Notes under the pieces: model-generated | Databases searched by the model: none | Told to the model about the DNA's origin: nothing | What the model saw: the letters and a program-made list of their open reading frames with translations, nothing else | Part shown: in pieces, positions 1-64,000 of the stretch | How positions within the stretch are numbered: position 1 is the first letter of the stretch | How the letters are laid out: every line of letters begins with the position of its first letter | Assembly (NCBI GenBank): GCA_044446745.1 | Contig: JBIOFE010000001.1 | Coordinates: forward strand, 44,759 to 108,758 | Direction of reading: 5' to 3' | Source: Acidimicrobiales bacterium | GTDB taxonomy: Bacteria; Actinomycetota; Acidimicrobiia; Acidimicrobiales; RAAP-2 | Length of the DNA stretch: 64,000 nucleotides | Program-made: the position numbers and the translations under genes

Positions 1-160
1 ACGCGGGTCCGCCGCGGTAGGTCACCGAGACGAACGAGGGGGTCAGGGGCTCGAGGTCGGCCAGGGTTGCCGCCAACATGGCGCCCTCTTCGTCGGTCTT
101 GGGCGGGAAGAACTCGAAGGACCGGGTCAGCCCGGCCGCGAGCAACGCGTCGACGCGCAC
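1..160 (-). CDS. metF: Methylenetetrahydrofolate reductase, 5' part only (runs off the window edge)
   Basis: Not in the ORF track. Manual translation from GTG at 160 gives MRVDALLAAGLTRSFEFFPPKTDEEG...PSFVSVTYRGG, with the MetF N-terminal SFEFFPPK and FVSVTY motifs. Lies 4 nt after the cupin stop. Confidence 0.85.
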   Translation of the reverse strand, partial: MRVDALLAAGLTRSFEFFPPKTDEEGAMLAATLADLEPLTPSFVSVTYRGGPA

Positions 161-164
161 GCGA

Positions 165-533
165 TCAGGCGCGTCCGAAGTCGTCTTCGAGCCGCACGAT
201 GTCGTCTTCGCCGAAGTAGGTGCCGTGCTGCACCTCGATGAAGACGACCGGGGTCGTGCCCCGGTTCTCGCACCGGTGGGCCTGGCCCAGCGCGATGTCG
301 AGGCTGTCGCCCGGGCCGAGCTCGACCTCGCGGCCGTCCAGGACGACCGTGGCGTGGCCGTTGACGACGAACCAGTGCTCGGCGCGGCGGTCGTGGAACT
401 GGTAGCTGAGCCGCTTGCCCGGGTCGACCACGATGCGCTTGACCTTGTGGTCGAACATCTCGTCGTCGAGCACGGTGAAGCTCCCCCACGGGCGCTCGTC
501 GAACTCGCGACCCCTGTCGTCGGTCGTCGCCAT
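165..533 (-). CDS. Stand-alone cupin, mannose-6-phosphate isomerase type II C-terminal-like (122 aa)
   Basis: ERPWGSFTVLD...VKRIVVDPGKRLSYQFH...AEHWFVV...HRCEN...IEVQHGTYFGEDDIVRLEDDFGR is the ManC/PMI cupin pattern. ATG at 533 overlaps the folD stop (TGATG). Confidence 0.85.
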   Translation of the reverse strand: MATTDDRGREFDERPWGSFTVLDDEMFDHKVKRIVVDPGKRLSYQFHDRRAEHWFVVNGHATVVLDGREVELGPGDSLDIALGQAHRCENRGTTPVVFIEVQHGTYFGEDDIVRLEDDFGRA

Positions 534-1387
534 CACCGGACCTTCTCTGCCGCTTGCACGGCGTTGCGCAACAGCATGGCACGGGTCATGGGGCCGACGC
601 CGCCGAGGCGTGGCGTGACCCAGGCGGCCACGTCGGCCACCTCGTCGGCGACGTCGCTGAGCAGCTTGCGCCCGGCCCAACTGGTGCCCGCCGCGACCAC
701 GGCGGCCCCCGGCCGGACCATGTCGGGCGTGACGAGCCCGGCCACGCCGGCCGCCGCCACGAGCACGTCGCCCTGGCGCGTCAGCGCGCCGAGGTCGGCG
801 ACGCCGGTGTGCACGACGGTGACCGCGGCGTTGCAGCCCGGGCGTTTCAACGCGAGCAGCAGCGCCAGCGGGCGCCCGATGGTGACGCCCCGCCCGATGA
901 TGACGACGTGGCGGCCCTCGACGGGCACCTCGTAGAAGCGCAGGAGCTCGACGATGCCCGCCGGCGTGCACGGCAGGGGCCCGGGGGCGCCCATCACCAG
1001 GCGACCGAGGTTGGTGGGGTGCAGACCGTCGACGTCCTTCGCCGGGTCGACGCGAACCAGCACCTCCGCCTCGTTCATCCCGGCCGGCAGGGGCAGCTGG
1101 ACCAGGATCGACTGGACGCGCGGGTCGGTGTTGAAGCGGTCGACGACGGCCTCCACCTCGGCCTGGGTCGCGGTCGCGGGCAGGTGCTCGTTGAAGGTGA
1201 CCACGCCGATCTCGGCGCAGTCGCGCTGCTTCATCGCCACGTAGGTCGCGCTGGGTCCGTCGTCGCCCACCAGCAGCGTGCCCAGCCCGACCGGCCGGCC
1301 GTCGGCGGCGAGGCGCGCCGCCCGATCGGCCAGCTCCATCTTCACGCGGGCCGCCACGACCTCGCCGTCGAGCAGGGATGCGGGCAC
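533..1387 (-). CDS. folD: Bifunctional methylenetetrahydrofolate dehydrogenase/cyclohydrolase
   Basis: LLDGE...LVGDDGPSATYVAMK, ILVQLPLP, KDVDGLHP, PCTPAGI, TPRLGGVGPMTRAML. AGGAG upstream of the GTG. Confidence 0.96.
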   Translation of the reverse strand: MPASLLDGEVVAARVKMELADRAARLAADGRPVGLGTLLVGDDGPSATYVAMKQRDCAEIGVVTFNEHLPATATQAEVEAVVDRFNTDPRVQSILVQLPLPAGMNEAEVLVRVDPAKDVDGLHPTNLGRLVMGAPGPLPCTPAGIVELLRFYEVPVEGRHVVIIGRGVTIGRPLALLLALKRPGCNAAVTVVHTGVADLGALTRQGDVLVAAAGVAGLVTPDMVRPGAAVVAAGTSWAGRKLLSDVADEVADVAAWVTPRLGGVGPMTRAMLLRNAVQAAEKVR

Positions 1388-1395
1388 GAGTTCTC

Positions 1396-2934
1396 CTAGT
1401 GGCGGAAGTGACGTTCGCCGGTCAGCAACATGACGATACCCGCGGCGTTGGCGGCCTCGATGATCTGCGCGTCGCGCACCGAGCCGCCCGGCTGCACGAC
1501 CGCCGACACGCCGGCGGCGATGAGCGATTGGAGCCCGTCGGCGAACGGGAAGAAGGCGTCCGACGCGGCGGCCGCGCCCTGGGCCGCGCCGCCGGCCTTG
1601 GCGGTCGCCAACTCCGCCGCGACGACGCGCGACTGCTGGCCGGCCCCCACGCCGACGGCGACGCCGGCGCGCGCCAGTACCACGGCGTTGGAGGTCGTGC
1701 GCGCGCAGACCCGCCAGGCGACCTGGAGGTCGCGGAGCTCACCGGGGGTGGGCGATCGGTCGGTGACGCAGCGCCACTGGCTGACCGGCGCGAGCAGCTC
1801 GTCGGCGCTCTGGACCAGCGCGGTGTCGCCCAGCGTGCGCACCGACCGGCCCAGCGGCTCGGGCGCCGGGGCGCTGAGCAGCCGGGTGGCCCGGCGTCGG
1901 GCTACTAGGACCTCGAGGGCGTCCGGCGTGAAGGAGGACGCGATGACCACGTCGGCCTGGGGCCCCGCGGCGATCAGCTCGGCCAACGCCCGGTCGACGT
2001 CGCCCCCGACGGCGACCACGCCGCCGAAGGCGCTCAGCGGGTCGGCGGCCAGAGCCCCGGTGAACGCGTCGGCCAGCGTCGAGGCCACGGCCGCACCCGC
2101 GGCGTTGGCGTGCTTGATGATGGCCGCGGCCGCGTCGTCCGGCGCGTCGCCGGCCAGCTCGTGGACCAGGCGCCACGCGGCGTCGGCGTCGAAGAGGTTG
2201 AGGTAGCTCAACGCGGTGCCGGCGTGCTGGACCACGCCGTCCCACCACGGGGTCGTCCCGGCCAGGCGGTAGCGCGCGCCGACCTGGTGGGGGTTCTCGC
2301 CGTAGCGCACGACCTCGGCGAGTTCCAACTCCAGGTGCAGCGAGGCCGGCAGGACAGCCTCGAGCGGCTCGGGCGCCGCGGCCGCCCCGCCGGCGTCGAG
2401 CCAGCGCGCGATCTGCGCGTCGTAGGCCGCGGTGGCCGCGAAGGCCACCCGGGCCAGCTCGTGGCGCGTCGCCTCACTCAGCGCGCCCGACGCCCGCAAT
2501 TCGTCGAGCACGCCCGCGTACTGGCTCGGACGGGTGACGACGCCGACGTGCCGGTGGTTCTTGGCCGCGGCGCGCACCATCGTCGGCCCGCCGACGTCGA
2601 TGAGCTCGATCGAGGGGTCCGACGAGAACGGGTAGAGGTTGCAGACCACCAGGTCGATCGTGGTGATCCCGTGCTCGGCCAGGGCGCCGAGGTGGTCGGG
2701 GTCGTCGCGGTCGGCCAGGATGCCCGCGTGCACCACCGGGTGCAGCGTCTTGACGCGGCCCCCGAGCATCTCGGGAAAGCCCGTGACGTCCGCGACGTCG
2801 AGGTGCGCGACGCCGGCCGCGCTCAGCGCGCGGGCCGTGCCGCCCGAGGCGATCAGCTCGACGCCCAGCGCGGCCAGCCCCGTGGCGAACTCGACCAGCC
2901 CGGTCTTGTCCCAGACGCTGATGAGCGCGCGCAC
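1396..2934 (-). CDS. purH: Bifunctional AICAR transformylase/IMP cyclohydrolase
   Basis: RALISVWDKTG, GGRVKTLHP, IDVGGPTMVRAAAKNH, YGENPHQ, IIKHAN, ASDAFFPFADG, QPGGSVRD, RHFRH. Confidence 0.97.
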   Translation of the reverse strand: MRALISVWDKTGLVEFATGLAALGVELIASGGTARALSAAGVAHLDVADVTGFPEMLGGRVKTLHPVVHAGILADRDDPDHLGALAEHGITTIDLVVCNLYPFSSDPSIELIDVGGPTMVRAAAKNHRHVGVVTRPSQYAGVLDELRASGALSEATRHELARVAFAATAAYDAQIARWLDAGGAAAAPEPLEAVLPASLHLELELAEVVRYGENPHQVGARYRLAGTTPWWDGVVQHAGTALSYLNLFDADAAWRLVHELAGDAPDDAAAAIIKHANAAGAAVASTLADAFTGALAADPLSAFGGVVAVGGDVDRALAELIAAGPQADVVIASSFTPDALEVLVARRRATRLLSAPAPEPLGRSVRTLGDTALVQSADELLAPVSQWRCVTDRSPTPGELRDLQVAWRVCARTTSNAVVLARAGVAVGVGAGQQSRVVAAELATAKAGGAAQGAAAASDAFFPFADGLQSLIAAGVSAVVQPGGSVRDAQIIEAANAAGIVMLLTGERHFRH

Positions 2935-3548
2935 TAGTCCTCCAGCGTCCCGGCCACCGAGACCGGTTCGCGGCCCTCGGCCAGGGCCGCCATCACCCTA
3001 CCGACGACGCGCGGGTAGAGGGAGCGCTCCACGGCCTTGATGCGCTCGTGCAGCGTCGCCTCGTCGTCGCCCGGCTCGACCGGCACGCGTCGCTGCGCCA
3101 AGAGCGGTCCGTCATCGAGCGCCTCGGTGGCCAGGTGCACCGTGCAGCCGGTCTCGGCCACGCCGGCGGCCAGCGCCTGCGCCACCGCGTGCCACCCCGG
3201 GAACGCCGGCAGGAGGCTCGGGTGGGTGTTGAGGACGCGCCCGGGAAAGGCGTCGTGCAAGCCCGCCGTGACGACGGTGCCGAAGCCCGCCATGGCGACC
3301 ACGTCGACGCGCCGGACCGCCAGCGCGGCCGTCAGCGCGGCGGTGTAGCCCGGGCGGTCGAAGTCCGCGGAGAAACCACCGAACTCGCGGCGGTCCACCA
3401 GCACGGCCTCCACGCCGGCGGCGCGGGCCACCTCCAGGCCGCGGCACGGTCGGTCGGCCGCGACCAGCGCCACCTCGAGCGAGGCGAGCAGCGACTCAAG
3501 GATCGTGCCGGACCCTGACACGAGGACGCAGAGACGCACCGGCTCCAA
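2934..3548 (-). CDS. purN: Phosphoribosylglycinamide formyltransferase
   Basis: LVSGSGT, LNTHPSLLPAFPG, GCTVH, LDDGP, LHERIKAVE. Confidence 0.95.
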   Translation of the reverse strand: MEPVRLCVLVSGSGTILESLLASLEVALVAADRPCRGLEVARAAGVEAVLVDRREFGGFSADFDRPGYTAALTAALAVRRVDVVAMAGFGTVVTAGLHDAFPGRVLNTHPSLLPAFPGWHAVAQALAAGVAETGCTVHLATEALDDGPLLAQRRVPVEPGDDEATLHERIKAVERSLYPRVVGRVMAALAEGREPVSVAGTLED

Positions 3549-3552
3549 CGGT

Positions 3553-4437
3553 TCAGAGCGCCCGAACGATCTCGACCATCCTCTGTCCGGCCTCGGTGGG
3601 GTTCGCGCAGACGTGCACCCCGGCGCGGCTCAGCGCCTCCATCTTGGCCTGCGCGGTGCCCTTGGACCCCGAGATGATCGCGCCGGCGTGGCCCATCTTG
3701 CGCCCCGGCGGGGCCGTCACTCCGGCCACGTAGGCCACCACCGGCTTGGTCATGTGGCGCTGGATCCACTCCGCGGCCCGCTCCTCCTCCGAGCCGCCGA
3801 TCTCGCCGATCATCATCACGGCGCGGGTGTCGTCGTCGTCCTGGAACGCGCTCAGGCAGTCGATGAAGTTGGTCCCGGGCACCGGGTCGCCGCCGATGCC
3901 CACGCAGGTGGTCTGGCCCACGCCCTGCTGGCTCAGCTCGTGGAGGGCCTGGTAGGTGAGCGTGCCCGAGCGCGACACGATGCCGACCGGTCCCCCGGCG
4001 AGGGCGATGTCGCCCGAGGTGATGCCGATGTTGCACTTGCCCGGGCTGATGATGCCCGGGCAGTTGGGGCCGAGCAGGCGCACGCCGGGGTGCTCTTCGA
4101 CCAGCCGGTTGTAGGTGAGCGCCTCGTCGTGGGCCGGGATCCCCTCGGTGATGCACACGATGAAGGTGACGCCGCCCGCGGCCGCCTCGAGGATCGCCGC
4201 CGGGGCGAAGCGCGGCGGCACCGCCACGAACGACGCCGTGGCCCCGGTGGACGCGACCGCCTCGCGCACCGAGTCGTAGACCGCGACGCCGTCGACGTCG
4301 GTGCCCCCCTTGCCCGGCGTGACCCCGGCCACGACCTGGGTCCCGTAGTCGCGGTTGCGAAGTCCGTGGAAGCGGCCCTGGCTTCCCGTGAGCCCCTGGA
4401 CGATGACCCTGGTGCCCGCGTCGACGAAGATGCTCAT
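3553..4437 (-). CDS. sucD: Succinyl-CoA synthetase alpha subunit
   Basis: VIVQGLTGSQG, GPNCPGII, SRSGTLTYQ, GIGGDP, MGHAGAII (phospho-His). Confidence 0.97.
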   Translation of the reverse strand: MSIFVDAGTRVIVQGLTGSQGRFHGLRNRDYGTQVVAGVTPGKGGTDVDGVAVYDSVREAVASTGATASFVAVPPRFAPAAILEAAAGGVTFIVCITEGIPAHDEALTYNRLVEEHPGVRLLGPNCPGIISPGKCNIGITSGDIALAGGPVGIVSRSGTLTYQALHELSQQGVGQTTCVGIGGDPVPGTNFIDCLSAFQDDDDTRAVMMIGEIGGSEEERAAEWIQRHMTKPVVAYVAGVTAPPGRKMGHAGAIISGSKGTAQAKMEALSRAGVHVCANPTEAGQRMVEIVRAL

Positions 4438-5588
4438 CGCGGCGCCGCCTCGCCCGCCAGGGCGACCGCCCGACGCGCCGCGTCGAGCATCGTCGACTCG
4501 GTGATGAGCGACGCCGACTGGTGGGGCGCGAGGATCGCCCGGCCGGCCTCGGCGTTGGTGCCGTCGAGGCGCAGCACGATCGGCGAGGCGATGGCCACGC
4601 GGCCCAGCGCCTCAAGCACACCCTGGGCCACCTCGTCGACGCGCGTGATGCCCCCGAAGATGTTGACCAGGATCGACTTGACTTTGGGGTCGGTGTTGAT
4701 GACCTCGAGCGCCGAGGCCATCACGTCGGCGTTGGCGCCCCCGCCGATGTCGAGGAAGTTGGCGGCCCGCCCGCCGACCTGGTTGACGACGTCCAGGGTC
4801 GACATCGCCAGGCCCGCGCCGTTCGCGATGATCCCCACCGTGCCATCCAGTCCGATGTAGTTGAGGCCGCGCTCCTTGGCCATGCGCTCTCGCGGGTCCT
4901 CGGTCTCGGTGGCGCGGTACTCCTCCCACTCGGGGTGGCGGAAGGACGCGTTTTCGTCCAGGGTGACCTTGGCGTCCAGCGCGTGGACCGTGCCGTCGGG
5001 GGTGAGGATCAGCGGGTTGACCTCGGCCAGGTCGCAGTCGCCCTCGGTGTAGCAGCGGTACAGCTTGACCAGGAGCTCGGCGGCCTGGTCGCGCGCCGCC
5101 TCGTCCAGGCCCGCCTCGGCGACCCAGCGGCGCGCCGTGGCCACGTCGAGCCCGCGCACCGGGTCGATCTGGAGGAAGGCAATGGCGTCGGGGTCCTCCT
5201 CGGCCACCACCTCGATCTCGACCCCGCCCTGGGCGCTCAGCATCCCCAGGTACGTCTTGTTGGGCCGGTCCAGGGTGAAGCTGGCGTAGTACTCGCGCGC
5301 GATGTCGCTGGCGTGCTCCACCCACAGGCGGCGCACCACGTGGCCCTTGATGTCCAGGCCCAGGATGGCGCCGGCGTGGCGGCGCACCTCGTCGAGGTCG
5401 CCGGCGAGCTTCACCCCGCCCGCCTTGCCGCGTCCGCCCACCTTGACCTGGGCCTTCACGACCACCGGCAGGCCGACGCGCTGCGCGACGGCGAGCGCTT
5501 CGTCGACCGTGTCGGCGACGCCCCCGGGGGAGATCGCGATCCCGTAGCGCGCGAAGTACTGCTTGCCCTGGTACTCGAACAGATCCAT
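4434..5588 (-). CDS. sucC: Succinyl-CoA synthetase beta subunit
   Basis: Start reassigned to ATG 5588 (MDLFEYQGKQ). KAQVKVGGRGKAGGVK, AEVNPL, ANGAGLAMSTLD, NFLDIGGG, NIFGGITR. Confidence 0.97.
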   Translation of the reverse strand: MDLFEYQGKQYFARYGIAISPGGVADTVDEALAVAQRVGLPVVVKAQVKVGGRGKAGGVKLAGDLDEVRRHAGAILGLDIKGHVVRRLWVEHASDIAREYYASFTLDRPNKTYLGMLSAQGGVEIEVVAEEDPDAIAFLQIDPVRGLDVATARRWVAEAGLDEAARDQAAELLVKLYRCYTEGDCDLAEVNPLILTPDGTVHALDAKVTLDENASFRHPEWEEYRATETEDPRERMAKERGLNYIGLDGTVGIIANGAGLAMSTLDVVNQVGGRAANFLDIGGGANADVMASALEVINTDPKVKSILVNIFGGITRVDEVAQGVLEALGRVAIASPIVLRLDGTNAEAGRAILAPHQSASLITESTMLDAARRAVALAGEAAPR

Positions 5589-5641
5589 CGTCGCTCTCTG
5601 CTTGGGGGTCCCGCGACAATCTACCGAACCCGCGAAGACCC

Positions 5642-6052
5642 CTACGATGCGGCCTCGCGCGCGTCGAGGGTGGCGGCCAGCCATTCGCCGATCTCGGTCA
5701 GCGACGCGCCCGGGGTGAAGACGCGCGCCACGCCCGCCGCGGCCAGCGGCGCCCGGTCGTCGTCGGGGATGATGCCCCCGACCACCACCAGCACGTCGTC
5801 ACGCCCGGCGCCGGCGAGCAACTCGATCACCCGGGGCACCAGGACTCGGTGGGCCCCCGAGAGCAGGGACAGGCCGACGGCGTCGGCGTCCTCCTGGACC
5901 ACCGTCGCGACGATCTGCTCGGGGGTCTGGTGCAGCCCGGTGTAGACGACCTCGAAGCCGGCGTCGCGCAGGGCGCGCGCGATGACCTTGGCCCCCCGGT
6001 CGTGTCCGTCGAGGCCCGGTTTGGCGACGACGACACGGTAGGGACGCTTCAT
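5642..6052 (-). CDS. Cobalamin (B12)-binding domain protein, methylmalonyl-CoA mutase small-subunit type
   Basis: From ATG 6052: [34 protein letters not shown] (DxHxxG motif), [18 protein letters not shown]. Confidence 0.92.
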
Positions 6053-6142
6053 CGTCCCCTCAGCATAGGACCCGGTTGGCGGGCTTTTCGGGGCCGTCGC
6101 CGCGTCGGGAGGCCTCGAGGGCCGCGAGTAGCGTGGAATCTC

Positions 6143-7048
6143 GTGACGACGGCGTCGACCCCCGCGCGCGGTCCGGTCCGGGCCCTGGCCTCGGCGATGC
6201 GCCCGCGCCAGTGGATCAAGAACGGTCTCATCGGAGTGGCCCCCGCCGCGGCGGGCACGCTCACCCACGCCGACGTGCTGCGCCACACCGGGGCCGCGTT
6301 CCTCGCCTTCTGCGCCCTCTCCTCGGCCATCTACCTGGTCAACGACCTGCGCGACCTCGCGGGCGACCGTGAGCACCCCACCAAGCGCCACCGCGCCCTG
6401 GCCGCCAGCCAGCTGTCGGCGAGAGCGGCCAGCGCGGCGGCGGTGGCGCTAATCCTCGTCTCCTTCGCGATCCCCTTCGCCCTCTGGCACCCCCAGGGCC
6501 TGTTCCTGGTGCTCGGGCTCTACCTGGTCAACTCGCTGGCCTACTCCTTCTACGTCAAGAACATTGTGATCATGGAGCTGGTCTCGGTGGCCTCGGGCTT
6601 CTTCCTGCGCGCCTACGCCGGCGCCGCGGCGTCGCACATCTTCGTCTCCACTTGGTTCCTCGTGGTCATCTCCTTCGGCGCGCTGTTCCTGGTGGTCGGC
6701 AAGCGATCGTCGGAGCTGGAGCGGGTGGGCGCGGGCATCACGCGGCGCGTGCTGGGCGAGTACACGCGCGACTTCCTCCACTCGGTCCTCACGCTGAGCG
6801 CGGCGGTCGTGGTGACCTGCTACTGCCTGTGGGCCTTCGACACCTCGGCCACCGGCCTGTCCTCGGCCCACCACTACATCGTCCCGATCCGCCTGTCGGT
6901 GGTGCCCGTCGTGATCGCCGTGCTGTTCATCATGCGCTCGGCCGAGGCCGGCAACGGCGCGGCGCCCGACGAGCTGCTCTATCACGACCGCGTGGTCCAG
7001 GGGCTCGTCGTCGTGTGGGGCGTGCTGTTGATGGTCGGGATCTACTGA
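6143..7048 (+). CDS. ubiA: Decaprenyl-phosphate phosphoribosyltransferase (UbiA family, Rv3806c-like)
   Basis: [30 protein letters not shown] and multiple TM segments. Start uncertain (GTG 6143 or ATG 6197). Confidence 0.88.
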
Positions 7049-8382
7049 TGGCCCGCGAGCGGCTCACCGGCTGGGGCCGCACGTCCCCCAGCGTCGCCGA
7101 GGTGGTCACCCCCGAGGACGAGGACGGCGTCGTCGCGGCGGTCGCCGCGTCGGGCGCGGTCGTCGCGCGCGGCCTGGGCCGCAGCTACGGCGACGCCGCC
7201 CAGGTGGGCGGCGGGCTGGTGGTGAGCAACCTCGGCCTAGGCGGCGTCGGGGCGATCGGCGCCGACGGCGTGGTGAGCGTCGGCGCCGGCGTCAGCTTCG
7301 ACGAGCTCCTGGCCGCGTCCATCCCCCAGGGCTGGTTCGTCCCGGTGACCCCGGGGACCCGCCAGGTCACGCTGGGCGGCGCGGTCGCCGCCGACGTCCA
7401 CGGCAAGAACCACCACGTCGACGGGTCGATCGGCGCCCACGTGGTCGAGATGCGCCTGGTCACCCCGCGCGACGTCTACGACGTCTCCCCGCACGCGGAC
7501 GCCGAGCTCTTCTGGGCCACCGTCGGCGGGATGGGGCTGACCGGGGTCGTCACGCGCCTCACGCTGCGCCTCTTGGCGATCGAGACCGACCAGGTGCTGG
7601 TCGACACCGAGCGCTTCGACGGCCTCGACGCGGTCATGGCCGCGATGGCCGAGGGCGACCGCGGGTACCGCTACTCGGTGGCCTGGGTGGATTGCATGAC
7701 GCGCGGCGCCCACATGGGCCGGGCCATCCTCACGCGCGGGGACCACGCGAGGGCCGCCGACGTGGCCGCGCCCACGCTGCGCGCCCCGCGCCCGGCCCGC
7801 CTAGCGATCCCCGTTGACGCGCCGAGTGGCCTGCTCAACGCCCTGAGCGTGCGCGCGTTCAACGAGCTGTGGTTCCGCTCCGCGCCGCGCCACGAGGTCG
7901 GCGAGGCCCAGGCGCTGGCGACCTTCTTCCACCCCCTCGACGGGGTGCGCGACTGGAACCGGCTCTACGGTCGGCGAGGCTTCGTGCAGTACCAGTTCTG
8001 CGTGCCCGACGACGCGGCCGAGACGATCACGCGCGCCATCGAGCGCCTGTCGTCGTCGCGGGTGCCGAGCTTCCTCGCCGTGCTGAAGCGCTTCGGCGCG
8101 GCGACCCCCGGCCCGCTCTCCTTCCCGGCGCCGGGCTGGACTCTGGCCCTAGACCTGCCGGTCGGCCCGGCGGCGCTGCCCGGCGTGCTCGACGAGCTCG
8201 ACGAGCTGGTCATCGCCGCGGGCGGCCGGGTCTACTTCGCCAAGGACGCCCGGCTCAACCCGACCAAGGTGCGCGCGATGTACCCGCGCCTCGACGACTT
8301 CCTCGCGGTGAAGAACCGGGTCGACCCCGAGCACCGCGTGACCAGCGACCTCGCCCGACGACTCGGGCTGGGAGGAGAGTAG
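7048..8382 (+). CDS. dprE1: FAD-binding oxidoreductase, decaprenylphosphoryl-beta-D-ribose oxidase DprE1-like
   Basis: LTGWGRT, ARGLGRSYGD, VPVTPGTRQVTLGGAVAADVHGKNHH, TVGGMGLTG, FFHPLD, FVQYQF, GGRVYFAKD. ATG overlaps the ubiA stop. Confidence 0.88.
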   Translation: MARERLTGWGRTSPSVAEVVTPEDEDGVVAAVAASGAVVARGLGRSYGDAAQVGGGLVVSNLGLGGVGAIGADGVVSVGAGVSFDELLAASIPQGWFVPVTPGTRQVTLGGAVAADVHGKNHHVDGSIGAHVVEMRLVTPRDVYDVSPHADAELFWATVGGMGLTGVVTRLTLRLLAIETDQVLVDTERFDGLDAVMAAMAEGDRGYRYSVAWVDCMTRGAHMGRAILTRGDHARAADVAAPTLRAPRPARLAIPVDAPSGLLNALSVRAFNELWFRSAPRHEVGEAQALATFFHPLDGVRDWNRLYGRRGFVQYQFCVPDDAAETITRAIERLSSSRVPSFLAVLKRFGAATPGPLSFPAPGWTLALDLPVGPAALPGVLDELDELVIAAGGRVYFAKDARLNPTKVRAMYPRLDDFLAVKNRVDPEHRVTSDLARRLGLGGE

Positions 8383-8384
8383 CC

Positions 8385-9155
8385 ATGGAGAACGCCTTCG
8401 GGCAGCCCCAGAGCGTCGTCGTGCTGGGGGGCACCTCGGACATCGCGCGCGCCCTGACCAAGCGGCTGGCCGCGGCGCGGACCCGCACGGTCGTGCTGGC
8501 TGGGCGCGACGCCGACCGGCTGGCCGACGCCGCGGCCGAGGCCCGCGGCTACGGCGCGTCGACCACCGCGACGGTGCTCTTCGACGCCGAGGACGCCACC
8601 GACGCGCAGCGCTGCGTCAACGAGGCCTTCGACAAGGCCGGCGACCCGGTCGACCTGGTGGTGGTCGCGGTGGGCCAGCTGGGCGAGCAGGCCCGCGACG
8701 AGGACGATCCCGCGCGCGCCGCCTCGATGGCCCTGGTCAACTTCGCGTGGCCCAGCGCCGCGCTGGCCGAGGTGCGCCGGCGCCTGGTGGCCCAGGGCCA
8801 CGGGCGGATCCTGGTGCTGTCGTCGATCGGCGCGGTGCGGGTGCGGCGCAACGCCTACCTCTACGGCGCCGCCAAGGCCGCGCTGGACCGCGTGGCCCAG
8901 GGTCTGGCCGAGTCGCTGGCCGGTACGGGGGTGAGCCTGCAGATCGTGCGACCGGCCTACGTGCGCTCCAAGATGACCGCCGGCCGCGCCGAGACGCCCT
9001 TCGCCACCGGGGTCAACGAGGTCGCCGAGACCATCGTGGCCGGCCTGGCCACCGGCCAGCCGGTGATCTGGAGCCCCCCGGCGCTGCGCTACGTCGCCGC
9101 GGTCCTGCGCGTGCTGCCCGCGCCGCTGTGGCGCCGGGTGGCCGCGCGGGGCTAG
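8385..9155 (+). CDS. dprE2: Short-chain dehydrogenase, decaprenylphosphoryl-2-keto-ribose reductase DprE2-like
   Basis: MENAFGQPQSVVVLGGTSDIAR resembles the DprE2 N-terminus. YxxxK (YGAAK) and VRPAYVRSKMT present. GGAGGAG RBS upstream. Confidence 0.83.
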   Translation: MENAFGQPQSVVVLGGTSDIARALTKRLAAARTRTVVLAGRDADRLADAAAEARGYGASTTATVLFDAEDATDAQRCVNEAFDKAGDPVDLVVVAVGQLGEQARDEDDPARAASMALVNFAWPSAALAEVRRRLVAQGHGRILVLSSIGAVRVRRNAYLYGAAKAALDRVAQGLAESLAGTGVSLQIVRPAYVRSKMTAGRAETPFATGVNEVAETIVAGLATGQPVIWSPPALRYVAAVLRVLPAPLWRRVAARG

Positions 9156-10393
9156 CCGGGCGAGGTGGTGGTCGTCGTCGTGCTCGACGACGCCGTGCGC
9201 AGCGACATCGTGAAGAAGTCGCGGCTCCACCACGTGGTGAAGTACCGCGAGGGCGGGCCGATCATCGAGCTCAGCAGGCTGGTGCCGTTACCGCCGTTGA
9301 TCGCGGTGTTCAGGGGACCGGTGTAGGTCGAGTACTGCACCCAGTCGGTGTTGATGTCGAGCTCCATCGCGCGCACCGCCCCGGCGCGCACCAGGACGTT
9401 GGCCAGGTCGCTGATCGAGAGGGCCGGGCCGCCGACGTAGATCAGGGCCCCCGACTGGGTGACGCCGAGGCCCGAGCGCCACACGTTGAAGGTCCCGCCG
9501 AGGGTCTTGCCCCACTTGTTGGTGTTCTGGGCCGCCAGGCCGGCCGCCGCGTGGCCGTTGTCGACGATGAGGTCGAGGTTCTGGCGCACCGACGCGATCT
9601 GGTTGTTCATGGTGAAGTCGCGGCCCCATTTGCCCACCGTCATGGTTCCGTCCTTGAAGATGACCACCGACGCGGCGCCCGCGCGCAGGGGCAGGATCAG
9701 CTTGCCCTGGGTGAGGTAGCCGCCGTTGGCGTCCTGCATCCGGAAGCCGGCGTTGAACGCCACCACCAGGCTCCGCGAGGCCACCGCGCTCACCGGCGCG
9801 GTGAAGCGGAACGGCGCGCCCTGGCCCGGGATCGTCGAGCCGGAGTAGAGCTGGGCGCGCAGCAGCGTGGGGTCCATCCAGGCCACGCCCACCACGTAGC
9901 TGGTGTGCACGGGGTCCGGGCGCACGAAGGCCTCGTAGACCGTCGGCACCCCCTTGGGCGTGCGGCGCCCGACCACGTGCCACACGCCCTCGCCGGGCAG
10001 GGGGTGGGCGGCCGGGGTGGCGATGGTCGTCGGCGGCGCCAAGTGCTCCAGGCCCTGGGAGATGTGGACCGCGGTTGGTCCCGAGCCGAAGGACTTCGGC
10101 GGCGGCGCGCCGCCGGTCTTGGCCGGGTGCAGCCGGTACCACTCGGTCTCGACCCACGTGACCACGCCGCCCAGGCCGTGCTGGCGGCCCCACTCGGCCG
10201 CCCGGGCCTGGAGGGACACCCCGTAGGAGGGGTTGTGCAGCGCGAAGGCCAGGGTCACGCCCAGGTAGCCGCCGAAGGTCAGCGTGAACGCCGCCAGCAG
10301 GACGATCGCGCGGCGCCGCCAGTACACGTAGGCGGGGAGCCGGTGATGCTGCGGAGGACTGGGGGGCCGGTACACCGGACGCGCGAGGTCCAT
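9152..10393 (-). CDS. Membrane-anchored phosphodiester glycosidase (NAGPA-like) family protein
   Basis: N-terminal RRR plus hydrophobic helix, then VAFNAGF, WRSGLG, LIYVGG, GAVRAMELDIN motifs and a Ser/Thr tail. Start uncertain (10393 or 10411). Confidence 0.7.
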   Translation of the reverse strand: MDLARPVYRPPSPPQHHRLPAYVYWRRRAIVLLAAFTLTFGGYLGVTLAFALHNPSYGVSLQARAAEWGRQHGLGGVVTWVETEWYRLHPAKTGGAPPPKSFGSGPTAVHISQGLEHLAPPTTIATPAAHPLPGEGVWHVVGRRTPKGVPTVYEAFVRPDPVHTSYVVGVAWMDPTLLRAQLYSGSTIPGQGAPFRFTAPVSAVASRSLVVAFNAGFRMQDANGGYLTQGKLILPLRAGAASVVIFKDGTMTVGKWGRDFTMNNQIASVRQNLDLIVDNGHAAAGLAAQNTNKWGKTLGGTFNVWRSGLGVTQSGALIYVGGPALSISDLANVLVRAGAVRAMELDINTDWVQYSTYTGPLNTAINGGNGTSLLSSMIGPPSRYFTTWWSRDFFTMSLRTASSSTTTTTTSPG

Positions 10394-10460
10394 GGGTTCA
10401 CAGTCTCGCACGTCGCGCCCGGGGCTCCCTTCCCGGTCAGGGGCAGTTCTTACGAACGAT

Positions 10461-12737
10461 TTATGCGTCGCGCGCGCGACGCAGCGGCGTCATCGCGAGC
10501 ACCAGGTGCTTGACGCCGTGCTCCGCGAAGCGCACCGCCGCGCGCGACCGGGCCCCCTCGCCCTCGACGCTGACGACCTCGCCCGGACCGTAACGGTCGT
10601 GGACCACCCGGTCCCCGACGACCAGCCCGAGCGCCTCCGCGCCGGTGGAGCGCACCGGCGGCGCGGCGCCCGAGCCGAAGGCCCGGCCGGCGGTGAAGTC
10701 GGTGTCGCGTCCCAGGAACCCGTCGTCGAGCTCGACCGGGCGGCGCGGCGGCCGCGCCGCCGACAGGTCGTGGATCAGCTCGGGCGGGATCTCGGTCAGG
10801 AACCGGCTAGGGATGGCGACGGCGTGCTGGCCCCACATCGTGCGGGTCCAGGCGTGGGTGAGGACCAGGTGGCGCATGGCGCGCGTGATGCCCACGTAGC
10901 AGAGCCGGCGCTCCTCTTCGAGCTCGTCGTCGTCGCCCATCGCGCGCCGGTGCGGAAAGACGGTCTCCTCCAGCCCGGCGATCACCACCGCGGGATACTC
11001 GAGGCCCTTGGCGATGTGCAGGGTCATCAGCGACACCGCGCCGGCGCCGCTGTCGAGCTGGTCGGCGTCCGAGATGAGGGCCATTCGCTCGACGAACTCG
11101 AGCAGCGTGTCGTACTGGGCGGCCGCCGAGGCGAGCTCGCCCAGGTTCTCCAAACGCGAGTAGGCCTCGTCGCTGTTCTCGGCGCGCAGCGCGTCGCCCA
11201 TCCCGGTCTCGCGCACGATGGCGTCGATCACCTCGCGCGGCGTGAGGTCGTTGGCCAGGGCGCGCAGCACCTCGAGGAGAAAGCTGAAGCGGTCGGCGCC
11301 GGCCAGGGCCCGCCCGGTGAGCCCGGCCGCGCGACCCTGGGCCGCGGCCTCGGCGAAGGAGAGACCGTGCTCGGCCGCGTAGGCGCCGATCTTGGCCTGC
11401 GCCCCGGCGCCGACCCCGCGCTTGGGCTCGTTGACCACCCGCCGCGCCGAGGCCTCGTCGCGGGGGTTGACGATGAGCCGCGCGTAGGCCAGCGCGGTCT
11501 TAATCTCCCTGCGGTCGTAAAAGCGCATCCCGGACATCACGCGGTAGGGCACGCTCGCGCGCAGCATCTCCTCTTCGAGCACCCGGCTCTGCGCGTTGGT
11601 CCGGTAGAAGATGGCGATCTGGTTCCACTCGAGGTGGTGCTCGGTGCGCAGCCGGCGCAGCTCACTGGCCACCCAGCGGCCCTCCTCGTACTCGTCGCCG
11701 GCGCGGTAGAGCCGGATCCGCTCCCCGGCGTCGCTGACCGTGAAGAGGTGCTTGGCGCGGCGTCCGACGTTCTTGGCGATCACCGCGTTGGCGGCGTCGA
11801 GGATGGTCTGGGTCGAGCGGAAGTTCTGCTCCAGCACCACCACCGCGGCGTCGGGGAAGCGCTGCTCGAACTGGAGGATGTTGCGCACGTCAGCCGCCCG
11901 GAAGCGGTAGATCGACTGGTCGGCGTCCCCGACCACGCACAGGTTGCGGTGCTCGGCGGCCAGCATGATGACCAGTTCGTTCTGCACGCCGTTGGTGTCC
12001 TGGAACTCGTCGACCAGCAGGTGGCGAAAGCGCCGCTGGTAGCCGGCGAGGACGTCGGCGTCGCGGCGCAGCAGCTCGACGGTGTTGACCATCAGGTCGT
12101 CGAAGTCCATCGCGTTGGCCACGCGCAGGCGCTTGGCGTAGAGGCCGTAGATCTCGGCGATGCGCCGGTGCAGCGGGCCGTCGCGGCGCCCCGTCTCGGC
12201 GTACTGCTCGGGCGAGAGCATCTCGTTCTTCGCCGCGGAGATCGCCGCGGCGACACTGCGCGGCGACAGCCGCTTGGTGTCCAGGCCCAGCTCCTTCATG
12301 ATGCGCTCGACCGCGGTCTCCGCGTCGCCGGCGTCGTAGATCGTGAAGCCCCGCTGGTAGCCGAGCACCTCGGCGTGGGCGCGCAGCATCCGCAGGCCGG
12401 CTGAGTGGAAGGTGGAGACCCACATCTGGCTCGCCTCGGCCCCGACGAGGTCGATCACCCGGCGGCGCATCTCGTCGGCCGCCTTGTTGGTGAAGGTGAT
12501 CGCCAGCACCTCCCAGGGGCGCGCGTCGCCGGTCGCCAGCAGGTGGGCGATGCGCCGGGTGAGCACGCGCGTCTTGCCCGAGCCGGCCCCGGCCACCACT
12601 AGCAGCGGCCCCCCGCGGTGCACCACCGCCGCGCGTTGGGGCTCGGTGAGGCCTTCGAGCAGCGAGTCCGGGTCCAGCCCCGGGTCCTGGGGGCGCGGGT
12701 TCCACAGCGACTCGTCGGAGAACGGGTCCCGGGTCAC
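10461..12737 (-). CDS. pcrA: ATP-dependent DNA helicase PcrA/UvrD
   Basis: [66 protein letters not shown]-terminal [11 protein letters not shown] Tudor-like domain. Confidence 0.96.
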
Positions 12738-14269
12738 TCCCACTCGATGGTGCCCGGCGGCTTGCTCGTTACGTCGAGCGCCACGCGGTTGACGCCCTCG
12801 ACCTCGCGGATCAGGCGGTTGGCGATCCGCTCGATCACGTCGTGGGGCAGCCGGGCCCAGTCCGCGGTCATGGCGTCGTCACTGGTGACCGCGCGGATGA
12901 TGATCGGGTAGGCGTAGGTGCGCCCGTCGCCCATGACGCCCACCGTACGCACGACCGGTAACACCGCGAAGCTCTGCCAGAGGTCGCGGTACAGCCCGGC
13001 GCGTCTGATCTCGTCGACCACGACGTGGTCGGCCTGGCGCAGGATCTCGGCCCGCTCGCGCGTGACCTCCCCAATGATGCGCACGCCGAGCCCGGGACCC
13101 GGGAAGGGTTGACGCCACACGATCTCCTCGGGCAGGCCCAGCTCCTCGCCGACGCGGCGCACCTCATCCTTGAAGAGCGCGCGCAGCGGCTCGACCAGCT
13201 CGAAGGCCAGGTCCTCGGGCAGGCCCCCGACGTTGTGGTGGCTCTTGATGTTCGCGGCGTGGCCGGAGCCGGACTCGATGACGTCCGGGTAGAGGGTGCC
13301 CTGGACGAGGAAGCGCGGCGGCGCCTCCCGGCCGCCGAGCTCGCGGGCCACCTGCTCGAACTCGCGGATGAACAGCTCGCCGATGACCTTGCGCTTGGCT
13401 TCGGGGTCGGTCAACCCGGCCAGGGCGTCGAAGAACCGGTCCTGGGCCTTCACGTGGATCAGTTCGACCCCGAACTGGCGCGTGAAGGTCGCCTCGATCT
13501 GCTCGCCCTCCCCGAGGCGCATTAGCCCGGTGTCCACGAAGACGCAGGTCAGCTGGCTGCCGACCGCCTTGGTGACCAGCGCCGCCGCGACGGCCGAGTC
13601 GACGCCCCCCGACAAGGCGCAGAGCACCCGCTCGCCGCCCACCTGCGCGCGGATCGCCGCGACCTGATCTTCGATGATCGAGGTGTTCGTCCACGTCGCG
13701 GGCAGGGCGGCCACGTGGTGGAGGAACGCGCCGAGCAACTCGGCGCCGCGCTCGGTGTGGGCGACCTCGGGGTGGAACTGGACGGCGTAGAGCCGGCGCA
13801 GCGGATCCTCCATCGCCGCCACCACGCCGGGCGAGCGCGCGGTCACCGCGAAGCCCGCCGGCACCGCGGCGATGCCGTCGCCGTGGCTCATCCAGCATGT
13901 GGTCGTCGGCCAGTTCTCCATCAGCTGGGACGGGCCGGGCTCGCGGCGTAGCTCGGTGCGCCCGTACTCGCCCGCCCCGGTGTGGGCGACCTCGCCGCCG
14001 AGCTGCTGGGCCATCAGCTGGGCGCCGTAGCAGATGCCCAGCACCGGCACGCCCAGGTCGTAGATCGCCGGGTCGAGCGTCGGCGCCGGGGTGTCGTAGA
14101 CGGACTTCGGGCCGCCGGAGAGGATGATCGCGCCGGGGTCCCGGGCCCGCACCTGGTCGGCGGTGATGTGGGAGGGGACGATCTCGGAGTAGACGTGCGC
14201 CTCGCGCACGCGCCGGGCGATCAGTTGGGCGTACTGCGCCCCGAAGTCAACGACGAGGACGCCGCTCAA
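12734..14269 (-). CDS. guaA: GMP synthase (glutamine-hydrolysing)
   Basis: [63 protein letters not shown]. Confidence 0.98.
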
Positions 14270-15429
14270 TGCCCCATGCCCACGCCCTGGGAGCGCTGCA
14301 TGGCCTTGCCCTCGGTCTGCAGCGACGGGGCGAGCATGATCTCCGCCTTCTGGAACTCCTTGAGGGTCTCGTAGCCGCAGGTGGCCATGGAGGTGCGCAG
14401 CGCGCCGAACAGGTTGAGCCGGCCGTCGTTCTCGTGGGCCGGGCCCAGCAGGATCTCCTGGAGCGTGCCGCGCACCTGGGTGCGCACGCGCGTGCCGCGC
14501 GGCAGGGTCGGGTGGAAGGTTGCCATGCCCCAGTGGAAGCCCCGGGCCGGCGCCTCCACGGCGCTAGTGAGCGGCGAGCCGATCATGACCGCGTCGGCGC
14601 CGCAGGCGATGGCCTTGGCGATGTCCCCGCCGCGGCTCATGCCGCCGTCGGCGATGACGTGGACGTAGACGCCGGTCTCGTCCAGGTGGCGCATGCGCGC
14701 GCCGGCAACGTCGGCGATCGCCGTGGCCTGGGGCACCCCGATGCCCAGGACGCCTCGCGACGTGCAGGCGTTGCCCGGCCCCACGCCGACCAGCACGCCG
14801 GCGGCGCCGGTGCGCATGAGGTGCAGCGCGGCCTGGTAGCTGGCGCAGCCGCCGACGATCGTCGGGATCTCGAAGGCGCGGATGAACTTCTTGAGGTTGA
14901 GCGGCTCGCTGGTCTTGGAGACGTGCTCGGCCGACACGACGGTCCCCTGGATCACCAGGATGTCCAGGCCCGCGTCCGTGATCGTCGGGGCCATCCACTG
15001 CGTGCGCTGGGGCGTCACCGACGCCGCGGTGACCGCGCCGCCGTCCTTCATCTCCTTGATGCGCGCGGCGACCAGCTCGAGCTTGATCGGCTCGAGGTAC
15101 ATCTGCTGCATGCGCGCGGTGGCCTTGTCGTCGTCGAGCTCACGGATCTCGTCGAAGAGCGGCGTGGGATCCTCGTACCGGGTCCACAGACCCTCCAGGT
15201 TGAGGACGCCCAGACCGCCGAGGCGCCCGATCTCGATCGCGGTGGCCGGCGAGACGGCGCCGTCCATCGCCGAACCGAGCATCGGCAGCTCGAACTTGTA
15301 GGCGTCGATCTGCCAGGAGATGTCGACGTCTTCGGGGTCGCGGGTGCGCCGCGAGGGCACGATGGCGATGTCGTCGAAGCCGTAGGCCTGCCGGGCCGAC
15401 TTGTAGATCCCGATCTCCACTTCCGCCAT
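14266..15429 (-). CDS. guaB3: GuaB3-family IMP dehydrogenase-related protein (no CBS subdomain)
   Basis: [66 protein letters not shown]. The TVVSAEHV signature is typical of GuaB3. Confidence 0.9.
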
Positions 15430-15492
15430 GAGGACCTCCGCGTCCGCACCGCCGTCGGCGACGCTTCGTGAGCTCCAATCTACCGGAGCGTC

Positions 15493-16275
15493 CTAGGCCC
15501 CGAACCCACCGGGCCACGCCACGTCGAGCGCAACGCAGAGCAACTCGCTCAGCACGCGCGCCGTCGCACCCCAGATGAGGTCACCGGGCACCTTGAAGAA
15601 GTCGATCGGCACGAAGCCGTCGCCGTCGGCGCCGGGTCGCCCGTCGCGGCGCCAGCGCTCCTCGACGAAGGCTCCATTGGCCGCCAGGTCGGCCAGCGCC
15701 ACCGTGAAGGCGCGCTCCACCTCGGTGGGGTCGGGCACCAACTGGGGCGGCGCCGCCAGCGTGCCCACCACCGGCCACATCGCCGAGCCGGAGGCGAAGG
15801 TGGCCAGAGGGCTCAGCCAGCCCACCACCGTGACGGCGCCCGGGTCGAGCCGGACCTCCTCGTGGGCCTCGCGCAGGGCCGCGGCCCGCATCGTCTCGCC
15901 GGGGTTGGCGCGCCCGCCGGGCAGGGCGATCTCGAGACGGTGGTGGCGCAGCGCGGCGCTGCGTCGCGTGAGGACGACCCGGGTCTCCCCGTCGGCCTCG
16001 AAGAGGGCCACCAGGACCGCCGACCGCCGCGTGATCTCGCGCGCGATGGCCTCGGCCACCCCGACCAGCTCGCGGGGCTGGTCGGGCGGGTCGCCGCGGC
16101 GACCGGACGCGAGTAGACGCTCGACGACCGTCGCCACGGCGATGTCGCGGCGCGCCGCCGCGGGCAGGCCGGCCCAGGGCGCGGCCGCGCCGGGACGAAT
16201 GTCGCGCGGCTCGGGCAGCCGCTGGGGGTAGACGTGTCCGGCGAAGCGCTCCCCCGGTGGCGAAGGAGGGACCAT
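15493..16275 (-). CDS. Nudix hydrolase, CoA pyrophosphatase-like
   Basis: LTRRSAALRHH..IALPGG followed by the Nudix box GRANPGETMRAAALREAHEEV, and IWGATARVL. Start taken at ATG 16275. Confidence 0.85.
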   Translation of the reverse strand: MVPPSPPGERFAGHVYPQRLPEPRDIRPGAAAPWAGLPAAARRDIAVATVVERLLASGRRGDPPDQPRELVGVAEAIAREITRRSAVLVALFEADGETRVVLTRRSAALRHHRLEIALPGGRANPGETMRAAALREAHEEVRLDPGAVTVVGWLSPLATFASGSAMWPVVGTLAAPPQLVPDPTEVERAFTVALADLAANGAFVEERWRRDGRPGADGDGFVPIDFFKVPGDLIWGATARVLSELLCVALDVAWPGGFGA

Positions 16276-16356
16276 CGAATCTCCCCTAAAGTCGGTCTGG
16301 CCGTTTCGAACGACCCTACCGCCCCCCTCTCGCCGCACCGCTCAGGAGAACCTTCG

Positions 16357-18501
16357 ATGAAGACCCTCGCCCGCTTCGCCGTCCGGCGGCGCTGGTGGAT
16401 GCTCGGGGCGTGGGTCGCGCTCATCATCGGCACCAACGCGGCGTCCCTGGCCGTCGGCTCGGCCTTCTCCAACACCTTCACGCTGCCGGGCACCAACTCC
16501 GAGCACGCCTACGCCCTGCTCTCCACCGCCAAGGGCGCGTCGGGCGACGTCGACGAGATCGTCTTCCAGGCGACGTCGGGCACCGTCGCGTCGCACCGCG
16601 CCGAGATCCAGGGGGTGCTGGCCAAGGTGGCCCGGCTCCCGGTGATCACCTCGGTCTTCTCGCCGTTCTGCACCGGCGCGCACTGTGCCGGGCAGGCCCA
16701 GGTGAGCCGCGACGACAGGATCGCCTACGCCATCGTCCACTTCGCCAAGCCGGGCTTCCGGCTCTCCGACGCCCAGATCCGGTCGGTCGAGGCGGTCGGG
16801 GTGGCCGCGCGCTCGACCAGCCTCAACGTGCAGTTCGGGGGCAACGCCTTCGGCCAGCTCGACTCGCCGCGCGGATCCAAGTACACGGTGTACGGCCTGC
16901 TGGCCACGGCGGTGGTGCTGGTCCTGGCCTTCGGATCGATCTGGGCGATGCTGCTGCCCCTGGGGGTCGCCCTCTTCGCCCTCGGCGTGGCGACGGCCGC
17001 GACCACCCTGCTCAGCCACGGACTGGCCATCGCCCAGTTCGCCCCGATCCTCGGCTCCCTCATCGGGCTGGGCGTGGGGATCGACTACGCCCTCTTCATC
17101 GTCACGCGCAGCCGCCAGGGCCTGCGCCGCGGGTTCAGCGTCGAAGAGGCCGTCGTGACCTCGATCGACACCTCGGGCCGCGCGGTCCTCTTCGCCGGAT
17201 CCACCGTGTGCATCGCGCTGCTCGGCATGCTGTTCCTGCGCCTCAGCTTCTTGAACGGCGTGGCCGTGTCGGCGACCCTCACCGTGGCCATCACGATGCT
17301 GGCCTCGCTGACCCTGCTGCCCTCGCTGCTGGCGTTCCAGAAGTTCCGGGTCCTCAGCCGGCGCGAGCGGCGCGCCCTGGCCGACCACGGCGCCGAGCCC
17401 GCGATGGTCGCCGGCGCCTGGCAGCGCTGGGCCCGCTTCGTGTCGCGCCACCCGCGCACGCTGTCGGCGGTGGCGTTGGCGGCCATCGTGCTGATCGGGC
17501 TGCCCTTCTTCTCACTGCGCCTGGGCAGCTCCGACCAGGGGCTCAACCCGCCTTCGTCGACCACGCGCCAGGCCTACGACCTGCTGGCCACCGGCTTCGG
17601 CCCGGGCTTCAACGGCCCGCTCTCGGTCGTCGCCTCGGTCCACGGCCGCGCCGACGACGCCGCGATGCGCCGGCTGGACGCCGCCCTCGTGGGCCAGCCC
17701 GACGTCGCCTCGGTCGGACCGGTCATCCCCCTCAGCGGGGGCCGCGTTGCGCTCATCACGGTGGTGCCCCGATCCAGCCCCCAGGCGGTGGCGACCACCA
17801 ACCTGATCGACGCGATCCGCAACCGCTACATCCCCGCCGCCACCTCGAGCACCCACACCGCCATCTACGTCGGCGGGCTCACGGCGATCTTCGGCGACTT
17901 CGCCGCCGTGCTCAAGGCCAAGATCCCGCTCTTCGTCGGCGTGATCGTCCTGCTGGGCTGCCTGCTGCTCATGGTGGCCTTCCGCAGCGTGCTGGTGCCG
18001 ATCGTGGCCGCGGCGATGAACCTGCTGGCCGCGGGCGCCTCCTTCGGCCTGGTCGTGGCGGTCTTCCAGTGGGGCTGGGGGTCCTCGCTGATCAACACCG
18101 GGGTCGGGCCGGTCGAGTCGTTCCTGCCGATCATCATGATCGCCATCCTCTTCGGGCTGTCGATGGACTACCAGGTCTTCCTGGTCTCGCGCATGCACGA
18201 GGAGTGGCTCAACACGAACGACAACGAGGAGGCCATCATCCGCGGCCAGACCAACACCGGACGGGTCATCACCGCGGCCGCGCTCATCATGATCTGCGTC
18301 TTCTCGTCCTTCGCCGTCGGCGGCCAGCGCATCATCGCCGAGTTCGGCATCGGCCTGGCCGGCGCGGTCCTGCTCGACGCGTTCATCCTGCGCACGGTGC
18401 TGGTGCCGGCGCTGATGCACTACCTCGGGCGCGCCAACTGGTGGATGCCCCGGTGGCTCGAGCGGGTCGTCCCGCACGTCGCCGTGGAGGCGACCGAGTA
18501 G
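16357..18501 (+). CDS. MMPL/RND-family membrane transporter
   Basis: AGGAG then ATG 16357. IGLGVGIDYALFIVTR, SGRAVLFAG, GFGPGFNGPL, ILFGLSMDYQVFLVSRMHE, GRVITAAALIM, LVPALM..LGRANWW. Confidence 0.92.
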   Translation: MKTLARFAVRRRWWMLGAWVALIIGTNAASLAVGSAFSNTFTLPGTNSEHAYALLSTAKGASGDVDEIVFQATSGTVASHRAEIQGVLAKVARLPVITSVFSPFCTGAHCAGQAQVSRDDRIAYAIVHFAKPGFRLSDAQIRSVEAVGVAARSTSLNVQFGGNAFGQLDSPRGSKYTVYGLLATAVVLVLAFGSIWAMLLPLGVALFALGVATAATTLLSHGLAIAQFAPILGSLIGLGVGIDYALFIVTRSRQGLRRGFSVEEAVVTSIDTSGRAVLFAGSTVCIALLGMLFLRLSFLNGVAVSATLTVAITMLASLTLLPSLLAFQKFRVLSRRERRALADHGAEPAMVAGAWQRWARFVSRHPRTLSAVALAAIVLIGLPFFSLRLGSSDQGLNPPSSTTRQAYDLLATGFGPGFNGPLSVVASVHGRADDAAMRRLDAALVGQPDVASVGPVIPLSGGRVALITVVPRSSPQAVATTNLIDAIRNRYIPAATSSTHTAIYVGGLTAIFGDFAAVLKAKIPLFVGVIVLLGCLLLMVAFRSVLVPIVAAAMNLLAAGASFGLVVAVFQWGWGSSLINTGVGPVESFLPIIMIAILFGLSMDYQVFLVSRMHEEWLNTNDNEEAIIRGQTNTGRVITAAALIMICVFSSFAVGGQRIIAEFGIGLAGAVLLDAFILRTVLVPALMHYLGRANWWMPRWLERVVPHVAVEATE

Positions 18502-18507
18502 GCCGTC

Positions 18508-19125
18508 CTAGCGCGAGCCGCCGGCCGGGTCGCGCGCCAGGCCCACGTAGAAGTCGCCCACCACCTCGGGCGCGAGGTCGACGTAGGCCGAGCCCGAGGT
18601 GATCACCTGGCCGATCGACGCGGCCCAGAAGACGCCCACCAGGGTCTGGGCGTCGAGGTCCTTGAAGATCCACCCGTGCGCCTGGGCGTCGTCGACCAGC
18701 GCCACCCAGCGCGCGAACTGGATGTCGAGCAGCTCGCGGAAGCGCGTGCGCGAGCGCGCGTCGCTCCACACGTCGAGCAGGAGCTTGACGATCCCGCGCT
18801 TCTCGTCGAACTGGCCCGCCGACCAGGCCCGGGCGATGTTCTGGCGGATCGCGGCCCAGAACTCCTCCACGTCCCCGGTGGAGATCGCCGCCTCGGCCCG
18901 CGAGAGGATCTGGTGCAGCGGCTCGGTCAGCGCGAAGTAGTTGGCCATCTGGGCCTCGGCGATGACCTGGACGCGCGACTCGAAGTGGTAGTAGATCGTG
19001 GGGACCCCGACGTGGGCCCGTTCGGCTAAGTCGACGATGCGGAAGTTCTCGCTACCGGCCTCGGCCACCATCTTGGACGCCACCTCGATGATGTGGCTCC
19101 TGGTCAGTGATTCCTTCTTCTCCAC
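18508..19125 (-). CDS. TetR/AcrR-family transcriptional regulator
   Basis: N-terminal HTH TRSHIIEVASKMVAEAGSENFRIVDLAERAHVGVPTIYYHFESR. Confidence 0.88.
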   Translation of the reverse strand: MEKKESLTRSHIIEVASKMVAEAGSENFRIVDLAERAHVGVPTIYYHFESRVQVIAEAQMANYFALTEPLHQILSRAEAAISTGDVEEFWAAIRQNIARAWSAGQFDEKRGIVKLLLDVWSDARSRTRFRELLDIQFARWVALVDDAQAHGWIFKDLDAQTLVGVFWAASIGQVITSGSAYVDLAPEVVGDFYVGLARDPAGGSR

Positions 19126-19251
19126 CCCACACCACTTCTCCTCGCCGCGGACGGGCCGTCGAGCAACGAGACTAGGCGCACCCGTCGCGGCCCCGGTCGG
19201 ATCGGACCGCCGCGAGGCTCCCCATCACGGAGCGCTGCCGGGCGCCAACGA

Positions 19252-19285
19252 CGACGGGGCCGGGCCTCGCGGCCCGGCCCCGTCG
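19252..19285 (-). terminator. Perfect 15-bp stem-loop just after groEL, likely an intrinsic terminator
   Basis: CGACGGGGCCGGGCC-TCGC-GGCCCGGCCCCGTCG, 15 nt downstream of the groEL stop. Confidence 0.8.
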
Positions 19286-19300
19286 CGTCGAACGCGTCGA

Positions 19301-21263
<1,963 letters not shown>

Positions 21264-21284
21264 GATGTTGAGCCTCCTGGGCGA

Positions 21285-21339
21285 TTAGCACTCGGAACTA
21301 GCGACTGCCAATTTAGCAGCCAACCGCGGCGAGTGCCAA
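21285..21339. promoter_or_regulatory. Two tandem CIRCE (HrcA operator) elements overlapping the groES promoter
   Basis: TTAGCACTC-N9-GACTGCCAA (21285-21311) and TTAGCAGCC-N9-GAGTGCCAA (21313-21339) versus consensus TTAGCACTC-N9-GAGTGCTAA. On the minus strand TTGGCA-N18-TAAATT forms -35/-10. Confidence 0.9.
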
Positions 21340-21389
21340 CCCCGTTCACCGGCCCTCCGTATGCTGAGGGCGACCCGGAAAGGAGCGCG

Positions 21390-21431
21390 ATGACCACGGT
21401 CCCGGCCCCTGGGGACGCGCCACTGCGTTGA
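21390..21431 (+). CDS. Candidate 13-aa upstream ORF (MTTVPAPGDAPLR) coupled to the MFS gene
   Basis: GGAAAGGAG RBS before ATG 21390. Its TGA (21429-31) overlaps the MFS TTG (21428-30). TATGCT -10 at 21360-65. Confidence 0.4.
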   Translation: MTTVPAPGDAPLR

Positions 21432-22660
21432 CCCTCGAGCCCGTCCAGCGTCGCGACCTCACCCTCCTGGCCACGCTGCGGGGGGTCTCCTTCCTCGGCG
21501 ACTTCGCCGCGCTGACCGCGCTCTACCTGCGCCTGGCCCCGGCGCACCACGCCTGGGCGATCGCCGCGCTCTCCATCGCCGGGTCGCTGCCGCTGGTCGC
21601 GCTCGCCCCGCTGGCCGGCCAGGTCGCCGACCGCGTGCCGGCCAAGCGGCTGCTGGTCGGCCTCGGCGCCGGCGAGGCGCTGATCTGCGTCGGGCTGGGC
21701 CACTGGCACGGGCTGGTGGCCACGATCTTGCTGATGCTGGCCCTCACCGGCCTGGTCGCCTTCTCGCTGCCCGCCTACACCGCCATGGTGCCCGCGCTGG
21801 CCGGCGAGGCGAACATCGCCCGGGCCCAGGGCGTCCTGCAGGCGGCCCAGGCGGGCGCCAGCGTCCTCGGCCCGGTGCTCGGCGGGCTGCTGGTCGGCAG
21901 CACCGGTCAGAGCTGGCCCCTCTACCTCGACGCCGCGAGCTTCGCCGCGGCGGCGCTGGCCACGACCTGGCTGCGCCGCGACCGGCGACCCTCGCCCCGG
22001 TCGGTCCTGGCCGACGTCGCGTCCCCGCGGGAGGGCATGATGGCCGGCGTCCAGTTCATCTTCCACGACGGGCTGCTGCGCACCATCCAGGTCACGGTGA
22101 GCGTGTTCATGCTCTCGCTGGGCATGGTCAACGTGGCCGAGGTCTTCTTCATCACCCAGACGCTGCACGGCACGGCCACCGACTACGGGCTGGTCGGCGC
22201 CAGCTTCGGCGTGGGCGCGGTGGCCGGAGCGCTGTTCGCCCAGCGACTCTCCCAGGAGGTCGCCCACCTGGCCCGCTCGGTGATCGCGGCCATCGTGGTC
22301 ATCGGCCTGATGATCGGAGTGGTCGGACTCGTCTCCACGGTGGCGCTGGTCTATCCGCCGATGCTGGTGACCGGTGTCGCGGTGGGCGTGGCTAACGTCG
22401 CGGCGATGACGCTCTACACGGTGCGCTCGCCCGAGCGGCTGCGCGGGCGGGTCTTCGCCGCGCTCGGCGCGGTCTTCACGGCGAGTCAGATCGCGGCCAC
22501 CGGCGCGGGCGGACTGATCCTCGCGGTCATCGCCCCGCGCACTGTCTTTCAGATCGCCGGGATCGCGGCGACCGTGGTCACGCTGATCATGGGTCCCCTG
22601 GGCCTGCGTGCGGTCGCCGCGCGGCACGCCCGCGTCGCCCCCGCCCCGGTGGAGGCTTAG
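21428..22660 (+). CDS. MFS transporter
   Basis: About 12 hydrophobic segments, LAGQVADRVPAKR motif A, PERLRGRVFA motif. TTG start uncertain. Confidence 0.88.
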   Translation: MTLEPVQRRDLTLLATLRGVSFLGDFAALTALYLRLAPAHHAWAIAALSIAGSLPLVALAPLAGQVADRVPAKRLLVGLGAGEALICVGLGHWHGLVATILLMLALTGLVAFSLPAYTAMVPALAGEANIARAQGVLQAAQAGASVLGPVLGGLLVGSTGQSWPLYLDAASFAAAALATTWLRRDRRPSPRSVLADVASPREGMMAGVQFIFHDGLLRTIQVTVSVFMLSLGMVNVAEVFFITQTLHGTATDYGLVGASFGVGAVAGALFAQRLSQEVAHLARSVIAAIVVIGLMIGVVGLVSTVALVYPPMLVTGVAVGVANVAAMTLYTVRSPERLRGRVFAALGAVFTASQIAATGAGGLILAVIAPRTVFQIAGIAATVVTLIMGPLGLRAVAARHARVAPAPVEA

Positions 22661-23268
22661 GGCGAGCGGCGCTCGCGGCGCCAGAGATCGCCGTCGCGCT
22701 GGTACGCGACGCGGTCGTGGAGCCGGTCGTCGCGGCGCTGCCAGAACTCCAGGGCGTCGGGGGTCAGCAGATAGCCGCCCCAGTGCTCGGGTCGCGGTAC
22801 CGGCTCGCCCGCGTAGCGCGCCGCGAGCGCCGCCACGCGCGCCTCGAGCTCGGCGCGGCTGACCAGCGGCTCGCTCTGGTCGCTGGCCAGCGCGCTGATC
22901 TGGTGACCGCGCGGGCGCGCGGCAAAGTAGGCGTCGGACGCGGCGCGCGACATCGGCGCCACGGCGCCCTCGACGCGGACCTGGCGGCCCCGGCCCTCGC
23001 AGTACCACAGCAGCGCGGCGCGCGGGTTCGCCGCCAACTCGCGACCCTTGCGCGAGTGGTAGTTCGTGAACCACCCGAAGGCCCGCGCGTCGACGTGGCG
23101 CAGCAGCACCATGCGCGCGCTCGGGCGCCCGTCGCGGTCCGCCGTGACCAGGGTGGCCGCCTCGCGCTCGGCCATGACGTCGCGCGCGTCGTCGAACCAC
23201 CGGCGGAACTGCACCATCGGGTCCGGGTCGCAGGTCGCGATGTCGAGCGGCGTCCAGCGCTCTCTCAC
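22657..23268 (-). CDS. pdxH: Pyridoxamine 5'-phosphate oxidase
   Basis: From GTG 23268: DPMVQFRRWF, PSARMVLL, FTNYHSRKG, RQVRVEG, YFAARPRG, ASDQS, PRPEHWGGY, EFWQ...RLHDR. Confidence 0.93.
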   Translation of the reverse strand: MRERWTPLDIATCDPDPMVQFRRWFDDARDVMAEREAATLVTADRDGRPSARMVLLRHVDARAFGWFTNYHSRKGRELAANPRAALLWYCEGRGRQVRVEGAVAPMSRAASDAYFAARPRGHQISALASDQSEPLVSRAELEARVAALAARYAGEPVPRPEHWGGYLLTPDALEFWQRRDDRLHDRVAYQRDGDLWRRERRSP

Positions 23269-24272
23269 GACGCCGTCCCCAACGCCCAGTTCGGGCGCGC
23301 GGCGAGCGACAGCGCGCTGGGCCCCGCCGTGGCCAGTCGGTGCAGGCCGGCCGCGGCCACCATGGCGGCGTTGTCGGTGCACATGGCCGGGCTCGGCAGG
23401 TGGGCCGCGACGCCGAACTCGCTCGCCAGCTCGCGGGCCCCGGCGCGCAGCGCGCTGTTGGCGGCCACCCCCCCGGCCAGCGACAGCCCGGCCACGCGGT
23501 GGCGCGCCAGCGCGGCGCGCAACTTGCGCAACAACTGCTCGGCGACCGCCGCCTGGAAGGCCGCCGCCACGTCGGCGACGCCGACCTCGGGGTGACGGGT
23601 CGTCTGGCGCACCACGGCGGTCTTCAGTCCGGAGAACGACAGGTCGAGGTCGTCGCCGGTCATCGAGACCGGCAGCGTCAGGGCCCGCGCGTCCCCGGTC
23701 GCGGCCAGCCGGTCGATCTCCGGGCCGCCCGGGTAGCCGAGCCCCAGCCAGCGCGCCACCTTGTCGTAGGCCTCGCCGGCGGCGTCGTCGATCGTCTCGC
23801 CCAGCACGTCGTACTCGCCCGGGGCGCGCTGGATCACCAGGAGGCTGTGCCCGCCCGAGACGAGCAGGGTCAGCAGGGGCCACTCGAGCCCGGGGTCCTC
23901 CAGCAGCGCCGCGAAGAGGTGGCCCTCCAGGTGGTTGACCCCCACCAGCGGCCGACCCCAGGCGAGCGCGTAGCCCTTGGCCGCCGACAGCCCCACCATC
24001 AGCGACCCCACCAGGCCCGGACCGGCCGTCACCGCGACGCCGGCCACGTCGGGGTCGTGCGGGTCCAGGCCGGCGTCGCCCAACGCGCGCGCCACCACCG
24101 GGCCCAGCGTCGTCAGGTGCGCCCGGCCGGCCAGCTCGGGGACCACGCCGCCGAAGGCGCGGTGCTGGTCGATCGAGGACTCGACGACCGAGGAGAGGAC
24201 CCGGTAGCCGTCGGCGACCACCGCAGCCGCGGTCTCGTCGCAGCTCGTCTCGATGCCCAGGATCGCGGCCAC
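23265..24272 (-). CDS. tsaD: tRNA N6-threonylcarbamoyladenosine synthesis protein TsaD
   Basis: LGIETSCDETAAA, GGVVPELAGRAH, VTAGPGL, VNHLEGH, LVSGGHS, DDAAGEAYDK, SFSGLKT, CTDNAAMVA. Confidence 0.97.
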   Translation of the reverse strand: MAAILGIETSCDETAAAVVADGYRVLSSVVESSIDQHRAFGGVVPELAGRAHLTTLGPVVARALGDAGLDPHDPDVAGVAVTAGPGLVGSLMVGLSAAKGYALAWGRPLVGVNHLEGHLFAALLEDPGLEWPLLTLLVSGGHSLLVIQRAPGEYDVLGETIDDAAGEAYDKVARWLGLGYPGGPEIDRLAATGDARALTLPVSMTGDDLDLSFSGLKTAVVRQTTRHPEVGVADVAAAFQAAVAEQLLRKLRAALARHRVAGLSLAGGVAANSALRAGARELASEFGVAAHLPSPAMCTDNAAMVAAAGLHRLATAGPSALSLAARPNWALGTAS

Positions 24273-24299
24273 CGGACCAGCGTAGGGACGGTTCGACCC

Positions 24300-24752
24300 C
24301 TAGGGGGTCAGCTCGGCCCACAGCACCAGGGCGTCTTCGCCGGTGGCCGGGTAGTAGTTCTTGCGCACGCCCACCGGGGTGAATCCGTAGCGGTAGTAGA
24401 GGCGCTGGGCGCGCCGGTTGGACACCGCCACCTCCAGCGACGCGCGCGCCACGCCGCGCGTGCGCGCGTCGCTCCAGGCGTCGTCGAGCAGCGACGTGGC
24501 CACCCCGCGGTGCTCGTCGCTCGGACGAACCCCGAGCGTCGTCACGTGCAGCTCGTCGAGGACGAACATGACGCCCAGGTAGCCGACGACGCGACCGCCC
24601 TCGACCGCCACCGTGTAGCGGCGCGTCTCGGGCTGGGCCAGCTCGTCGAGCAGCATCCCGCGCGTCCAGGGCTCGGGGAACTGGGCCTGCTCGATCTCGA
24701 GCAGCGCGGGGACGTCGCGGCGCTCGGCGGGCCGGATGCGCCAGTCGGTCAC
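24300..24752 (-). CDS. rimI: Ribosomal protein alanine N-acetyltransferase (GNAT)
   Basis: IEQAQFPEPW, LEVAVSNRRAQRLYYRYGF, RKNYY, EDALVLW. Located between tsaB and tsaD. Confidence 0.9.
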   Translation of the reverse strand: MTDWRIRPAERRDVPALLEIEQAQFPEPWTRGMLLDELAQPETRRYTVAVEGGRVVGYLGVMFVLDELHVTTLGVRPSDEHRGVATSLLDDAWSDARTRGVARASLEVAVSNRRAQRLYYRYGFTPVGVRKNYYPATGEDALVLWAELTP

Positions 24753-25423
24753 GACCGCTCGCGGGTCACGAAGTTGGCGACCGCGTCGGCCTCGCGCAGG
24801 TAGAGCGCCCGCACGGCGGTCGCCGCCGGCCGCGTCGCGCCCAGCGCCAGCGCGGCGGCGGTGGGTGGCACGCGCTGCGGGTCGATCGTGACGTCGGACA
24901 GGTCGGCGAAGAGCTCGGCGTAGCGCGCCGCTCCGTCGCCGGTCAGGGTGACGGCGACGCCGCCGGTCGCCAGGCGCGCGGCCACCTCCTCGGGTCGCAC
25001 CACGACCGGTCGGCTGCCCGCCGCGGCGACCCCGTCGAGCTCGAAGCGCTGCACGAAGACCTCGCCCCGGCGCGCGTCGACGACCGCCAGCAGCCGGCCG
25101 CGCGCGCCGGTCGCCAGCGCGCCGAGGGCCCGGAGCTCCAGCGAGGTCACGGCCACCCGGTCGCAGCCCAACGCGCGGGCCAGGGCGTCGGCCGTGGCCA
25201 GTCCCACCCGCAGCCCGGTGTAGAGGCCGGGGCCGCGGTCGACCACCACGCGGTCGAGGTCGCGCGGGCGCAGGCCGAGCTCGCCCAGCAGCGCCTCGAT
25301 GCCCGGGGCCAGGGCCTCGGTGTGGTGGCGCTCCTCGTCCAGGACGCGGTTGACCTCCGCCTCGCCCGCGCGCACGCCGATCGCGCAGGCCGCGGTGGCC
25401 GTCTCGATGGCCAGCAGGTTCAC
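24749..25423 (-). CDS. tsaB: tRNA threonylcarbamoyladenosine biosynthesis protein TsaB
   Basis: From GTG 25423: LLAIETAT, HTEALAPGI, VDRGPGLYTGLRVG, DARRGEVF, LYLRE. Confidence 0.93.
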   Translation of the reverse strand: MNLLAIETATAACAIGVRAGEAEVNRVLDEERHHTEALAPGIEALLGELGLRPRDLDRVVVDRGPGLYTGLRVGLATADALARALGCDRVAVTSLELRALGALATGARGRLLAVVDARRGEVFVQRFELDGVAAAGSRPVVVRPEEVAARLATGGVAVTLTGDGAARYAELFADLSDVTIDPQRVPPTAAALALGATRPAATAVRALYLREADAVANFVTRERS

Positions 25424-25896
25424 CGCGCCCAGCGCTCCAGGCCGGCGCGGCGCGGCGCGGCCGCCTGACCCCCGACGGTCAGGCGGCGCTCGTCGTCGTC
25501 GCCCACCTCGACGTGCACGGTCAGCACGTCGCGGCCGAAGACCGGCGCCGCCAGCTCCCCCCACTCGACGAGCGCGACCGCCGACTCCTCGACCAACTCG
25601 CCCAGCGCGAGGTCGAGCACCTCGTCGAGGCTCTCGATTCGGTAGAGGTCGGCGTGCTGGAGGGTCGCGATGCCGCGGTCGTTGCCGGCGGCGTGCTCGC
25701 GCACCATCGTGAAGGTCGGGCTGGTGACGCGTTCGGCGACCCCCAGCCCGCGCGCGGCGCCCTGGACGAAGGTGGTCTTGCCCGCGCCCAGGGCCCCGGT
25801 GAGCAGCACGACGTCGCCGGGCTCCAAGAGCTCCGCGAACTCGCGGCCCGCCTCGCGCGTGGCGGCCGCGTCGCGGCAGCGACGCTGCCAGGTCAC
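25420..25896 (-). CDS. tsaE: tRNA threonylcarbamoyladenosine biosynthesis ATPase TsaE
   Basis: From GTG 25896: [36 protein letters not shown]. Confidence 0.94.
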
Positions 25897-26438
25897 GCCG
25901 GCTCCACCAGGCGCCGCAGGATCCGCAGGTCGGCCCGCACCACCTGGGCCAGGCTGGGCGTGCGCAGAACGGCCGCCGGGTGGTAGGTAGCGAGCGCGGG
26001 ACCGCCGCCGATGGTCACCACCCGTCCGTGGATGGCGCCCATCGACTCGCCCAGGCCGAGCACCTCGCGCGCGGCGACCGCGCCGAGGGCCAGCACGGCG
26101 AGGGGCTGGACCAGCTGGAGCTGGGCGCGCAGCCAGGGCCGGCACGCCTCGAGCTCGTCGGGGGCGGGCGTGCGATTCTCCGGCGGCCGGCACTTCACCG
26201 TGTTGGTGACGAAGCACTGGTCGCGGACGAGACCGACCTCCTCGCGCAGCAGCCGGAAGAAGAGGTTGCCGCTGCGCCCGATGAACGGCTCACCACCCTC
26301 GTCCTCGGTTCGCCCCGGCGCCTCCCCGACGATCATGACCACCGGGTCGGTCGGCCCGGTGCCCACGACCACGCGCTGGCGGGTCTCGGCGAGTCGGCAG
26401 CGGGTGCAGGTCGGCAGTTCGCCCAGGTCGAGGGCCAT
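25893..26438 (-). CDS. Uracil-DNA glycosylase family 4 ([4Fe-4S] type)
   Basis: From ATG 26438: [46 protein letters not shown]. Confidence 0.9.
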
Positions 26439-27592
26439 CAAGCGGGCACCAGCACCCGCGGCACCCGCGCCCCCACGCCGCAGAGGATCTCCCAGGAGAT
26501 CGTGTCGGCGTGGCGGGCCCACTCCTCGGCGGTGATCTCCTCGTCGCCCATGACGCCCAGCAGCACGACGTCGTCGCCCGGGCGGATCGGGTCGTCGCCG
26601 CAGTCCACCAGCAGCTGGTCCATGGTGACCGCGCCGGCCAGCGGGTAGCGCCGTCCGCGGATGAGCACCTCGGCGCCGGCGTCAAAGAGGCGCCGCGGGT
26701 AGCCGTCGGCGTACCCGAAGGGCACCGTCGCGATCGTCGACGCCTCGCGCGTCGCGCGCAGCCGCCCGTAGCTGGGCCGCGCGGCGGCCTCGACGCGCCG
26801 CGCCGCCACCACCCGGGCGTGCAGGCTCAGCGCCGGCGTCAGGCGCGCGCCCACGGCGCCCAGCGCGTCGCCGGTCCAGTCGCCGGGCAGGTAGCCGTAC
26901 AGCGCGAGGCCCACCCGGGCCATCGACAGCCGGGCCTCGGGGTAGCCCAGGGCGCCCGCGCTGTTGGCCGCGTGGATCACGCGCGGCGCGGCGCCGCGCG
27001 CGCGCAGGCGCGCCACGACGTCGGCGAACTGCTCGATCTGGGTGCGGGTGAACGCGCGGTCCTCGCCGGACGCGCCGTCGGCCACGCTGAAGTGGGTGTA
27101 GAGGCCCTCGAGGTCGATGGCCGCCGACGCGCGCAGGAGGTCGACCACCTCGTCGACCTCGCTCGGCGCCACGCCCATGCGGTGCATGCCGGTGTCCACC
27201 TTGACGTGCACGCGGTGCCGGCCGCCGCGGGCCTCGGCCGCCGCGACGGCGCTGCGCGCGCCGGCCGGCGACCCGACGGTGAGCGTCAGGTAGTACTCCA
27301 GCGCGTCGGGCACCGTCGTCGGGGGGATCTCGGCGAGCAGGAGGATCGACTCGGTGAAGCCGGCGTTGCGCAGCTCGATCCCCTCGTCCACGATGGCCAC
27401 CGCCAGGCTGTCGGCGCCGGCGCCCAGCAGCGCCTCGGCGGCCAGCGGCCCGCCGTGGCCGTAGCCGTTGGCCTTGACCACCGCGCACAGCGCGCTGGGG
27501 CCGAGGACGCTCTTCAGCGCGGCCACGTTGGCGCCCAGGGCCGCCGCGGAGATCTCGGCCCAGGCCGGTCGGCGCACGCCCTCAACCGGCAC
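26438..27592 (-). CDS. alr: Alanine racemase
   Basis: AVVKANGYGHG (PLP Lys), HVKVDTGMHRMG, YTHFSVAD, HAANSAG, ARVGLALYG, SYG, GYADGY, MDQ. Confidence 0.96.
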   Translation of the reverse strand: MPVEGVRRPAWAEISAAALGANVAALKSVLGPSALCAVVKANGYGHGGPLAAEALLGAGADSLAVAIVDEGIELRNAGFTESILLLAEIPPTTVPDALEYYLTLTVGSPAGARSAVAAAEARGGRHRVHVKVDTGMHRMGVAPSEVDEVVDLLRASAAIDLEGLYTHFSVADGASGEDRAFTRTQIEQFADVVARLRARGAAPRVIHAANSAGALGYPEARLSMARVGLALYGYLPGDWTGDALGAVGARLTPALSLHARVVAARRVEAAARPSYGRLRATREASTIATVPFGYADGYPRRLFDAGAEVLIRGRRYPLAGAVTMDQLLVDCGDDPIRPGDDVVLLGVMGDEEITAEEWARHADTISWEILCGVGARVPRVLVPA

Positions 27593-27622
27593 GGTCGATC
27601 CCCGCCTCGCGCGCGCCCACCG

Positions 27623-29464
27623 CTACTCCACCGTCACGGTCTTGGCCAGGTTGCGGGGCCGGTCGACGTTGCGGCCCAGCCCGCGGGCGATGGCGTAGGC
27701 GAAGAGCTGCAGGGGCACGATGTCCACCATGGGCGTGAAGAGCGGCTCGGTCACCGGCACGCGCAGCACGAAGTCGGCCACGGCGTCGATCTGATCGTCG
27801 TCGTCCCCGGCCACCGCCACCACGCTGGCGCCGCGGGCCTTGACCTCGGAGAGGTTGGACAGCATCTTTTCGTGCAGGGCGGGGTCGGTCGTCACGGCGA
27901 CCACCACGACGCCCGGCTCGATCAGGGCCAGCGGACCGTGCTTGAGCTCGCCGGCCGGGTACCCCTCGGCGTGCAGGTAGGTGACCTCCTTGAGCTTGAG
28001 GGCGCCCTCCAGCGCGGTGGGATAGCCGACGTGACGGCCCAGGAAGAAGAAGTCGTGCGCGCCGGCCAGGGCCTTGGCGACCACGTCGACGTGGTCGCGG
28101 CGATCCAGCGCCCTGGCCACCAGCGGGGCGACCGCGGCCAGACCGTGGAAGTGCGCCTCGACGTCGCTCGGCGACAGCGTGCCGCGAAGCTGGGCCAGCC
28201 GCAGCGCCAGCAGCTCGAGGGCGGCCACCTGGGCGACGTAGGCCTTGGTCGAGGCGACCGAGACCTCCAGGCCGGCGCGGGTGTAGATGACCGCGTCGGC
28301 CTCGCGGGCCAGCGACGAGTCGACCACGTTGGCCACCGCCACCACCCGCGCGCCGCGGCGTTTGGCCTCGCGCAGGGCCTGGATGGTGTCGATCGTCTCG
28401 CCGCTCTGGGAGACCCCGATCACCAGCGTGCCGACCTCGACCACCGGGTCGCGGTACCGGTACTCGCTCGAGATGTCGACCTCGACGCTGACCTGGACCC
28501 AGCGCTCCAGCGCGTACTTGGCGACCAGGGCCGCGTGGTGCGACGTGCCGGCCGCCACGATCACCACCCGGCGCACGTCGCGCAGCTCCTGGTCGCTGAC
28601 GCGCAGCTCGTCGAAGGAGATGGTCCCGTCGGCGCGGTGCCGGTCGGCCAGCGTCGCACGCAGCGCGTCGGGCTGCTCGTTGATCTCCTTAATCATGAAG
28701 TCGTCGTGGCCGCCCTTCTGGGCGGTCTCGAGGTCCCAGTCGATCGCCAGTTGGCGCAGGCGCACCGGGGCGCCCTCGAGATCGACCGCGCGGAAGCCCT
28801 CGGGTCCCAGGCGCACGACCTCGTCGTCGTTGACCGCGTAGAAGGCGCTGGCCCGGTCGAGGATCGCCGGCACGTCGCTGGCCAGGTAGGTGACCCCGGC
28901 GCCGGTGCCCACGACGAGCGGCGAGATCCGCCGCGCCGCGACGATGACGTCGGGCTCGGCGGCGTCCACCGCCGCCAGCGCGAACGCCCCGCGCACGACC
29001 AGCAGGCTGGCGCGCACGGCGTCGAGCAGATCGAGTCCCTCGGCCCGGCGCTCCTCGATGAGGTGGGCCAGCACCTCGGAGTCGGTCACCGACGTGAAGC
29101 GGTGCCCGCGCGCCTCGAGCTCGGCTTGGAGCGACGCGTGGTTCTCGACGATCCCGTTGTGGATGATGGCCACGCGACCGGTGCAGTCCAGGTGCGGGTG
29201 GGCGTTCTGCGTCTCGGGGGCGCCGTGGGTGGCCCAGCGCGTGTGGCCGATCCCCGAGGAGAAGCCCCGCGGGGCGTGGGCGCACTCGCGGCGCAGCGCG
29301 GCGACCGACGCGGTGCCGGTGGCCGTGCGGGCCCGCCACGTCTCACCCGCGCGCACGAGGGCCACGCCGGCCGAGTCGTAGCCCCGGTACTCCAGGCGCT
29401 CCAAGCCGTCGAGCAGGATCTCCAGAGCGTCGGCGGAGCCGACGACTCCAATGATGCCGCACAT
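27623..29464 (-). CDS. glmS: Glutamine--fructose-6-phosphate aminotransferase
   Basis: MCGIIG from ATG 29464, LEYRGYDSAG, GHTRWATHG, SQSGET, VASTKAY, ELKHGPLALI, DRPRNLAKTVTVE. Confidence 0.98.
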   Translation of the reverse strand: MCGIIGVVGSADALEILLDGLERLEYRGYDSAGVALVRAGETWRARTATGTASVAALRRECAHAPRGFSSGIGHTRWATHGAPETQNAHPHLDCTGRVAIIHNGIVENHASLQAELEARGHRFTSVTDSEVLAHLIEERRAEGLDLLDAVRASLLVVRGAFALAAVDAAEPDVIVAARRISPLVVGTGAGVTYLASDVPAILDRASAFYAVNDDEVVRLGPEGFRAVDLEGAPVRLRQLAIDWDLETAQKGGHDDFMIKEINEQPDALRATLADRHRADGTISFDELRVSDQELRDVRRVVIVAAGTSHHAALVAKYALERWVQVSVEVDISSEYRYRDPVVEVGTLVIGVSQSGETIDTIQALREAKRRGARVVAVANVVDSSLAREADAVIYTRAGLEVSVASTKAYVAQVAALELLALRLAQLRGTLSPSDVEAHFHGLAAVAPLVARALDRRDHVDVVAKALAGAHDFFFLGRHVGYPTALEGALKLKEVTYLHAEGYPAGELKHGPLALIEPGVVVVAVTTDPALHEKMLSNLSEVKARGASVVAVAGDDDDQIDAVADFVLRVPVTEPLFTPMVDIVPLQLFAYAIARGLGRNVDRPRNLAKTVTVE

Positions 29465-29512
29465 GGCGGTCAGCCTACTCGGGGGTCTTTCGCCGTCCCC
29501 GGGGGCACGCAA

Positions 29513-30814
29513 CTACTCGACGTGGTCGCGGCGCAGCCGGGTGGTGAACGCGGTGACCACCGCGGCGTCGAGGGCCTCAACCATCACGCGCACCAGCGGC
29601 TCGGTCCCCGAGGGCCGGATGACCAGGCGCACGTCGTCGGGGTCGACGCGGTACTCGTCGACCACCGCGTCGAAGAGCGCGCGCACCGCGACGTCGTCGT
29701 AGCGCTCGCGCGCCACGTTGACCAGGGCCTGGGGCACCCGGCGCCACGCCGACTCGGCGAGTTCGAAGAGCGGGCCGCGCCGCACGACCAGGTCGCACAG
29801 CAGCAGGCCGGTCAGCAGCCCGTCGCCGGTCGGCGAGAGGTTCCGGAAGATCAGGTGGCCGGACTGCTCCCCCCCGAAGGTCCAGGCCCGCTCCTCGAGG
29901 GCCAGCAGCACGTTGCGGTCGCCGACGTCGGTCTCGATCACGGTCACCGATCGCGCGTTCAGCGCGCGGCGCAGCCCCAGGTTGCTCATCGACGTCACGA
30001 CCAGGCCCCCCTCGAACCCGGCGCGCTCGATCAGGTCCAGGGAGAACAGGATCATCAGGTCGTCGCCGTCGCGCACCACGCCGGTTGCGTCGACGGCCAC
30101 CAGCCGGTCGGCGTCGCCGTCGAAGGCCAGGCCCAGGTCGGCCCGGTGGGTCCGCACGGCGGCGACCAGGCTCTCGACGTGGGTCGAGCCGCAGCCCTCG
30201 TTGATGTTGTGCCCGTCGGGCCGGTCGTGGATCATCGTCAGACGAGCCCCGGTCGCCGCGAACAGCTCGCGCGCCACGTGGCTGGCCGCGCCGTTGGCGC
30301 AGTCGATCACCAGGTGCAGCGACGACAGGTCCGCGGGCACCAGCGCGCGCAGGTGCTCGACGTACTCGCGCTCGGCGCTGGCGTCCACCGGCGGGGCGTC
30401 GAAGTGGGCGCGGTCCGGCGGCGCCGCGGCGTTGAGCGCGGCCTCGACGGCCTGCTCCGTGGCGTGGTCCAACTTGCCGCCGCCCCAGCCCAGCACCTTG
30501 AGCCCGTTGTCGTAGTAGGGGTTGTGCGAGGCCGAGACCACGACGCCGACCCCGCCGCGCTGGCGCGCGACGACGGCCACCCCCGGCGTGGTGAAGTAGC
30601 CCAGGTTGACCGCGACGGCCTCGCCGTCGGCCAGGCCGGCCAGCACGGCCGCGGCCAGGGGTGGCGAGCTCTCGCGCGTGTCGTAGCCCACGAAGACCGG
30701 CGCGGAGAACACCCGGGCCACGGCGCGGCCGAGCCGGTAGGCCAACTCGACGGTGATCTCGTCGCCGACTCGACCCCGGATGCCGTCCGTGCCGAAGCGC
30801 ACGGCCTTGGCCAT
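29513..30814 (-). CDS. glmM: Phosphoglucosamine mutase
   Basis: FGTDGIRG, VSASHNPYYDNGLK, AFDGDADR, VGDRNV, GGEQSGH, RPSGTEPLVRVMVE. Confidence 0.95.
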   Translation of the reverse strand: MAKAVRFGTDGIRGRVGDEITVELAYRLGRAVARVFSAPVFVGYDTRESSPPLAAAVLAGLADGEAVAVNLGYFTTPGVAVVARQRGGVGVVVSASHNPYYDNGLKVLGWGGGKLDHATEQAVEAALNAAAPPDRAHFDAPPVDASAEREYVEHLRALVPADLSSLHLVIDCANGAASHVARELFAATGARLTMIHDRPDGHNINEGCGSTHVESLVAAVRTHRADLGLAFDGDADRLVAVDATGVVRDGDDLMILFSLDLIERAGFEGGLVVTSMSNLGLRRALNARSVTVIETDVGDRNVLLALEERAWTFGGEQSGHLIFRNLSPTGDGLLTGLLLCDLVVRRGPLFELAESAWRRVPQALVNVARERYDDVAVRALFDAVVDEYRVDPDDVRLVIRPSGTEPLVRVMVEALDAAVVTAFTTRLRRDHVE

Positions 30815-31206
30815 CAGCGCTTGGAGTACTGGGGAGCCTTGCGCGCCTTCTTGAGGCCGTACTTCTTGGTCTCCTTCTTGCGCGCGTCGCGGGTGAGCAG
30901 GCCGGCCTTCTTCAGCGCCGGGCGCACCGAGCCGTCGACCACGAGCAGCCCGCGGGCGATGCCCAGGCGCAGCGCGCCGGCCTGGCCGGCCACGCCGCCG
31001 CCCTCGATCGTCGCGTCGATGTCGTAGGTCTGCTGGGCGTCGAGCAGGCGCAGGGGCTCCATGACCATCTGGCGGTGGGTCGCCGAGGTGAAGTAGTTGT
31101 CGAAGGCCCGCGAGTTGATGGTGATGGTGCCGGTGCCCGGGCGCAGGCGCACGCGCGCCACCGCCTCCTTGCGGCGACCGGTCGACTGCGTGGGGGGCGT
31201 GGTCAC
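30814..31206 (-). CDS. rpsI: 30S ribosomal protein S9
   Basis: From GTG 31206 (AAGGAG upstream): [49 protein letters not shown]. Confidence 0.97.
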
Positions 31207-31214
31207 GAGACTCC

Positions 31215-31661
31215 TTAGCCGCGGCGGATGGCCGAAGCGTCGTAGGCGGTGGGCTGCTGGGCCGCGTGCGGGTGCTCGGCGCCGGCGTAGACGAAGAGCT
31301 TGCCCATCTGGGCGCGCCCGAGGCGGTTTCGCGGCACCATCCCCTTGACCGCGTCGTAGACCAGGGTCGTGGGGTCCTCGTCCATCAGCTTCTGCCAGGA
31401 GGTCGCGCGCAACCCGCCCGGGTAGCCCGAGTGGTGGTAGGCGAAGTTCTGGTTGGCCTTGTTGGCCGTGACGACGACCTTGGCGGCGTTGACGATGATG
31501 ACGTAGTCGCCGGTGTCCAGGTGGGGCGCGAAGTACGGACGGTGCTTGCCGCGCAGCAGCGACGCCGCGACGGTGGCCAAGCGGCCCAGGACCAGCCCCT
31601 CGGCGTCGATCACGCGCCATTCGCGCGTGACCTCACTGGCCTTGGGTGTAAACGTGCGCAC
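31215..31661 (-). CDS. rplM: 50S ribosomal protein L13
   Basis: [47 protein letters not shown]. Confidence 0.98.
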
Positions 31662-31716
31662 AGGGCTTCCCTACAACTCGATTGGCGGTCCCGGATCCGG
31701 TTCCAAAGGACCCCCA

Positions 31717-31745
31717 AGTCTAGGAAAAACGGGGTTCTAACGCAA
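31717..31745 (-). promoter_or_regulatory. Predicted housekeeping-sigma promoter of rplM-rpsI
   Basis: Minus strand TTGCGT-N17-TAGACT. Confidence 0.65.
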
Positions 31746-31783
31746 ATCAGCGGCCCGGTCCGCTCCCGGAACGCGGGCGCCGG

Positions 31784-33754
31784 CTACCAGATCGACACGC
31801 GCCGAGACGGGTCGAGCCACAGCGCGTCACCCGGACCCACGGCGAACGCGTCGTAGAACTCGTCGACGTTGCGCACGATCTGGTTGACCCGGAACTCGTC
31901 CGGGGAGTGCGGGTCGCTGGCCATGAGCAGCTCGAGGATCTCCGGGCGCCACTTGGACCGCCACGTCCCGGCGTACGCGATGAAGAAGCGCTGCGCCGCG
32001 CTCAACCCGTCGATCACTGGGGGCGCGGCCCCGGCGAGAGAGATCTGGTACGCCTTCCACGCGATGGCGATCCCGCCCAGGTCGCCGATGTTCTCGCCGA
32101 TCGTGAGGGCACCGTTGACGTGACGGCCCGGCGTCTCGCGGGGGCTCAAGGCGTCGTACTGCTCGATCAGCACCCGGGTGCGCTGTTCGAAGGCGGCGCG
32201 GTCCGACTCCTGCCACCAGTCGGTCAGGCGCCCGGTGCCGTCGTAGCGCGACCCCTGGTCGTCGAACCCGTGGCCGATCTCGTGACCGATGACCGAGCCG
32301 ATAGCGCCGTAGTTGGCCGCGTCGTCGCACTCGAGGTCAAAGTTGGGCGGCTGGAGGAACGCGGCCGGAAAGACGATCTCGTTCATCGACGGGTTGTAGT
32401 ACGCGTTGACCGTCTGGGGGGTCATGAGCCACTCGTCGCGGTCGATCGGCGCGCCGATCTTGGCCAGGTTGCGGTTGAGGTCGAACTCGCTGGCCGCTTG
32501 GGCGTTGGCGATCACGTCGGTCGCGTCGACGCCCAGCGCCGAGTAGTCGCGCCACCGCACCGGGTAGCCGATCTTGGGAGTGAAGGCGTCGAGCTTGTCC
32601 AACGCGCGCTGGCGCGTCGCGGGGCCCATCCACTCCAGGTCCGAGATGCTCTCGCGGTAGGCCTCGATGAGGGTGGCAACCAGCCCGTCCATGCGCTCCT
32701 TGGCCGCGGGCGCGAAGTGGCGCTCGACGTAGATCCGCCCGACCGCCTCGCCCACGGCGCCCTCGACGAAGGACACGGCGCGCTTCCAGCGGTCGCGCAG
32801 TTGCTCGGTGCCGGTGAGGGTCCGCCCGTAGAAGTCGAAGTTCTCCTCGACGAACGCGGCCGAGAGGTACGGCGCGTACGCGTGGACCACCTGCCACGAC
32901 AGCCAGTCCCGCCACGCGTCGAGGCGCGACTCCTCGAGCAGTTCGCCGAGTCCGCTCAGGAAGCTGGGCTGGCGCACGACGACTTCGGCCAGCGCCCCCG
33001 CGGGGGCGTCGAAGGCGCCGGACCAGGCGTCCAGGGCGACCGGCGCGCCCCCGGCGAGCGCCGCGGCCTGGGGCCACGCCATCAGGTTGTAGGTCTTCAC
33101 CGCGTCGCGGCTCGCGACGTTGTCCCAGTGGCGCGCCGCGATCTCCGTCTCGAGGTCCACCGCGCGCGCCGCGCGCGCCGCCGCGTCGTCCAGGCCGGCC
33201 AGGGCCAGCATCCGCTCGACGTGGGTCCGGTAGGCCGCGCGCACGTCGGCGAAGCCCTCGTCGCGGAAGTAGCTCTCGTCGGGCAAGCCGATCCCGGCCT
33301 GCTCCAGGAAGACGAGGTAGCGCTCGGGGTCTCCCGGGTCGCCGTCGACGAAGAGGTCGTACAGCGCGCCCAGGCCCCGGCGCTGCATCGCGCCGAGCGT
33401 GCCCATCAGCTGGGGGATCGAGTCCACCGCGGCCGCCAGCTCGAGCGGGCGGGCCAGCGGCGCGGCGCCGAGGCGCTCGACGCGCTCTTCGTCCATGAAG
33501 CTCGCGTAGAGGTCGCCGACCTTGCGCGCCTCGGTGCCCGGGGCCGCGCCGCGGGCCTCCTCGATGATGTCGCGCGTCGCCTTCTCGGACGCCTCGCGCA
33601 GGATCATCGTCGATCCGTAATACGGCCGGTCGGCCGGGATCTGCGTGCGGTCCATCCACGCCCCGTTCACGTGGCGAAAGAGATCGTCACCGGGGCGGAT
33701 GGTGTCGTTGAGGTCGTCGAGGGAGATGCCGGCGGGCAGTGGTGTCGGAGTCAC
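31784..33754 (-). CDS. M13-family zinc metallopeptidase (PepO/Zmp1-like)
   Basis: VNAYYNP, IVFPAAFLQPP, NYGAIGSVIGHEIGHGFDDQG (HExxH), GENIGDLGG, DPHSP..RVN. No signal peptide evident. Confidence 0.95.
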   Translation of the reverse strand: MTPTPLPAGISLDDLNDTIRPGDDLFRHVNGAWMDRTQIPADRPYYGSTMILREASEKATRDIIEEARGAAPGTEARKVGDLYASFMDEERVERLGAAPLARPLELAAAVDSIPQLMGTLGAMQRRGLGALYDLFVDGDPGDPERYLVFLEQAGIGLPDESYFRDEGFADVRAAYRTHVERMLALAGLDDAAARAARAVDLETEIAARHWDNVASRDAVKTYNLMAWPQAAALAGGAPVALDAWSGAFDAPAGALAEVVVRQPSFLSGLGELLEESRLDAWRDWLSWQVVHAYAPYLSAAFVEENFDFYGRTLTGTEQLRDRWKRAVSFVEGAVGEAVGRIYVERHFAPAAKERMDGLVATLIEAYRESISDLEWMGPATRQRALDKLDAFTPKIGYPVRWRDYSALGVDATDVIANAQAASEFDLNRNLAKIGAPIDRDEWLMTPQTVNAYYNPSMNEIVFPAAFLQPPNFDLECDDAANYGAIGSVIGHEIGHGFDDQGSRYDGTGRLTDWWQESDRAAFEQRTRVLIEQYDALSPRETPGRHVNGALTIGENIGDLGGIAIAWKAYQISLAGAAPPVIDGLSAAQRFFIAYAGTWRSKWRPEILELLMASDPHSPDEFRVNQIVRNVDEFYDAFAVGPGDALWLDPSRRVSIW

Positions 33755-33800
33755 CGGACCACGCTAGCCAACGACCTCGGCGCGGCGTCGAGCGACAAGC

Positions 33801-34664
33801 TCAGCGCGCGTCGGCGGGCCCGGTCGGCTCGTCGGAGTAGCCCACCGCCACCAGGGCCAATCCGGCCGCCGGCGCCGGAGCGGGCAGGCCGTCGCGGTGC
33901 GGCGTGGCCAGGCGCTCGGCGATCGTGGCCTCGCCCAGGCGCCCCTGGCCCACCGCCACCATGGTCGAGGTCAGCGAGCGCACCATCTGGTGGCAGAACG
34001 ACGTCGCGCGGATCCACAGGCGCAGCGCGCTCGCCCCGTCCGGCGCCAGGGTCCACTCGTCGTCGCGGCGCTCCCACGTGAGCTCGAGCACCCGGCGGGT
34101 CAGCGCCTGATCGGGCGACGAGCCGTCGGGGCGACGGCAGAAGGAGCGAAAGTCGTGCTCGCCCACCGCGGCCCTCCCGGCCCGGTTCATCGCGTCGACG
34201 TCGAGGGGTCCGGCGACCGCCCACGACCAGGCCCGCGTGAGCTCGAGGGCGGGCGGAGCGGTCTCGAGCACCAGGTAGCGGTAGGCGCGCCAGGTCGCCG
34301 AGAACCGGGCGTGGAACGCGCCGTCGACCGGGCGCGCCGCGAGGACCCGGACCCGGCCGGCCAGCTGGGAGTTGAGCGAGGCGCGCAGGCGCTCGGCCTC
34401 GGGCCGGCGCTCGTCGGCAAAGAGCGGACTGGCCAGATCGACGTGGACCACCTGCCCGAAGGCGTGCACGCCGGCGTCGGTGCGCCCGGCGCCGACCAGC
34501 GGGGGCGGGGCGTTCAGGCGAAGGGTGCGCGCGAGCGCGTCACCCAGCAACGAGACAACCGTGTCGTACCCCGTCTGGGGGGCGAAGCCGCGCAGTCCCC
34601 GGCCGTCGTAGGCCAGGTCGAGGCGCCACCGCCGGGTGGCGCCGGGTGGCTCAGACGAACTCAA
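33801..34664 (-). CDS. truA: tRNA pseudouridine(38-40) synthase
   Basis: LDLAYDG, GAGRTDAGVHA (catalytic Asp), FHARFSA..R.YRY, GEHDFRSFC, SFCHQMVRSL. Start approximate. Confidence 0.95.
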   Translation of the reverse strand: MSSSEPPGATRRWRLDLAYDGRGLRGFAPQTGYDTVVSLLGDALARTLRLNAPPPLVGAGRTDAGVHAFGQVVHVDLASPLFADERRPEAERLRASLNSQLAGRVRVLAARPVDGAFHARFSATWRAYRYLVLETAPPALELTRAWSWAVAGPLDVDAMNRAGRAAVGEHDFRSFCRRPDGSSPDQALTRRVLELTWERRDDEWTLAPDGASALRLWIRATSFCHQMVRSLTSTMVAVGQGRLGEATIAERLATPHRDGLPAPAPAAGLALVAVGYSDEPTGPADAR

Positions 34665-35013
34665 TGCGCGCCATCGGCGCGTTGTCGCCCTGGCGCGGCC
34701 CGAGCTTCAGGATCCGCGTGTACCCGCCCGGGCGCTCCGCGTAGCGCGGGGCGATCTCGGTGAAGAGCTTGTGGGCCATGTCCTTGTCGCGGATCAGCGC
34801 GACGACGCGGCGCTGGGCGTGAACCGAGCCCTCGGGGGACTTCTTGGCCGCCGTGACGACGCGCTCGATCACCGGGCGCATGGCCTTGGCCTTGGCCTCG
34901 GTGGTGACGAGGGACTCCGCGGCGATCAGCGAGGCCACGAGGTTGCCCAGCATCGCCTTCTGGTGGGCGCTGTCGCCCCCGAGCCGCTGGCCTCGGGTGG
35001 GGGTGCCGCGCAC
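34651..35013 (-). CDS. rplQ: 50S ribosomal protein L17
   Basis: LVTTEAKAKAMRP, ERPGGYTRILKLGPRQGDNAPMARIE. Confidence 0.97.
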   Translation of the reverse strand: MRGTPTRGQRLGGDSAHQKAMLGNLVASLIAAESLVTTEAKAKAMRPVIERVVTAAKKSPEGSVHAQRRVVALIRDKDMAHKLFTEIAPRYAERPGGYTRILKLGPRQGDNAPMARIEFV

Positions 35014-35015
35014 GG

Positions 35016-35957
35016 TCAGTCCTCCACGCGCAGTGACAGGCCGCGCTCTTCGAGCCGGTCCGTCACGTCCTTGAGCGACGTCGCCCCGAAGTTGGTGATC
35101 GAGGTCAGGTCGCGCTCGGTGGCGTTGATCAGTTGGGCGATGGTGTTGATGCCGGCGCGCTTGAGGCAGTTGCGCGAGCGCTCGGTCAGGCCCAGCTCCT
35201 CGATGCGGATGTCGAGTTCGCTGGCCGCCGCCTGCGCGGTGCCCACGTCACCCAGCTCGAGCGACGGCGCCTCCTCGTCGAATCCGGCGATGAGCTCGAC
35301 CAGCGAGCCCAGCGTCTTGGCCGCTGACGCCAGGGCCTCGCGCGGCGTAATCGAGCCGTCGGTGTCGATGTCGATGACCAGGCGGTCGAAGTCCTTGGAC
35401 TGCTCGACGCGCACGGGCTCGATCTCGAAGCTGACGCGGCGCACGGGCGAGAAGATCGCGTCCAGCGGGATGACCCCGATGGTCGACGAGCCCTTGTTGC
35501 CGTCGGCGCCGACGTAGCCCTTGCCGCGCTCGACGGTCAGCTCGAAGGTCAGCACGCTCTTTGGTGAGGTGAGGTACGCCAGGTGCAGGTCGCCGTTGAG
35601 GATCTCCACGTCGGCGGTGGTCGAGAGGTCCGACGCGGTCACCGAGCCCTCGCCGCGCTTCTCCAGGTGCAGGGTCACCGGCTCGTCGCTGTGCACCTTG
35701 AGCAGGAGGTCCTTCAGGTTGAGGCAGATGTCCTGGACGTCCTCCTTCACGCCCTCGATGACGCCGAACTCGTGCAGGACGGCCTCGAACTTGACACGCG
35801 TGGCCGCGGCGCCGGGGATCGACGAGAGCAGGGTGCGGCGCAGCGAGTTGCCCAGCGTGTGGCCGAAGCCCGGGTCGAGCGGCCCGATCCCGAAGGACTG
35901 GCGGCTGTTGACCTCCTCGCCGAGGGCCTCGATAGTGGGCCGTTGGATGATCAGCAT
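35016..35957 (-). CDS. rpoA: RNA polymerase alpha subunit
   Basis: PLDPGFGHTLGNSLRRTLLSSIPG, VLHEF, ERGKGYV, DAIFSPV, RSRNCLKRAGI. Confidence 0.98.
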   Translation of the reverse strand: MLIIQRPTIEALGEEVNSRQSFGIGPLDPGFGHTLGNSLRRTLLSSIPGAAATRVKFEAVLHEFGVIEGVKEDVQDICLNLKDLLLKVHSDEPVTLHLEKRGEGSVTASDLSTTADVEILNGDLHLAYLTSPKSVLTFELTVERGKGYVGADGNKGSSTIGVIPLDAIFSPVRRVSFEIEPVRVEQSKDFDRLVIDIDTDGSITPREALASAAKTLGSLVELIAGFDEEAPSLELGDVGTAQAAASELDIRIEELGLTERSRNCLKRAGINTIAQLINATERDLTSITNFGATSLKDVTDRLEERGLSLRVED

Positions 35958-35982
35958 GGGTACTCCTTCGTGGGGTGGGGCG

Positions 35983-36627
35983 TTACTTCGAGTACAGCTC
36001 GACGATGAGCTGCTCGCGGATGGCTTCGTCGATCTGCTCGCGCTGGGGCACGACGCGCACGGTGACGGCGAAGCCGTTCTCGGCGGTCTCCAGCCAGCCC
36101 GGCACGGCGCGGTCCAGGACGTCCAGGTTGCGCTTGACGTTGAAGTTCTCGCGGGTGGCGGCCTTCAGGGTCACCACGTCGCCCGGGCGCACTCGGTAGC
36201 TGGGGATGGTCACGCGCTTGGCGTTGACGCTGACGTGCCCGTGGCGCACCAGCTGGCGGGCCTGGCTGCGCGACGCGCCCCAGCCCGCGCGGAAGGCCAC
36301 GTTGTCGAGGCGCAGCTCGAGGAACTGCAGGAGGTTCGTGCCGGTGATGCCGGGCCGGCGATTGGCCTCCTCGTAGAGGTTGCGGAACTGCTTCTCCAGC
36401 ACACCGTAGGTGCGCCGGGCCTTCTGCTTCTCGCGCAGCTGGGTCAGGTACTCGGACCCCTGACGCTGGCGGTCCCGCCCGTGCATGCCCGGCGGGTAGG
36501 CGCGGGTCTGGCGGTCCGAGTTCTCCGAGACGGGACACTTGAGGGTGAAGCAGCGCTCGCCCTTCAGGTAGAGCTTGGTGCGCTCGCGCCGGCAGAGCCG
36601 GCAGACGGGTCCGGTGTAGCGGGCCAC
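35983..36627 (-). CDS. rpsD: 30S ribosomal protein S4 (Zn-binding Cys form)
   Basis: From GTG 36627: ARYTGPVCRLCRRE..KLYLKGERC...KC, QLREKQK, LELRLDNV, IVELYSK. Confidence 0.97.
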   Translation of the reverse strand: MARYTGPVCRLCRRERTKLYLKGERCFTLKCPVSENSDRQTRAYPPGMHGRDRQRQGSEYLTQLREKQKARRTYGVLEKQFRNLYEEANRRPGITGTNLLQFLELRLDNVAFRAGWGASRSQARQLVRHGHVSVNAKRVTIPSYRVRPGDVVTLKAATRENFNVKRNLDVLDRAVPGWLETAENGFAVTVRVVPQREQIDEAIREQLIVELYSK

Positions 36628-36629
36628 GA

Positions 36630-37025
36630 CTAACCCCGCCGACGCTTCTTGGGCCGACAGCCGTTGTGCGGCAGCGGGGTGACGTCCTTGATGGCCACCA
36701 CCTCGATGCCCGCGGCGGCGAGCGCCCGGATGGCCGTCTCGCGACCCGAGCCCGGGCCGCGCACCAGCACGTCGACCTTCTTCACGCCGTGCTCCATCGC
36801 GGCCCGCGCGCACTTCTCGGCCGCGGACTGCGCGGCGAACGGCGTCGACTTGCGCGACCCCTTGAAGCCGACGTTGCCCGACGAGGCCCACGACAGCACG
36901 TTGCCCTCGGGGTCGGTGATCGTGACGATGGTGTTGTTGAACGAGCTCTTGATGTGCGCGACGCCGAAGGCGACGTTCTTGCGCTCCCGGCGCCGGCCCT
37001 TGCGGACCGTGTTCGGCTTGGCCAT
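36630..37025 (-). CDS. rpsK: 30S ribosomal protein S11
   Basis: [49 protein letters not shown]. Confidence 0.98.
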
Positions 37026-37402
37026 TACTTGGTGACCTTCTTCTTGCCGGCGACGGTGCGCTTGGGACCCTTGCGGGTGCGCGCGTTGGTGCGAGTGCGC
37101 TGGCCGCGAACCGGCAGCCCCTTGCGGTGACGGATCCCCTGGAGGCAGTTGATCTCCATCTTGCGCTTGATGTCCTGGGCCACGTCGCGCCGCAGGTCAC
37201 CCTCGACGGTGACGTTCTGGTCGATGTAGGTGCGCAGCTTGTTCACCTCGGACTCGGTGAGGTCCTTGACGCGGGTCGACTCGTCGACGCCCGTCACCGC
37301 GCAGACCTGCTGGGCGATGGTGGGGCCGACCCCGAAGATGTAGGTGAGCGCGATGACGACGCGCTTGTCACGCGGGATGTCGACGCCGGCGATGCGGGCC
37401 AT
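37025..37402 (-). CDS. rpsM: 30S ribosomal protein S13
   Basis: [43 protein letters not shown]. Confidence 0.98.
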
Positions 37403-37410
37403 TCTTCCTC

Positions 37411-37524
37411 CTAGCCCTGACGCTGCTTGTGGCGCGGGTTCTCACAGATCACGCGGACGTGGCCGGCCCGTCGGATCACCTTGCACTTCTCACACATTGT
37501 CTTGACGCTGGCGCGAACCTTCAT
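37411..37524 (-). CDS. rpmJ: 50S ribosomal protein L36 (Zn-binding form)
   Basis: Not in the ORF track. Manual translation [37 protein letters not shown] (37 aa). Confidence 0.97.
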
Positions 37525-37551
37525 TGTCGAACTTTCTTCGTAGAACCGGAG

Positions 37552-37776
37552 CTACTTGTAGCGGTAGGTGATGCGTCCACGGGTCATGTCGTAGGGCGTG
37601 ATCTCCACCTGCACCTTGTCCCCGGGCAGGATGCGAATGCGGTGCATCCGCATCTTCCCGGAGCTGTGGGCGAGGACGGTGTACCCGTTCTCCAGCTCCA
37701 CGCGGAACATGGCGTTGGGCAGTGGCTCGACGACGGTCCCCTCGACGGTGAACGCGTCTTCCTTAGGCTTGCTCAG
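37552..37776 (-). CDS. infA: Translation initiation factor IF-1, apparent CTG start
   Basis: [75 protein letters not shown] lies 7 nt before the in-frame CTG at 37776. Confidence 0.95.
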
Positions 37777-37865
37777 GTTCTGTCTCCTTGTTAGGCACTG
37801 CGGGCGTGGTGGAGCACGGCTCCGCCACGGATGGACCCTCGGACACGCCAAGAGGTCGGCCGACC

Positions 37866-37944
37866 ATTCTACCCCTTTTCCGCGTCAGCGCAAAAGTCGG
37901 CGGGATCGGGGCGACCATGAGAGCCCGAGCAGGGTGCCAGTGTA
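37866..37944 (-). promoter_or_regulatory. Two predicted tandem promoters for infA-rpmJ-alpha cluster
   Basis: TTGCGC-N16-TAGAAT (37893-37866) and an upstream -10 TACACT (37944-37939). Confidence 0.55.
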
Positions 37945-37978
37945 CCGGTCCCGGCCCAAATCGCATCAGCGAGCGCCC

Positions 37979-38233
37979 TCAGCGACTCTGGTGGCGCTCC
38001 TGGCGACGGCCCGAACCCTTGGACCTGCCGGCCCACCGAGTCGCGCCGGCGTTCCACGAACTGTCCGGACGCGGCTTGGCGGCGGGCGCGAGCGGACGGG
38101 CCTTCTCGCCCTCGGCCGTGGCCTCGGCGCCGTCCGACTCGTTCGGGGCCTGGTCGGTGGCGACGGCCTCGCCCTCGGTCCCGGCCCCGCGGGTCCGGGG
38201 AGTCACGCGCCCTCGCTTCGCACCCTTCTTCAC
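37979..38233 (-). CDS. Hypothetical 84-aa protein with basic termini and an acidic/Ala-rich middle
   Basis: TAGCGT-N7-GTG leaderless-type start at 38233. GC3-rich codons. MKKGAKRGRVTPRTR...WNAGATRWAGRSKGSGRRQERHQSR. Hidden inside a long shadow ORF in the track. Confidence 0.6.
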   Translation of the reverse strand: MKKGAKRGRVTPRTRGAGTEGEAVATDQAPNESDGAEATAEGEKARPLAPAAKPRPDSSWNAGATRWAGRSKGSGRRQERHQSR

Positions 38234-38315
38234 GTCCCCGACGCTAACCGCGTGGCGCCGCACCCGCTCGCCGGGCCCCGCGAAACCCGGCCGTACCACC
38301 GGGCGACGCGGCCAA

Positions 38316-38335
38316 GTTGTGACTGGCGGCCCTAG
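38316..38335. promoter_or_regulatory. Candidate DosR/DevR-type binding site
   Basis: gttGTGACtggcGGCCCtag versus the DosR core GGGAC-N4-GTCCC (8/10). Centred about 43 nt before ATG 38369. Confidence 0.4.
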
Positions 38336-38368
38336 CCGGTCTCCGGCGGGCCCGGCGAGGCTGACCTC

Positions 38369-38761
38369 ATGGGCGATCTGGGCAACGTGCGACGCGAGAC
38401 CCTTTCTCGCTCCGCGTGCGTCGCGCGACTCGCCGAGGCGGACCTGGCGCGCGTCGTGATCTCCGTCCGCTGCTTGCCCGCCGCGCTGCCGGCGCGCGTC
38501 GCGGTGGTCGACGACCAGCACCTCCTCCTGGCCAGCCCGGAGGAGGCGGTCGTCACCGCGGCCGATCGGGCCGAGGTGCTCTCGGTCCAGGTCGACGGCC
38601 TCGAGCCCGACGGGGCCACCTGGTCGGTCATGGCCTCGGGGATCGCGCGCACGGTGGCGACCGACGCCGCCCTCAACGACCGGCTCCGCGACGCGGTGGC
38701 CCGGGGCGCGACGATCGTGGAGCTGCCGCTCAGCGTCGTGGTGGGCGAGCGGGTCGGTTAG
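38369..38761 (+). CDS. Pyridoxamine 5'-phosphate oxidase-like (split-barrel flavin-binding) protein
   Basis: TLSRSACVARLAEADLARV...LPAALP...VLSVQVDG...WSVMASG fits the LSRxECxxLL...GRV..LP...FEVD...WSV pattern of actinobacterial proteins found beside Dos-type two-component systems. Confidence 0.7.
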   Translation: MGDLGNVRRETLSRSACVARLAEADLARVVISVRCLPAALPARVAVVDDQHLLLASPEEAVVTAADRAEVLSVQVDGLEPDGATWSVMASGIARTVATDAALNDRLRDAVARGATIVELPLSVVVGERVG

Positions 38762-38794
38762 ACCCTCGCGGCGCGCTGTGCCAGGCTGGTCGCG

Positions 38795-39931
38795 ATGGTC
38801 TTCCACCAGATCCGGGACCCCGAACGGCTCCACGCGCTGATCCGGGCCCTGCTGCTCATCGAGGTCGACACCGACCTCGACGACCTGTTGACCACCATCG
38901 TCGCCGCATCGGTGCAGATGGTCGGCGCGCGGTACGGGGCGCTCGGCGTCCTCTCCCGGGACGGTCAGTCCCTGTCGCGCTTCATCACCCAGGGGATCGA
39001 CGACCGGACCCGCCAGGCCATCGGGGCGCTGCCCTGCGGCGAGGGCGTCCTGGGCGAGGTCATCGAGCGCCGGACGGCCCTGCGCCTCGAGGACCTGACC
39101 ACCTACCCGGGCTTCCGGGGCTTCCCCAAGCACCACCCGCCGATGTACCGCTTCCTGGGGGCGCCGGTGGAGACCGGCGACGGACGCGTCTTCGGCAACA
39201 TCTACCTCACCGACCCGCTGGACGACGAGCCCTTCGACGAGGAGGACGAGATCCTGGTGGAGTCCTTCGGGCGCGCCGCCGGCATCGTGATCGACCAGGC
39301 GCAGCTGCGGGCCCAGCTGCGCGATCTCACGCTGTCCGAGGAGCGCGAGCGCCTGGCCCGCGACCTGCACGACACGGTGATCCAGCGGCTGTTCGGCGTC
39401 GGACTGTCGCTGCAGATCGCGCTGGGCCTCGAGATGGACGACGCCGTGCGCGAGCGCATCAACCACTGCGTGGACGAGCTCGACGTCACCCTCCGCGACA
39501 TCCGCACGACGATCTTCGAGATCGACCAGGACGACGACGAGAGCGGCTCGCCCAGCGAACGGGTCGAGGCGCTGGCGGACGAGGTGCGCTCACGCCTGGG
39601 CATCGAGGTCGCGGTCGAGATGCCGGCCGACTTCGACCGCCTGGTGTCCGCCCACAGCGCGCACCACGCCGTGCAGGCCCTGCGCGAGGCGCTGTCCAAC
39701 GTGGCGCGCCACTCGCGGGCTCGCGCGGCGCGCGTGACCGTCGCGGTGGACGACGACCTGGTGATCCTCACCGTGGCCGACGACGGCGTGGGCTTCTCCT
39801 CCGCCGCGGGCCCCGGGCGGGGCCTGCGCAACCTGAGCGCCCGGGCCGCCCAAATGGGCGGCTCCTTCGAGGTCGAAGCCGCGCCGGGACATGGCACACT
39901 GGTGCGATGGACCGCCCAACGACAGGCGTGA
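38795..39931 (+). CDS. GAF-domain sensor histidine kinase (DosS/DosT-like, HisKA_3 + HATPase)
   Basis: YGALGV, GFPKHHPPM..FLGAP, FGNIYLTD, ERERLARDLHDTVIQRLF (H-box), EALSNVARH, VADDGVG, GRGLRNL. Confidence 0.92.
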   Translation: MVFHQIRDPERLHALIRALLLIEVDTDLDDLLTTIVAASVQMVGARYGALGVLSRDGQSLSRFITQGIDDRTRQAIGALPCGEGVLGEVIERRTALRLEDLTTYPGFRGFPKHHPPMYRFLGAPVETGDGRVFGNIYLTDPLDDEPFDEEDEILVESFGRAAGIVIDQAQLRAQLRDLTLSEERERLARDLHDTVIQRLFGVGLSLQIALGLEMDDAVRERINHCVDELDVTLRDIRTTIFEIDQDDDESGSPSERVEALADEVRSRLGIEVAVEMPADFDRLVSAHSAHHAVQALREALSNVARHSRARAARVTVAVDDDLVILTVADDGVGFSSAAGPGRGLRNLSARAAQMGGSFEVEAAPGHGTLVRWTAQRQA

Positions 39932-39932
39932 C

Positions 39933-40577
39933 GTGATCCGCCTCCTGCTGGTCGACGACCACGAAATCGTGCGGCGCGGACTCAAGGAGCTCCTCGACGC
40001 CGCCGGCGACCTCGAGGTCGTCGCCGAGGCCAGCACGATGGCCGAGGCCGAGGCCGTCGACCTCGACCTCATCGACGTCGCGGTGCTCGACGTGCGCCTG
40101 CCCGACGGCAGCGGCGTCGACCTGTGTCGGACCCTGCGCGACCAGCGCGCCGACCTGGCCTGCCTGATGCTGACCAGCTTCGCCGACGCCGAGGCGCTCA
40201 ACGCCTCGGTGCTCGCCGGGGCCCGGGGCTACGTGCTCAAGAACGTGCGCGGGGACGAGCTGGTCCGGTCGATCCGGCGCGTGGCCAACGGCGAGATGCT
40301 CCTCACCGAGGAGCAGGTCAATCGGGCGCGCGAGCGACTGCGCCGCCAGATGGTCGAGGACCTGCGCCTGGAGAGCCTGAGCACCCAGGAGCGGCGCATC
40401 CTCGAGCTGCTGAGCGAGGGGCTCTCCAACCGCGAGATCGCCGCGGAGATGTTCCTGGCTGAGAAGACGGTGAAGAACTACGTCTCCAACCTGCTGGCCA
40501 AGCTGGGCTTCCAACGGCGCACCGAAGCCGCGCTCTTCGCCCAGCGCCAGCTCGACCGCAAGCACCCGCCGACCTAG
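39933..40577 (+). CDS. NarL/LuxR-family response regulator (DevR/DosR-like)
   Basis: From GTG 39933: IRLLLVDDHEIVRRGL, VLDVRLPDGSG, LMLTSF, GYVLKN, LSNREIAAEMFLAEKTVKNYVSNLLAKLG..RRTEAA. Confidence 0.92.
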   Translation: MIRLLLVDDHEIVRRGLKELLDAAGDLEVVAEASTMAEAEAVDLDLIDVAVLDVRLPDGSGVDLCRTLRDQRADLACLMLTSFADAEALNASVLAGARGYVLKNVRGDELVRSIRRVANGEMLLTEEQVNRARERLRRQMVEDLRLESLSTQERRILELLSEGLSNREIAAEMFLAEKTVKNYVSNLLAKLGFQRRTEAALFAQRQLDRKHPPT

Positions 40578-41314
40578 GCGGAGGTGAAGACCTCGGGCCC
40601 GTCGTCGGTCACGGCGATGGTGTGCTCGAAGTGGGCCGAGAGCGAGCCGTCGCGGGTCAGCACCGACCAGCCGTCGTCGAGCAGGTAGGTCTCGGCCAGG
40701 CCCGCGTTGACCATCGGCTCGACGGCGAAGACCATGCCCTCCTTGAGCGTCGGCCCGGGCGTGCCCGGCCAGTAGTTGGGCACCTGGGGGCTCTCGTGCA
40801 TGGCGGTGCCGATGGCGTGACCCACGTACTCGCGCACCACCGAGAAGCCGGCCGCCTCGGCCACGCGCTGGACCGCCCGGCCGATCTCGTGGAGCCGCCG
40901 ACCCACGACCATCTGGTCGATCCCCGCCCACAGCGAGCGCTCGGTCACCTCGATGAGCCGGCGCGCCAGGTCGCTCACCTCGCCCACCGGGGCGGTGTAG
41001 GCGGCGTCGCCGTGGTAGCCCTCGACGATCGCCCCGCAGTCCACCGAGATGATGTCGCCGTCGCGCAGCACGCAGTCGCCCGGGATGCCGTGGACGATCA
41101 TGTCGTTGGGGCTGGTGCAGATCACGGCCGGGAAGCCGTGGTAGTTGAGGAAGTTGGAGCGCGCCCCGCGCCGCTCGAGCACCTCGGCGGCCACCTCGTT
41201 GAGCCGGGCGGTGGTGACCCCGGGGCGGATCGCCGCGCGGGTCGCCTCGTGCATCTCGGCGACCACCCGGCCGGCCCGGCGCATCTTGGCCAGCTCGTCG
41301 GGCGAACGCCTCAC
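40574..41314 (-). CDS. map: Methionine aminopeptidase type I
   Basis: From GTG 41314: ICTSPND.IVHGIP, DIISVDCG, YHGDAA, YVGHAIG..MHESP, AVEPM, SAHFEHT. Confidence 0.96.
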   Translation of the reverse strand: MRRSPDELAKMRRAGRVVAEMHEATRAAIRPGVTTARLNEVAAEVLERRGARSNFLNYHGFPAVICTSPNDMIVHGIPGDCVLRDGDIISVDCGAIVEGYHGDAAYTAPVGEVSDLARRLIEVTERSLWAGIDQMVVGRRLHEIGRAVQRVAEAAGFSVVREYVGHAIGTAMHESPQVPNYWPGTPGPTLKEGMVFAVEPMVNAGLAETYLLDDGWSVLTRDGSLSAHFEHTIAVTDDGPEVFTSA

Positions 41315-41970
41315 GCCAGGCCCCGGGCGCCGAGGGCGGCCACGATGGACGCGGTCACCTCGTCGGGCGCCCGGTCGCCGTCGACGGTGACCAGCACGCC
41401 GCGCTCGCGGTAGAAGTCGAGCAGCGGCGCGGTGTCGCGCTCGTAGGTCTCGAGGCGCCGGCGGATGGCCTCGGGCTGGTCGTCGGCGCGCTGGACGACG
41501 TGACCGCCGCACTTGGCGCACACGCCGGAGACGGCCGCGGGGTCGGTGTCGCGGTAGATCGTCCCGCAGTCCTGGCACACGCGCCGCGAGGACAGCCGGG
41601 CGGTCGCCCGCTCGTTGGCGATCTCCAGGTTGACGCACAGCGACACGCCGGCGATGCCCAGCAGCTCCTCGAGGGCCTCGGCCTGGGCCGCGTTGCGCGG
41701 GAACCCGTCCAGCAGCGCCCCGGCGGCGGCGTCGGGGTCGGCGAAGCGCTCCTCGACCAGCCGGATGACCAGGGCGTCGGAGACCAGCACCCCGGCCTCG
41801 AGCCGAGCGGCGACCTCGCGGCCGAGCGCGGTGCCGGCCTGGACCGCCGCACGCAGCATGTCGCCGGTCGAGACGTGCGGGATGGCGTAGCGCGCGCCCA
41901 GGCGGTCGCACTGGGTCCCCTTGCCCGCGCCCTGCTTGCCGAGGACCACCAGATAGAGGGGCGCCGCCAT
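41311..41970 (-). CDS. adk: Adenylate kinase (Zn-lid, 4 Cys)
   Basis: From ATG 41970: LGKQGAGKGTQ, HVSTGDMLR, LDGFPRN, CQDC...CAKC, QRADD. Confidence 0.96.
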   Translation of the reverse strand: MAAPLYLVVLGKQGAGKGTQCDRLGARYAIPHVSTGDMLRAAVQAGTALGREVAARLEAGVLVSDALVIRLVEERFADPDAAAGALLDGFPRNAAQAEALEELLGIAGVSLCVNLEIANERATARLSSRRVCQDCGTIYRDTDPAAVSGVCAKCGGHVVQRADDQPEAIRRRLETYERDTAPLLDFYRERGVLVTVDGDRAPDEVTASIVAALGARGLA

Positions 41971-41972
41971 GG

Positions 41973-43262
41973 CTAGCGCTTCAGGAAGCCTTCGTAGTTG
42001 CGCATCATCAGCTGGCTGTCGATCTGGCGCATCGTCTCGAGCGCCACGCCGACCGCGATCAGCAGCGTCGTGCCGTAGTACGGGAAGCGGTTGATGTTCC
42101 ACAGGGCCATGAGCAGGCTGGGCACCACGGCCACCGAGGCCAGGAAGACGGCGCCGACCACCGTGATGCGGCTCAGCAGCTTGGCGAAGTACTTCTCGGT
42201 GGGCAGGCCCGGGCGGATCCCCGGGACGAAGCCGCCCTGCTGGCGCAGCATCTCGGCCTGCTGGTGGGGCTCGAAGGCGATGTAGACGTAGAAGAACGTG
42301 AAGGCCAGGATCAGCAGGAAGTCCGAGAGGATGTACACGAAGCTCGTCGGGTGCAGCGAGGAGTTGACGAAGTTCTGGAAGCCGGTCCAGGGCACCACGT
42401 TGCTCATCAGCACCGGGATGTAGAGCACCGACGACGCGAAGATGATCGGGATCACCCCGGACTGGTTGACCTTGAGCGGGATGTAGGTGGAGTTGCCGCC
42501 CATCTCGCGGCGCCCGACCACGCGCCGGGCGAAGGTGATGGGGATGCGCCGCTGGCCGTTGTCCATGAACACGATGAACACCAGCAGAGCCAGGGAGATG
42601 ACCAGCAGGGTCCAGAACTTGACCTGGCCGCCCTCGGCGTAGACCGCGCGGCCGCCCGAGGGCAGGCCGGCCACCACGTTGGCGAAGATGAGCAGGCTCA
42701 TGCCCTGGCCTACGCCACGCTGGGTGATCAGCTCGGCCAGCCACATGACGAAGGCGGTGCCGGCGGTCATGACCAGCACCATGAAGAAGCCGAGCCACAG
42801 CGTGAAGCGGGGAATCAGGTCGATGTTGAAGCCCAGCAGCGCCGAGTCGTGCCCGTGGAAGGCGTAGATCAGGCCGGTCGACTGCAGGAGGGCCAGGCCG
42901 ATGGTGAGGTAGCGGGTCGTCTGGGTGATCTTCTTCTGGCCGATCGCGCCCTGGTCGCGCCACTCGGTCAGCTTGGGGATCACCGTCGTGAGCAGCTGGA
43001 TGACGATCGAGCTGGTGATGTAGGGCATGACGCCCAGGCCGAAGACGGCCAGGCGCGTCAGGGCGCCGCCCGAGAAGAGGTTGAGGAAGCCCAGCACGCC
43101 GCTGGCCCCGGCCTTGGACTGCAGGAGCTGGACCTGGGCCCAGCTCACGCCGGGGATCGGCAGGTTCGCCCCGAGCTGGTACAGGCAGATGATCGCGACC
43201 GTGAAGACGACCTTGTTGCGAAGGTCGACGACCCGGAAGATGTTCGCGAGTCTCTTCAGCAC
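41973..43262 (-). CDS. secY: Preprotein translocase subunit SecY
   Basis: From GTG 43262: LGVMPYITSSI, WLAELIT.RGVGQGMSL, YIPLKVNQSGVIPIIFASS, GFVPGIRPG, LLIAVGVALET, YEGFL. Confidence 0.98.
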   Translation of the reverse strand: MLKRLANIFRVVDLRNKVVFTVAIICLYQLGANLPIPGVSWAQVQLLQSKAGASGVLGFLNLFSGGALTRLAVFGLGVMPYITSSIVIQLLTTVIPKLTEWRDQGAIGQKKITQTTRYLTIGLALLQSTGLIYAFHGHDSALLGFNIDLIPRFTLWLGFFMVLVMTAGTAFVMWLAELITQRGVGQGMSLLIFANVVAGLPSGGRAVYAEGGQVKFWTLLVISLALLVFIVFMDNGQRRIPITFARRVVGRREMGGNSTYIPLKVNQSGVIPIIFASSVLYIPVLMSNVVPWTGFQNFVNSSLHPTSFVYILSDFLLILAFTFFYVYIAFEPHQQAEMLRQQGGFVPGIRPGLPTEKYFAKLLSRITVVGAVFLASVAVVPSLLMALWNINRFPYYGTTLLIAVGVALETMRQIDSQLMMRNYEGFLKR

Positions 43263-43269
43263 GGGTCCC

Positions 43270-43755
43270 CTAGCGGTTCTGGTGCTGGTTGCCCGCGGCG
43301 GGCGGGCGCACCGAGAAGGGCAGCTCAAGGATCGTCACCGACCCGCCGGCCGCCTCCAGGGCCGCGCGCGCCGGCGCCGAGGCGGCGTGGACGCTGGCGT
43401 GAACCGGCGAGGCCAGGGCGCCGCGCCCGAGGATCTTGACCAGGTCGCCCCGGTGGCACAGTCCGTGGGCGGCCAGGACGTCGGGGTTGACCTCGGCCAG
43501 GCCGAGGGCCGCCAGGGCGTCGAGGTTGACCGGGGTGTAGGCGACGCGGAAGGGGTTGGTGAAGCCCTTCAGCTTGGGGATGCGCTGGATCAGCGGCAGC
43601 TGCCCGCCCTCGAAGCCGGCCGGGATCTGGCGGCGGGCCTTCTGGCCCTTGGTGCCGCGCCCGGCGGTCTTGCCGCCCTTGCCGGCGGTGCCGCGCCCGA
43701 CCACGCGCTTGCGCTTGGACGAGCCCGGGGGCGCCTTGAGCTCGTGGAGCTTCAC
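43270..43755 (-). CDS. rplO: 50S ribosomal protein L15
   Basis: [40 protein letters not shown]. Confidence 0.97.
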
Positions 43756-43934
43756 TGGACCTCCTCCACGCTGATCAGGTGCGGCACGCGCGCGATCATC
43801 CCGCGGATCTCGGGCCGGTCGGGCAGGGTGTTGGTCTGGCCGATGCCGCGCAGCCCGAGGGCGCGCAGCGTCCCGCGGTGCTTGGGCTTGGTGCCGATCG
43901 CCGAGCGGGTCTGGGTCACCTTGAGCTCGGTCAT
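43752..43934 (-). CDS. rpmD: 50S ribosomal protein L30
   Basis: [11 protein letters not shown]...[18 protein letters not shown]. Confidence 0.96.
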
Positions 43935-44491
43935 CTCGTCACCTCCGGGACCTTGAACAGGTCGCCCTCGCGCTGGCGCTCGCGGTAGGCCCGCAGCGTA
44001 CCGGACGGGATGACGTGGTCGGCCGGCTTGTCGCGGCTGGCCGCCACCTGCTCGGGGCGGCGCAGCTGTTTGAGCCCCTGGATGGTGGCGTGGGCCACGT
44101 TGATGCCGTTGGACGAGCCCAGCGACTTGGCGATGATGTCCTTCACGCCGGCCATCTCCAGGATGGCGCGCGCGGCGCCGCCGGCGATGACGCCGGTGCC
44201 CGGCGCGGCCGGCTTCATCAGCACCCGTCCGGCCCCCGAGGTGCCCAGCACCGGGTAGACGATTGTCGTGCCGGCCAGGGGCACGTCAAAGAGGTTCTTG
44301 CGCGCCTCCTCGATGCCCTTCTGGACCGCCAGGCCGGCCTCCTTGGCCTTGCCGTAGCCCAGACCGACGCGGCCCTTGCCGTCGCCGATCACCATCAGGG
44401 CGGTGAAGGAGAAGCGCCGGCCGCCCTTGACGACCTTGCTGACGCGGTTGACCTTGATGGTCCGCTCCTCGAACTGTTCGACGTCACTCAT
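43931..44491 (-). CDS. rpsE: 30S ribosomal protein S5
   Basis: [36 protein letters not shown]. Confidence 0.98.
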
Positions 44492-44847
44492 CAGAACTCC
44501 AGTCCCCCGGCGCGCAGCGCGTCGGCGAAGGCGGCCACGCGGCCGTGGTAGTCGAAGCCCCCGCGGTCGAAGACCACGGCGGCGATGTCGGCGGCCCGGG
44601 CCCGCTGCGCGAGCAGCGCGGCCACCGCCTTGGCCCCCTCGACGTTGGCCCCGGACACGGAGTGCAGGCCCGGCTCCACCGAGGACGCGGCCGCCAGGGT
44701 GCGGCCGTTGACGTCGTCGATGATCTGGGCCGAGATGTGCTTGTTGGTGCGGCTGACGGCGACGCGCGGGCGCTCCGGCGTGCCCGACAGGCGACGGCGG
44801 ATGCGCTCGTGGCGCCGCTGGCGCAGCTCGCGAGTGGTGCGGGCCAT
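44491..44847 (-). CDS. rplR: 50S ribosomal protein L18
   Basis: From ATG 44847: [39 protein letters not shown]. Confidence 0.97.
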
Positions 44848-45386
44848 TACTTCGCCGCCTTTCCGGCCTTGCGCGCGACGCGCTCGCCGAGGTAGCGCAC
44901 GCCCTTGCCCTTGTAGGGCTCGGGCTTGCGGAGCTTGCGGATGGTCGCGGCGACCTGGCCGACGGCCTCCTTGTCGGCGCCGCGCACGATGACGCGCGTG
45001 GGCACCGGCACCTCGAAGGAGATGCCCTCGGGCGCCTGGTACTTCACCGGGTGCGAGAATCCCAGCGCCAGGTCGAGCGCGTGGGGGCCGGCCGCGGCGG
45101 CGCGGTAGCCGACGCCGATGATCTCGAGCTCCTTGCTCCAGCCCCGGGTCACCCCGATGACCATGTTGTCGATCAGCGTGCGGCTTAGCCCGTGCAGGGC
45201 CTTCTGGGCGGTCTCGTCGCTGGCCCGCGACACGGTCAGCTCCGCGCCGGCCTGGGCCCCAGTGATGCCCGCGGGCAGCGTGCGGTTCATGGTCCCGTTG
45301 GGTCCGGTGACCGTGACGACGTCGCCGTCCACGGACACCGTGACGTCGGCGGGCACGGTGATCGGGCTGCGGCCGATGCGGCTCAT
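44847..45386 (-). CDS. rplF: 50S ribosomal protein L6
   Basis: [33 protein letters not shown]. Alternative ATG at 45392. Confidence 0.97.
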
Positions 45387-45413
45387 CAGCATTCCTCCCG
45401 GGGGGCGCGGCGA

Positions 45414-45818
45414 CTACCACACATAGCAGAGCACCTCGCCGCCCAACTTCGCCTTGCGCGCTTCGCGGTCGGTCATCAGCCCGTGGCTCGTCGACACGAC
45501 GGCCACGCCCACGCCGCCCAACACCTTGGGCATCTGATCGGACTTCTTGTAGATCCGCAGCCCGGGCTTGGAGACGCGCTGGATCCCGATGATCGTCTTC
45601 TCGCGCTCCTCGGAGTACTTCAGCGTGATCTCCAGGGTCGAGCCGGGCTTGCCCTCGACCTCCGAGACGCGGAAGCCCGCGATGAAGCCCTCGCGCTCGA
45701 GCACCGTGGCCAGGCTCACCTTGAGCTTGGAGCTGGGCATCTTGACGCTGTCGAACATGGCGAAGTTGGCGTTGCGGATCCGCGTCAGCATGTCGGCGAT
45801 GGGGTCGGTCATGGTCAT
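45414..45818 (-). CDS. rpsH: 30S ribosomal protein S8
   Basis: [38 protein letters not shown]...GGEVLCYVW. Confidence 0.98.
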
Positions 45819-45828
45819 GGCGATCCCC

Positions 45829-46014
45829 CTACCAACTGGCCTTGGTCACGCCGGGTATCTCGCCGGCGTGCACCATCAGGCGCAGGCAGATCCGGCACAG
45901 CCCGAACTTGCGGTAGACCGAGCGCGGACGCCCGCAGCGCTCGCAGCGCGTGTAGGCGCGCGTCGAGAACTTGGGGGTCTTCTGCTGCTTGATCCGAAGG
46001 GCTTTCTTGGCCAT
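45829..46014 (-). CDS. rpsN: 30S ribosomal protein S14, type Z (Zn-binding)
   Basis: From ATG 46014: MAKKAL...[25 protein letters not shown]...IPGVTKASW. Confidence 0.97.
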
Positions 46015-46016
46015 GT

Positions 46017-46577
46017 CTATCGAGTCTCCTGCTTGAAGGGGAAGCCGAAGGCGCGCAGGAACGCGCGCCCCTGCTCGTCGTTCGCCGCGGTGGTCACGAT
46101 GGTGATGTCGAAGCCGCGCGGCGCGTCGATCTTGTCGTAGTCGACCTCCGGGAAGATCAACTGGTCGTTGACGCCGAAGGTGTAGTTGCCCCGGCCGTCG
46201 AAGGAGTCCGGGGAGAGCCCGCGGAAGTCGCGGATGCGCGGCACGGCCAGGCTCAGCAGCCGGTCGAAGAACTCCCACGCCCGGTCGCCGCGCAGGGTGA
46301 CCTTGACGCCGATGGCCTGTTCCTCGCGGAGCTTGAAATTGGCGATCGACTTCTTGGCCCGCGTGATGACCGGGCGCTGGCCGGTGATGACCTCGAGGTC
46401 GCGCTGAGCGCCCTCGAGCAGCGAGGCCTGCTGGGTGGCGCGCCCGACCCCGGAGTTGAGCACGATCTTCACCAGGCGCGGGACCTGCATGACGTTGTCG
46501 AGCCCGAGCTCCTCGCGGAGCGCGGCGCGGACCTCCTGGTCGTAGCGGACCTTTAGACGCGGGCGCACGGTGGTCAC
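46017..46577 (-). CDS. rplE: 50S ribosomal protein L5
   Basis: From GTG 46577: [44 protein letters not shown]. Confidence 0.98.
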
Positions 46578-46879
46578 AGCACCTCCCCGCACTTGCGGCA
46601 GACGCGCGCCTTGACGCCGTCGACGTCGGCGAAGCCGACCTTGGCCGGGCCCTTGTGCCCCGGGCACCACAGCGCCACGTTGGACGCGTCCATCGGCATG
46701 ACCTTGTCGATGATGCCGGCCTGCATGGTCGAGCCCCGCTGCTTGGTGTGGCGCTTGGCCACGTTGAGGCCGTCCAGGATGACCTGGTTGGTGGTGGGCA
46801 GGGCCACTTCGACCGTGCCGCGTTGGCCGACGAACTTGCCGGCGATGATCAGGACGTCGTCGCCCTTGCGGATCTTCAT
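46574..46879 (-). CDS. rplX: 50S ribosomal protein L24
   Basis: [15 protein letters not shown] (KOW), [14 protein letters not shown]. Confidence 0.96.
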
Positions 46880-47247
46880 TACAGGACCTCCGGGGCGAGC
46901 GAGATGATGCGCATGAACTTCTTGTCGCGCAGCTCGCGCCCGACGGGCCCGAAGATGCGCGTGCCGCGCGGCTGGGACTGCTCGTTGATCAGCACCGCGG
47001 CGTTCTCGTCGAACTTGATGTAGGAGCCGTCGGGCCGGCGCCGCTCCTTGGCGGTCCGCACGACCACGCAGCGCACGACGTCACCCTTCTTGACCGCGGC
47101 GCCGGGGATGGCGTCCTTCACCGTGGCGATAAAGACGTCGCCGATCGAGGCGTAGCGCCGGCGCGTGCCCCCGAGCACGCGGATGCACAGCACCTCCTTG
47201 GCGCCGGAGTTGTCGGCCACCTTGAGTCGCGACTCCTGCTGAATCAT
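46879..47247 (-). CDS. rplN: 50S ribosomal protein L14
   Basis: [43 protein letters not shown]. Confidence 0.98.
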
Positions 47248-47630
47248 CGGGCCCGCTCCACGATCTCCGTGAGGCGCCAGCGCTTGAGCTTGGACAGCGG
47301 TCGGGTCTCCTGGACCCGGACCCGGTCGCCGACCTGGGCCTCGTTCTTCTCGTCGTGGACGTAGAGCTTCTTGGTGCGCTGGACGGTCTTGCCGTAGCGC
47401 GGGTGGCGGACTCGATCGTTGACGGCCACGACCAGCGTCGCGTCCATCTTGTTGGAGACCACGATGCCCTCGCGGACCTTGCGGGGGTTGGCGCGGCCCT
47501 CGTCGGCGACCGGCGCGGCGGGCGCGGCGGGCACGACCGGGGTCGTCGCCGCGGGGGTCGTCTCGACGGCCTCCGGGGTCACCACGGCCTCGGGGGTCAC
47601 GTCGGTCTCGGGGGTCGGGTTGTCACTCAT
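47244..47630 (-). CDS. rpsQ: 30S ribosomal protein S17 with N-terminal Thr/Pro/Ala-rich extension
   Basis: [31 protein letters not shown]...[12 protein letters not shown]. Confidence 0.96.
47562..47615 (-). repeat. Three imperfect 18-bp tandem units inside rpsQ ([18 protein letters not shown])
   Basis: Plus strand ctcgacggcctccggggt / caccacggcctcgggggt / cacgtcggtctcgggggt. Confidence 0.7.
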
Positions 47631-47866
47631 GACGCGTCACCTTCGTTGAGCGCCTCGGCGGCGGCGATCTCGCGCTCGCGCACGAAGGTCGAGAGCCGGG
47701 CGATGTCCTTGCGCACCGCGGGCAGGCGCGACGAGTTGTCCAGCTGGCCGGTGGCCAGTTGGAAGCGGAGGTTGAAGAGCTCGCGGCGCGCCTCGGCCAG
47801 GCGCTCCACGAGCTCGTGGTCGCCGAGCAGTCGCATCTCCGCGACGTGTTCCTTGGTCTTGGCCAT
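47627..47866 (-). CDS. rpmC: 50S ribosomal protein L29
   Basis: From ATG 47866: [32 protein letters not shown]. Confidence 0.96.
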
Positions 47867-48303
47867 CAGATCGTCACCTCCGGGGCGCCGTGGGTTCCGG
47901 GCCGGATCACGAAGCGCGCCTTGATCGGCAGCTTCTGGATGGCGCGCTCCATGGCCGAGCGGGCCAGCGCCTCGTCGACGCCGCCGAGCTCGAACAGGAT
48001 GCGCCCGGGCTTGACCACGGCGACCCAGAACTCGGGGTTGCCCTTGCCCGAGCCCATGCGGGTCTCGGCCGGCTTCTGGGTGACCGGCTTGTCGGGGAAG
48101 ACCCGGATCCACACCTTGCCCCCGCGCTTGACGTGGCGGGTCATGGCGATGCGGGCGGCCTCGATCTGGCGGGCGCTGAGCCAGCCGGACTCCTCGGCCT
48201 TGATCCCGAAGTCGCCGAAGGTCAACTCGGTGCCGCCCTTGGCCAGGCCGGCCCGGCGCCCGCGCTGCTGCTTGCGGTGCTTCACCTTGCGGGGCATCAA
48301 CAT
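47866..48303 (-). CDS. rplP: 50S ribosomal protein L16
   Basis: [42 protein letters not shown]. Confidence 0.98.
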
Positions 48304-48305
48304 GG

Positions 48306-49286
48306 CTACTCCACGTCCTTTCGGAAGTGCGGCGTGTCGGTGTGCTCCACCGCGGTGCGGCGCTCGATCTCCTCTTCGACGGAGAGCTGGCGCTCGACCT
48401 CGTCGGTGGTGGCCAGCAGGTCGGCCGGGTCGACGTCGACCACGGTCTCGACGACCTCGGTGGCCTCGGTCGCCGCTGTTGCCTCGGTCGTCTCGGCGCT
48501 CACCTCTTCGGTCGCGGCCCCGGCGTCGACGCGGCGACGCCCGCCGCCGGCGCGGATGACGCCCTTGGGCGCGCTCGGCGACGCCCCCACCGGCACGGCG
48601 TCCCCGGCCGCCATGGCGGCCTCGCGCACGATCTTCTCGTCGTTGGTCAGCTGGTAGGGCAGGATGTCGCCCTTGTAGATCCAGACCTTGACGCCAATGC
48701 GCCCGGTGTTGGTGCGCGCCTCGCGGAAGCCGTAGTCGATGTCGGCGCGCAGGGTGTGCAGCGGCACGCGGCCCTCGCGGTAGGACTCGCTGCGGCTCAT
48801 CTCGGCGCCGCCGAGGCGTCCGGCGGCCTTGATGCGCACGCCCAGGGCGCCGGCCTTCTGGACGGTCTGGATGCCGCGCTTCATGGCGCGGCGGAAGGCC
48901 ACGCGCCGGATCAGCTGGTCGCAGATGCCCTGGGCGATCAGGGCGGCGTCGAGCTCGGGCTGCTTGATCTCCTGGATGTTCAGCGAGATCTTGTTTTTCT
49001 GGCCGGTGATGCGCTCGAGGTCCTTCTTCAGGCGCTCGGCCTCGGCGCCGCGCCGGCCGATGACGATGCCGGGGCGCGCCGTGTGGATGTCCACGCGGAT
49101 GCGGTCGGAGTTGCGCTCGATCTCGATGCGGCTGACGGCGGCGCTCTCGAGCTGGCGCGTCAGGTAGTCGCGGATCTTCCAGTCCTCGATGACGAGGTCC
49201 TTGTACCCGCGCTCCTTGAACCAGCGCGACTTCCAGTCCGTGGTGATGCCGAGCCGGAACCCGTAGGGATTGACCTTCTGACCCAT
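48306..49286 (-). CDS. rpsC: 30S ribosomal protein S3
   Basis: From ATG 49286: [55 protein letters not shown]. Confidence 0.98.
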
Positions 49287-49915
49287 TACTCGCCCGTCTC
49301 CTCTGCGGCGTCGCTCGGCGCCCCTTCGCCCGTCTCCTCGACGGGCGTCTCGTTCGTGTCGTCCTCGACCTCGTCGGTCGGGGCCTCGTCCACCTCGACC
49401 TGGTCGGTCGCGGTCTCGTCGATCTCGTCGCCCGGCGCCGCGGCGCCGCGTCGGGCCGGTCCCGCCTCGCGGCGGCGCGAGGAGGCCACCCGGCGCGCGC
49501 GCGACGCGCTCGCCTGGGCGCTGCGCGCGGCGCGCAGCACCTCGAGGCGCTCGTCGTCCAGGCGCGACACGATCACGGTGATGTGGCAGGCGCGCTTGCG
49601 GATCCGGCCGGCGCGCCCCCGGGCGCGCGGCGTGAAGCGCTTCATGGTGATGCCCTCGTCGGCGTAGGCGGCCGAGACGTAGAGCTCGTCGGCCGACAGG
49701 CCGTCGTTGGTGACCGCGTTGGCCACGGCCGAGGCCAAGACCTTGGCGATCACGTCGGCCGCCTCGCGGGTGGTGCCGGTCAGGATCTCGCGCGCCGTGG
49801 TCACGTCCTCGTTGCGGATCAGATTCAGCACGACGCGCGCCTTGGACGCCGACATGTGGTAGCCGCGCAGCGTCGCGCGGGTGCCCTCGCGCTCGTTGGT
49901 CTTGGGTCCGGGCAT
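49286..49915 (-). CDS. rplV: 50S ribosomal protein L22 with long C-terminal extension
   Basis: [44 protein letters not shown]. Confidence 0.96.
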
Positions 49916-50193
49916 CAGCGCCGTCCCGTCTTTTCCTGGCCGGCGTGGAACCGGAAGGTCCGCGTCGGGGCGAACTCACCGAGCTTGTGGCCGACCATGG
50001 ACTCGTTGACGAAGACCGGCACGTGGCGCCGGCCGTCGTGGACCGCGAAGGTGTGACCGACCATGTCCGGGATGATCGTCGAGCGCCGGCTCCAGGTCTT
50101 GATGACCCGCTTCTCGCTGGCCGCGTTCATGGCGTCCACCTTCTTGAGCAGGTGAGCGTCGATGAACGGACCCTTCTTGAGACTGCGCGACAT
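49915..50193 (-). CDS. rpsS: 30S ribosomal protein S19
   Basis: [35 protein letters not shown]. Confidence 0.98.
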
Positions 50194-50195
50194 GA

Positions 50196-51029
50196 CTACC
50201 TCCGTGAGCCGCGGCCACGGCGGCGGCGGATGATCAGCGAATCGGACGCCTTGGGCAGGCGCGTGCGGCCCTCGGGCTGACCCCAGGGCGAGACCGGGTG
50301 GCGCCCACCCGAGGACTTGCCCTCGCCGCCGCCGAGCGGGTGGTCGACCGGGTTCATGGCCACGCCCCGGGTCTGGGGGCGCACGCCCTTCCAGCGGTTG
50401 CGCCCGGCCTTGCCGACCTTGATCAGCTCGTGCTCGGCGTTGCCGACCACGCCCAGCGTGGCGCGGCAGTCGATGGGCACGCGGCGCATCTCGGTCGAGG
50501 GCAGGCGCAGCGTGGCGAAGCCGCCGTCCTTGGCGACCAGCTGGACGCTCATGCCGGCGCTGCGGGCCATCTTGCCGCCGCCGCCGGGGCGCAGCTCGAC
50601 GTTGTGCACGGTCGAGCCGGTGGGGATGTAGCGCATCGGCAGGGCGTTGCCGGTGCGAATGTCGGCCTTGGGACCGGACTCGACCAGGTCGCCGACCTTG
50701 AGCGTGTTGGGCGCCAGGATGTAGCGCTTCTCGCCGTCGAAGTAGTGCAGCAGGGCGATGCGGCAGCTGCGGTTGGGGTCGTACTCGATCGCGGCGACCC
50801 GGGCCGGCACGGCGTCCTTGTTGCGCTTGAAGTCGACCACCCGGTACTGCTGCTTGTGGCCGCCGCCGCGGTGGCGCGAGGTCTTGCGCCCGTAACTGTT
50901 GCGCCCGCCGGTCTGGGGCTTGGACGCCAGGAGGGACTTCTCGGGCCGGTCCTTGGTGAGCTCGGCGAAGTCCGAGACGGTCTGGAACCGCCGGCCGGGG
51001 CTGGTGGGTTTGCGGGATCGCAGTGCCAT
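50196..51029 (-). CDS. rplB: 50S ribosomal protein L2
   Basis: [45 protein letters not shown]. Confidence 0.99.
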
Positions 51030-51037
51030 ACCGGTCC

Positions 51038-51328
51038 TCAGTTCTCGAAGAGGTTGATGGAGTCGCCCTCGCGCAGGGTGACCAGGGCGCGCTTGGTCGA
51101 CGCGCGCGCGCCGACGGTGCCGGTGCGCCGGTTGCGGGTGGCCTTGCCCTTGCGGTTCAGGGTGTTGACGTTGGTGACCTTGACGTTGAAGGCCTGCTCG
51201 ACGGCGTTGCGCACGTCGACCTTGGTGGCCCGGGGGTCCACCACGAAGACGTAGGTGTGCTTCTCCATCAGGGCGTAGGTCTTCTCCGAGACGACCGGGC
51301 GGATCAGGACGCTCATGGCATCGCGCAT
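51038..51328 (-). CDS. rplW: 50S ribosomal protein L23
   Basis: [35 protein letters not shown]. Confidence 0.96.
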
Positions 51329-52008
51329 CAGTCGTGCTCCTTGGCGCTGGGCAGGGTCTCGTCGGTGAAGAGCACCCAGTCGGCGTTGAGGACGTCGTAG
51401 GCGTTGATCTCCCCGGCGCCGATCGTCGTGACGTAGGCGAGGTTGGCGAAGGACTTTCGCGCCACGTGGTCCTCGCGGCCCAGCACGACCAGCACCTTGC
51501 CGTAGAGGTCGAGGGCCGCCAGGGCGCCCACGGCGTCCTTGGTCGAGGGTCCGGCCCAGGCGCCGAAGCCCTCGACCAGCGCGACGCGCTCCTCGCTGGC
51601 GCGGTCCGACAGCGCCGAGCGCAGGGCCAGGGCGATCATCTTCTTGGGGGTGCGCTGCCCGTAGGAGCGCGGCTTGGGGCCTAGGGCGACGCCGCCGCCG
51701 GGGTACTGCGGCGCGCGAATGGTGCCCTGGCGCGCGCTGCCGGTGCCCTTCTGGCGTAGCGGCTTGCGGCCGCCGCCGCGCACCTCGCTGCGCGTCTTGG
51801 TCGACTGGGTGCCGGCGCGCTTGGCGGCCAGCTGGGCGGTGACGACCTGGTGCAGGACGGCCCGGTGGGGCTCGACGCCGAAGAGTGACGGCTCCAGGGC
51901 GACGGTGCCGAGCGCGGTGCCGTCGAGCGCGCGGCGCGTCACGGTGCGCGCGACGGGCGCCGGGCGCTCCTTCCTCACCGGTCCGCGCAGGTAGGTCACG
52001 CCGCTCAT
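51328..52008 (-). CDS. rplD: 50S ribosomal protein L4
   Basis: From ATG 52008: [48 protein letters not shown]. Confidence 0.96.
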
Positions 52009-52664
52009 CGCGCGCCCCCGGCGGTCATCGGGTTCTTCACGCTGGAGCGCAGCACGACGACGCCGCCGCGCGGTCCGGGCACGGCGCCCTTGACCAGCAC
52101 GAGGTGGCGCTCGACGTCCACGCTCACGACTTCGAGGTTGGTGGTCGTGACCTGGGTGCCGCCCATGCGTCCGGCCATGCGGGTGCCCTTGAAGACGCGC
52201 CCGGGCGTGGCGCAGGCGCCGATCGAGCCCGGCGCCCGGTGGTGCTTGTGGTTGCCGTGAGCCCCGCCCTGGCCCGAGAAGTTGTGGCGCTTCATCGCGC
52301 CAGCGAAGCCCTTGCCCTTGGAGACGGCGGTGGCGTCGATTCGCTCGCCCTTCTCCAGCGTGTCGACCAGGATCTCCTGGCCGACCTCGTAGCCGGTGAC
52401 GTCGTCGAGGCGCAGCTCGACCAGGCGCTTGCCCGGCGTCACGCCGGCCTTGTCGAAGTGGCCCAGCTCGGGCTTGGACAGCGTCGCGGCGCGCCGGGTG
52501 CCCCAGGTCACCTGGAGGGCGCTGTAGCCCTCCTTCTCGGGCGTCTTCACCTGGACGACCCGGGCCGGGCTGACGCGCACGACGGTCACCGGGACGGCGC
52601 GGTGCTGGGCGTCCCAGACCTGGGTCATGCCCACCTTCTCGCCGACGATCGCCTTGGTCGCCAC
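52005..52664 (-). CDS. rplC: 50S ribosomal protein L3
   Basis: From GTG 52664: [48 protein letters not shown]. Confidence 0.98.
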
Positions 52665-52843
52665 CTGTGCCTCTCTCTTGACTCTCCGCGCGTCGGTTCT
52701 CCCGACACACAGACGCTCCGCCGGGCTAGGGACCCGAACGGAGCGCTCGACTGGTTCGGTCCGGCGTTCCCTTGGGCGACCGGACACGTCTGTTGTTCGC
52801 CGGGCCGGGGCCGCGACGCTCCCCCCAAATTCGGGGGCCATTC

Positions 52844-52873
52844 AGCGTACACCGTCGGGCCCCGGCGGCGCAA
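52844..52873 (-). promoter_or_regulatory. Predicted promoter between rpsJ and rplC
   Basis: Minus strand TTGCGC-N18-TACGCT, predicting a ~170-nt 5' leader before rplC. Confidence 0.6.
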
Positions 52874-52884
52874 AGGCCGGGGCC
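52858..52884 (-). terminator. GC-rich hairpin 6 nt after the rpsJ stop
   Basis: GGCCCCGG-N11-CCGGGGCC (8-bp stem). No U-tract, which is common in Actinomycetota. Confidence 0.45.
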
Positions 52885-52890
52885 GGCGTA

Positions 52891-53214
52891 CTAGTTCTGG
52901 CGGATCTTGATCTCGATGTCCACGCCGGCCGGCAGGTCGAGGCGCTGGAGCGAGTCGACCGTCTTGGCGGTGTGGTCCACGATGTCCAGCAGGCGCTTGT
53001 GCACCCGCATCTCGAAGTGCTCGCGGCTGTCCTTGTGCTTGTGCGGGCCGCGCACCACCGTGTAGCGGTGGGTCTCGGTGGGCAGGGGCACCGGCCCCTG
53101 GACGCGCGCGTTGGTGCGCTCCACCGTCTGGACGATCTTCGCGGTGGACTGGTCCAGGACGCCGTGGTCGAAGGCCTTCAGCCGGATGCGGATCTTCTGT
53201 CGGTTGTCGGCCAC
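52891..53214 (-). CDS. rpsJ: 30S ribosomal protein S10
   Basis: [47 protein letters not shown]. Confidence 0.98.
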
Positions 53215-53221
53215 GACCGTC

Positions 53222-54409
<1,188 letters not shown>

Positions 54410-54517
54410 TGTCGGGGACTAACTTTCTCTCTCGTGACGGGCTGGGGATCCGTCGGTCTTGTTTCGGCCCTCCCCGACTGCGGTTTGGACCGGGTTTGCG
54501 CTGGTCACCCAGCGTTC

Positions 54518-56611
54518 CTACGCGCCGGTGGCCTTCGCGACGATCTCCCTGGCGATCGCGTCGGGCACTTCCGCGTACGAATGGAACTGCATCGTGTAGG
54601 TCGCGCGCCCCTGGGTGCGCGACCGCAGGTCAGTAGCGTAGCCGAACATGTCGGCCAGGGGCACAAGCGCCCTGATGGCCTGGGAGTTGCCCCGCTGCTC
54701 CATGCCCTCGACCCGGCCGCGCCGCGCCGACAGGTCGCCGATCACGTCGCCCATGTAGTCCTCGGGGGTGACGACCTCGACGGACATCATCGGCTCGAGC
54801 AGCACCGGGTGGGCCAGGCGGGCGGCCTTCTTCACCGCGATCGACCCGGCGATCTTGAAGGCCATCTCCGAGGAGTCGACGTCGTGGTAGCTGCCGTAGG
54901 TGAGGCGCACGCGCACGTCGACCACCGGGTACCCGGCCAGGACGCCCGAGGTCAGCGCCTCGGTGATGCCCTGGTTGACCGGCTGGATGTACTCCTTGGG
55001 GATGGCGCCCCCGGTGATCTCGTCGACGAACTCGTAGCCGCCGCCGGGCCCGGTGGGCTCCAGGGTGATCACCACGTGGCCGTACTGGCCCCGACCGCCG
55101 GTCTGGCGGATGTAGCGCTCCTCGACCTTGGCCACGGTGTTCTTGATTGTCTCGCGGTAGGCGACCTGGGGCTTGCCAACGTTGGCGTCGACCGAGAACT
55201 CACGCAGCATGCGGTCGACGAGCACCTCGAGGTGCAGCTCGCCCATTCCCGAGATAACGGTCTGGCCGGTCTCCTCGTCGGTGCGCACGCGGAAGGTGGG
55301 GTCCTCCTCGGACAGCGCGTAGAGCGCCTTGGACAGCTTCTCCTGGTCGGCCTTGGTCTTGGGCTCGACGGCCACGTGAATGACTGGCTCGGGGAAGACC
55401 AACGTCTCGAGCTGGATGAGGTGGTCGACGTCGCTCAGCGTGTCGCCGGTGGTGACCTGCTTGAGCCCCACCGCGGCCACGATGTCCCCGGTGCGGATGG
55501 TGTCGAGGTCCTCGCGGTGATTCGCGTGCATCAACAGCAGGCGGCCCAGGCGCTCCCGGCGCGAGCCGCGCGTGGTGTTCACGACGGTGTCGCCCTTGTC
55601 CAGGGTGCCCGAGTAGACGCGCAGGTAGGTCAGCTTGCCGACGTAGGGGTCGGTCATGATCTTGAAGGCCAGCGCGGCGAAGGGCTCGTCGTCGCTGGGC
55701 TTGCGCTCGACGACCTCGTCCTTGCCCGGCTTGGTGCCCTGGGTCGGTGGCAGGTCGACCGGCGAGGGCAGGAAGTCCACCACGGCGTCCAGCATCGGCT
55801 GGACACCCTTGTTCTTGAACGCGCTGCCGTTGAGGATCGGCACGCAGTGGTTGTCCAGGGTCCCGGCGCGCAGCGCGCCGCGGATCTCGGCGGCGGTGAC
55901 CGCCTCCTCGTTGACGACCTTCTCCAGCAGGAGGTCGTCGAAGTGGGTCAGCACGTCGATCAGCTCGTGGTGGCCCGCCTCGGCCCGGGCGCGGTACTCC
56001 TCGGGGATCTCCACGACCTCGAAGGTTTCGCCCTTGTCGTCCTCGTTGTAGATGATCGCGTTCATCTCGATGAGGTCGATCAGGCCCTGGTACTTCGACT
56101 CGGCCCCCATGGGCAACTGGATGACCGCCGGCACGCAGTCCAGGCGATCGGCGATCATCTCGACGCAGCGCGCGAAGTCGGCGCCGACGCGGTCCATCTT
56201 GTTGACGAAACAGATGCGCGGCACGTGGTACTTGTTGGCCTGGCGCCAGACGGTCTCGGTCTGGGGCTCGACCCCGGCCACGGCGTCGAAGACCGCCACC
56301 GCGCCGTCCAGCACGCGCAGCGAGCGCTCCACCTCGACGGTGAAGTCCACGTGGCCCGGTGTGTCGATGATGTTGATCCGGTGGCCGTTCCAGTAGGTGG
56401 TCGTGGCGGCCGAGGTGATCGTGATGCCGCGCTCCTGCTCCTGGACCATCCAGTCCATGGTCGCGGCGCCCTCGTGCACCTCGCCGATCTTGTAGTTCTT
56501 GCCGGTGTAGTAGAGGATGCGCTCGGTGGTGGTGGTCTTGCCGGCATCGATGTGCGCCATGATGCCGATGTTGCGCACCTTCTCGAGGGGGATGTCGCGG
56601 GGGGTGGTCAT
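54518..56611 (-). CDS. fusA: Elongation factor G
   Basis: [44 protein letters not shown]-like [21 protein letters not shown]. Confidence 0.99.
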
Positions 56612-56631
56612 GTCCGGGGTTGGTTCCTTCG

Positions 56632-57102
56632 CTACCAGCGGTAGTGGGCGAAGGCCTTGTTGGACTCGGCCATCTTGGCCATGTCCTCGCGCCGCTTGAC
56701 CGCCGCGCCCACGCCGTTGCTGGCGTCCATGATCTCGTTGGCCAGGCGCTCGGCCATGGTCTTCTCGCGGCGCTTGGCCGCGAAGTCGGTCAGCCAGCGG
56801 ATGGCCAGGGTCGTGGCGCGCCGCGGGCGCACCTCCACCGGCACCTGGTAGGTCGTGCCGCCCACGCGACGCGGGCGCACCTCCAGCTCGGGCCGGACGT
56901 TCTCCAGCGCCCGCTTCAGCGCGGCCACCGGGTCGGCGCCGGTCTTCTGCTCGACCTGCTCGAGCGCGGTGTAGACGATGCGCTCGGCGATGGTGCGCTT
57001 GCCGCGCCCGAGGATCTTGTTGGTCACCTGGGTGACCAGGACCGACTTGTAGATCGGGTCGGGGACCAGCTCGCGGCGCTCGGCGGGACCTTTGCGGGGC
57101 AT
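56632..57102 (-). CDS. rpsG: 30S ribosomal protein S7
   Basis: From ATG 57102: [33 protein letters not shown]. Confidence 0.98.
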
Positions 57103-57473
57103 CAGCTCTCCCTCTTGGCGCCGTAGCGGCTGCGGGCCTGCTTGCGGTCGCGCACCCCGGAGGTGTCCAGCGCGCCGCGGATGATCTTGTAGCGCACGCC
57201 CGGCAGGTCCTTCACGCGCCCCCCGCGCACCAGGACGATGGAGTGCTCCTGGAGGTTGTGGCCCACCCCGGGGATGTAGGCGGTGACCTCGACACCCGAG
57301 GTCAGGCGCACGCGCGCGACCTTGCGCAGGGCGGAGTTGGGCTTCTTGGGCGTGACGGTGTGGACGCGCGTGCACACGCCGCGACGCTGCGGGGCGCCCT
57401 TGAGCGCCGGCGTCTTGGTCTTGGCGATCTTGTCCTGGCGGCCCTTGCGGACCAGTTGCGCGATGGTGGGCAC
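57102..57473 (-). CDS. rpsL: 30S ribosomal protein S12
   Basis: [47 protein letters not shown]. Confidence 0.99.
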
Positions 57474-57540
57474 GCGGAACCTCTTCTAGTTGTACTTCGC
57501 TCGTGGGACGCGCCGAAGGAGACCGGCACGCGGACTGTCC

Positions 57541-57570
57541 ATCTTACGACAGAATCAGCCTAAGCGGCAA
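57541..57570 (-). promoter_or_regulatory. Predicted promoter of the str operon
   Basis: Minus strand TTGCCG-N18-TAAGAT, about 65 nt upstream of the rpsL start. Confidence 0.65.
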
Positions 57571-57594
57571 GCCGGCCGGCCGTTTCCGGCCGGC
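57571..57594 (-). terminator. Hairpin immediately after the rpoC stop
   Basis: GCCGGCCGG-N6-CCGGCCGGC (9-bp stem) followed by TTGCCGCTT on the minus strand. Confidence 0.55.
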
Positions 57595-57595
57595 G

Positions 57596-64000
<6,405 letters not shown>

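Follow-up and report, generated by a model that had tools for sequence, protein, structure and literature searches.

A conserved CUG codon as the probable start of infA in Acidimicrobiia and its possible role in the control of initiation factor IF-1 synthesis

Introduction

The locus described here raises the question of where translation of infA, the gene of translation initiation factor IF-1, begins, and of why a codon as weak as CUG may have been kept in that place. To our knowledge, a non-canonical start codon has been firmly established as a regulatory device in bacteria for essentially one case, infC, and we know of no report of autoregulation for infA of E. coli. In E. coli, IF3 autoregulation acts on the AUU/AUC start of infC, and initiation at near-cognate codons, CUG among them, reaches about 1-2% of what AUG gives (PMC5499595). 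Non-canonical 30S complexes come apart faster through the action of IF3, which IF1 and IF2 help to position in a cooperative manner (PMC8266586). Full-text searches of the literature have returned no publication in which infA of a bacterium starts at CUG or AUU or in which IF-1 is autoregulated, and experimental regulation of infA has not been found by them for any bacterium.

The window analysed here is a stretch of 64,000 nucleotides from the genome of an Acidimicrobiales bacterium, a MAG of 2.36 Mb in 58 contigs with 70% GC. The closest relatives that bear a name are MAGs labelled Acidimicrobiaceae, Acidimicrobiales or Acidimicrobiia, all of phylum Actinomycetota. A first-pass annotation of the window had proposed that infA starts at a CTG codon, and that this codon may couple IF-1 synthesis to initiation fidelity in a loop analogous to that of infC. 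In the following, the start site is settled as far as comparison with related genomes allows, and the proposed coupling is then weighed against a simpler account of the same codon.

The start site of infA and its product

The features of the gene that are needed for the argument are the following:

37784 to 37789, minus strand: Shine-Dalgarno sequence AAGGAG, read from the sequence; GGAG/GAGG core in 84/85 related genes
37774 to 37776, minus strand: CTG, predicted initiation codon of infA; CTG in 80/85 Acidimicrobiia-type infA genes
37552 to 37776, minus strand: infA coding sequence, translation initiation factor IF-1, 74 codons plus TAG (37554-37552); TIGR00008
37849 to 37851, minus strand: in-frame TTG chosen by the ORF caller (ORF list), rejected as start
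37708 to 37710, minus strand: ATG, first canonical in-frame codon, Met23 (...PNAMF...), read from the sequence

Direct reading of the minus strand places AAGGAG at 37789-37784, a spacer ACAGAAC of 7 nt, and CTG at 37776-37774, exactly where the first-pass annotation had put them. The start region runs CCTAAC AAGGAG ACAGAAC CTG, continues with the codons AGC AAG CCT AAG GAA GAC, and goes on through GCG TTC ACC GTC GAG GGG ACC GTC GTC GAG CCA CTG CCC AAC GCC to ATG TTC. As had also been claimed, no ATG, GTG or TTG lies in frame between the CTG and the ATG of Met23 (37710-37708). The first in-frame stop upstream of the CTG is the 37th codon, and the 36 open codons before it include a TTG, 25 codons away from the CTG. 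This is the start at 37851 that had been described as a GTG adding an implausible extension of 25 residues; the length and the objection have held, but according to the ORF list the codon is TTG and not GTG.

The product has the properties of an ordinary IF-1. The infA equivalog profile TIGR00008 is matched with 120.5 bits against a cut-off of 61.15, over positions 1-69 of 69, the first of which corresponds to the Lys four codons downstream of the CTG. Solved IF-1 structures (2n8n_A, E = 4.5e-31; 3i4o_A, E = 9.3e-31) are aligned end to end with query residues 4/5-74, so that the protein is seen to consist of the single S1-like OB-fold domain of about 70-75 residues by which IF-1 is recognised. 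Since the alignment to these structures begins as early as residue 4-5, Met23 is placed within the fold, in agreement with the earlier reading. infA is a single-copy gene, with one match in the whole genome.

Conservation of CTG across Acidimicrobiia

In order to follow the codon through related organisms, infA 5' regions have been gathered from 138 distinct genomes, among which 85 have an Acidimicrobiia-type N-terminus, x-[SPTA]-K-x-K-[ED]-[DE]. At the 85 distinct loci, the codon aligned to the CTG of the window is CTG in 80, GTG in 2, and TTG, ATC and GTA in 1 each. Four of the five replacements are thus start codons, and no synonymous Leu codon unable to start is among the five. The alignment of related 5' regions, which the first-pass annotation had named as a check, therefore lends strong comparative support to a CTG start. 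Likewise, the outcome that had been named as speaking against it, ATG or GTG in all close relatives, has not been encountered, as CTG is present in 30/30 relatives drawn from the genus itself and 7 further families of the order. Overall, CTG is carried by the whole genus and, within its GTDB order, by at least 9 further families; it is also found in named Acidimicrobiales, Microthrixaceae and Acidimicrobiia MAGs, and in a group in another order of the class with the N-terminus LAKPKDDTILVEGTVV. In two further genes (L078 and L028), CTG is shifted by one or two codons.

The behaviour of this codon differs markedly from that of Leu codons within the same genes. Inside the 85 genes, four Leu positions draw on the full set of six codons, with CTG in just 25-34% of cases (Fisher p = 3e-28 for the start codon against the internal positions), and the third-base entropy of 0.18 at the start codon compares with about 1.2 at ordinary third positions. 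In 35 of the 80 CTG genes, the frame is closed upstream by a stop before any ATG, GTG or TTG is reached, so that CTG is the sole possible start, and these stops are often only 3-6 codons away from it. The entropies at codon positions 1/2/3 are 0.48/0.19/1.24 for codons 2-22, the same as for codons 23-74, and 1.89/1.83/1.86 without periodicity in the 45 nt upstream (-66 to -22). A GGAG/GAGG Shine-Dalgarno core is located 4-8 nt before the start codon in 84/85 genes, with a mode of 7 nt. The absence of synonymous drift, the forced starts, the onset of coding at codon 2 and the Shine-Dalgarno sequence together identify the CTG as a start rather than a Leu codon, and these four comparative arguments rule out a sequencing error, a start at the upstream TTG and a start at Met23 as serious competitors. 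From the comparison of sequences we thus regard CUG as very probably the initiation codon of infA.

A few loci depart from CTG. Within Acidimicrobiales, one gene (L070) has CTG changed to ATC, with a stop five codons upstream. One genus of the same order (g18, L113-L115) comprises two species with GTG (L114, L115) and one species with CTG; this switch is a single-base change and recent. A complete genome from another order of the class (G116, a single 2.46-Mb contig; L116/L194) has GTA at the start codon position, and no ATG, GTG, TTG or CTG occurs in it between the upstream stop and the conserved IF-1 N-terminus. Either the assembly is in error at this place, or GTA serves as a start that is weaker still.

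Promoter, leader and operon

Upstream and downstream of the gene, the following features have been located:

37888 to 37893, minus strand: putative -35 box TTGCGC, predicted from the genus alignment
37866 to 37871, minus strand: putative -10 box TAGAAT, predicted, almost invariant in the genus alignment
37834 to 37857, minus strand: 5' leader hairpin 1 (GACCTC...GAGGGTC), helix 1 84% paired in 21 relatives, loop length variable
37805 to 37829, minus strand: 5' leader hairpin 2 (CGTGGCGGAGC...GCTCCACCACG), 11 pairs, 83% paired in 21 relatives
37411 to 37524, minus strand: rpmJ (L36), the next gene after infA (ORF list)

Alignment of the 140 nt upstream of the CTG has revealed the arrangement TTGCG(C/T)-16 nt-TAGAAT in about 27/30 same-genus loci. 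A scan for promoters and terminators, the consensus of which is of the E. coli type, has returned no matches, and the promoter is put forward on the strength of its conservation within the genus. From the -10 box, a transcription start would be predicted near 37861-37860, corresponding to a leader of about 84 nt. Pair counting in 21 relatives has shown that 7/11 pairs of hairpin 2 have undergone compensatory double changes, and that the whole two-helix structure is 83.5% paired, compared with 40-52% in controls with slid partners. The folding energy of the single leader sequence is no better than that of shuffled sequences (z = 0.08), and RNAalifold recovers only part of hairpin 2. The indels in the hairpin stretch are not multiples of three. 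The TTG at 37851-37849 is part of hairpin 1; it has no Shine-Dalgarno sequence, and about 10 nt separate it from the predicted 5' end.

Hairpin 2 pairs GGAG with CUCC, and this GGAG is a possible decoy or competitor of the real Shine-Dalgarno sequence. An Rfam search of 37300-38500 has given nothing in the infA leader; a sub-threshold match to Alpha_RBS (RF00140; 21 bits against a gathering threshold of 38, E = 0.025) is located at the rpmJ-rpsM junction, 37370-37420 on the minus strand. Coupling of infA to an overlapping ORF of 67 aa (37763-37966), the TAA of which overlaps infA codons 4-5, has been considered and rejected, as the relatives have CCA, CCG or CCC followed by AAG and thus no stop.

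According to the ORF list, the gene order is infA-rpmJ-rpsM-rpsK-rpsD-rpoA, with infA at the head of an alpha-type ribosomal-protein transcription unit. Given the conserved promoter and the structured leader, both predicted, infA appears to head a transcription unit of its own.

Alternative starts and the annotation of IF-1

Three other readings of the 5' region have to be weighed against a CUG start, and each of them has something in its favour. Regarding an upstream canonical codon, the TTG at 37851, from which the CTG would be translated as an ordinary Leu behind an N-terminal extension, the frame is open for the 36 codons mentioned above, and some gene callers indeed report extended products of 82-92 aa that fall in the same IF-1 protein cluster. 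Yet a stop and no canonical start precede the CTG in 35/80 relatives, canonical starts vary where present from -3 to beyond -40 codons, neither amino acids nor codon positions are conserved upstream of the CTG, and the stretch forms instead two covarying RNA hairpins with non-triplet indels. The TTG itself is placed close to the predicted 5' end with no ribosome-binding signal before it, and an ordinary Leu codon would vary synonymously, which the CTG does not. This reading is very improbable, and the view that the extension of 25 residues is an artefact has been strongly borne out by the relatives. Initiation at the ATG of Met23 (37710), yielding a product of 52 residues, is even less credible. 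Although this ATG is the first canonical codon, and the exact 52-aa product is recorded on >1000 contigs in protein clusters with JGI, ENA, Logan and NCBI submitters, codons 2-22 display a clear protein-coding substitution pattern and align to residues 3-21 of solved IF-1 structures, so that the short form would lack the first OB-fold strand, and no Shine-Dalgarno sequence precedes Met23. An error of sequencing or assembly that has turned ATG, GTG or TTG into CTG might be suspected in a MAG of 58 contigs; with the same base in 80 independently assembled genomes, including single-contig ones, its probability is negligible, and this reading is effectively refuted.

The public records reflect these readings. 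The 74-aa product starting with Met has an exact match in NCBI nr on 48 contigs, from which it follows that NCBI annotation already calls the CTG start. The correct IF-1 product is hence present in NCBI annotation, and what is new is an infC-style non-canonical start on the other small initiation-factor gene. Most gene callers other than the NCBI pipeline enter IF-1 of these organisms wrongly, either as the 52-residue fragment without the first strand of the OB fold or with a spurious N-terminal extension. This amounts to a systematic error in a universal marker gene, which spreads to protein databases, marker-gene sets and metaproteomic search spaces, and the organisms affected are abundant Acidimicrobiia of soil, peat, freshwater and wastewater.

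infC, initiator tRNA and other possible CTG starts

The gene of IF3 offers a direct comparison within the same genomes. In the source genome, infC starts with ATC, 6 nt after AAGGAG (contig C6, about 18048, plus strand; L111), and in 30/30 relatives examined it starts with ATC or ATA behind AAGGAG, and an in-frame TGA frequently separates the two. The conserved ATC/ATA start implies that IF3-based discrimination is evidently in use in the clade. As judged from these sequences, the classical signature of IF3 autoregulation is intact, and infA has the same design of a strong Shine-Dalgarno sequence and a codon of the class rejected by IF3.

The idea of a dedicated initiator tRNA with the anticodon CAG has been considered and rejected, since the genome has an initiator of the standard CAU type and its tRNA-Leu(CAG) is ordinary; consequently, the CUG must be read by near-cognate pairing with fMet-tRNA. 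A genome-wide scan combining Shine-Dalgarno sequences with codon-position GC has yielded 173 candidates for CTG, 139 for CTC and 177 for GTC, so that CTG is not enriched over the control codons. Although infA and infC are among the genes it recovers, the scan has little power at 70% GC, where AGGAG motifs inside genes drown the signal, and these counts hint weakly that CTG is not a general start in the source genome.

infA starts in other lineages

Beyond Acidimicrobiia, a second group with non-canonical infA starts has been found in another actinobacterial family (f35), where the gene starts with ATT in 12 and ATC in 1 of 13/13 genomes (L144, L182-L193, L255-L257). These genes encode the N-terminus (M)SKKE[EDG]..., have a GGAGG-like Shine-Dalgarno sequence 7-9 nt upstream, and mostly show a stop a few codons upstream. 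The genomes measure 1.3-2.2 Mb and are low in GC, about 30-33% locally. The 73-aa Met-initiated IF-1 of one of them is found in NCBI nr as 'Actinomycetota bacterium' (MAG records), and another yields a 52-aa truncation that appears as IF-1 in the annotation of 'Actinobacteria bacterium RBG_13_35_12'; from these matches the family is therefore taken to be an uncultured low-GC actinobacterial lineage. An identity with Nanopelagicaceae has been dropped, as the IF-1 products match the two records just named. Since ATT and ATC differ from CTG at two positions, and lineages in between have canonical starts, the family most simply represents a second, independent origin.

In about 50 other Actinomycetota families, infA uses ATG, GTG or TTG, with GTG or TTG commoner than ATG. 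Family f41, with the sequence VAKKQGAIEIEG..., has a GTG start, and in families f23, f29, f47 and f66 IF-1 has N-terminal extensions before the conserved KE[ED] motif. As a control, 401 genomes of one Bacillota phylum have been sampled: of the 30 best-scoring infA genes, 20 start with ATG and 10 with GTG, and the pattern CTG-xKxDxIE occurs in none of the 401.

Discussion

A CUG start of infA invites a mechanism in which the factor limits its own synthesis. A 30S subunit would dock on the strong AAGGAG 7 nt upstream of the CUG, where the ordinary initiator tRNA(CAU) would read the codon and give the normal 74-residue IF-1. CUG belongs to the near-cognate class (AUU, AUC, AUA, CUG) whose 30S initiation complexes IF3 would destabilise, with IF1 and IF2 helping to position IF3; the role of IF1 in this discrimination is assumed for the clade from E. 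coli. The output of IF-1 would then be low and would vary inversely with the proofreading activity of IF3 and IF1. Since CUG falls in the class destabilised by IF3, synthesis of IF-1 should fall with strong proofreading and rise with weak proofreading, provided that the rules of E. coli hold. The result would be a negative feedback built like that of infC, from a strong Shine-Dalgarno sequence and an IF3-rejected codon. Indeed, infA has been found to share with infC both the wide conservation of a codon of the IF3-discriminated class and the strong Shine-Dalgarno sequence at optimal spacing.

By analogy with infC, we consider it rather probable that the CUG start makes IF-1 synthesis responsive to IF3/IF1 activity. 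As part of the same explanation, and jointly with it, we propose that the CUG start is an ancient trait that has been kept by selection across Acidimicrobiales and at least one neighbouring order. Discrimination by IF3 and IF1 would then be the controller of IF-1 synthesis as well as the reason why the codon has been retained. Such a feedback is made more plausible by the ATC/ATA design of infC, by the replacement of CTG mostly by start codons, and by the convergence on ATT/ATC in the low-GC lineage. IF-1 is an abundant protein, and with so weak a codon the clade must either put up with inefficient initiation or be more proficient on CUG than E. coli is. A stronger claim, that IF-1 homeostasis through start-codon proofreading is a recurrent, convergently evolved and selected bacterial circuit, with CUG in Acidimicrobiia and AUU/AUC in the low-GC family, is advanced here tentatively, and we hold it to be somewhat more doubtful than not.

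A simpler account accepts CUG as the true start and sees in it a fixed attenuation, which sets the ratio of IF-1 to ribosomal proteins on a shared transcript without any feedback having been selected. In line with this, infA is the first gene of a ribosomal-protein unit (rpmJ, rpsM, rpsK, rpsD, rpoA) behind its own conserved predicted promoter, and the account starts from the premise that the cell requires less IF-1 than ribosomal protein. In the phylum as a whole, most infA genes start with GTG or TTG, the weaker canonical codons, and fewer with ATG; and as other Actinomycetota manage with ATG, GTG or TTG, a weak codon could reflect no more than a demand for low expression, with no feedback involved. 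One genus has both CTG and GTG, and the reversion of two of its species to GTG (L114, L115) means that CUG is not indispensable. In the chloroplast of Chlorella, infA starts with UUG, and a change to AUG gives 300-fold more translation (Hirose et al. 1999, as cited in PMC9845219). For a mere reduction of output, however, a weaker Shine-Dalgarno sequence would be simpler, yet a near-perfect sequence of the AAGGAG type at optimal spacing has been kept in 84/85 genes. The design of infA is, moreover, identical to that of infC in the same genomes, and two unrelated clades have converged on the class of codons rejected by IF3 (CUG; AUU/AUC) and not on arbitrary weak signals. If IF3 proofreads as in E. 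coli, a CUG start is also physically sensitive to IF3, and some coupling would be automatic. The fixed attenuation is a reasonable account that we regard as unlikely on balance; the strong Shine-Dalgarno sequence that has been kept, the convergence of two clades and the replacement by start codons favour a regulated design over it.

Several known systems resemble the one proposed here in part. In E. coli pcnB, which has an AUU start, a rare near-cognate codon likewise limits expression of a housekeeping gene, but pcnB is unrelated to initiation fidelity and has no feedback logic. The homologue of bacterial IF1 is eIF1A and not eIF1. The autoregulation of eIF1 through an AUG in poor context and of eIF5 through uORFs (PMC3326321) nevertheless follows the same homeostatic logic, in which a stringency factor has a sub-optimal start of its own; the machinery differs, as it depends on scanning and Kozak context, and the likeness is an analogy only. 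The closest counterpart is infC of E. coli (Butler, Springer and Grunberg-Manago 1987, as cited in PMC5499595), which like infA here combines a conserved near-cognate start with a strong Shine-Dalgarno sequence. The two differ in the codon, AUU in infC and CUG in infA, and in the role of the product, IF3 being the discriminating factor and IF1 an accessory of proofreading. The chloroplast gene of Chlorella (1999, FEBS Lett 445:169, in the account given by PMC9845219) is the same gene with a non-AUG start that strongly limits translation. Its UUG is canonical and accepted by IF3, whereas CUG is of the class that IF3 rejects; TTG occurs in only 1/85 relatives. The Chlorella case concerns a plastid gene, and the CUG infA is a clade-wide trait of free-living Actinomycetota.

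If the recurrent circuit proposed above is real, synthesis of both IF-1 and IF-3 would be set by the current stringency of initiation through one shared mechanism, and the loop would be the first autoregulatory one described for bacterial IF-1. A second initiation-factor gene that keeps an IF3-rejected codon across a whole class, together with an independent clade using AUU, would suggest a broader principle, by which the initiation machinery would set its own stoichiometry by reading its own fidelity.

What the first reader, a model, noticed from the sequence alone, without database searches (positions are those of the whole stretch)
37979..40577. DosT/DosR-like dormancy module inserted antisense inside the spc-alpha ribosomal cluster (possible non-contiguous operon or excludon)
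Seen: the normally adjacent map and infA genes are separated by about 2.8 kb. A plus-strand PNPOx-like/GAF kinase/response-regulator operon fills most of the gap. The regulator stop overlaps the map stop (shared CTAG at 40574-40577), leaving no intergenic room for a terminator. Established: secY-adk-map-infA is an ancestral co-transcribed run, and DosRS-type systems govern hypoxia/dormancy in actinobacteria. Inference: the very abundant rplC-to-map transcript would read straight into the regulator and kinase as antisense RNA. Growth would then silence the dormancy switch, and its induction could in turn interfere with map/secY expression, a layout-encoded growth/dormancy toggle.
Basis: partly seen in the sequence, partly recalled or inferred. 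Interest (0 to 1): 0.72.

Follow-up and report, generated by a model that had tools for sequence, protein, structure and literature searches.

The report
Oxygen-sensor operon wedged between ribosomal operons
A genuine DosS/DosR-type oxygen/redox sensing operon sits backwards between the map and infA genes of the ribosomal gene cluster in this Acidimicrobiia genome and about 15 related species. It lies at a boundary between two separately promoted units that collects other insertions too, and nothing yet shows that the layout acts as a growth/dormancy switch.

Summary
The map stop and the infA start are 2,797 nt apart. A plus-strand PNPOx-like / GAF kinase / response-regulator operon (38369-40577) fills most of that gap. 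The regulator and map stop codons share CTAG at 40574-40577.

The module's identity is strongly supported:
- The kinase GAF domain matches the DosT/DevS heme domain (E 7e-40).
- The regulator matches full-length DevR (E 1e-59), with an identical DNA-reading helix.
- Thirteen species share a DosR/OsdR-type box, a -10 element and a leaderless start upstream of the operon.

The layout is not a misassembly. It recurs in about 15 congeners.

Comparative evidence weakens the "inside an operon / excludon" reading:
- infA has its own conserved promoter and leader, also present in congeners that lack the insertion.
- The same gap holds cydABDC, a cobalamin cluster or nothing in other species. One species has deleted the module.
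- The 4-nt convergent stop overlap is the commonest convergent layout genome-wide (48 of 252 pairs).

Sequence shows no terminator after map, so antisense read-through remains possible but untested.

Verdict: an ordinary inherited insertion of a single-GAF DosRS variant at an operon boundary. The toggle idea stays a low-probability hypothesis.

The parts
37552..37776 (-). infA (IF-1), first gene of the infA-rpmJ-rpsM-rpsK-rpsD-rpoA-rplQ unit; apparent CTG start at 37776-37774 after AAGGAG
   Evidence: PF01176, E 4.9e-27. 97-100% identical in most congeners. The CTG context is conserved in relatives.
37866..37893 (-). Predicted infA promoter: -35 TTGCGC (37893-37888), 16-nt spacer, -10 TAGAAT (37871-37866). 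It is followed by a leader of about 90 nt with a hairpin.
   Evidence: Conserved in all insertion-bearing relatives and in congeners without the insertion, G005, G009, G010 and G015. It is a consensus match; no transcription start site data exist.
37979..38233 (-). Species-specific small ORF (84 aa, basic/acidic/basic) between the infA promoter and the sensor operon promoter; not part of the Dos-like operon
   Evidence: GC3 is 0.90 and the codon-position pattern fits the minus strand. No Pfam match. No orthologue at this site in 24 congeners.
38319..38335 (+). DosR/OsdR-type box GTGAC-TGGC-GGCCC-TAG, centred at -43.5 relative to the ATG if the mRNA is leaderless
   Evidence: GAC, G-CC and TA are invariant across 13 species, with fixed spacing (alignment A1). 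It resembles the DevR GGGACT half-sites (PMC3177182) and the OsdR consensus AGGGCCGATCGGCCCT (PMC5069765). It is the top PWM hit in the genome, but that matrix included this site.
38357..38362 (+). Predicted -10 hexamer GAGGCT (nAnnnT), 6 nt before the ATG at 38369, implying a leaderless transcript
   Evidence: The A at position 2 and T at position 6 are invariant. The 21-nt distance from the box and the 6-7 nt distance to the start codon are conserved in 13 species.
38369..38761 (+). PNPOx-like (Pyridox_ox_2) protein, 130 aa, first gene of the operon
   Evidence: PF12900, E 5.6e-10, above the gathering score. Orthologues (41-69% identity) occupy the same position in every insertion-bearing relative examined.
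38795..39931 (+). Single-GAF DosS/DosT-like heme sensor histidine kinase, 378 aa (GAF 26-167, HisKA_3 183-244, HATPase_c 291-374)
   Evidence: Pfam domains. The GAF domain matches DosT GAF-A 2vzw at E 7e-40 and DevS 2w3d at E 4e-34, with the HHPPM and YLTD motifs retained. The ATP-binding domain matches DosT 3zxq and DevS 3zxo.
39891..40577 (+). DosR/DevR-like NarL-family response regulator, 228 aa; start overlaps the kinase end by 41 nt
   Evidence: REC + GerE domains. Full-length DevR 3c3w matches at E 1.3e-59; the next best is VraR at 2e-34. DVAVLDVRLPDG and FLAEKTVKNYVS are identical to DevR.
40574..40577 (.). CTAG shared by the convergent stop codons of the regulator (TAG 40575-40577) and map (reverse complement of 40574-40576)
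   Evidence: Read directly from the sequence. The same overlap occurs in G003, G013, G014, G020, G023 and G024. This 4-nt type accounts for 48 of 252 convergent pairs genome-wide.
40574..41314 (-). map (methionine aminopeptidase), last gene of the rplC...secY-adk-map run
   Evidence: PF00557, E 6.5e-54. 75-86% identical in congeners.

Best explanation
The module is a genuine DosS/T-DosR-type two-component operon of three genes: a PNPOx-like protein, a single-GAF heme kinase and a DevR-like regulator.

Its most likely mechanism is as follows. The heme GAF domain senses O2, NO, CO or redox state. The kinase phosphorylates the regulator. The regulator binds a DosR-type box centred near -43.5 of its own leaderless promoter, giving positive autoregulation. 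It also binds similar boxes elsewhere; predicted targets include an Hsp20 gene and a DUF1918 gene.

Its position is an inherited insertion at the seam between two separately promoted ribosomal transcription units: ...secY-adk-map, and infA-rpmJ-rpsM-rpsK-rpsD-rpoA-rplQ. In this genus that seam is a permissive hot spot. The tail-to-tail stop overlap with map reflects the genome's general compaction, not a dedicated device. Any antisense read-through from map is probably incidental and handled as at the many other overlapping convergent pairs.

Shown here: domain identities, box and promoter conservation, synteny, and the overlap statistics. Inferred: heme binding, the signal sensed, autoregulation, the leaderless start, and the neutrality of the placement.
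For: Identity. The DosT/DevS GAF-A domain matches at E 7e-40. DevR matches at E 1e-59, with an identical recognition helix and phospho-acceptor context.

Promoter and box: searches cover 13 species. The invariant positions are exactly the half-site cores, the A2 and T6 of the -10 element, and the start codon. The geometry compares with the -42.5 primary Dev box of tgs1 and the GGGACT contacts in PMC3177182, and with the OsdR consensus in PMC5069765.

Hypoxia link: in G007 cydA and cydB (Pfam), followed by two ABC-transporter-like ORFs (read as cydD/C by eye), follow the regulator on the same strand.

Independent infA promoter.

Hot spot and dispensability:
- G006 has a 20-kb cobalamin cluster in the gap.
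- G015 has 3 kb of other sequence and G009 has 1 kb.
- G022 deleted the module but keeps 369 nt of its upstream region at 86% identity to G021.
- G005, G010 and five other families have map and infA 128-482 nt apart.

Overlap is common: 79 of 252 convergent pairs overlap, and 48 of them by exactly 4 nt.

The composition of the module equals that of its flanks, so it is not a recent foreign arrival.
Against: No expression data could be obtained. Sequence shows no intrinsic terminator and no C-rich, G-poor stretch after map on the minus strand, so substantial antisense transcription into the regulator cannot be excluded.

The module has stayed convergent with the spc unit in every species that has it. 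However, this is one inherited event, not independent replicates.

Only one box was found. Mycobacterial DevR promoters usually need two boxes (PMC3177182).

The gene calls behind the overlap statistic come from a crude GC3-based caller that missed some genes, including map itself.
Confidence: 0.62

Rival explanations
1. Excludon-like toggle. Abundant spc-operon transcription runs past map into the regulator and kinase as antisense RNA, so fast growth silences the Dos-like switch. Induction of the switch in turn interferes with map and secY expression.
For: The stops overlap and there is no intergenic space. No intrinsic terminator or rut-like signal follows map. Convergent orientation with the spc unit is retained in all roughly 15 species that carry the module. 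Direct adjacency with a 4-nt overlap or a 9-18 nt spacer occurs in 9 of the 13 species whose junction could be read.
Against: The same 4-nt overlap is the commonest convergent layout genome-wide, so it does not single out this pair. In G002, G007, G011 and G012 other genes lie between the regulator and map. G022 lost the module without other change to the locus. Orientation is inherited from a single event. An untranslated antisense RNA of 2.2 kb would be a natural Rho substrate (general knowledge of actinobacterial transcription, not tested here). No RNA data were available.
Confidence: 0.13
2. Non-contiguous operon. secY-adk-map and infA-rpmJ... remain one transcript that spans the oppositely oriented module, so infA and alpha-operon expression depends on read-through across 2.8 kb.
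For: Co-transcription of the spc and alpha regions is known in Bacillus (established knowledge). No terminator was detected after map.
Against: A conserved sigma-A-type promoter and leader lie directly upstream of infA in species with and without the insertion. The gap tolerates 0.13-20 kb of varied content. In at least ten of the other families sampled in the order no map copy lies next to infA.
Confidence: 0.05
3. Divergent-promoter coupling. The DosR-like regulator bound at its box also modulates the neighbouring infA/alpha-operon promoter, tying translation-factor and ribosomal-protein output to oxygen status.
For: In most relatives the box lies only about 60 nt beyond the infA -35 element, in a shared divergent region of 215-240 nt. 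DevR is known to drive divergent promoters such as tgs1-Rv3131 (PMC3177182).
Against: In this window an extra 350 nt or so, holding a small ORF, separates the two promoters. In G008, 3.6 kb intervene. The box centre would lie near -100 relative to the infA start. No second box was found near infA.
Confidence: 0.06

Closest known systems
DosS (DevS) / DosT - DosR (DevR) of Mycobacterium tuberculosis
   Same: The heme-type GAF-A domain retains the HHPPM and YLTD motifs. The kinase has a HisKA_3 + HATPase_c core. The NarL-family regulator is closest to DevR, with an identical DNA-reading helix. A palindrome-like box with G-GAC / G-CCC half-sites 4 nt apart overlaps the -35 region of its own operon.
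   Different: The kinase has one GAF domain and 378 aa, against two GAF domains and about 575 aa. Gene order is PNPOx-like, kinase, regulator, against Rv3134c-devR-devS. The left half-site is mostly GTGAC. Only one box was detected. The start is predicted to be leaderless. The module sits between map and infA.
OsdK/OsdR (SCO0203/0204) of Streptomyces coelicolor
   Same: This is a DevRS-type system in a non-mycobacterial actinobacterium. The right half of the box here (GGCCCT) is identical to the OsdR consensus half-site AGGGCC/GGCCCT (PMC5069765).
   Different: Kinase architecture and genomic context differ. The OsdR regulon lies in a stress island, not in a ribosomal cluster.
Excludons and non-contiguous operons (Listeria, Staphylococcus)
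   Same: Oppositely oriented neighbouring units whose transcripts could overlap.
   Different: No overlapping transcript has been shown here. The defining mutual exclusion is untested, and the layout is variable among relatives.
Split spc | alpha ribosomal clusters in other Actinobacteria (for example M. tuberculosis, where mapA and infA lie in different loci; from my own knowledge)
   Same: The map|infA seam behaves as an operon boundary that can be opened.
   Different: Here the two units stay only 2.8 kb apart, with a sensor operon between them.

Membership tests
DosS/DosT (DevS) heme sensor kinases | GAF-A domain with the heme pocket (proximal His in the HHPPM-type motif, distal Tyr in the YLT motif) | tested here: met
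   residues 28-173 align to DosT 2vzw (E 7e-40) and DevS 2w3d (E 4e-34). GFPKHHPPMYRFLGAPV and FGNIYLTD align to the DosT and DevS motifs. Residue roles come from my recollection of the DosS/DosT structures.
DosS/DosT (DevS) heme sensor kinases | Second, tandem GAF-B domain | tested here: not met
   a single GAF domain (26-167) is followed directly by HisKA_3 (183-244). The total is 378 aa. Two-GAF relatives give matches of about 1570 nt, against about 1100 nt here.
DosS/DosT (DevS) heme sensor kinases | HisKA_3 phospho-acceptor domain plus HATPase_c | tested here: met
   (PF07730, PF02518). (DosT 3zxq and DevS 3zxo ATP-binding domains).
DosS/DosT (DevS) heme sensor kinases | Binds heme and responds to O2, NO or CO | not testable with these tools
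   Requires spectroscopy and autophosphorylation assays.
DosR/DevR regulators (NarL/LuxR family) | REC + GerE HTH domains, with DevR as the closest characterised relative | tested here: met
   3c3w at E 1.3e-59 over residues 16-227; the next family member is at 2e-34.
DosR/DevR regulators (NarL/LuxR family) | Conserved phospho-acceptor Asp context and DNA-contact helix | tested here: met
   DVAVLDVRLPDG and FLAEKTVKNYVS are identical to DevR.
DosR/DevR regulators (NarL/LuxR family) | Binds GGGACT-type inverted repeats upstream of target genes, including its own operon | tested here: inconclusive
   A box conserved in 13 species sits at a fixed distance from the -10 element. Only one box was found, the left half is mostly GTGAC, and there is no binding assay.
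Excludon | Overlapping transcripts from oppositely oriented neighbours | not testable with these tools
Terminator and rut scans found nothing, which neither shows nor excludes overlap.
Excludon | Mutually exclusive expression with functional consequence | not testable with these tools
   Needs condition-resolved, strand-specific RNA data and mutants.
Non-contiguous operon | Flanking genes depend on one transcript that spans the antisense gene(s) | tested here: inconclusive
   The conserved infA-proximal promoter and leader argue against dependence, but transcripts were not observed.

The most novel reading that the evidence does not exclude
Read-through from the highly expressed spc ribosomal operon past map produces a long antisense RNA over the DosR-like regulator and kinase. 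Growth rate would then directly gate an oxygen/dormancy switch. This would be a layout-encoded excludon conserved across a clade of Acidimicrobiia.
Probability: 0.12. Interest if true: 0.7.

Novelty: new variant of a known kind. Interest (0 to 1): 0.3.

Why it matters
The result extends DosRS-type heme sensing to small-genome, uncultured Acidimicrobiia. It defines a compact single-GAF form with a co-operonic PNPOx-like gene and a predicted autoregulatory box. These give concrete, testable parts: heme binding, box binding, and a small predicted regulon that includes Hsp20.

It also shows that the map|infA seam of the ribosomal supercluster is an insertion hot spot in this genus, holding the sensor operon, cydABDC or a cobalamin cluster in different species. 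That tempers any reading of genes found there as being inside an operon.

If the antisense-toggle idea were true, it would be a neat example of growth-rate information being wired into a stress switch by gene layout alone. The present evidence does not favour it.

Tried and rejected
- Exact-protein look-up of the kinase found no contig on record.
- Rfam scan of 37300-41500: nothing above the gathering score. There was only a weak Alpha_RBS hit at 37370-37420.
- Promoter/terminator consensus scan: zero sites. It misses the infA promoter because TTGCGC matches only 3 of 6 positions of TTGACA.
- Folding the minus strand after map gave z = -0.93 in the window. Comparable stretches in 15 genomes gave no outstanding hairpins.
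- Search for a C>G "bubble" as a Rho-site proxy: fewer such windows than the background.
- The genome-contig scan with the kinase returned only distant relatives (27-48% identity). None was next to infA or map.
- PDB sequence search with the PNPOx-like protein gave only spurious hits to designed PPR repeats.
- A symmetric half-site matrix scan of the window was built one base out of register. It still found only the operon's own box and is not used further.
- I considered that the regulator controls infA through the shared divergent region. I rated this low because the spacing is not conserved.
- I considered a recent horizontal arrival. I rejected it because composition and GC3 equal those of the flanks, and the orthologues have diverged to 50-62% identity in place.
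Full report
**1. What is there**

ORF listing, Pfam and a codon-position GC plot give a clear map. The minus strand carries ...rplO, secY, adk and map (40574-41314). Further down it carries infA (37552-37776), rpmJ, rpsM, rpsK, rpsD, rpoA, rplQ and truA.

Between map and infA lie 2,797 nt. Most of this is a plus-strand run of three genes:
- a 130-aa Pyridox_ox_2 (PNPOx-like) protein, 38369-38761;
- a 378-aa GAF-HisKA_3-HATPase_c kinase, 38795-39931;
- a 228-aa REC-GerE regulator, 39891-40577, whose start overlaps the kinase end by 41 nt.

The regulator's TAG (40575-40577) and map's TAG (reverse complement of 40574-40576) share CTAG.

It is the stop of a separate small minus-strand ORF (37979-38233). 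That ORF has good GC3 (0.90) and a minus-strand codon pattern. It has no Pfam match and no orthologue at this site in 24 congeners.

**2. Is the module DosT/DosR-like? Yes, by sequence**

- The GAF domain aligns over its full length to the heme-binding GAF-A domain of DosT (2vzw, E 7e-40) and of DevS (2w3d, E 4e-34).
- The motifs GFPKHHPPM...FLGAPV and FGNIYLTD are kept. From my recollection of those structures, they hold the proximal His and the distal Tyr.
- The C-terminal half matches the DosT and DevS ATP-binding domains.
- The regulator's best solved relative is full-length DevR (3c3w, E 1.3e-59). The next NarL-family member scores 2e-34.
- The acceptor context DVAVLDVRLPDG and the DNA-reading stretch FLAEKTVKNYVS are identical to DevR.

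One defining feature of DosS/DosT is not met. There is only one GAF domain and no room for a second. Single-GAF forms of similar length occur in other Acidimicrobiia and in some Chloroflexota genomes. Micromonospora, Arthrobacter and Streptomyces relatives have the two-GAF length. I therefore file it as a single-GAF variant of the DosRS kind.

**3. Promoter anatomy from comparison**

I aligned the region upstream of the first gene from 13 species (alignment A1). The invariant positions are:
- the GAC of a left half-site;
- G-CC of a right half-site 4 nt away, followed by TA;
- the A and T of an nAnnnT hexamer exactly 21 nt further on.

The TG of the start codon, 6-7 nt after the hexamer, is conserved in at least 90% of the sequences.

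In the window these elements are GTGAC-TGGC-GGCCC-TAG (38319-38335), GAGGCT (38357-38362) and ATG (38369). Six nucleotides between a -10 element and the start codon leave no room for a leader. The mRNA is therefore most likely leaderless, which puts the box centre at -43.5.

Three species have canonical TTGGGAC or TTTGGGAC left halves (G008, G014) or TTTGAGAC (G021). The geometry matches what is known of this regulator family:
- DevR contacts G4G5G6A7C8T9 in each half-site, and the tgs1 primary box is at -42.5 (PMC3177182).
- The Streptomyces OsdR consensus is AGGGCCGATCGGCCCT (PMC5069765), whose right half is identical to the one here.

The inference is positive autoregulation, as for Rv3134c-devRS. 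The caveat is that only one box is evident, whereas mycobacterial promoters usually use two.

A matrix built from the 13 boxes finds further candidates in this genome. They lie upstream of an Hsp20/alpha-crystallin gene (C39:11273), a DUF1918 gene (C1:39508, with a near-canonical GGGAC-TTCC-GTCCC box) and an SRPBCC gene (C42:13316). These are predictions only.

Flavin-binding proteins (Fsq, Acg) are DosR-controlled in mycobacteria (PMC13494985). This is an analogy for the PNPOx-like first gene, not a demonstrated relationship.

**4. Is the layout real and conserved?**

The window is G000:C1:44759-108758. Searching the kinase, infA and map in 40 relatives, plus tblastn on fetched loci, gives the following.

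*Species with the module.* The same three-gene module, antisense between map and infA, occurs in G002, G003, G007, G012, G013, G014, G019, G020, G021, G023 and G024. It is consistent with the partial contigs of G008, G011, G016 and G017. Kinase orthologues are 50-62% identical, regulators 61-84%, map 75-86% and infA 85-100%. This excludes misassembly and shows an old insertion.

*Congeners without the module in the gap.*
- G005, G010 and G022 have map and infA 444-482 nt apart.
- G009 has 1.06 kb between them and G015 has 3.0 kb of other sequence.
- G006 has about 20 kb carrying cobalamin-synthesis and transport genes.

*G022 lost the module.* It retains 369 nt of the module's upstream region, including the box and promoter, at 86% identity to its sister G021. 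It lacks the genes and has no such kinase anywhere. This is a clear secondary deletion.

*The wider order.* Five other families of the order have map-infA gaps of 128-470 nt. In at least ten other families no map copy lies next to infA.

*The kinase elsewhere.* Congeners that lack the module in the gap carry a kinase about 40% identical at another location. There it pairs with a divergently oriented regulator and has no PNPOx-like gene.

**5. Is it inside an operon?**

Directly upstream of infA is a strong sigma-A-like promoter: TTGCGC-N16-TAGAAT, -10 at 37871-37866. A leader of about 90 nt follows, with a hairpin and an AAGGAG ribosome-binding site.

The promoter and leader are conserved in all insertion-bearing species. 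They are also conserved in G005, G009, G010 and G015, which lack the module. TAnnnT-type elements also precede infA in the other families.

So in this lineage the infA...rplQ unit has its own promoter, and that promoter predates the insertion. The module landed at the seam between two transcription units.

**6. Is the shared CTAG special?**

I used a crude GC3-based gene call of the whole genome (1,481 genes). It is incomplete and even misses map itself. In that set, 79 of 252 convergent neighbours overlap, and 48 overlap by exactly the 4-nt [CT]TA[AG] type seen here. This is the commonest convergent layout in the genome.

The same overlap with map re-forms when a different gene abuts it: a Peripla_BP_2 gene in G002 and the last ABC-transporter ORF of the cyd cluster in G007.

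The regulator-map junction itself varies among species:
- a 4-nt overlap in seven species;
- 9-18 nt spacers in two species;
- other genes in between in four species.

In G007 the intervening genes are cydA and cydB (Pfam) followed by two ABC-transporter-like ORFs, on the regulator's strand. This fits an oxygen-related role for the module.

**7. Does transcription from map run into the module?**

This could not be tested.

Sequence gives no intrinsic terminator and no unusually stable fold after map (z = -0.93). No outstanding hairpins appear in 15 genomes with or without the insertion. There is no C-rich, G-poor stretch on the minus strand.

It applies equally to dozens of other overlapping convergent pairs in this genome. 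Untranslated antisense RNA is the classic substrate of Rho, but that is general knowledge and was not tested here.

**8. Verdict**

The identity of the module is well supported and modestly new: a single-GAF DosRS variant with a PNPOx-like partner, a leaderless autoregulated promoter, and a first description in this lineage.

The position is best explained as an inherited insertion at a permissive operon boundary. The excludon or non-contiguous-operon reading is neither excluded nor favoured. I give the toggle about 12-13%. Interest is moderate to low.

Noticed in passing
window 37774-37789: infA appears to start at CTG, 7 nt after AAGGAG. The same SD-N7-CTG-(A/T)(G/C)N-AAG context is present in congeners and in other families of the order (sequences printed).
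   Followed up: partly
window 37777-37865 (minus strand): The conserved infA 5' leader of about 90 nt contains a hairpin (GTGGNGGAGC...GCTCCNCCAC type) retained across the genus. It could be a regulatory leader. There is no Rfam match.
   Followed up: no
window 37979-38233 (minus strand): An 84-aa ORF with strong GC3 bias and a basic/acidic/basic composition. It is specific to this species: congeners have a 215-240 nt infA-PNPOx spacer instead of 596 nt.
   Followed up: partly
L055 (G007:C73:89000-98500), 898-6640: cydA and cydB (cytochrome bd oxidase, Pfam), then two ABC-transporter-like ORFs (likely cydD/C), follow the DosR-like regulator on the same strand. The last of them overlaps the map stop by 4 nt.
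   Followed up: partly
L073 (G006:C1:1338500-1358400): The roughly 20-kb map-infA gap of this congener carries cobalamin-synthesis-like and ABC-transport genes. They were named by eye from the translations and not confirmed with Pfam.
   Followed up: no
L063 (G022:C1:7300-8900) versus L070 (G021): G022 keeps the box, the -10 element and the first codons of the PNPOx-like gene (369 nt, 86% identical to G021). It has lost the three genes, which looks like a recent clean deletion.
   Followed up: yes
genome contigs C39:11273, C1:39508, C42:13316, C12:4029 (outside the window): DosR-type boxes lie upstream of an Hsp20/alpha-crystallin gene, a DUF1918 gene, an SRPBCC gene and a second NarL-type regulator-kinase pair. 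These are candidate regulon members.
   Followed up: partly
whole genome G000: About a third of convergent gene pairs overlap at their stops, most by the 4-nt [CT]TA[AG] form. This points to very tight packing and raises the question of how transcription ends genome-wide.
   Followed up: partly
L058 (G011) 4288-4843 and L056 (G012) 2780-3823: AT-richer spacers between the regulator and map appear to hold a small gene on the map strand, with its own upstream region. It was not identified.
   Followed up: no
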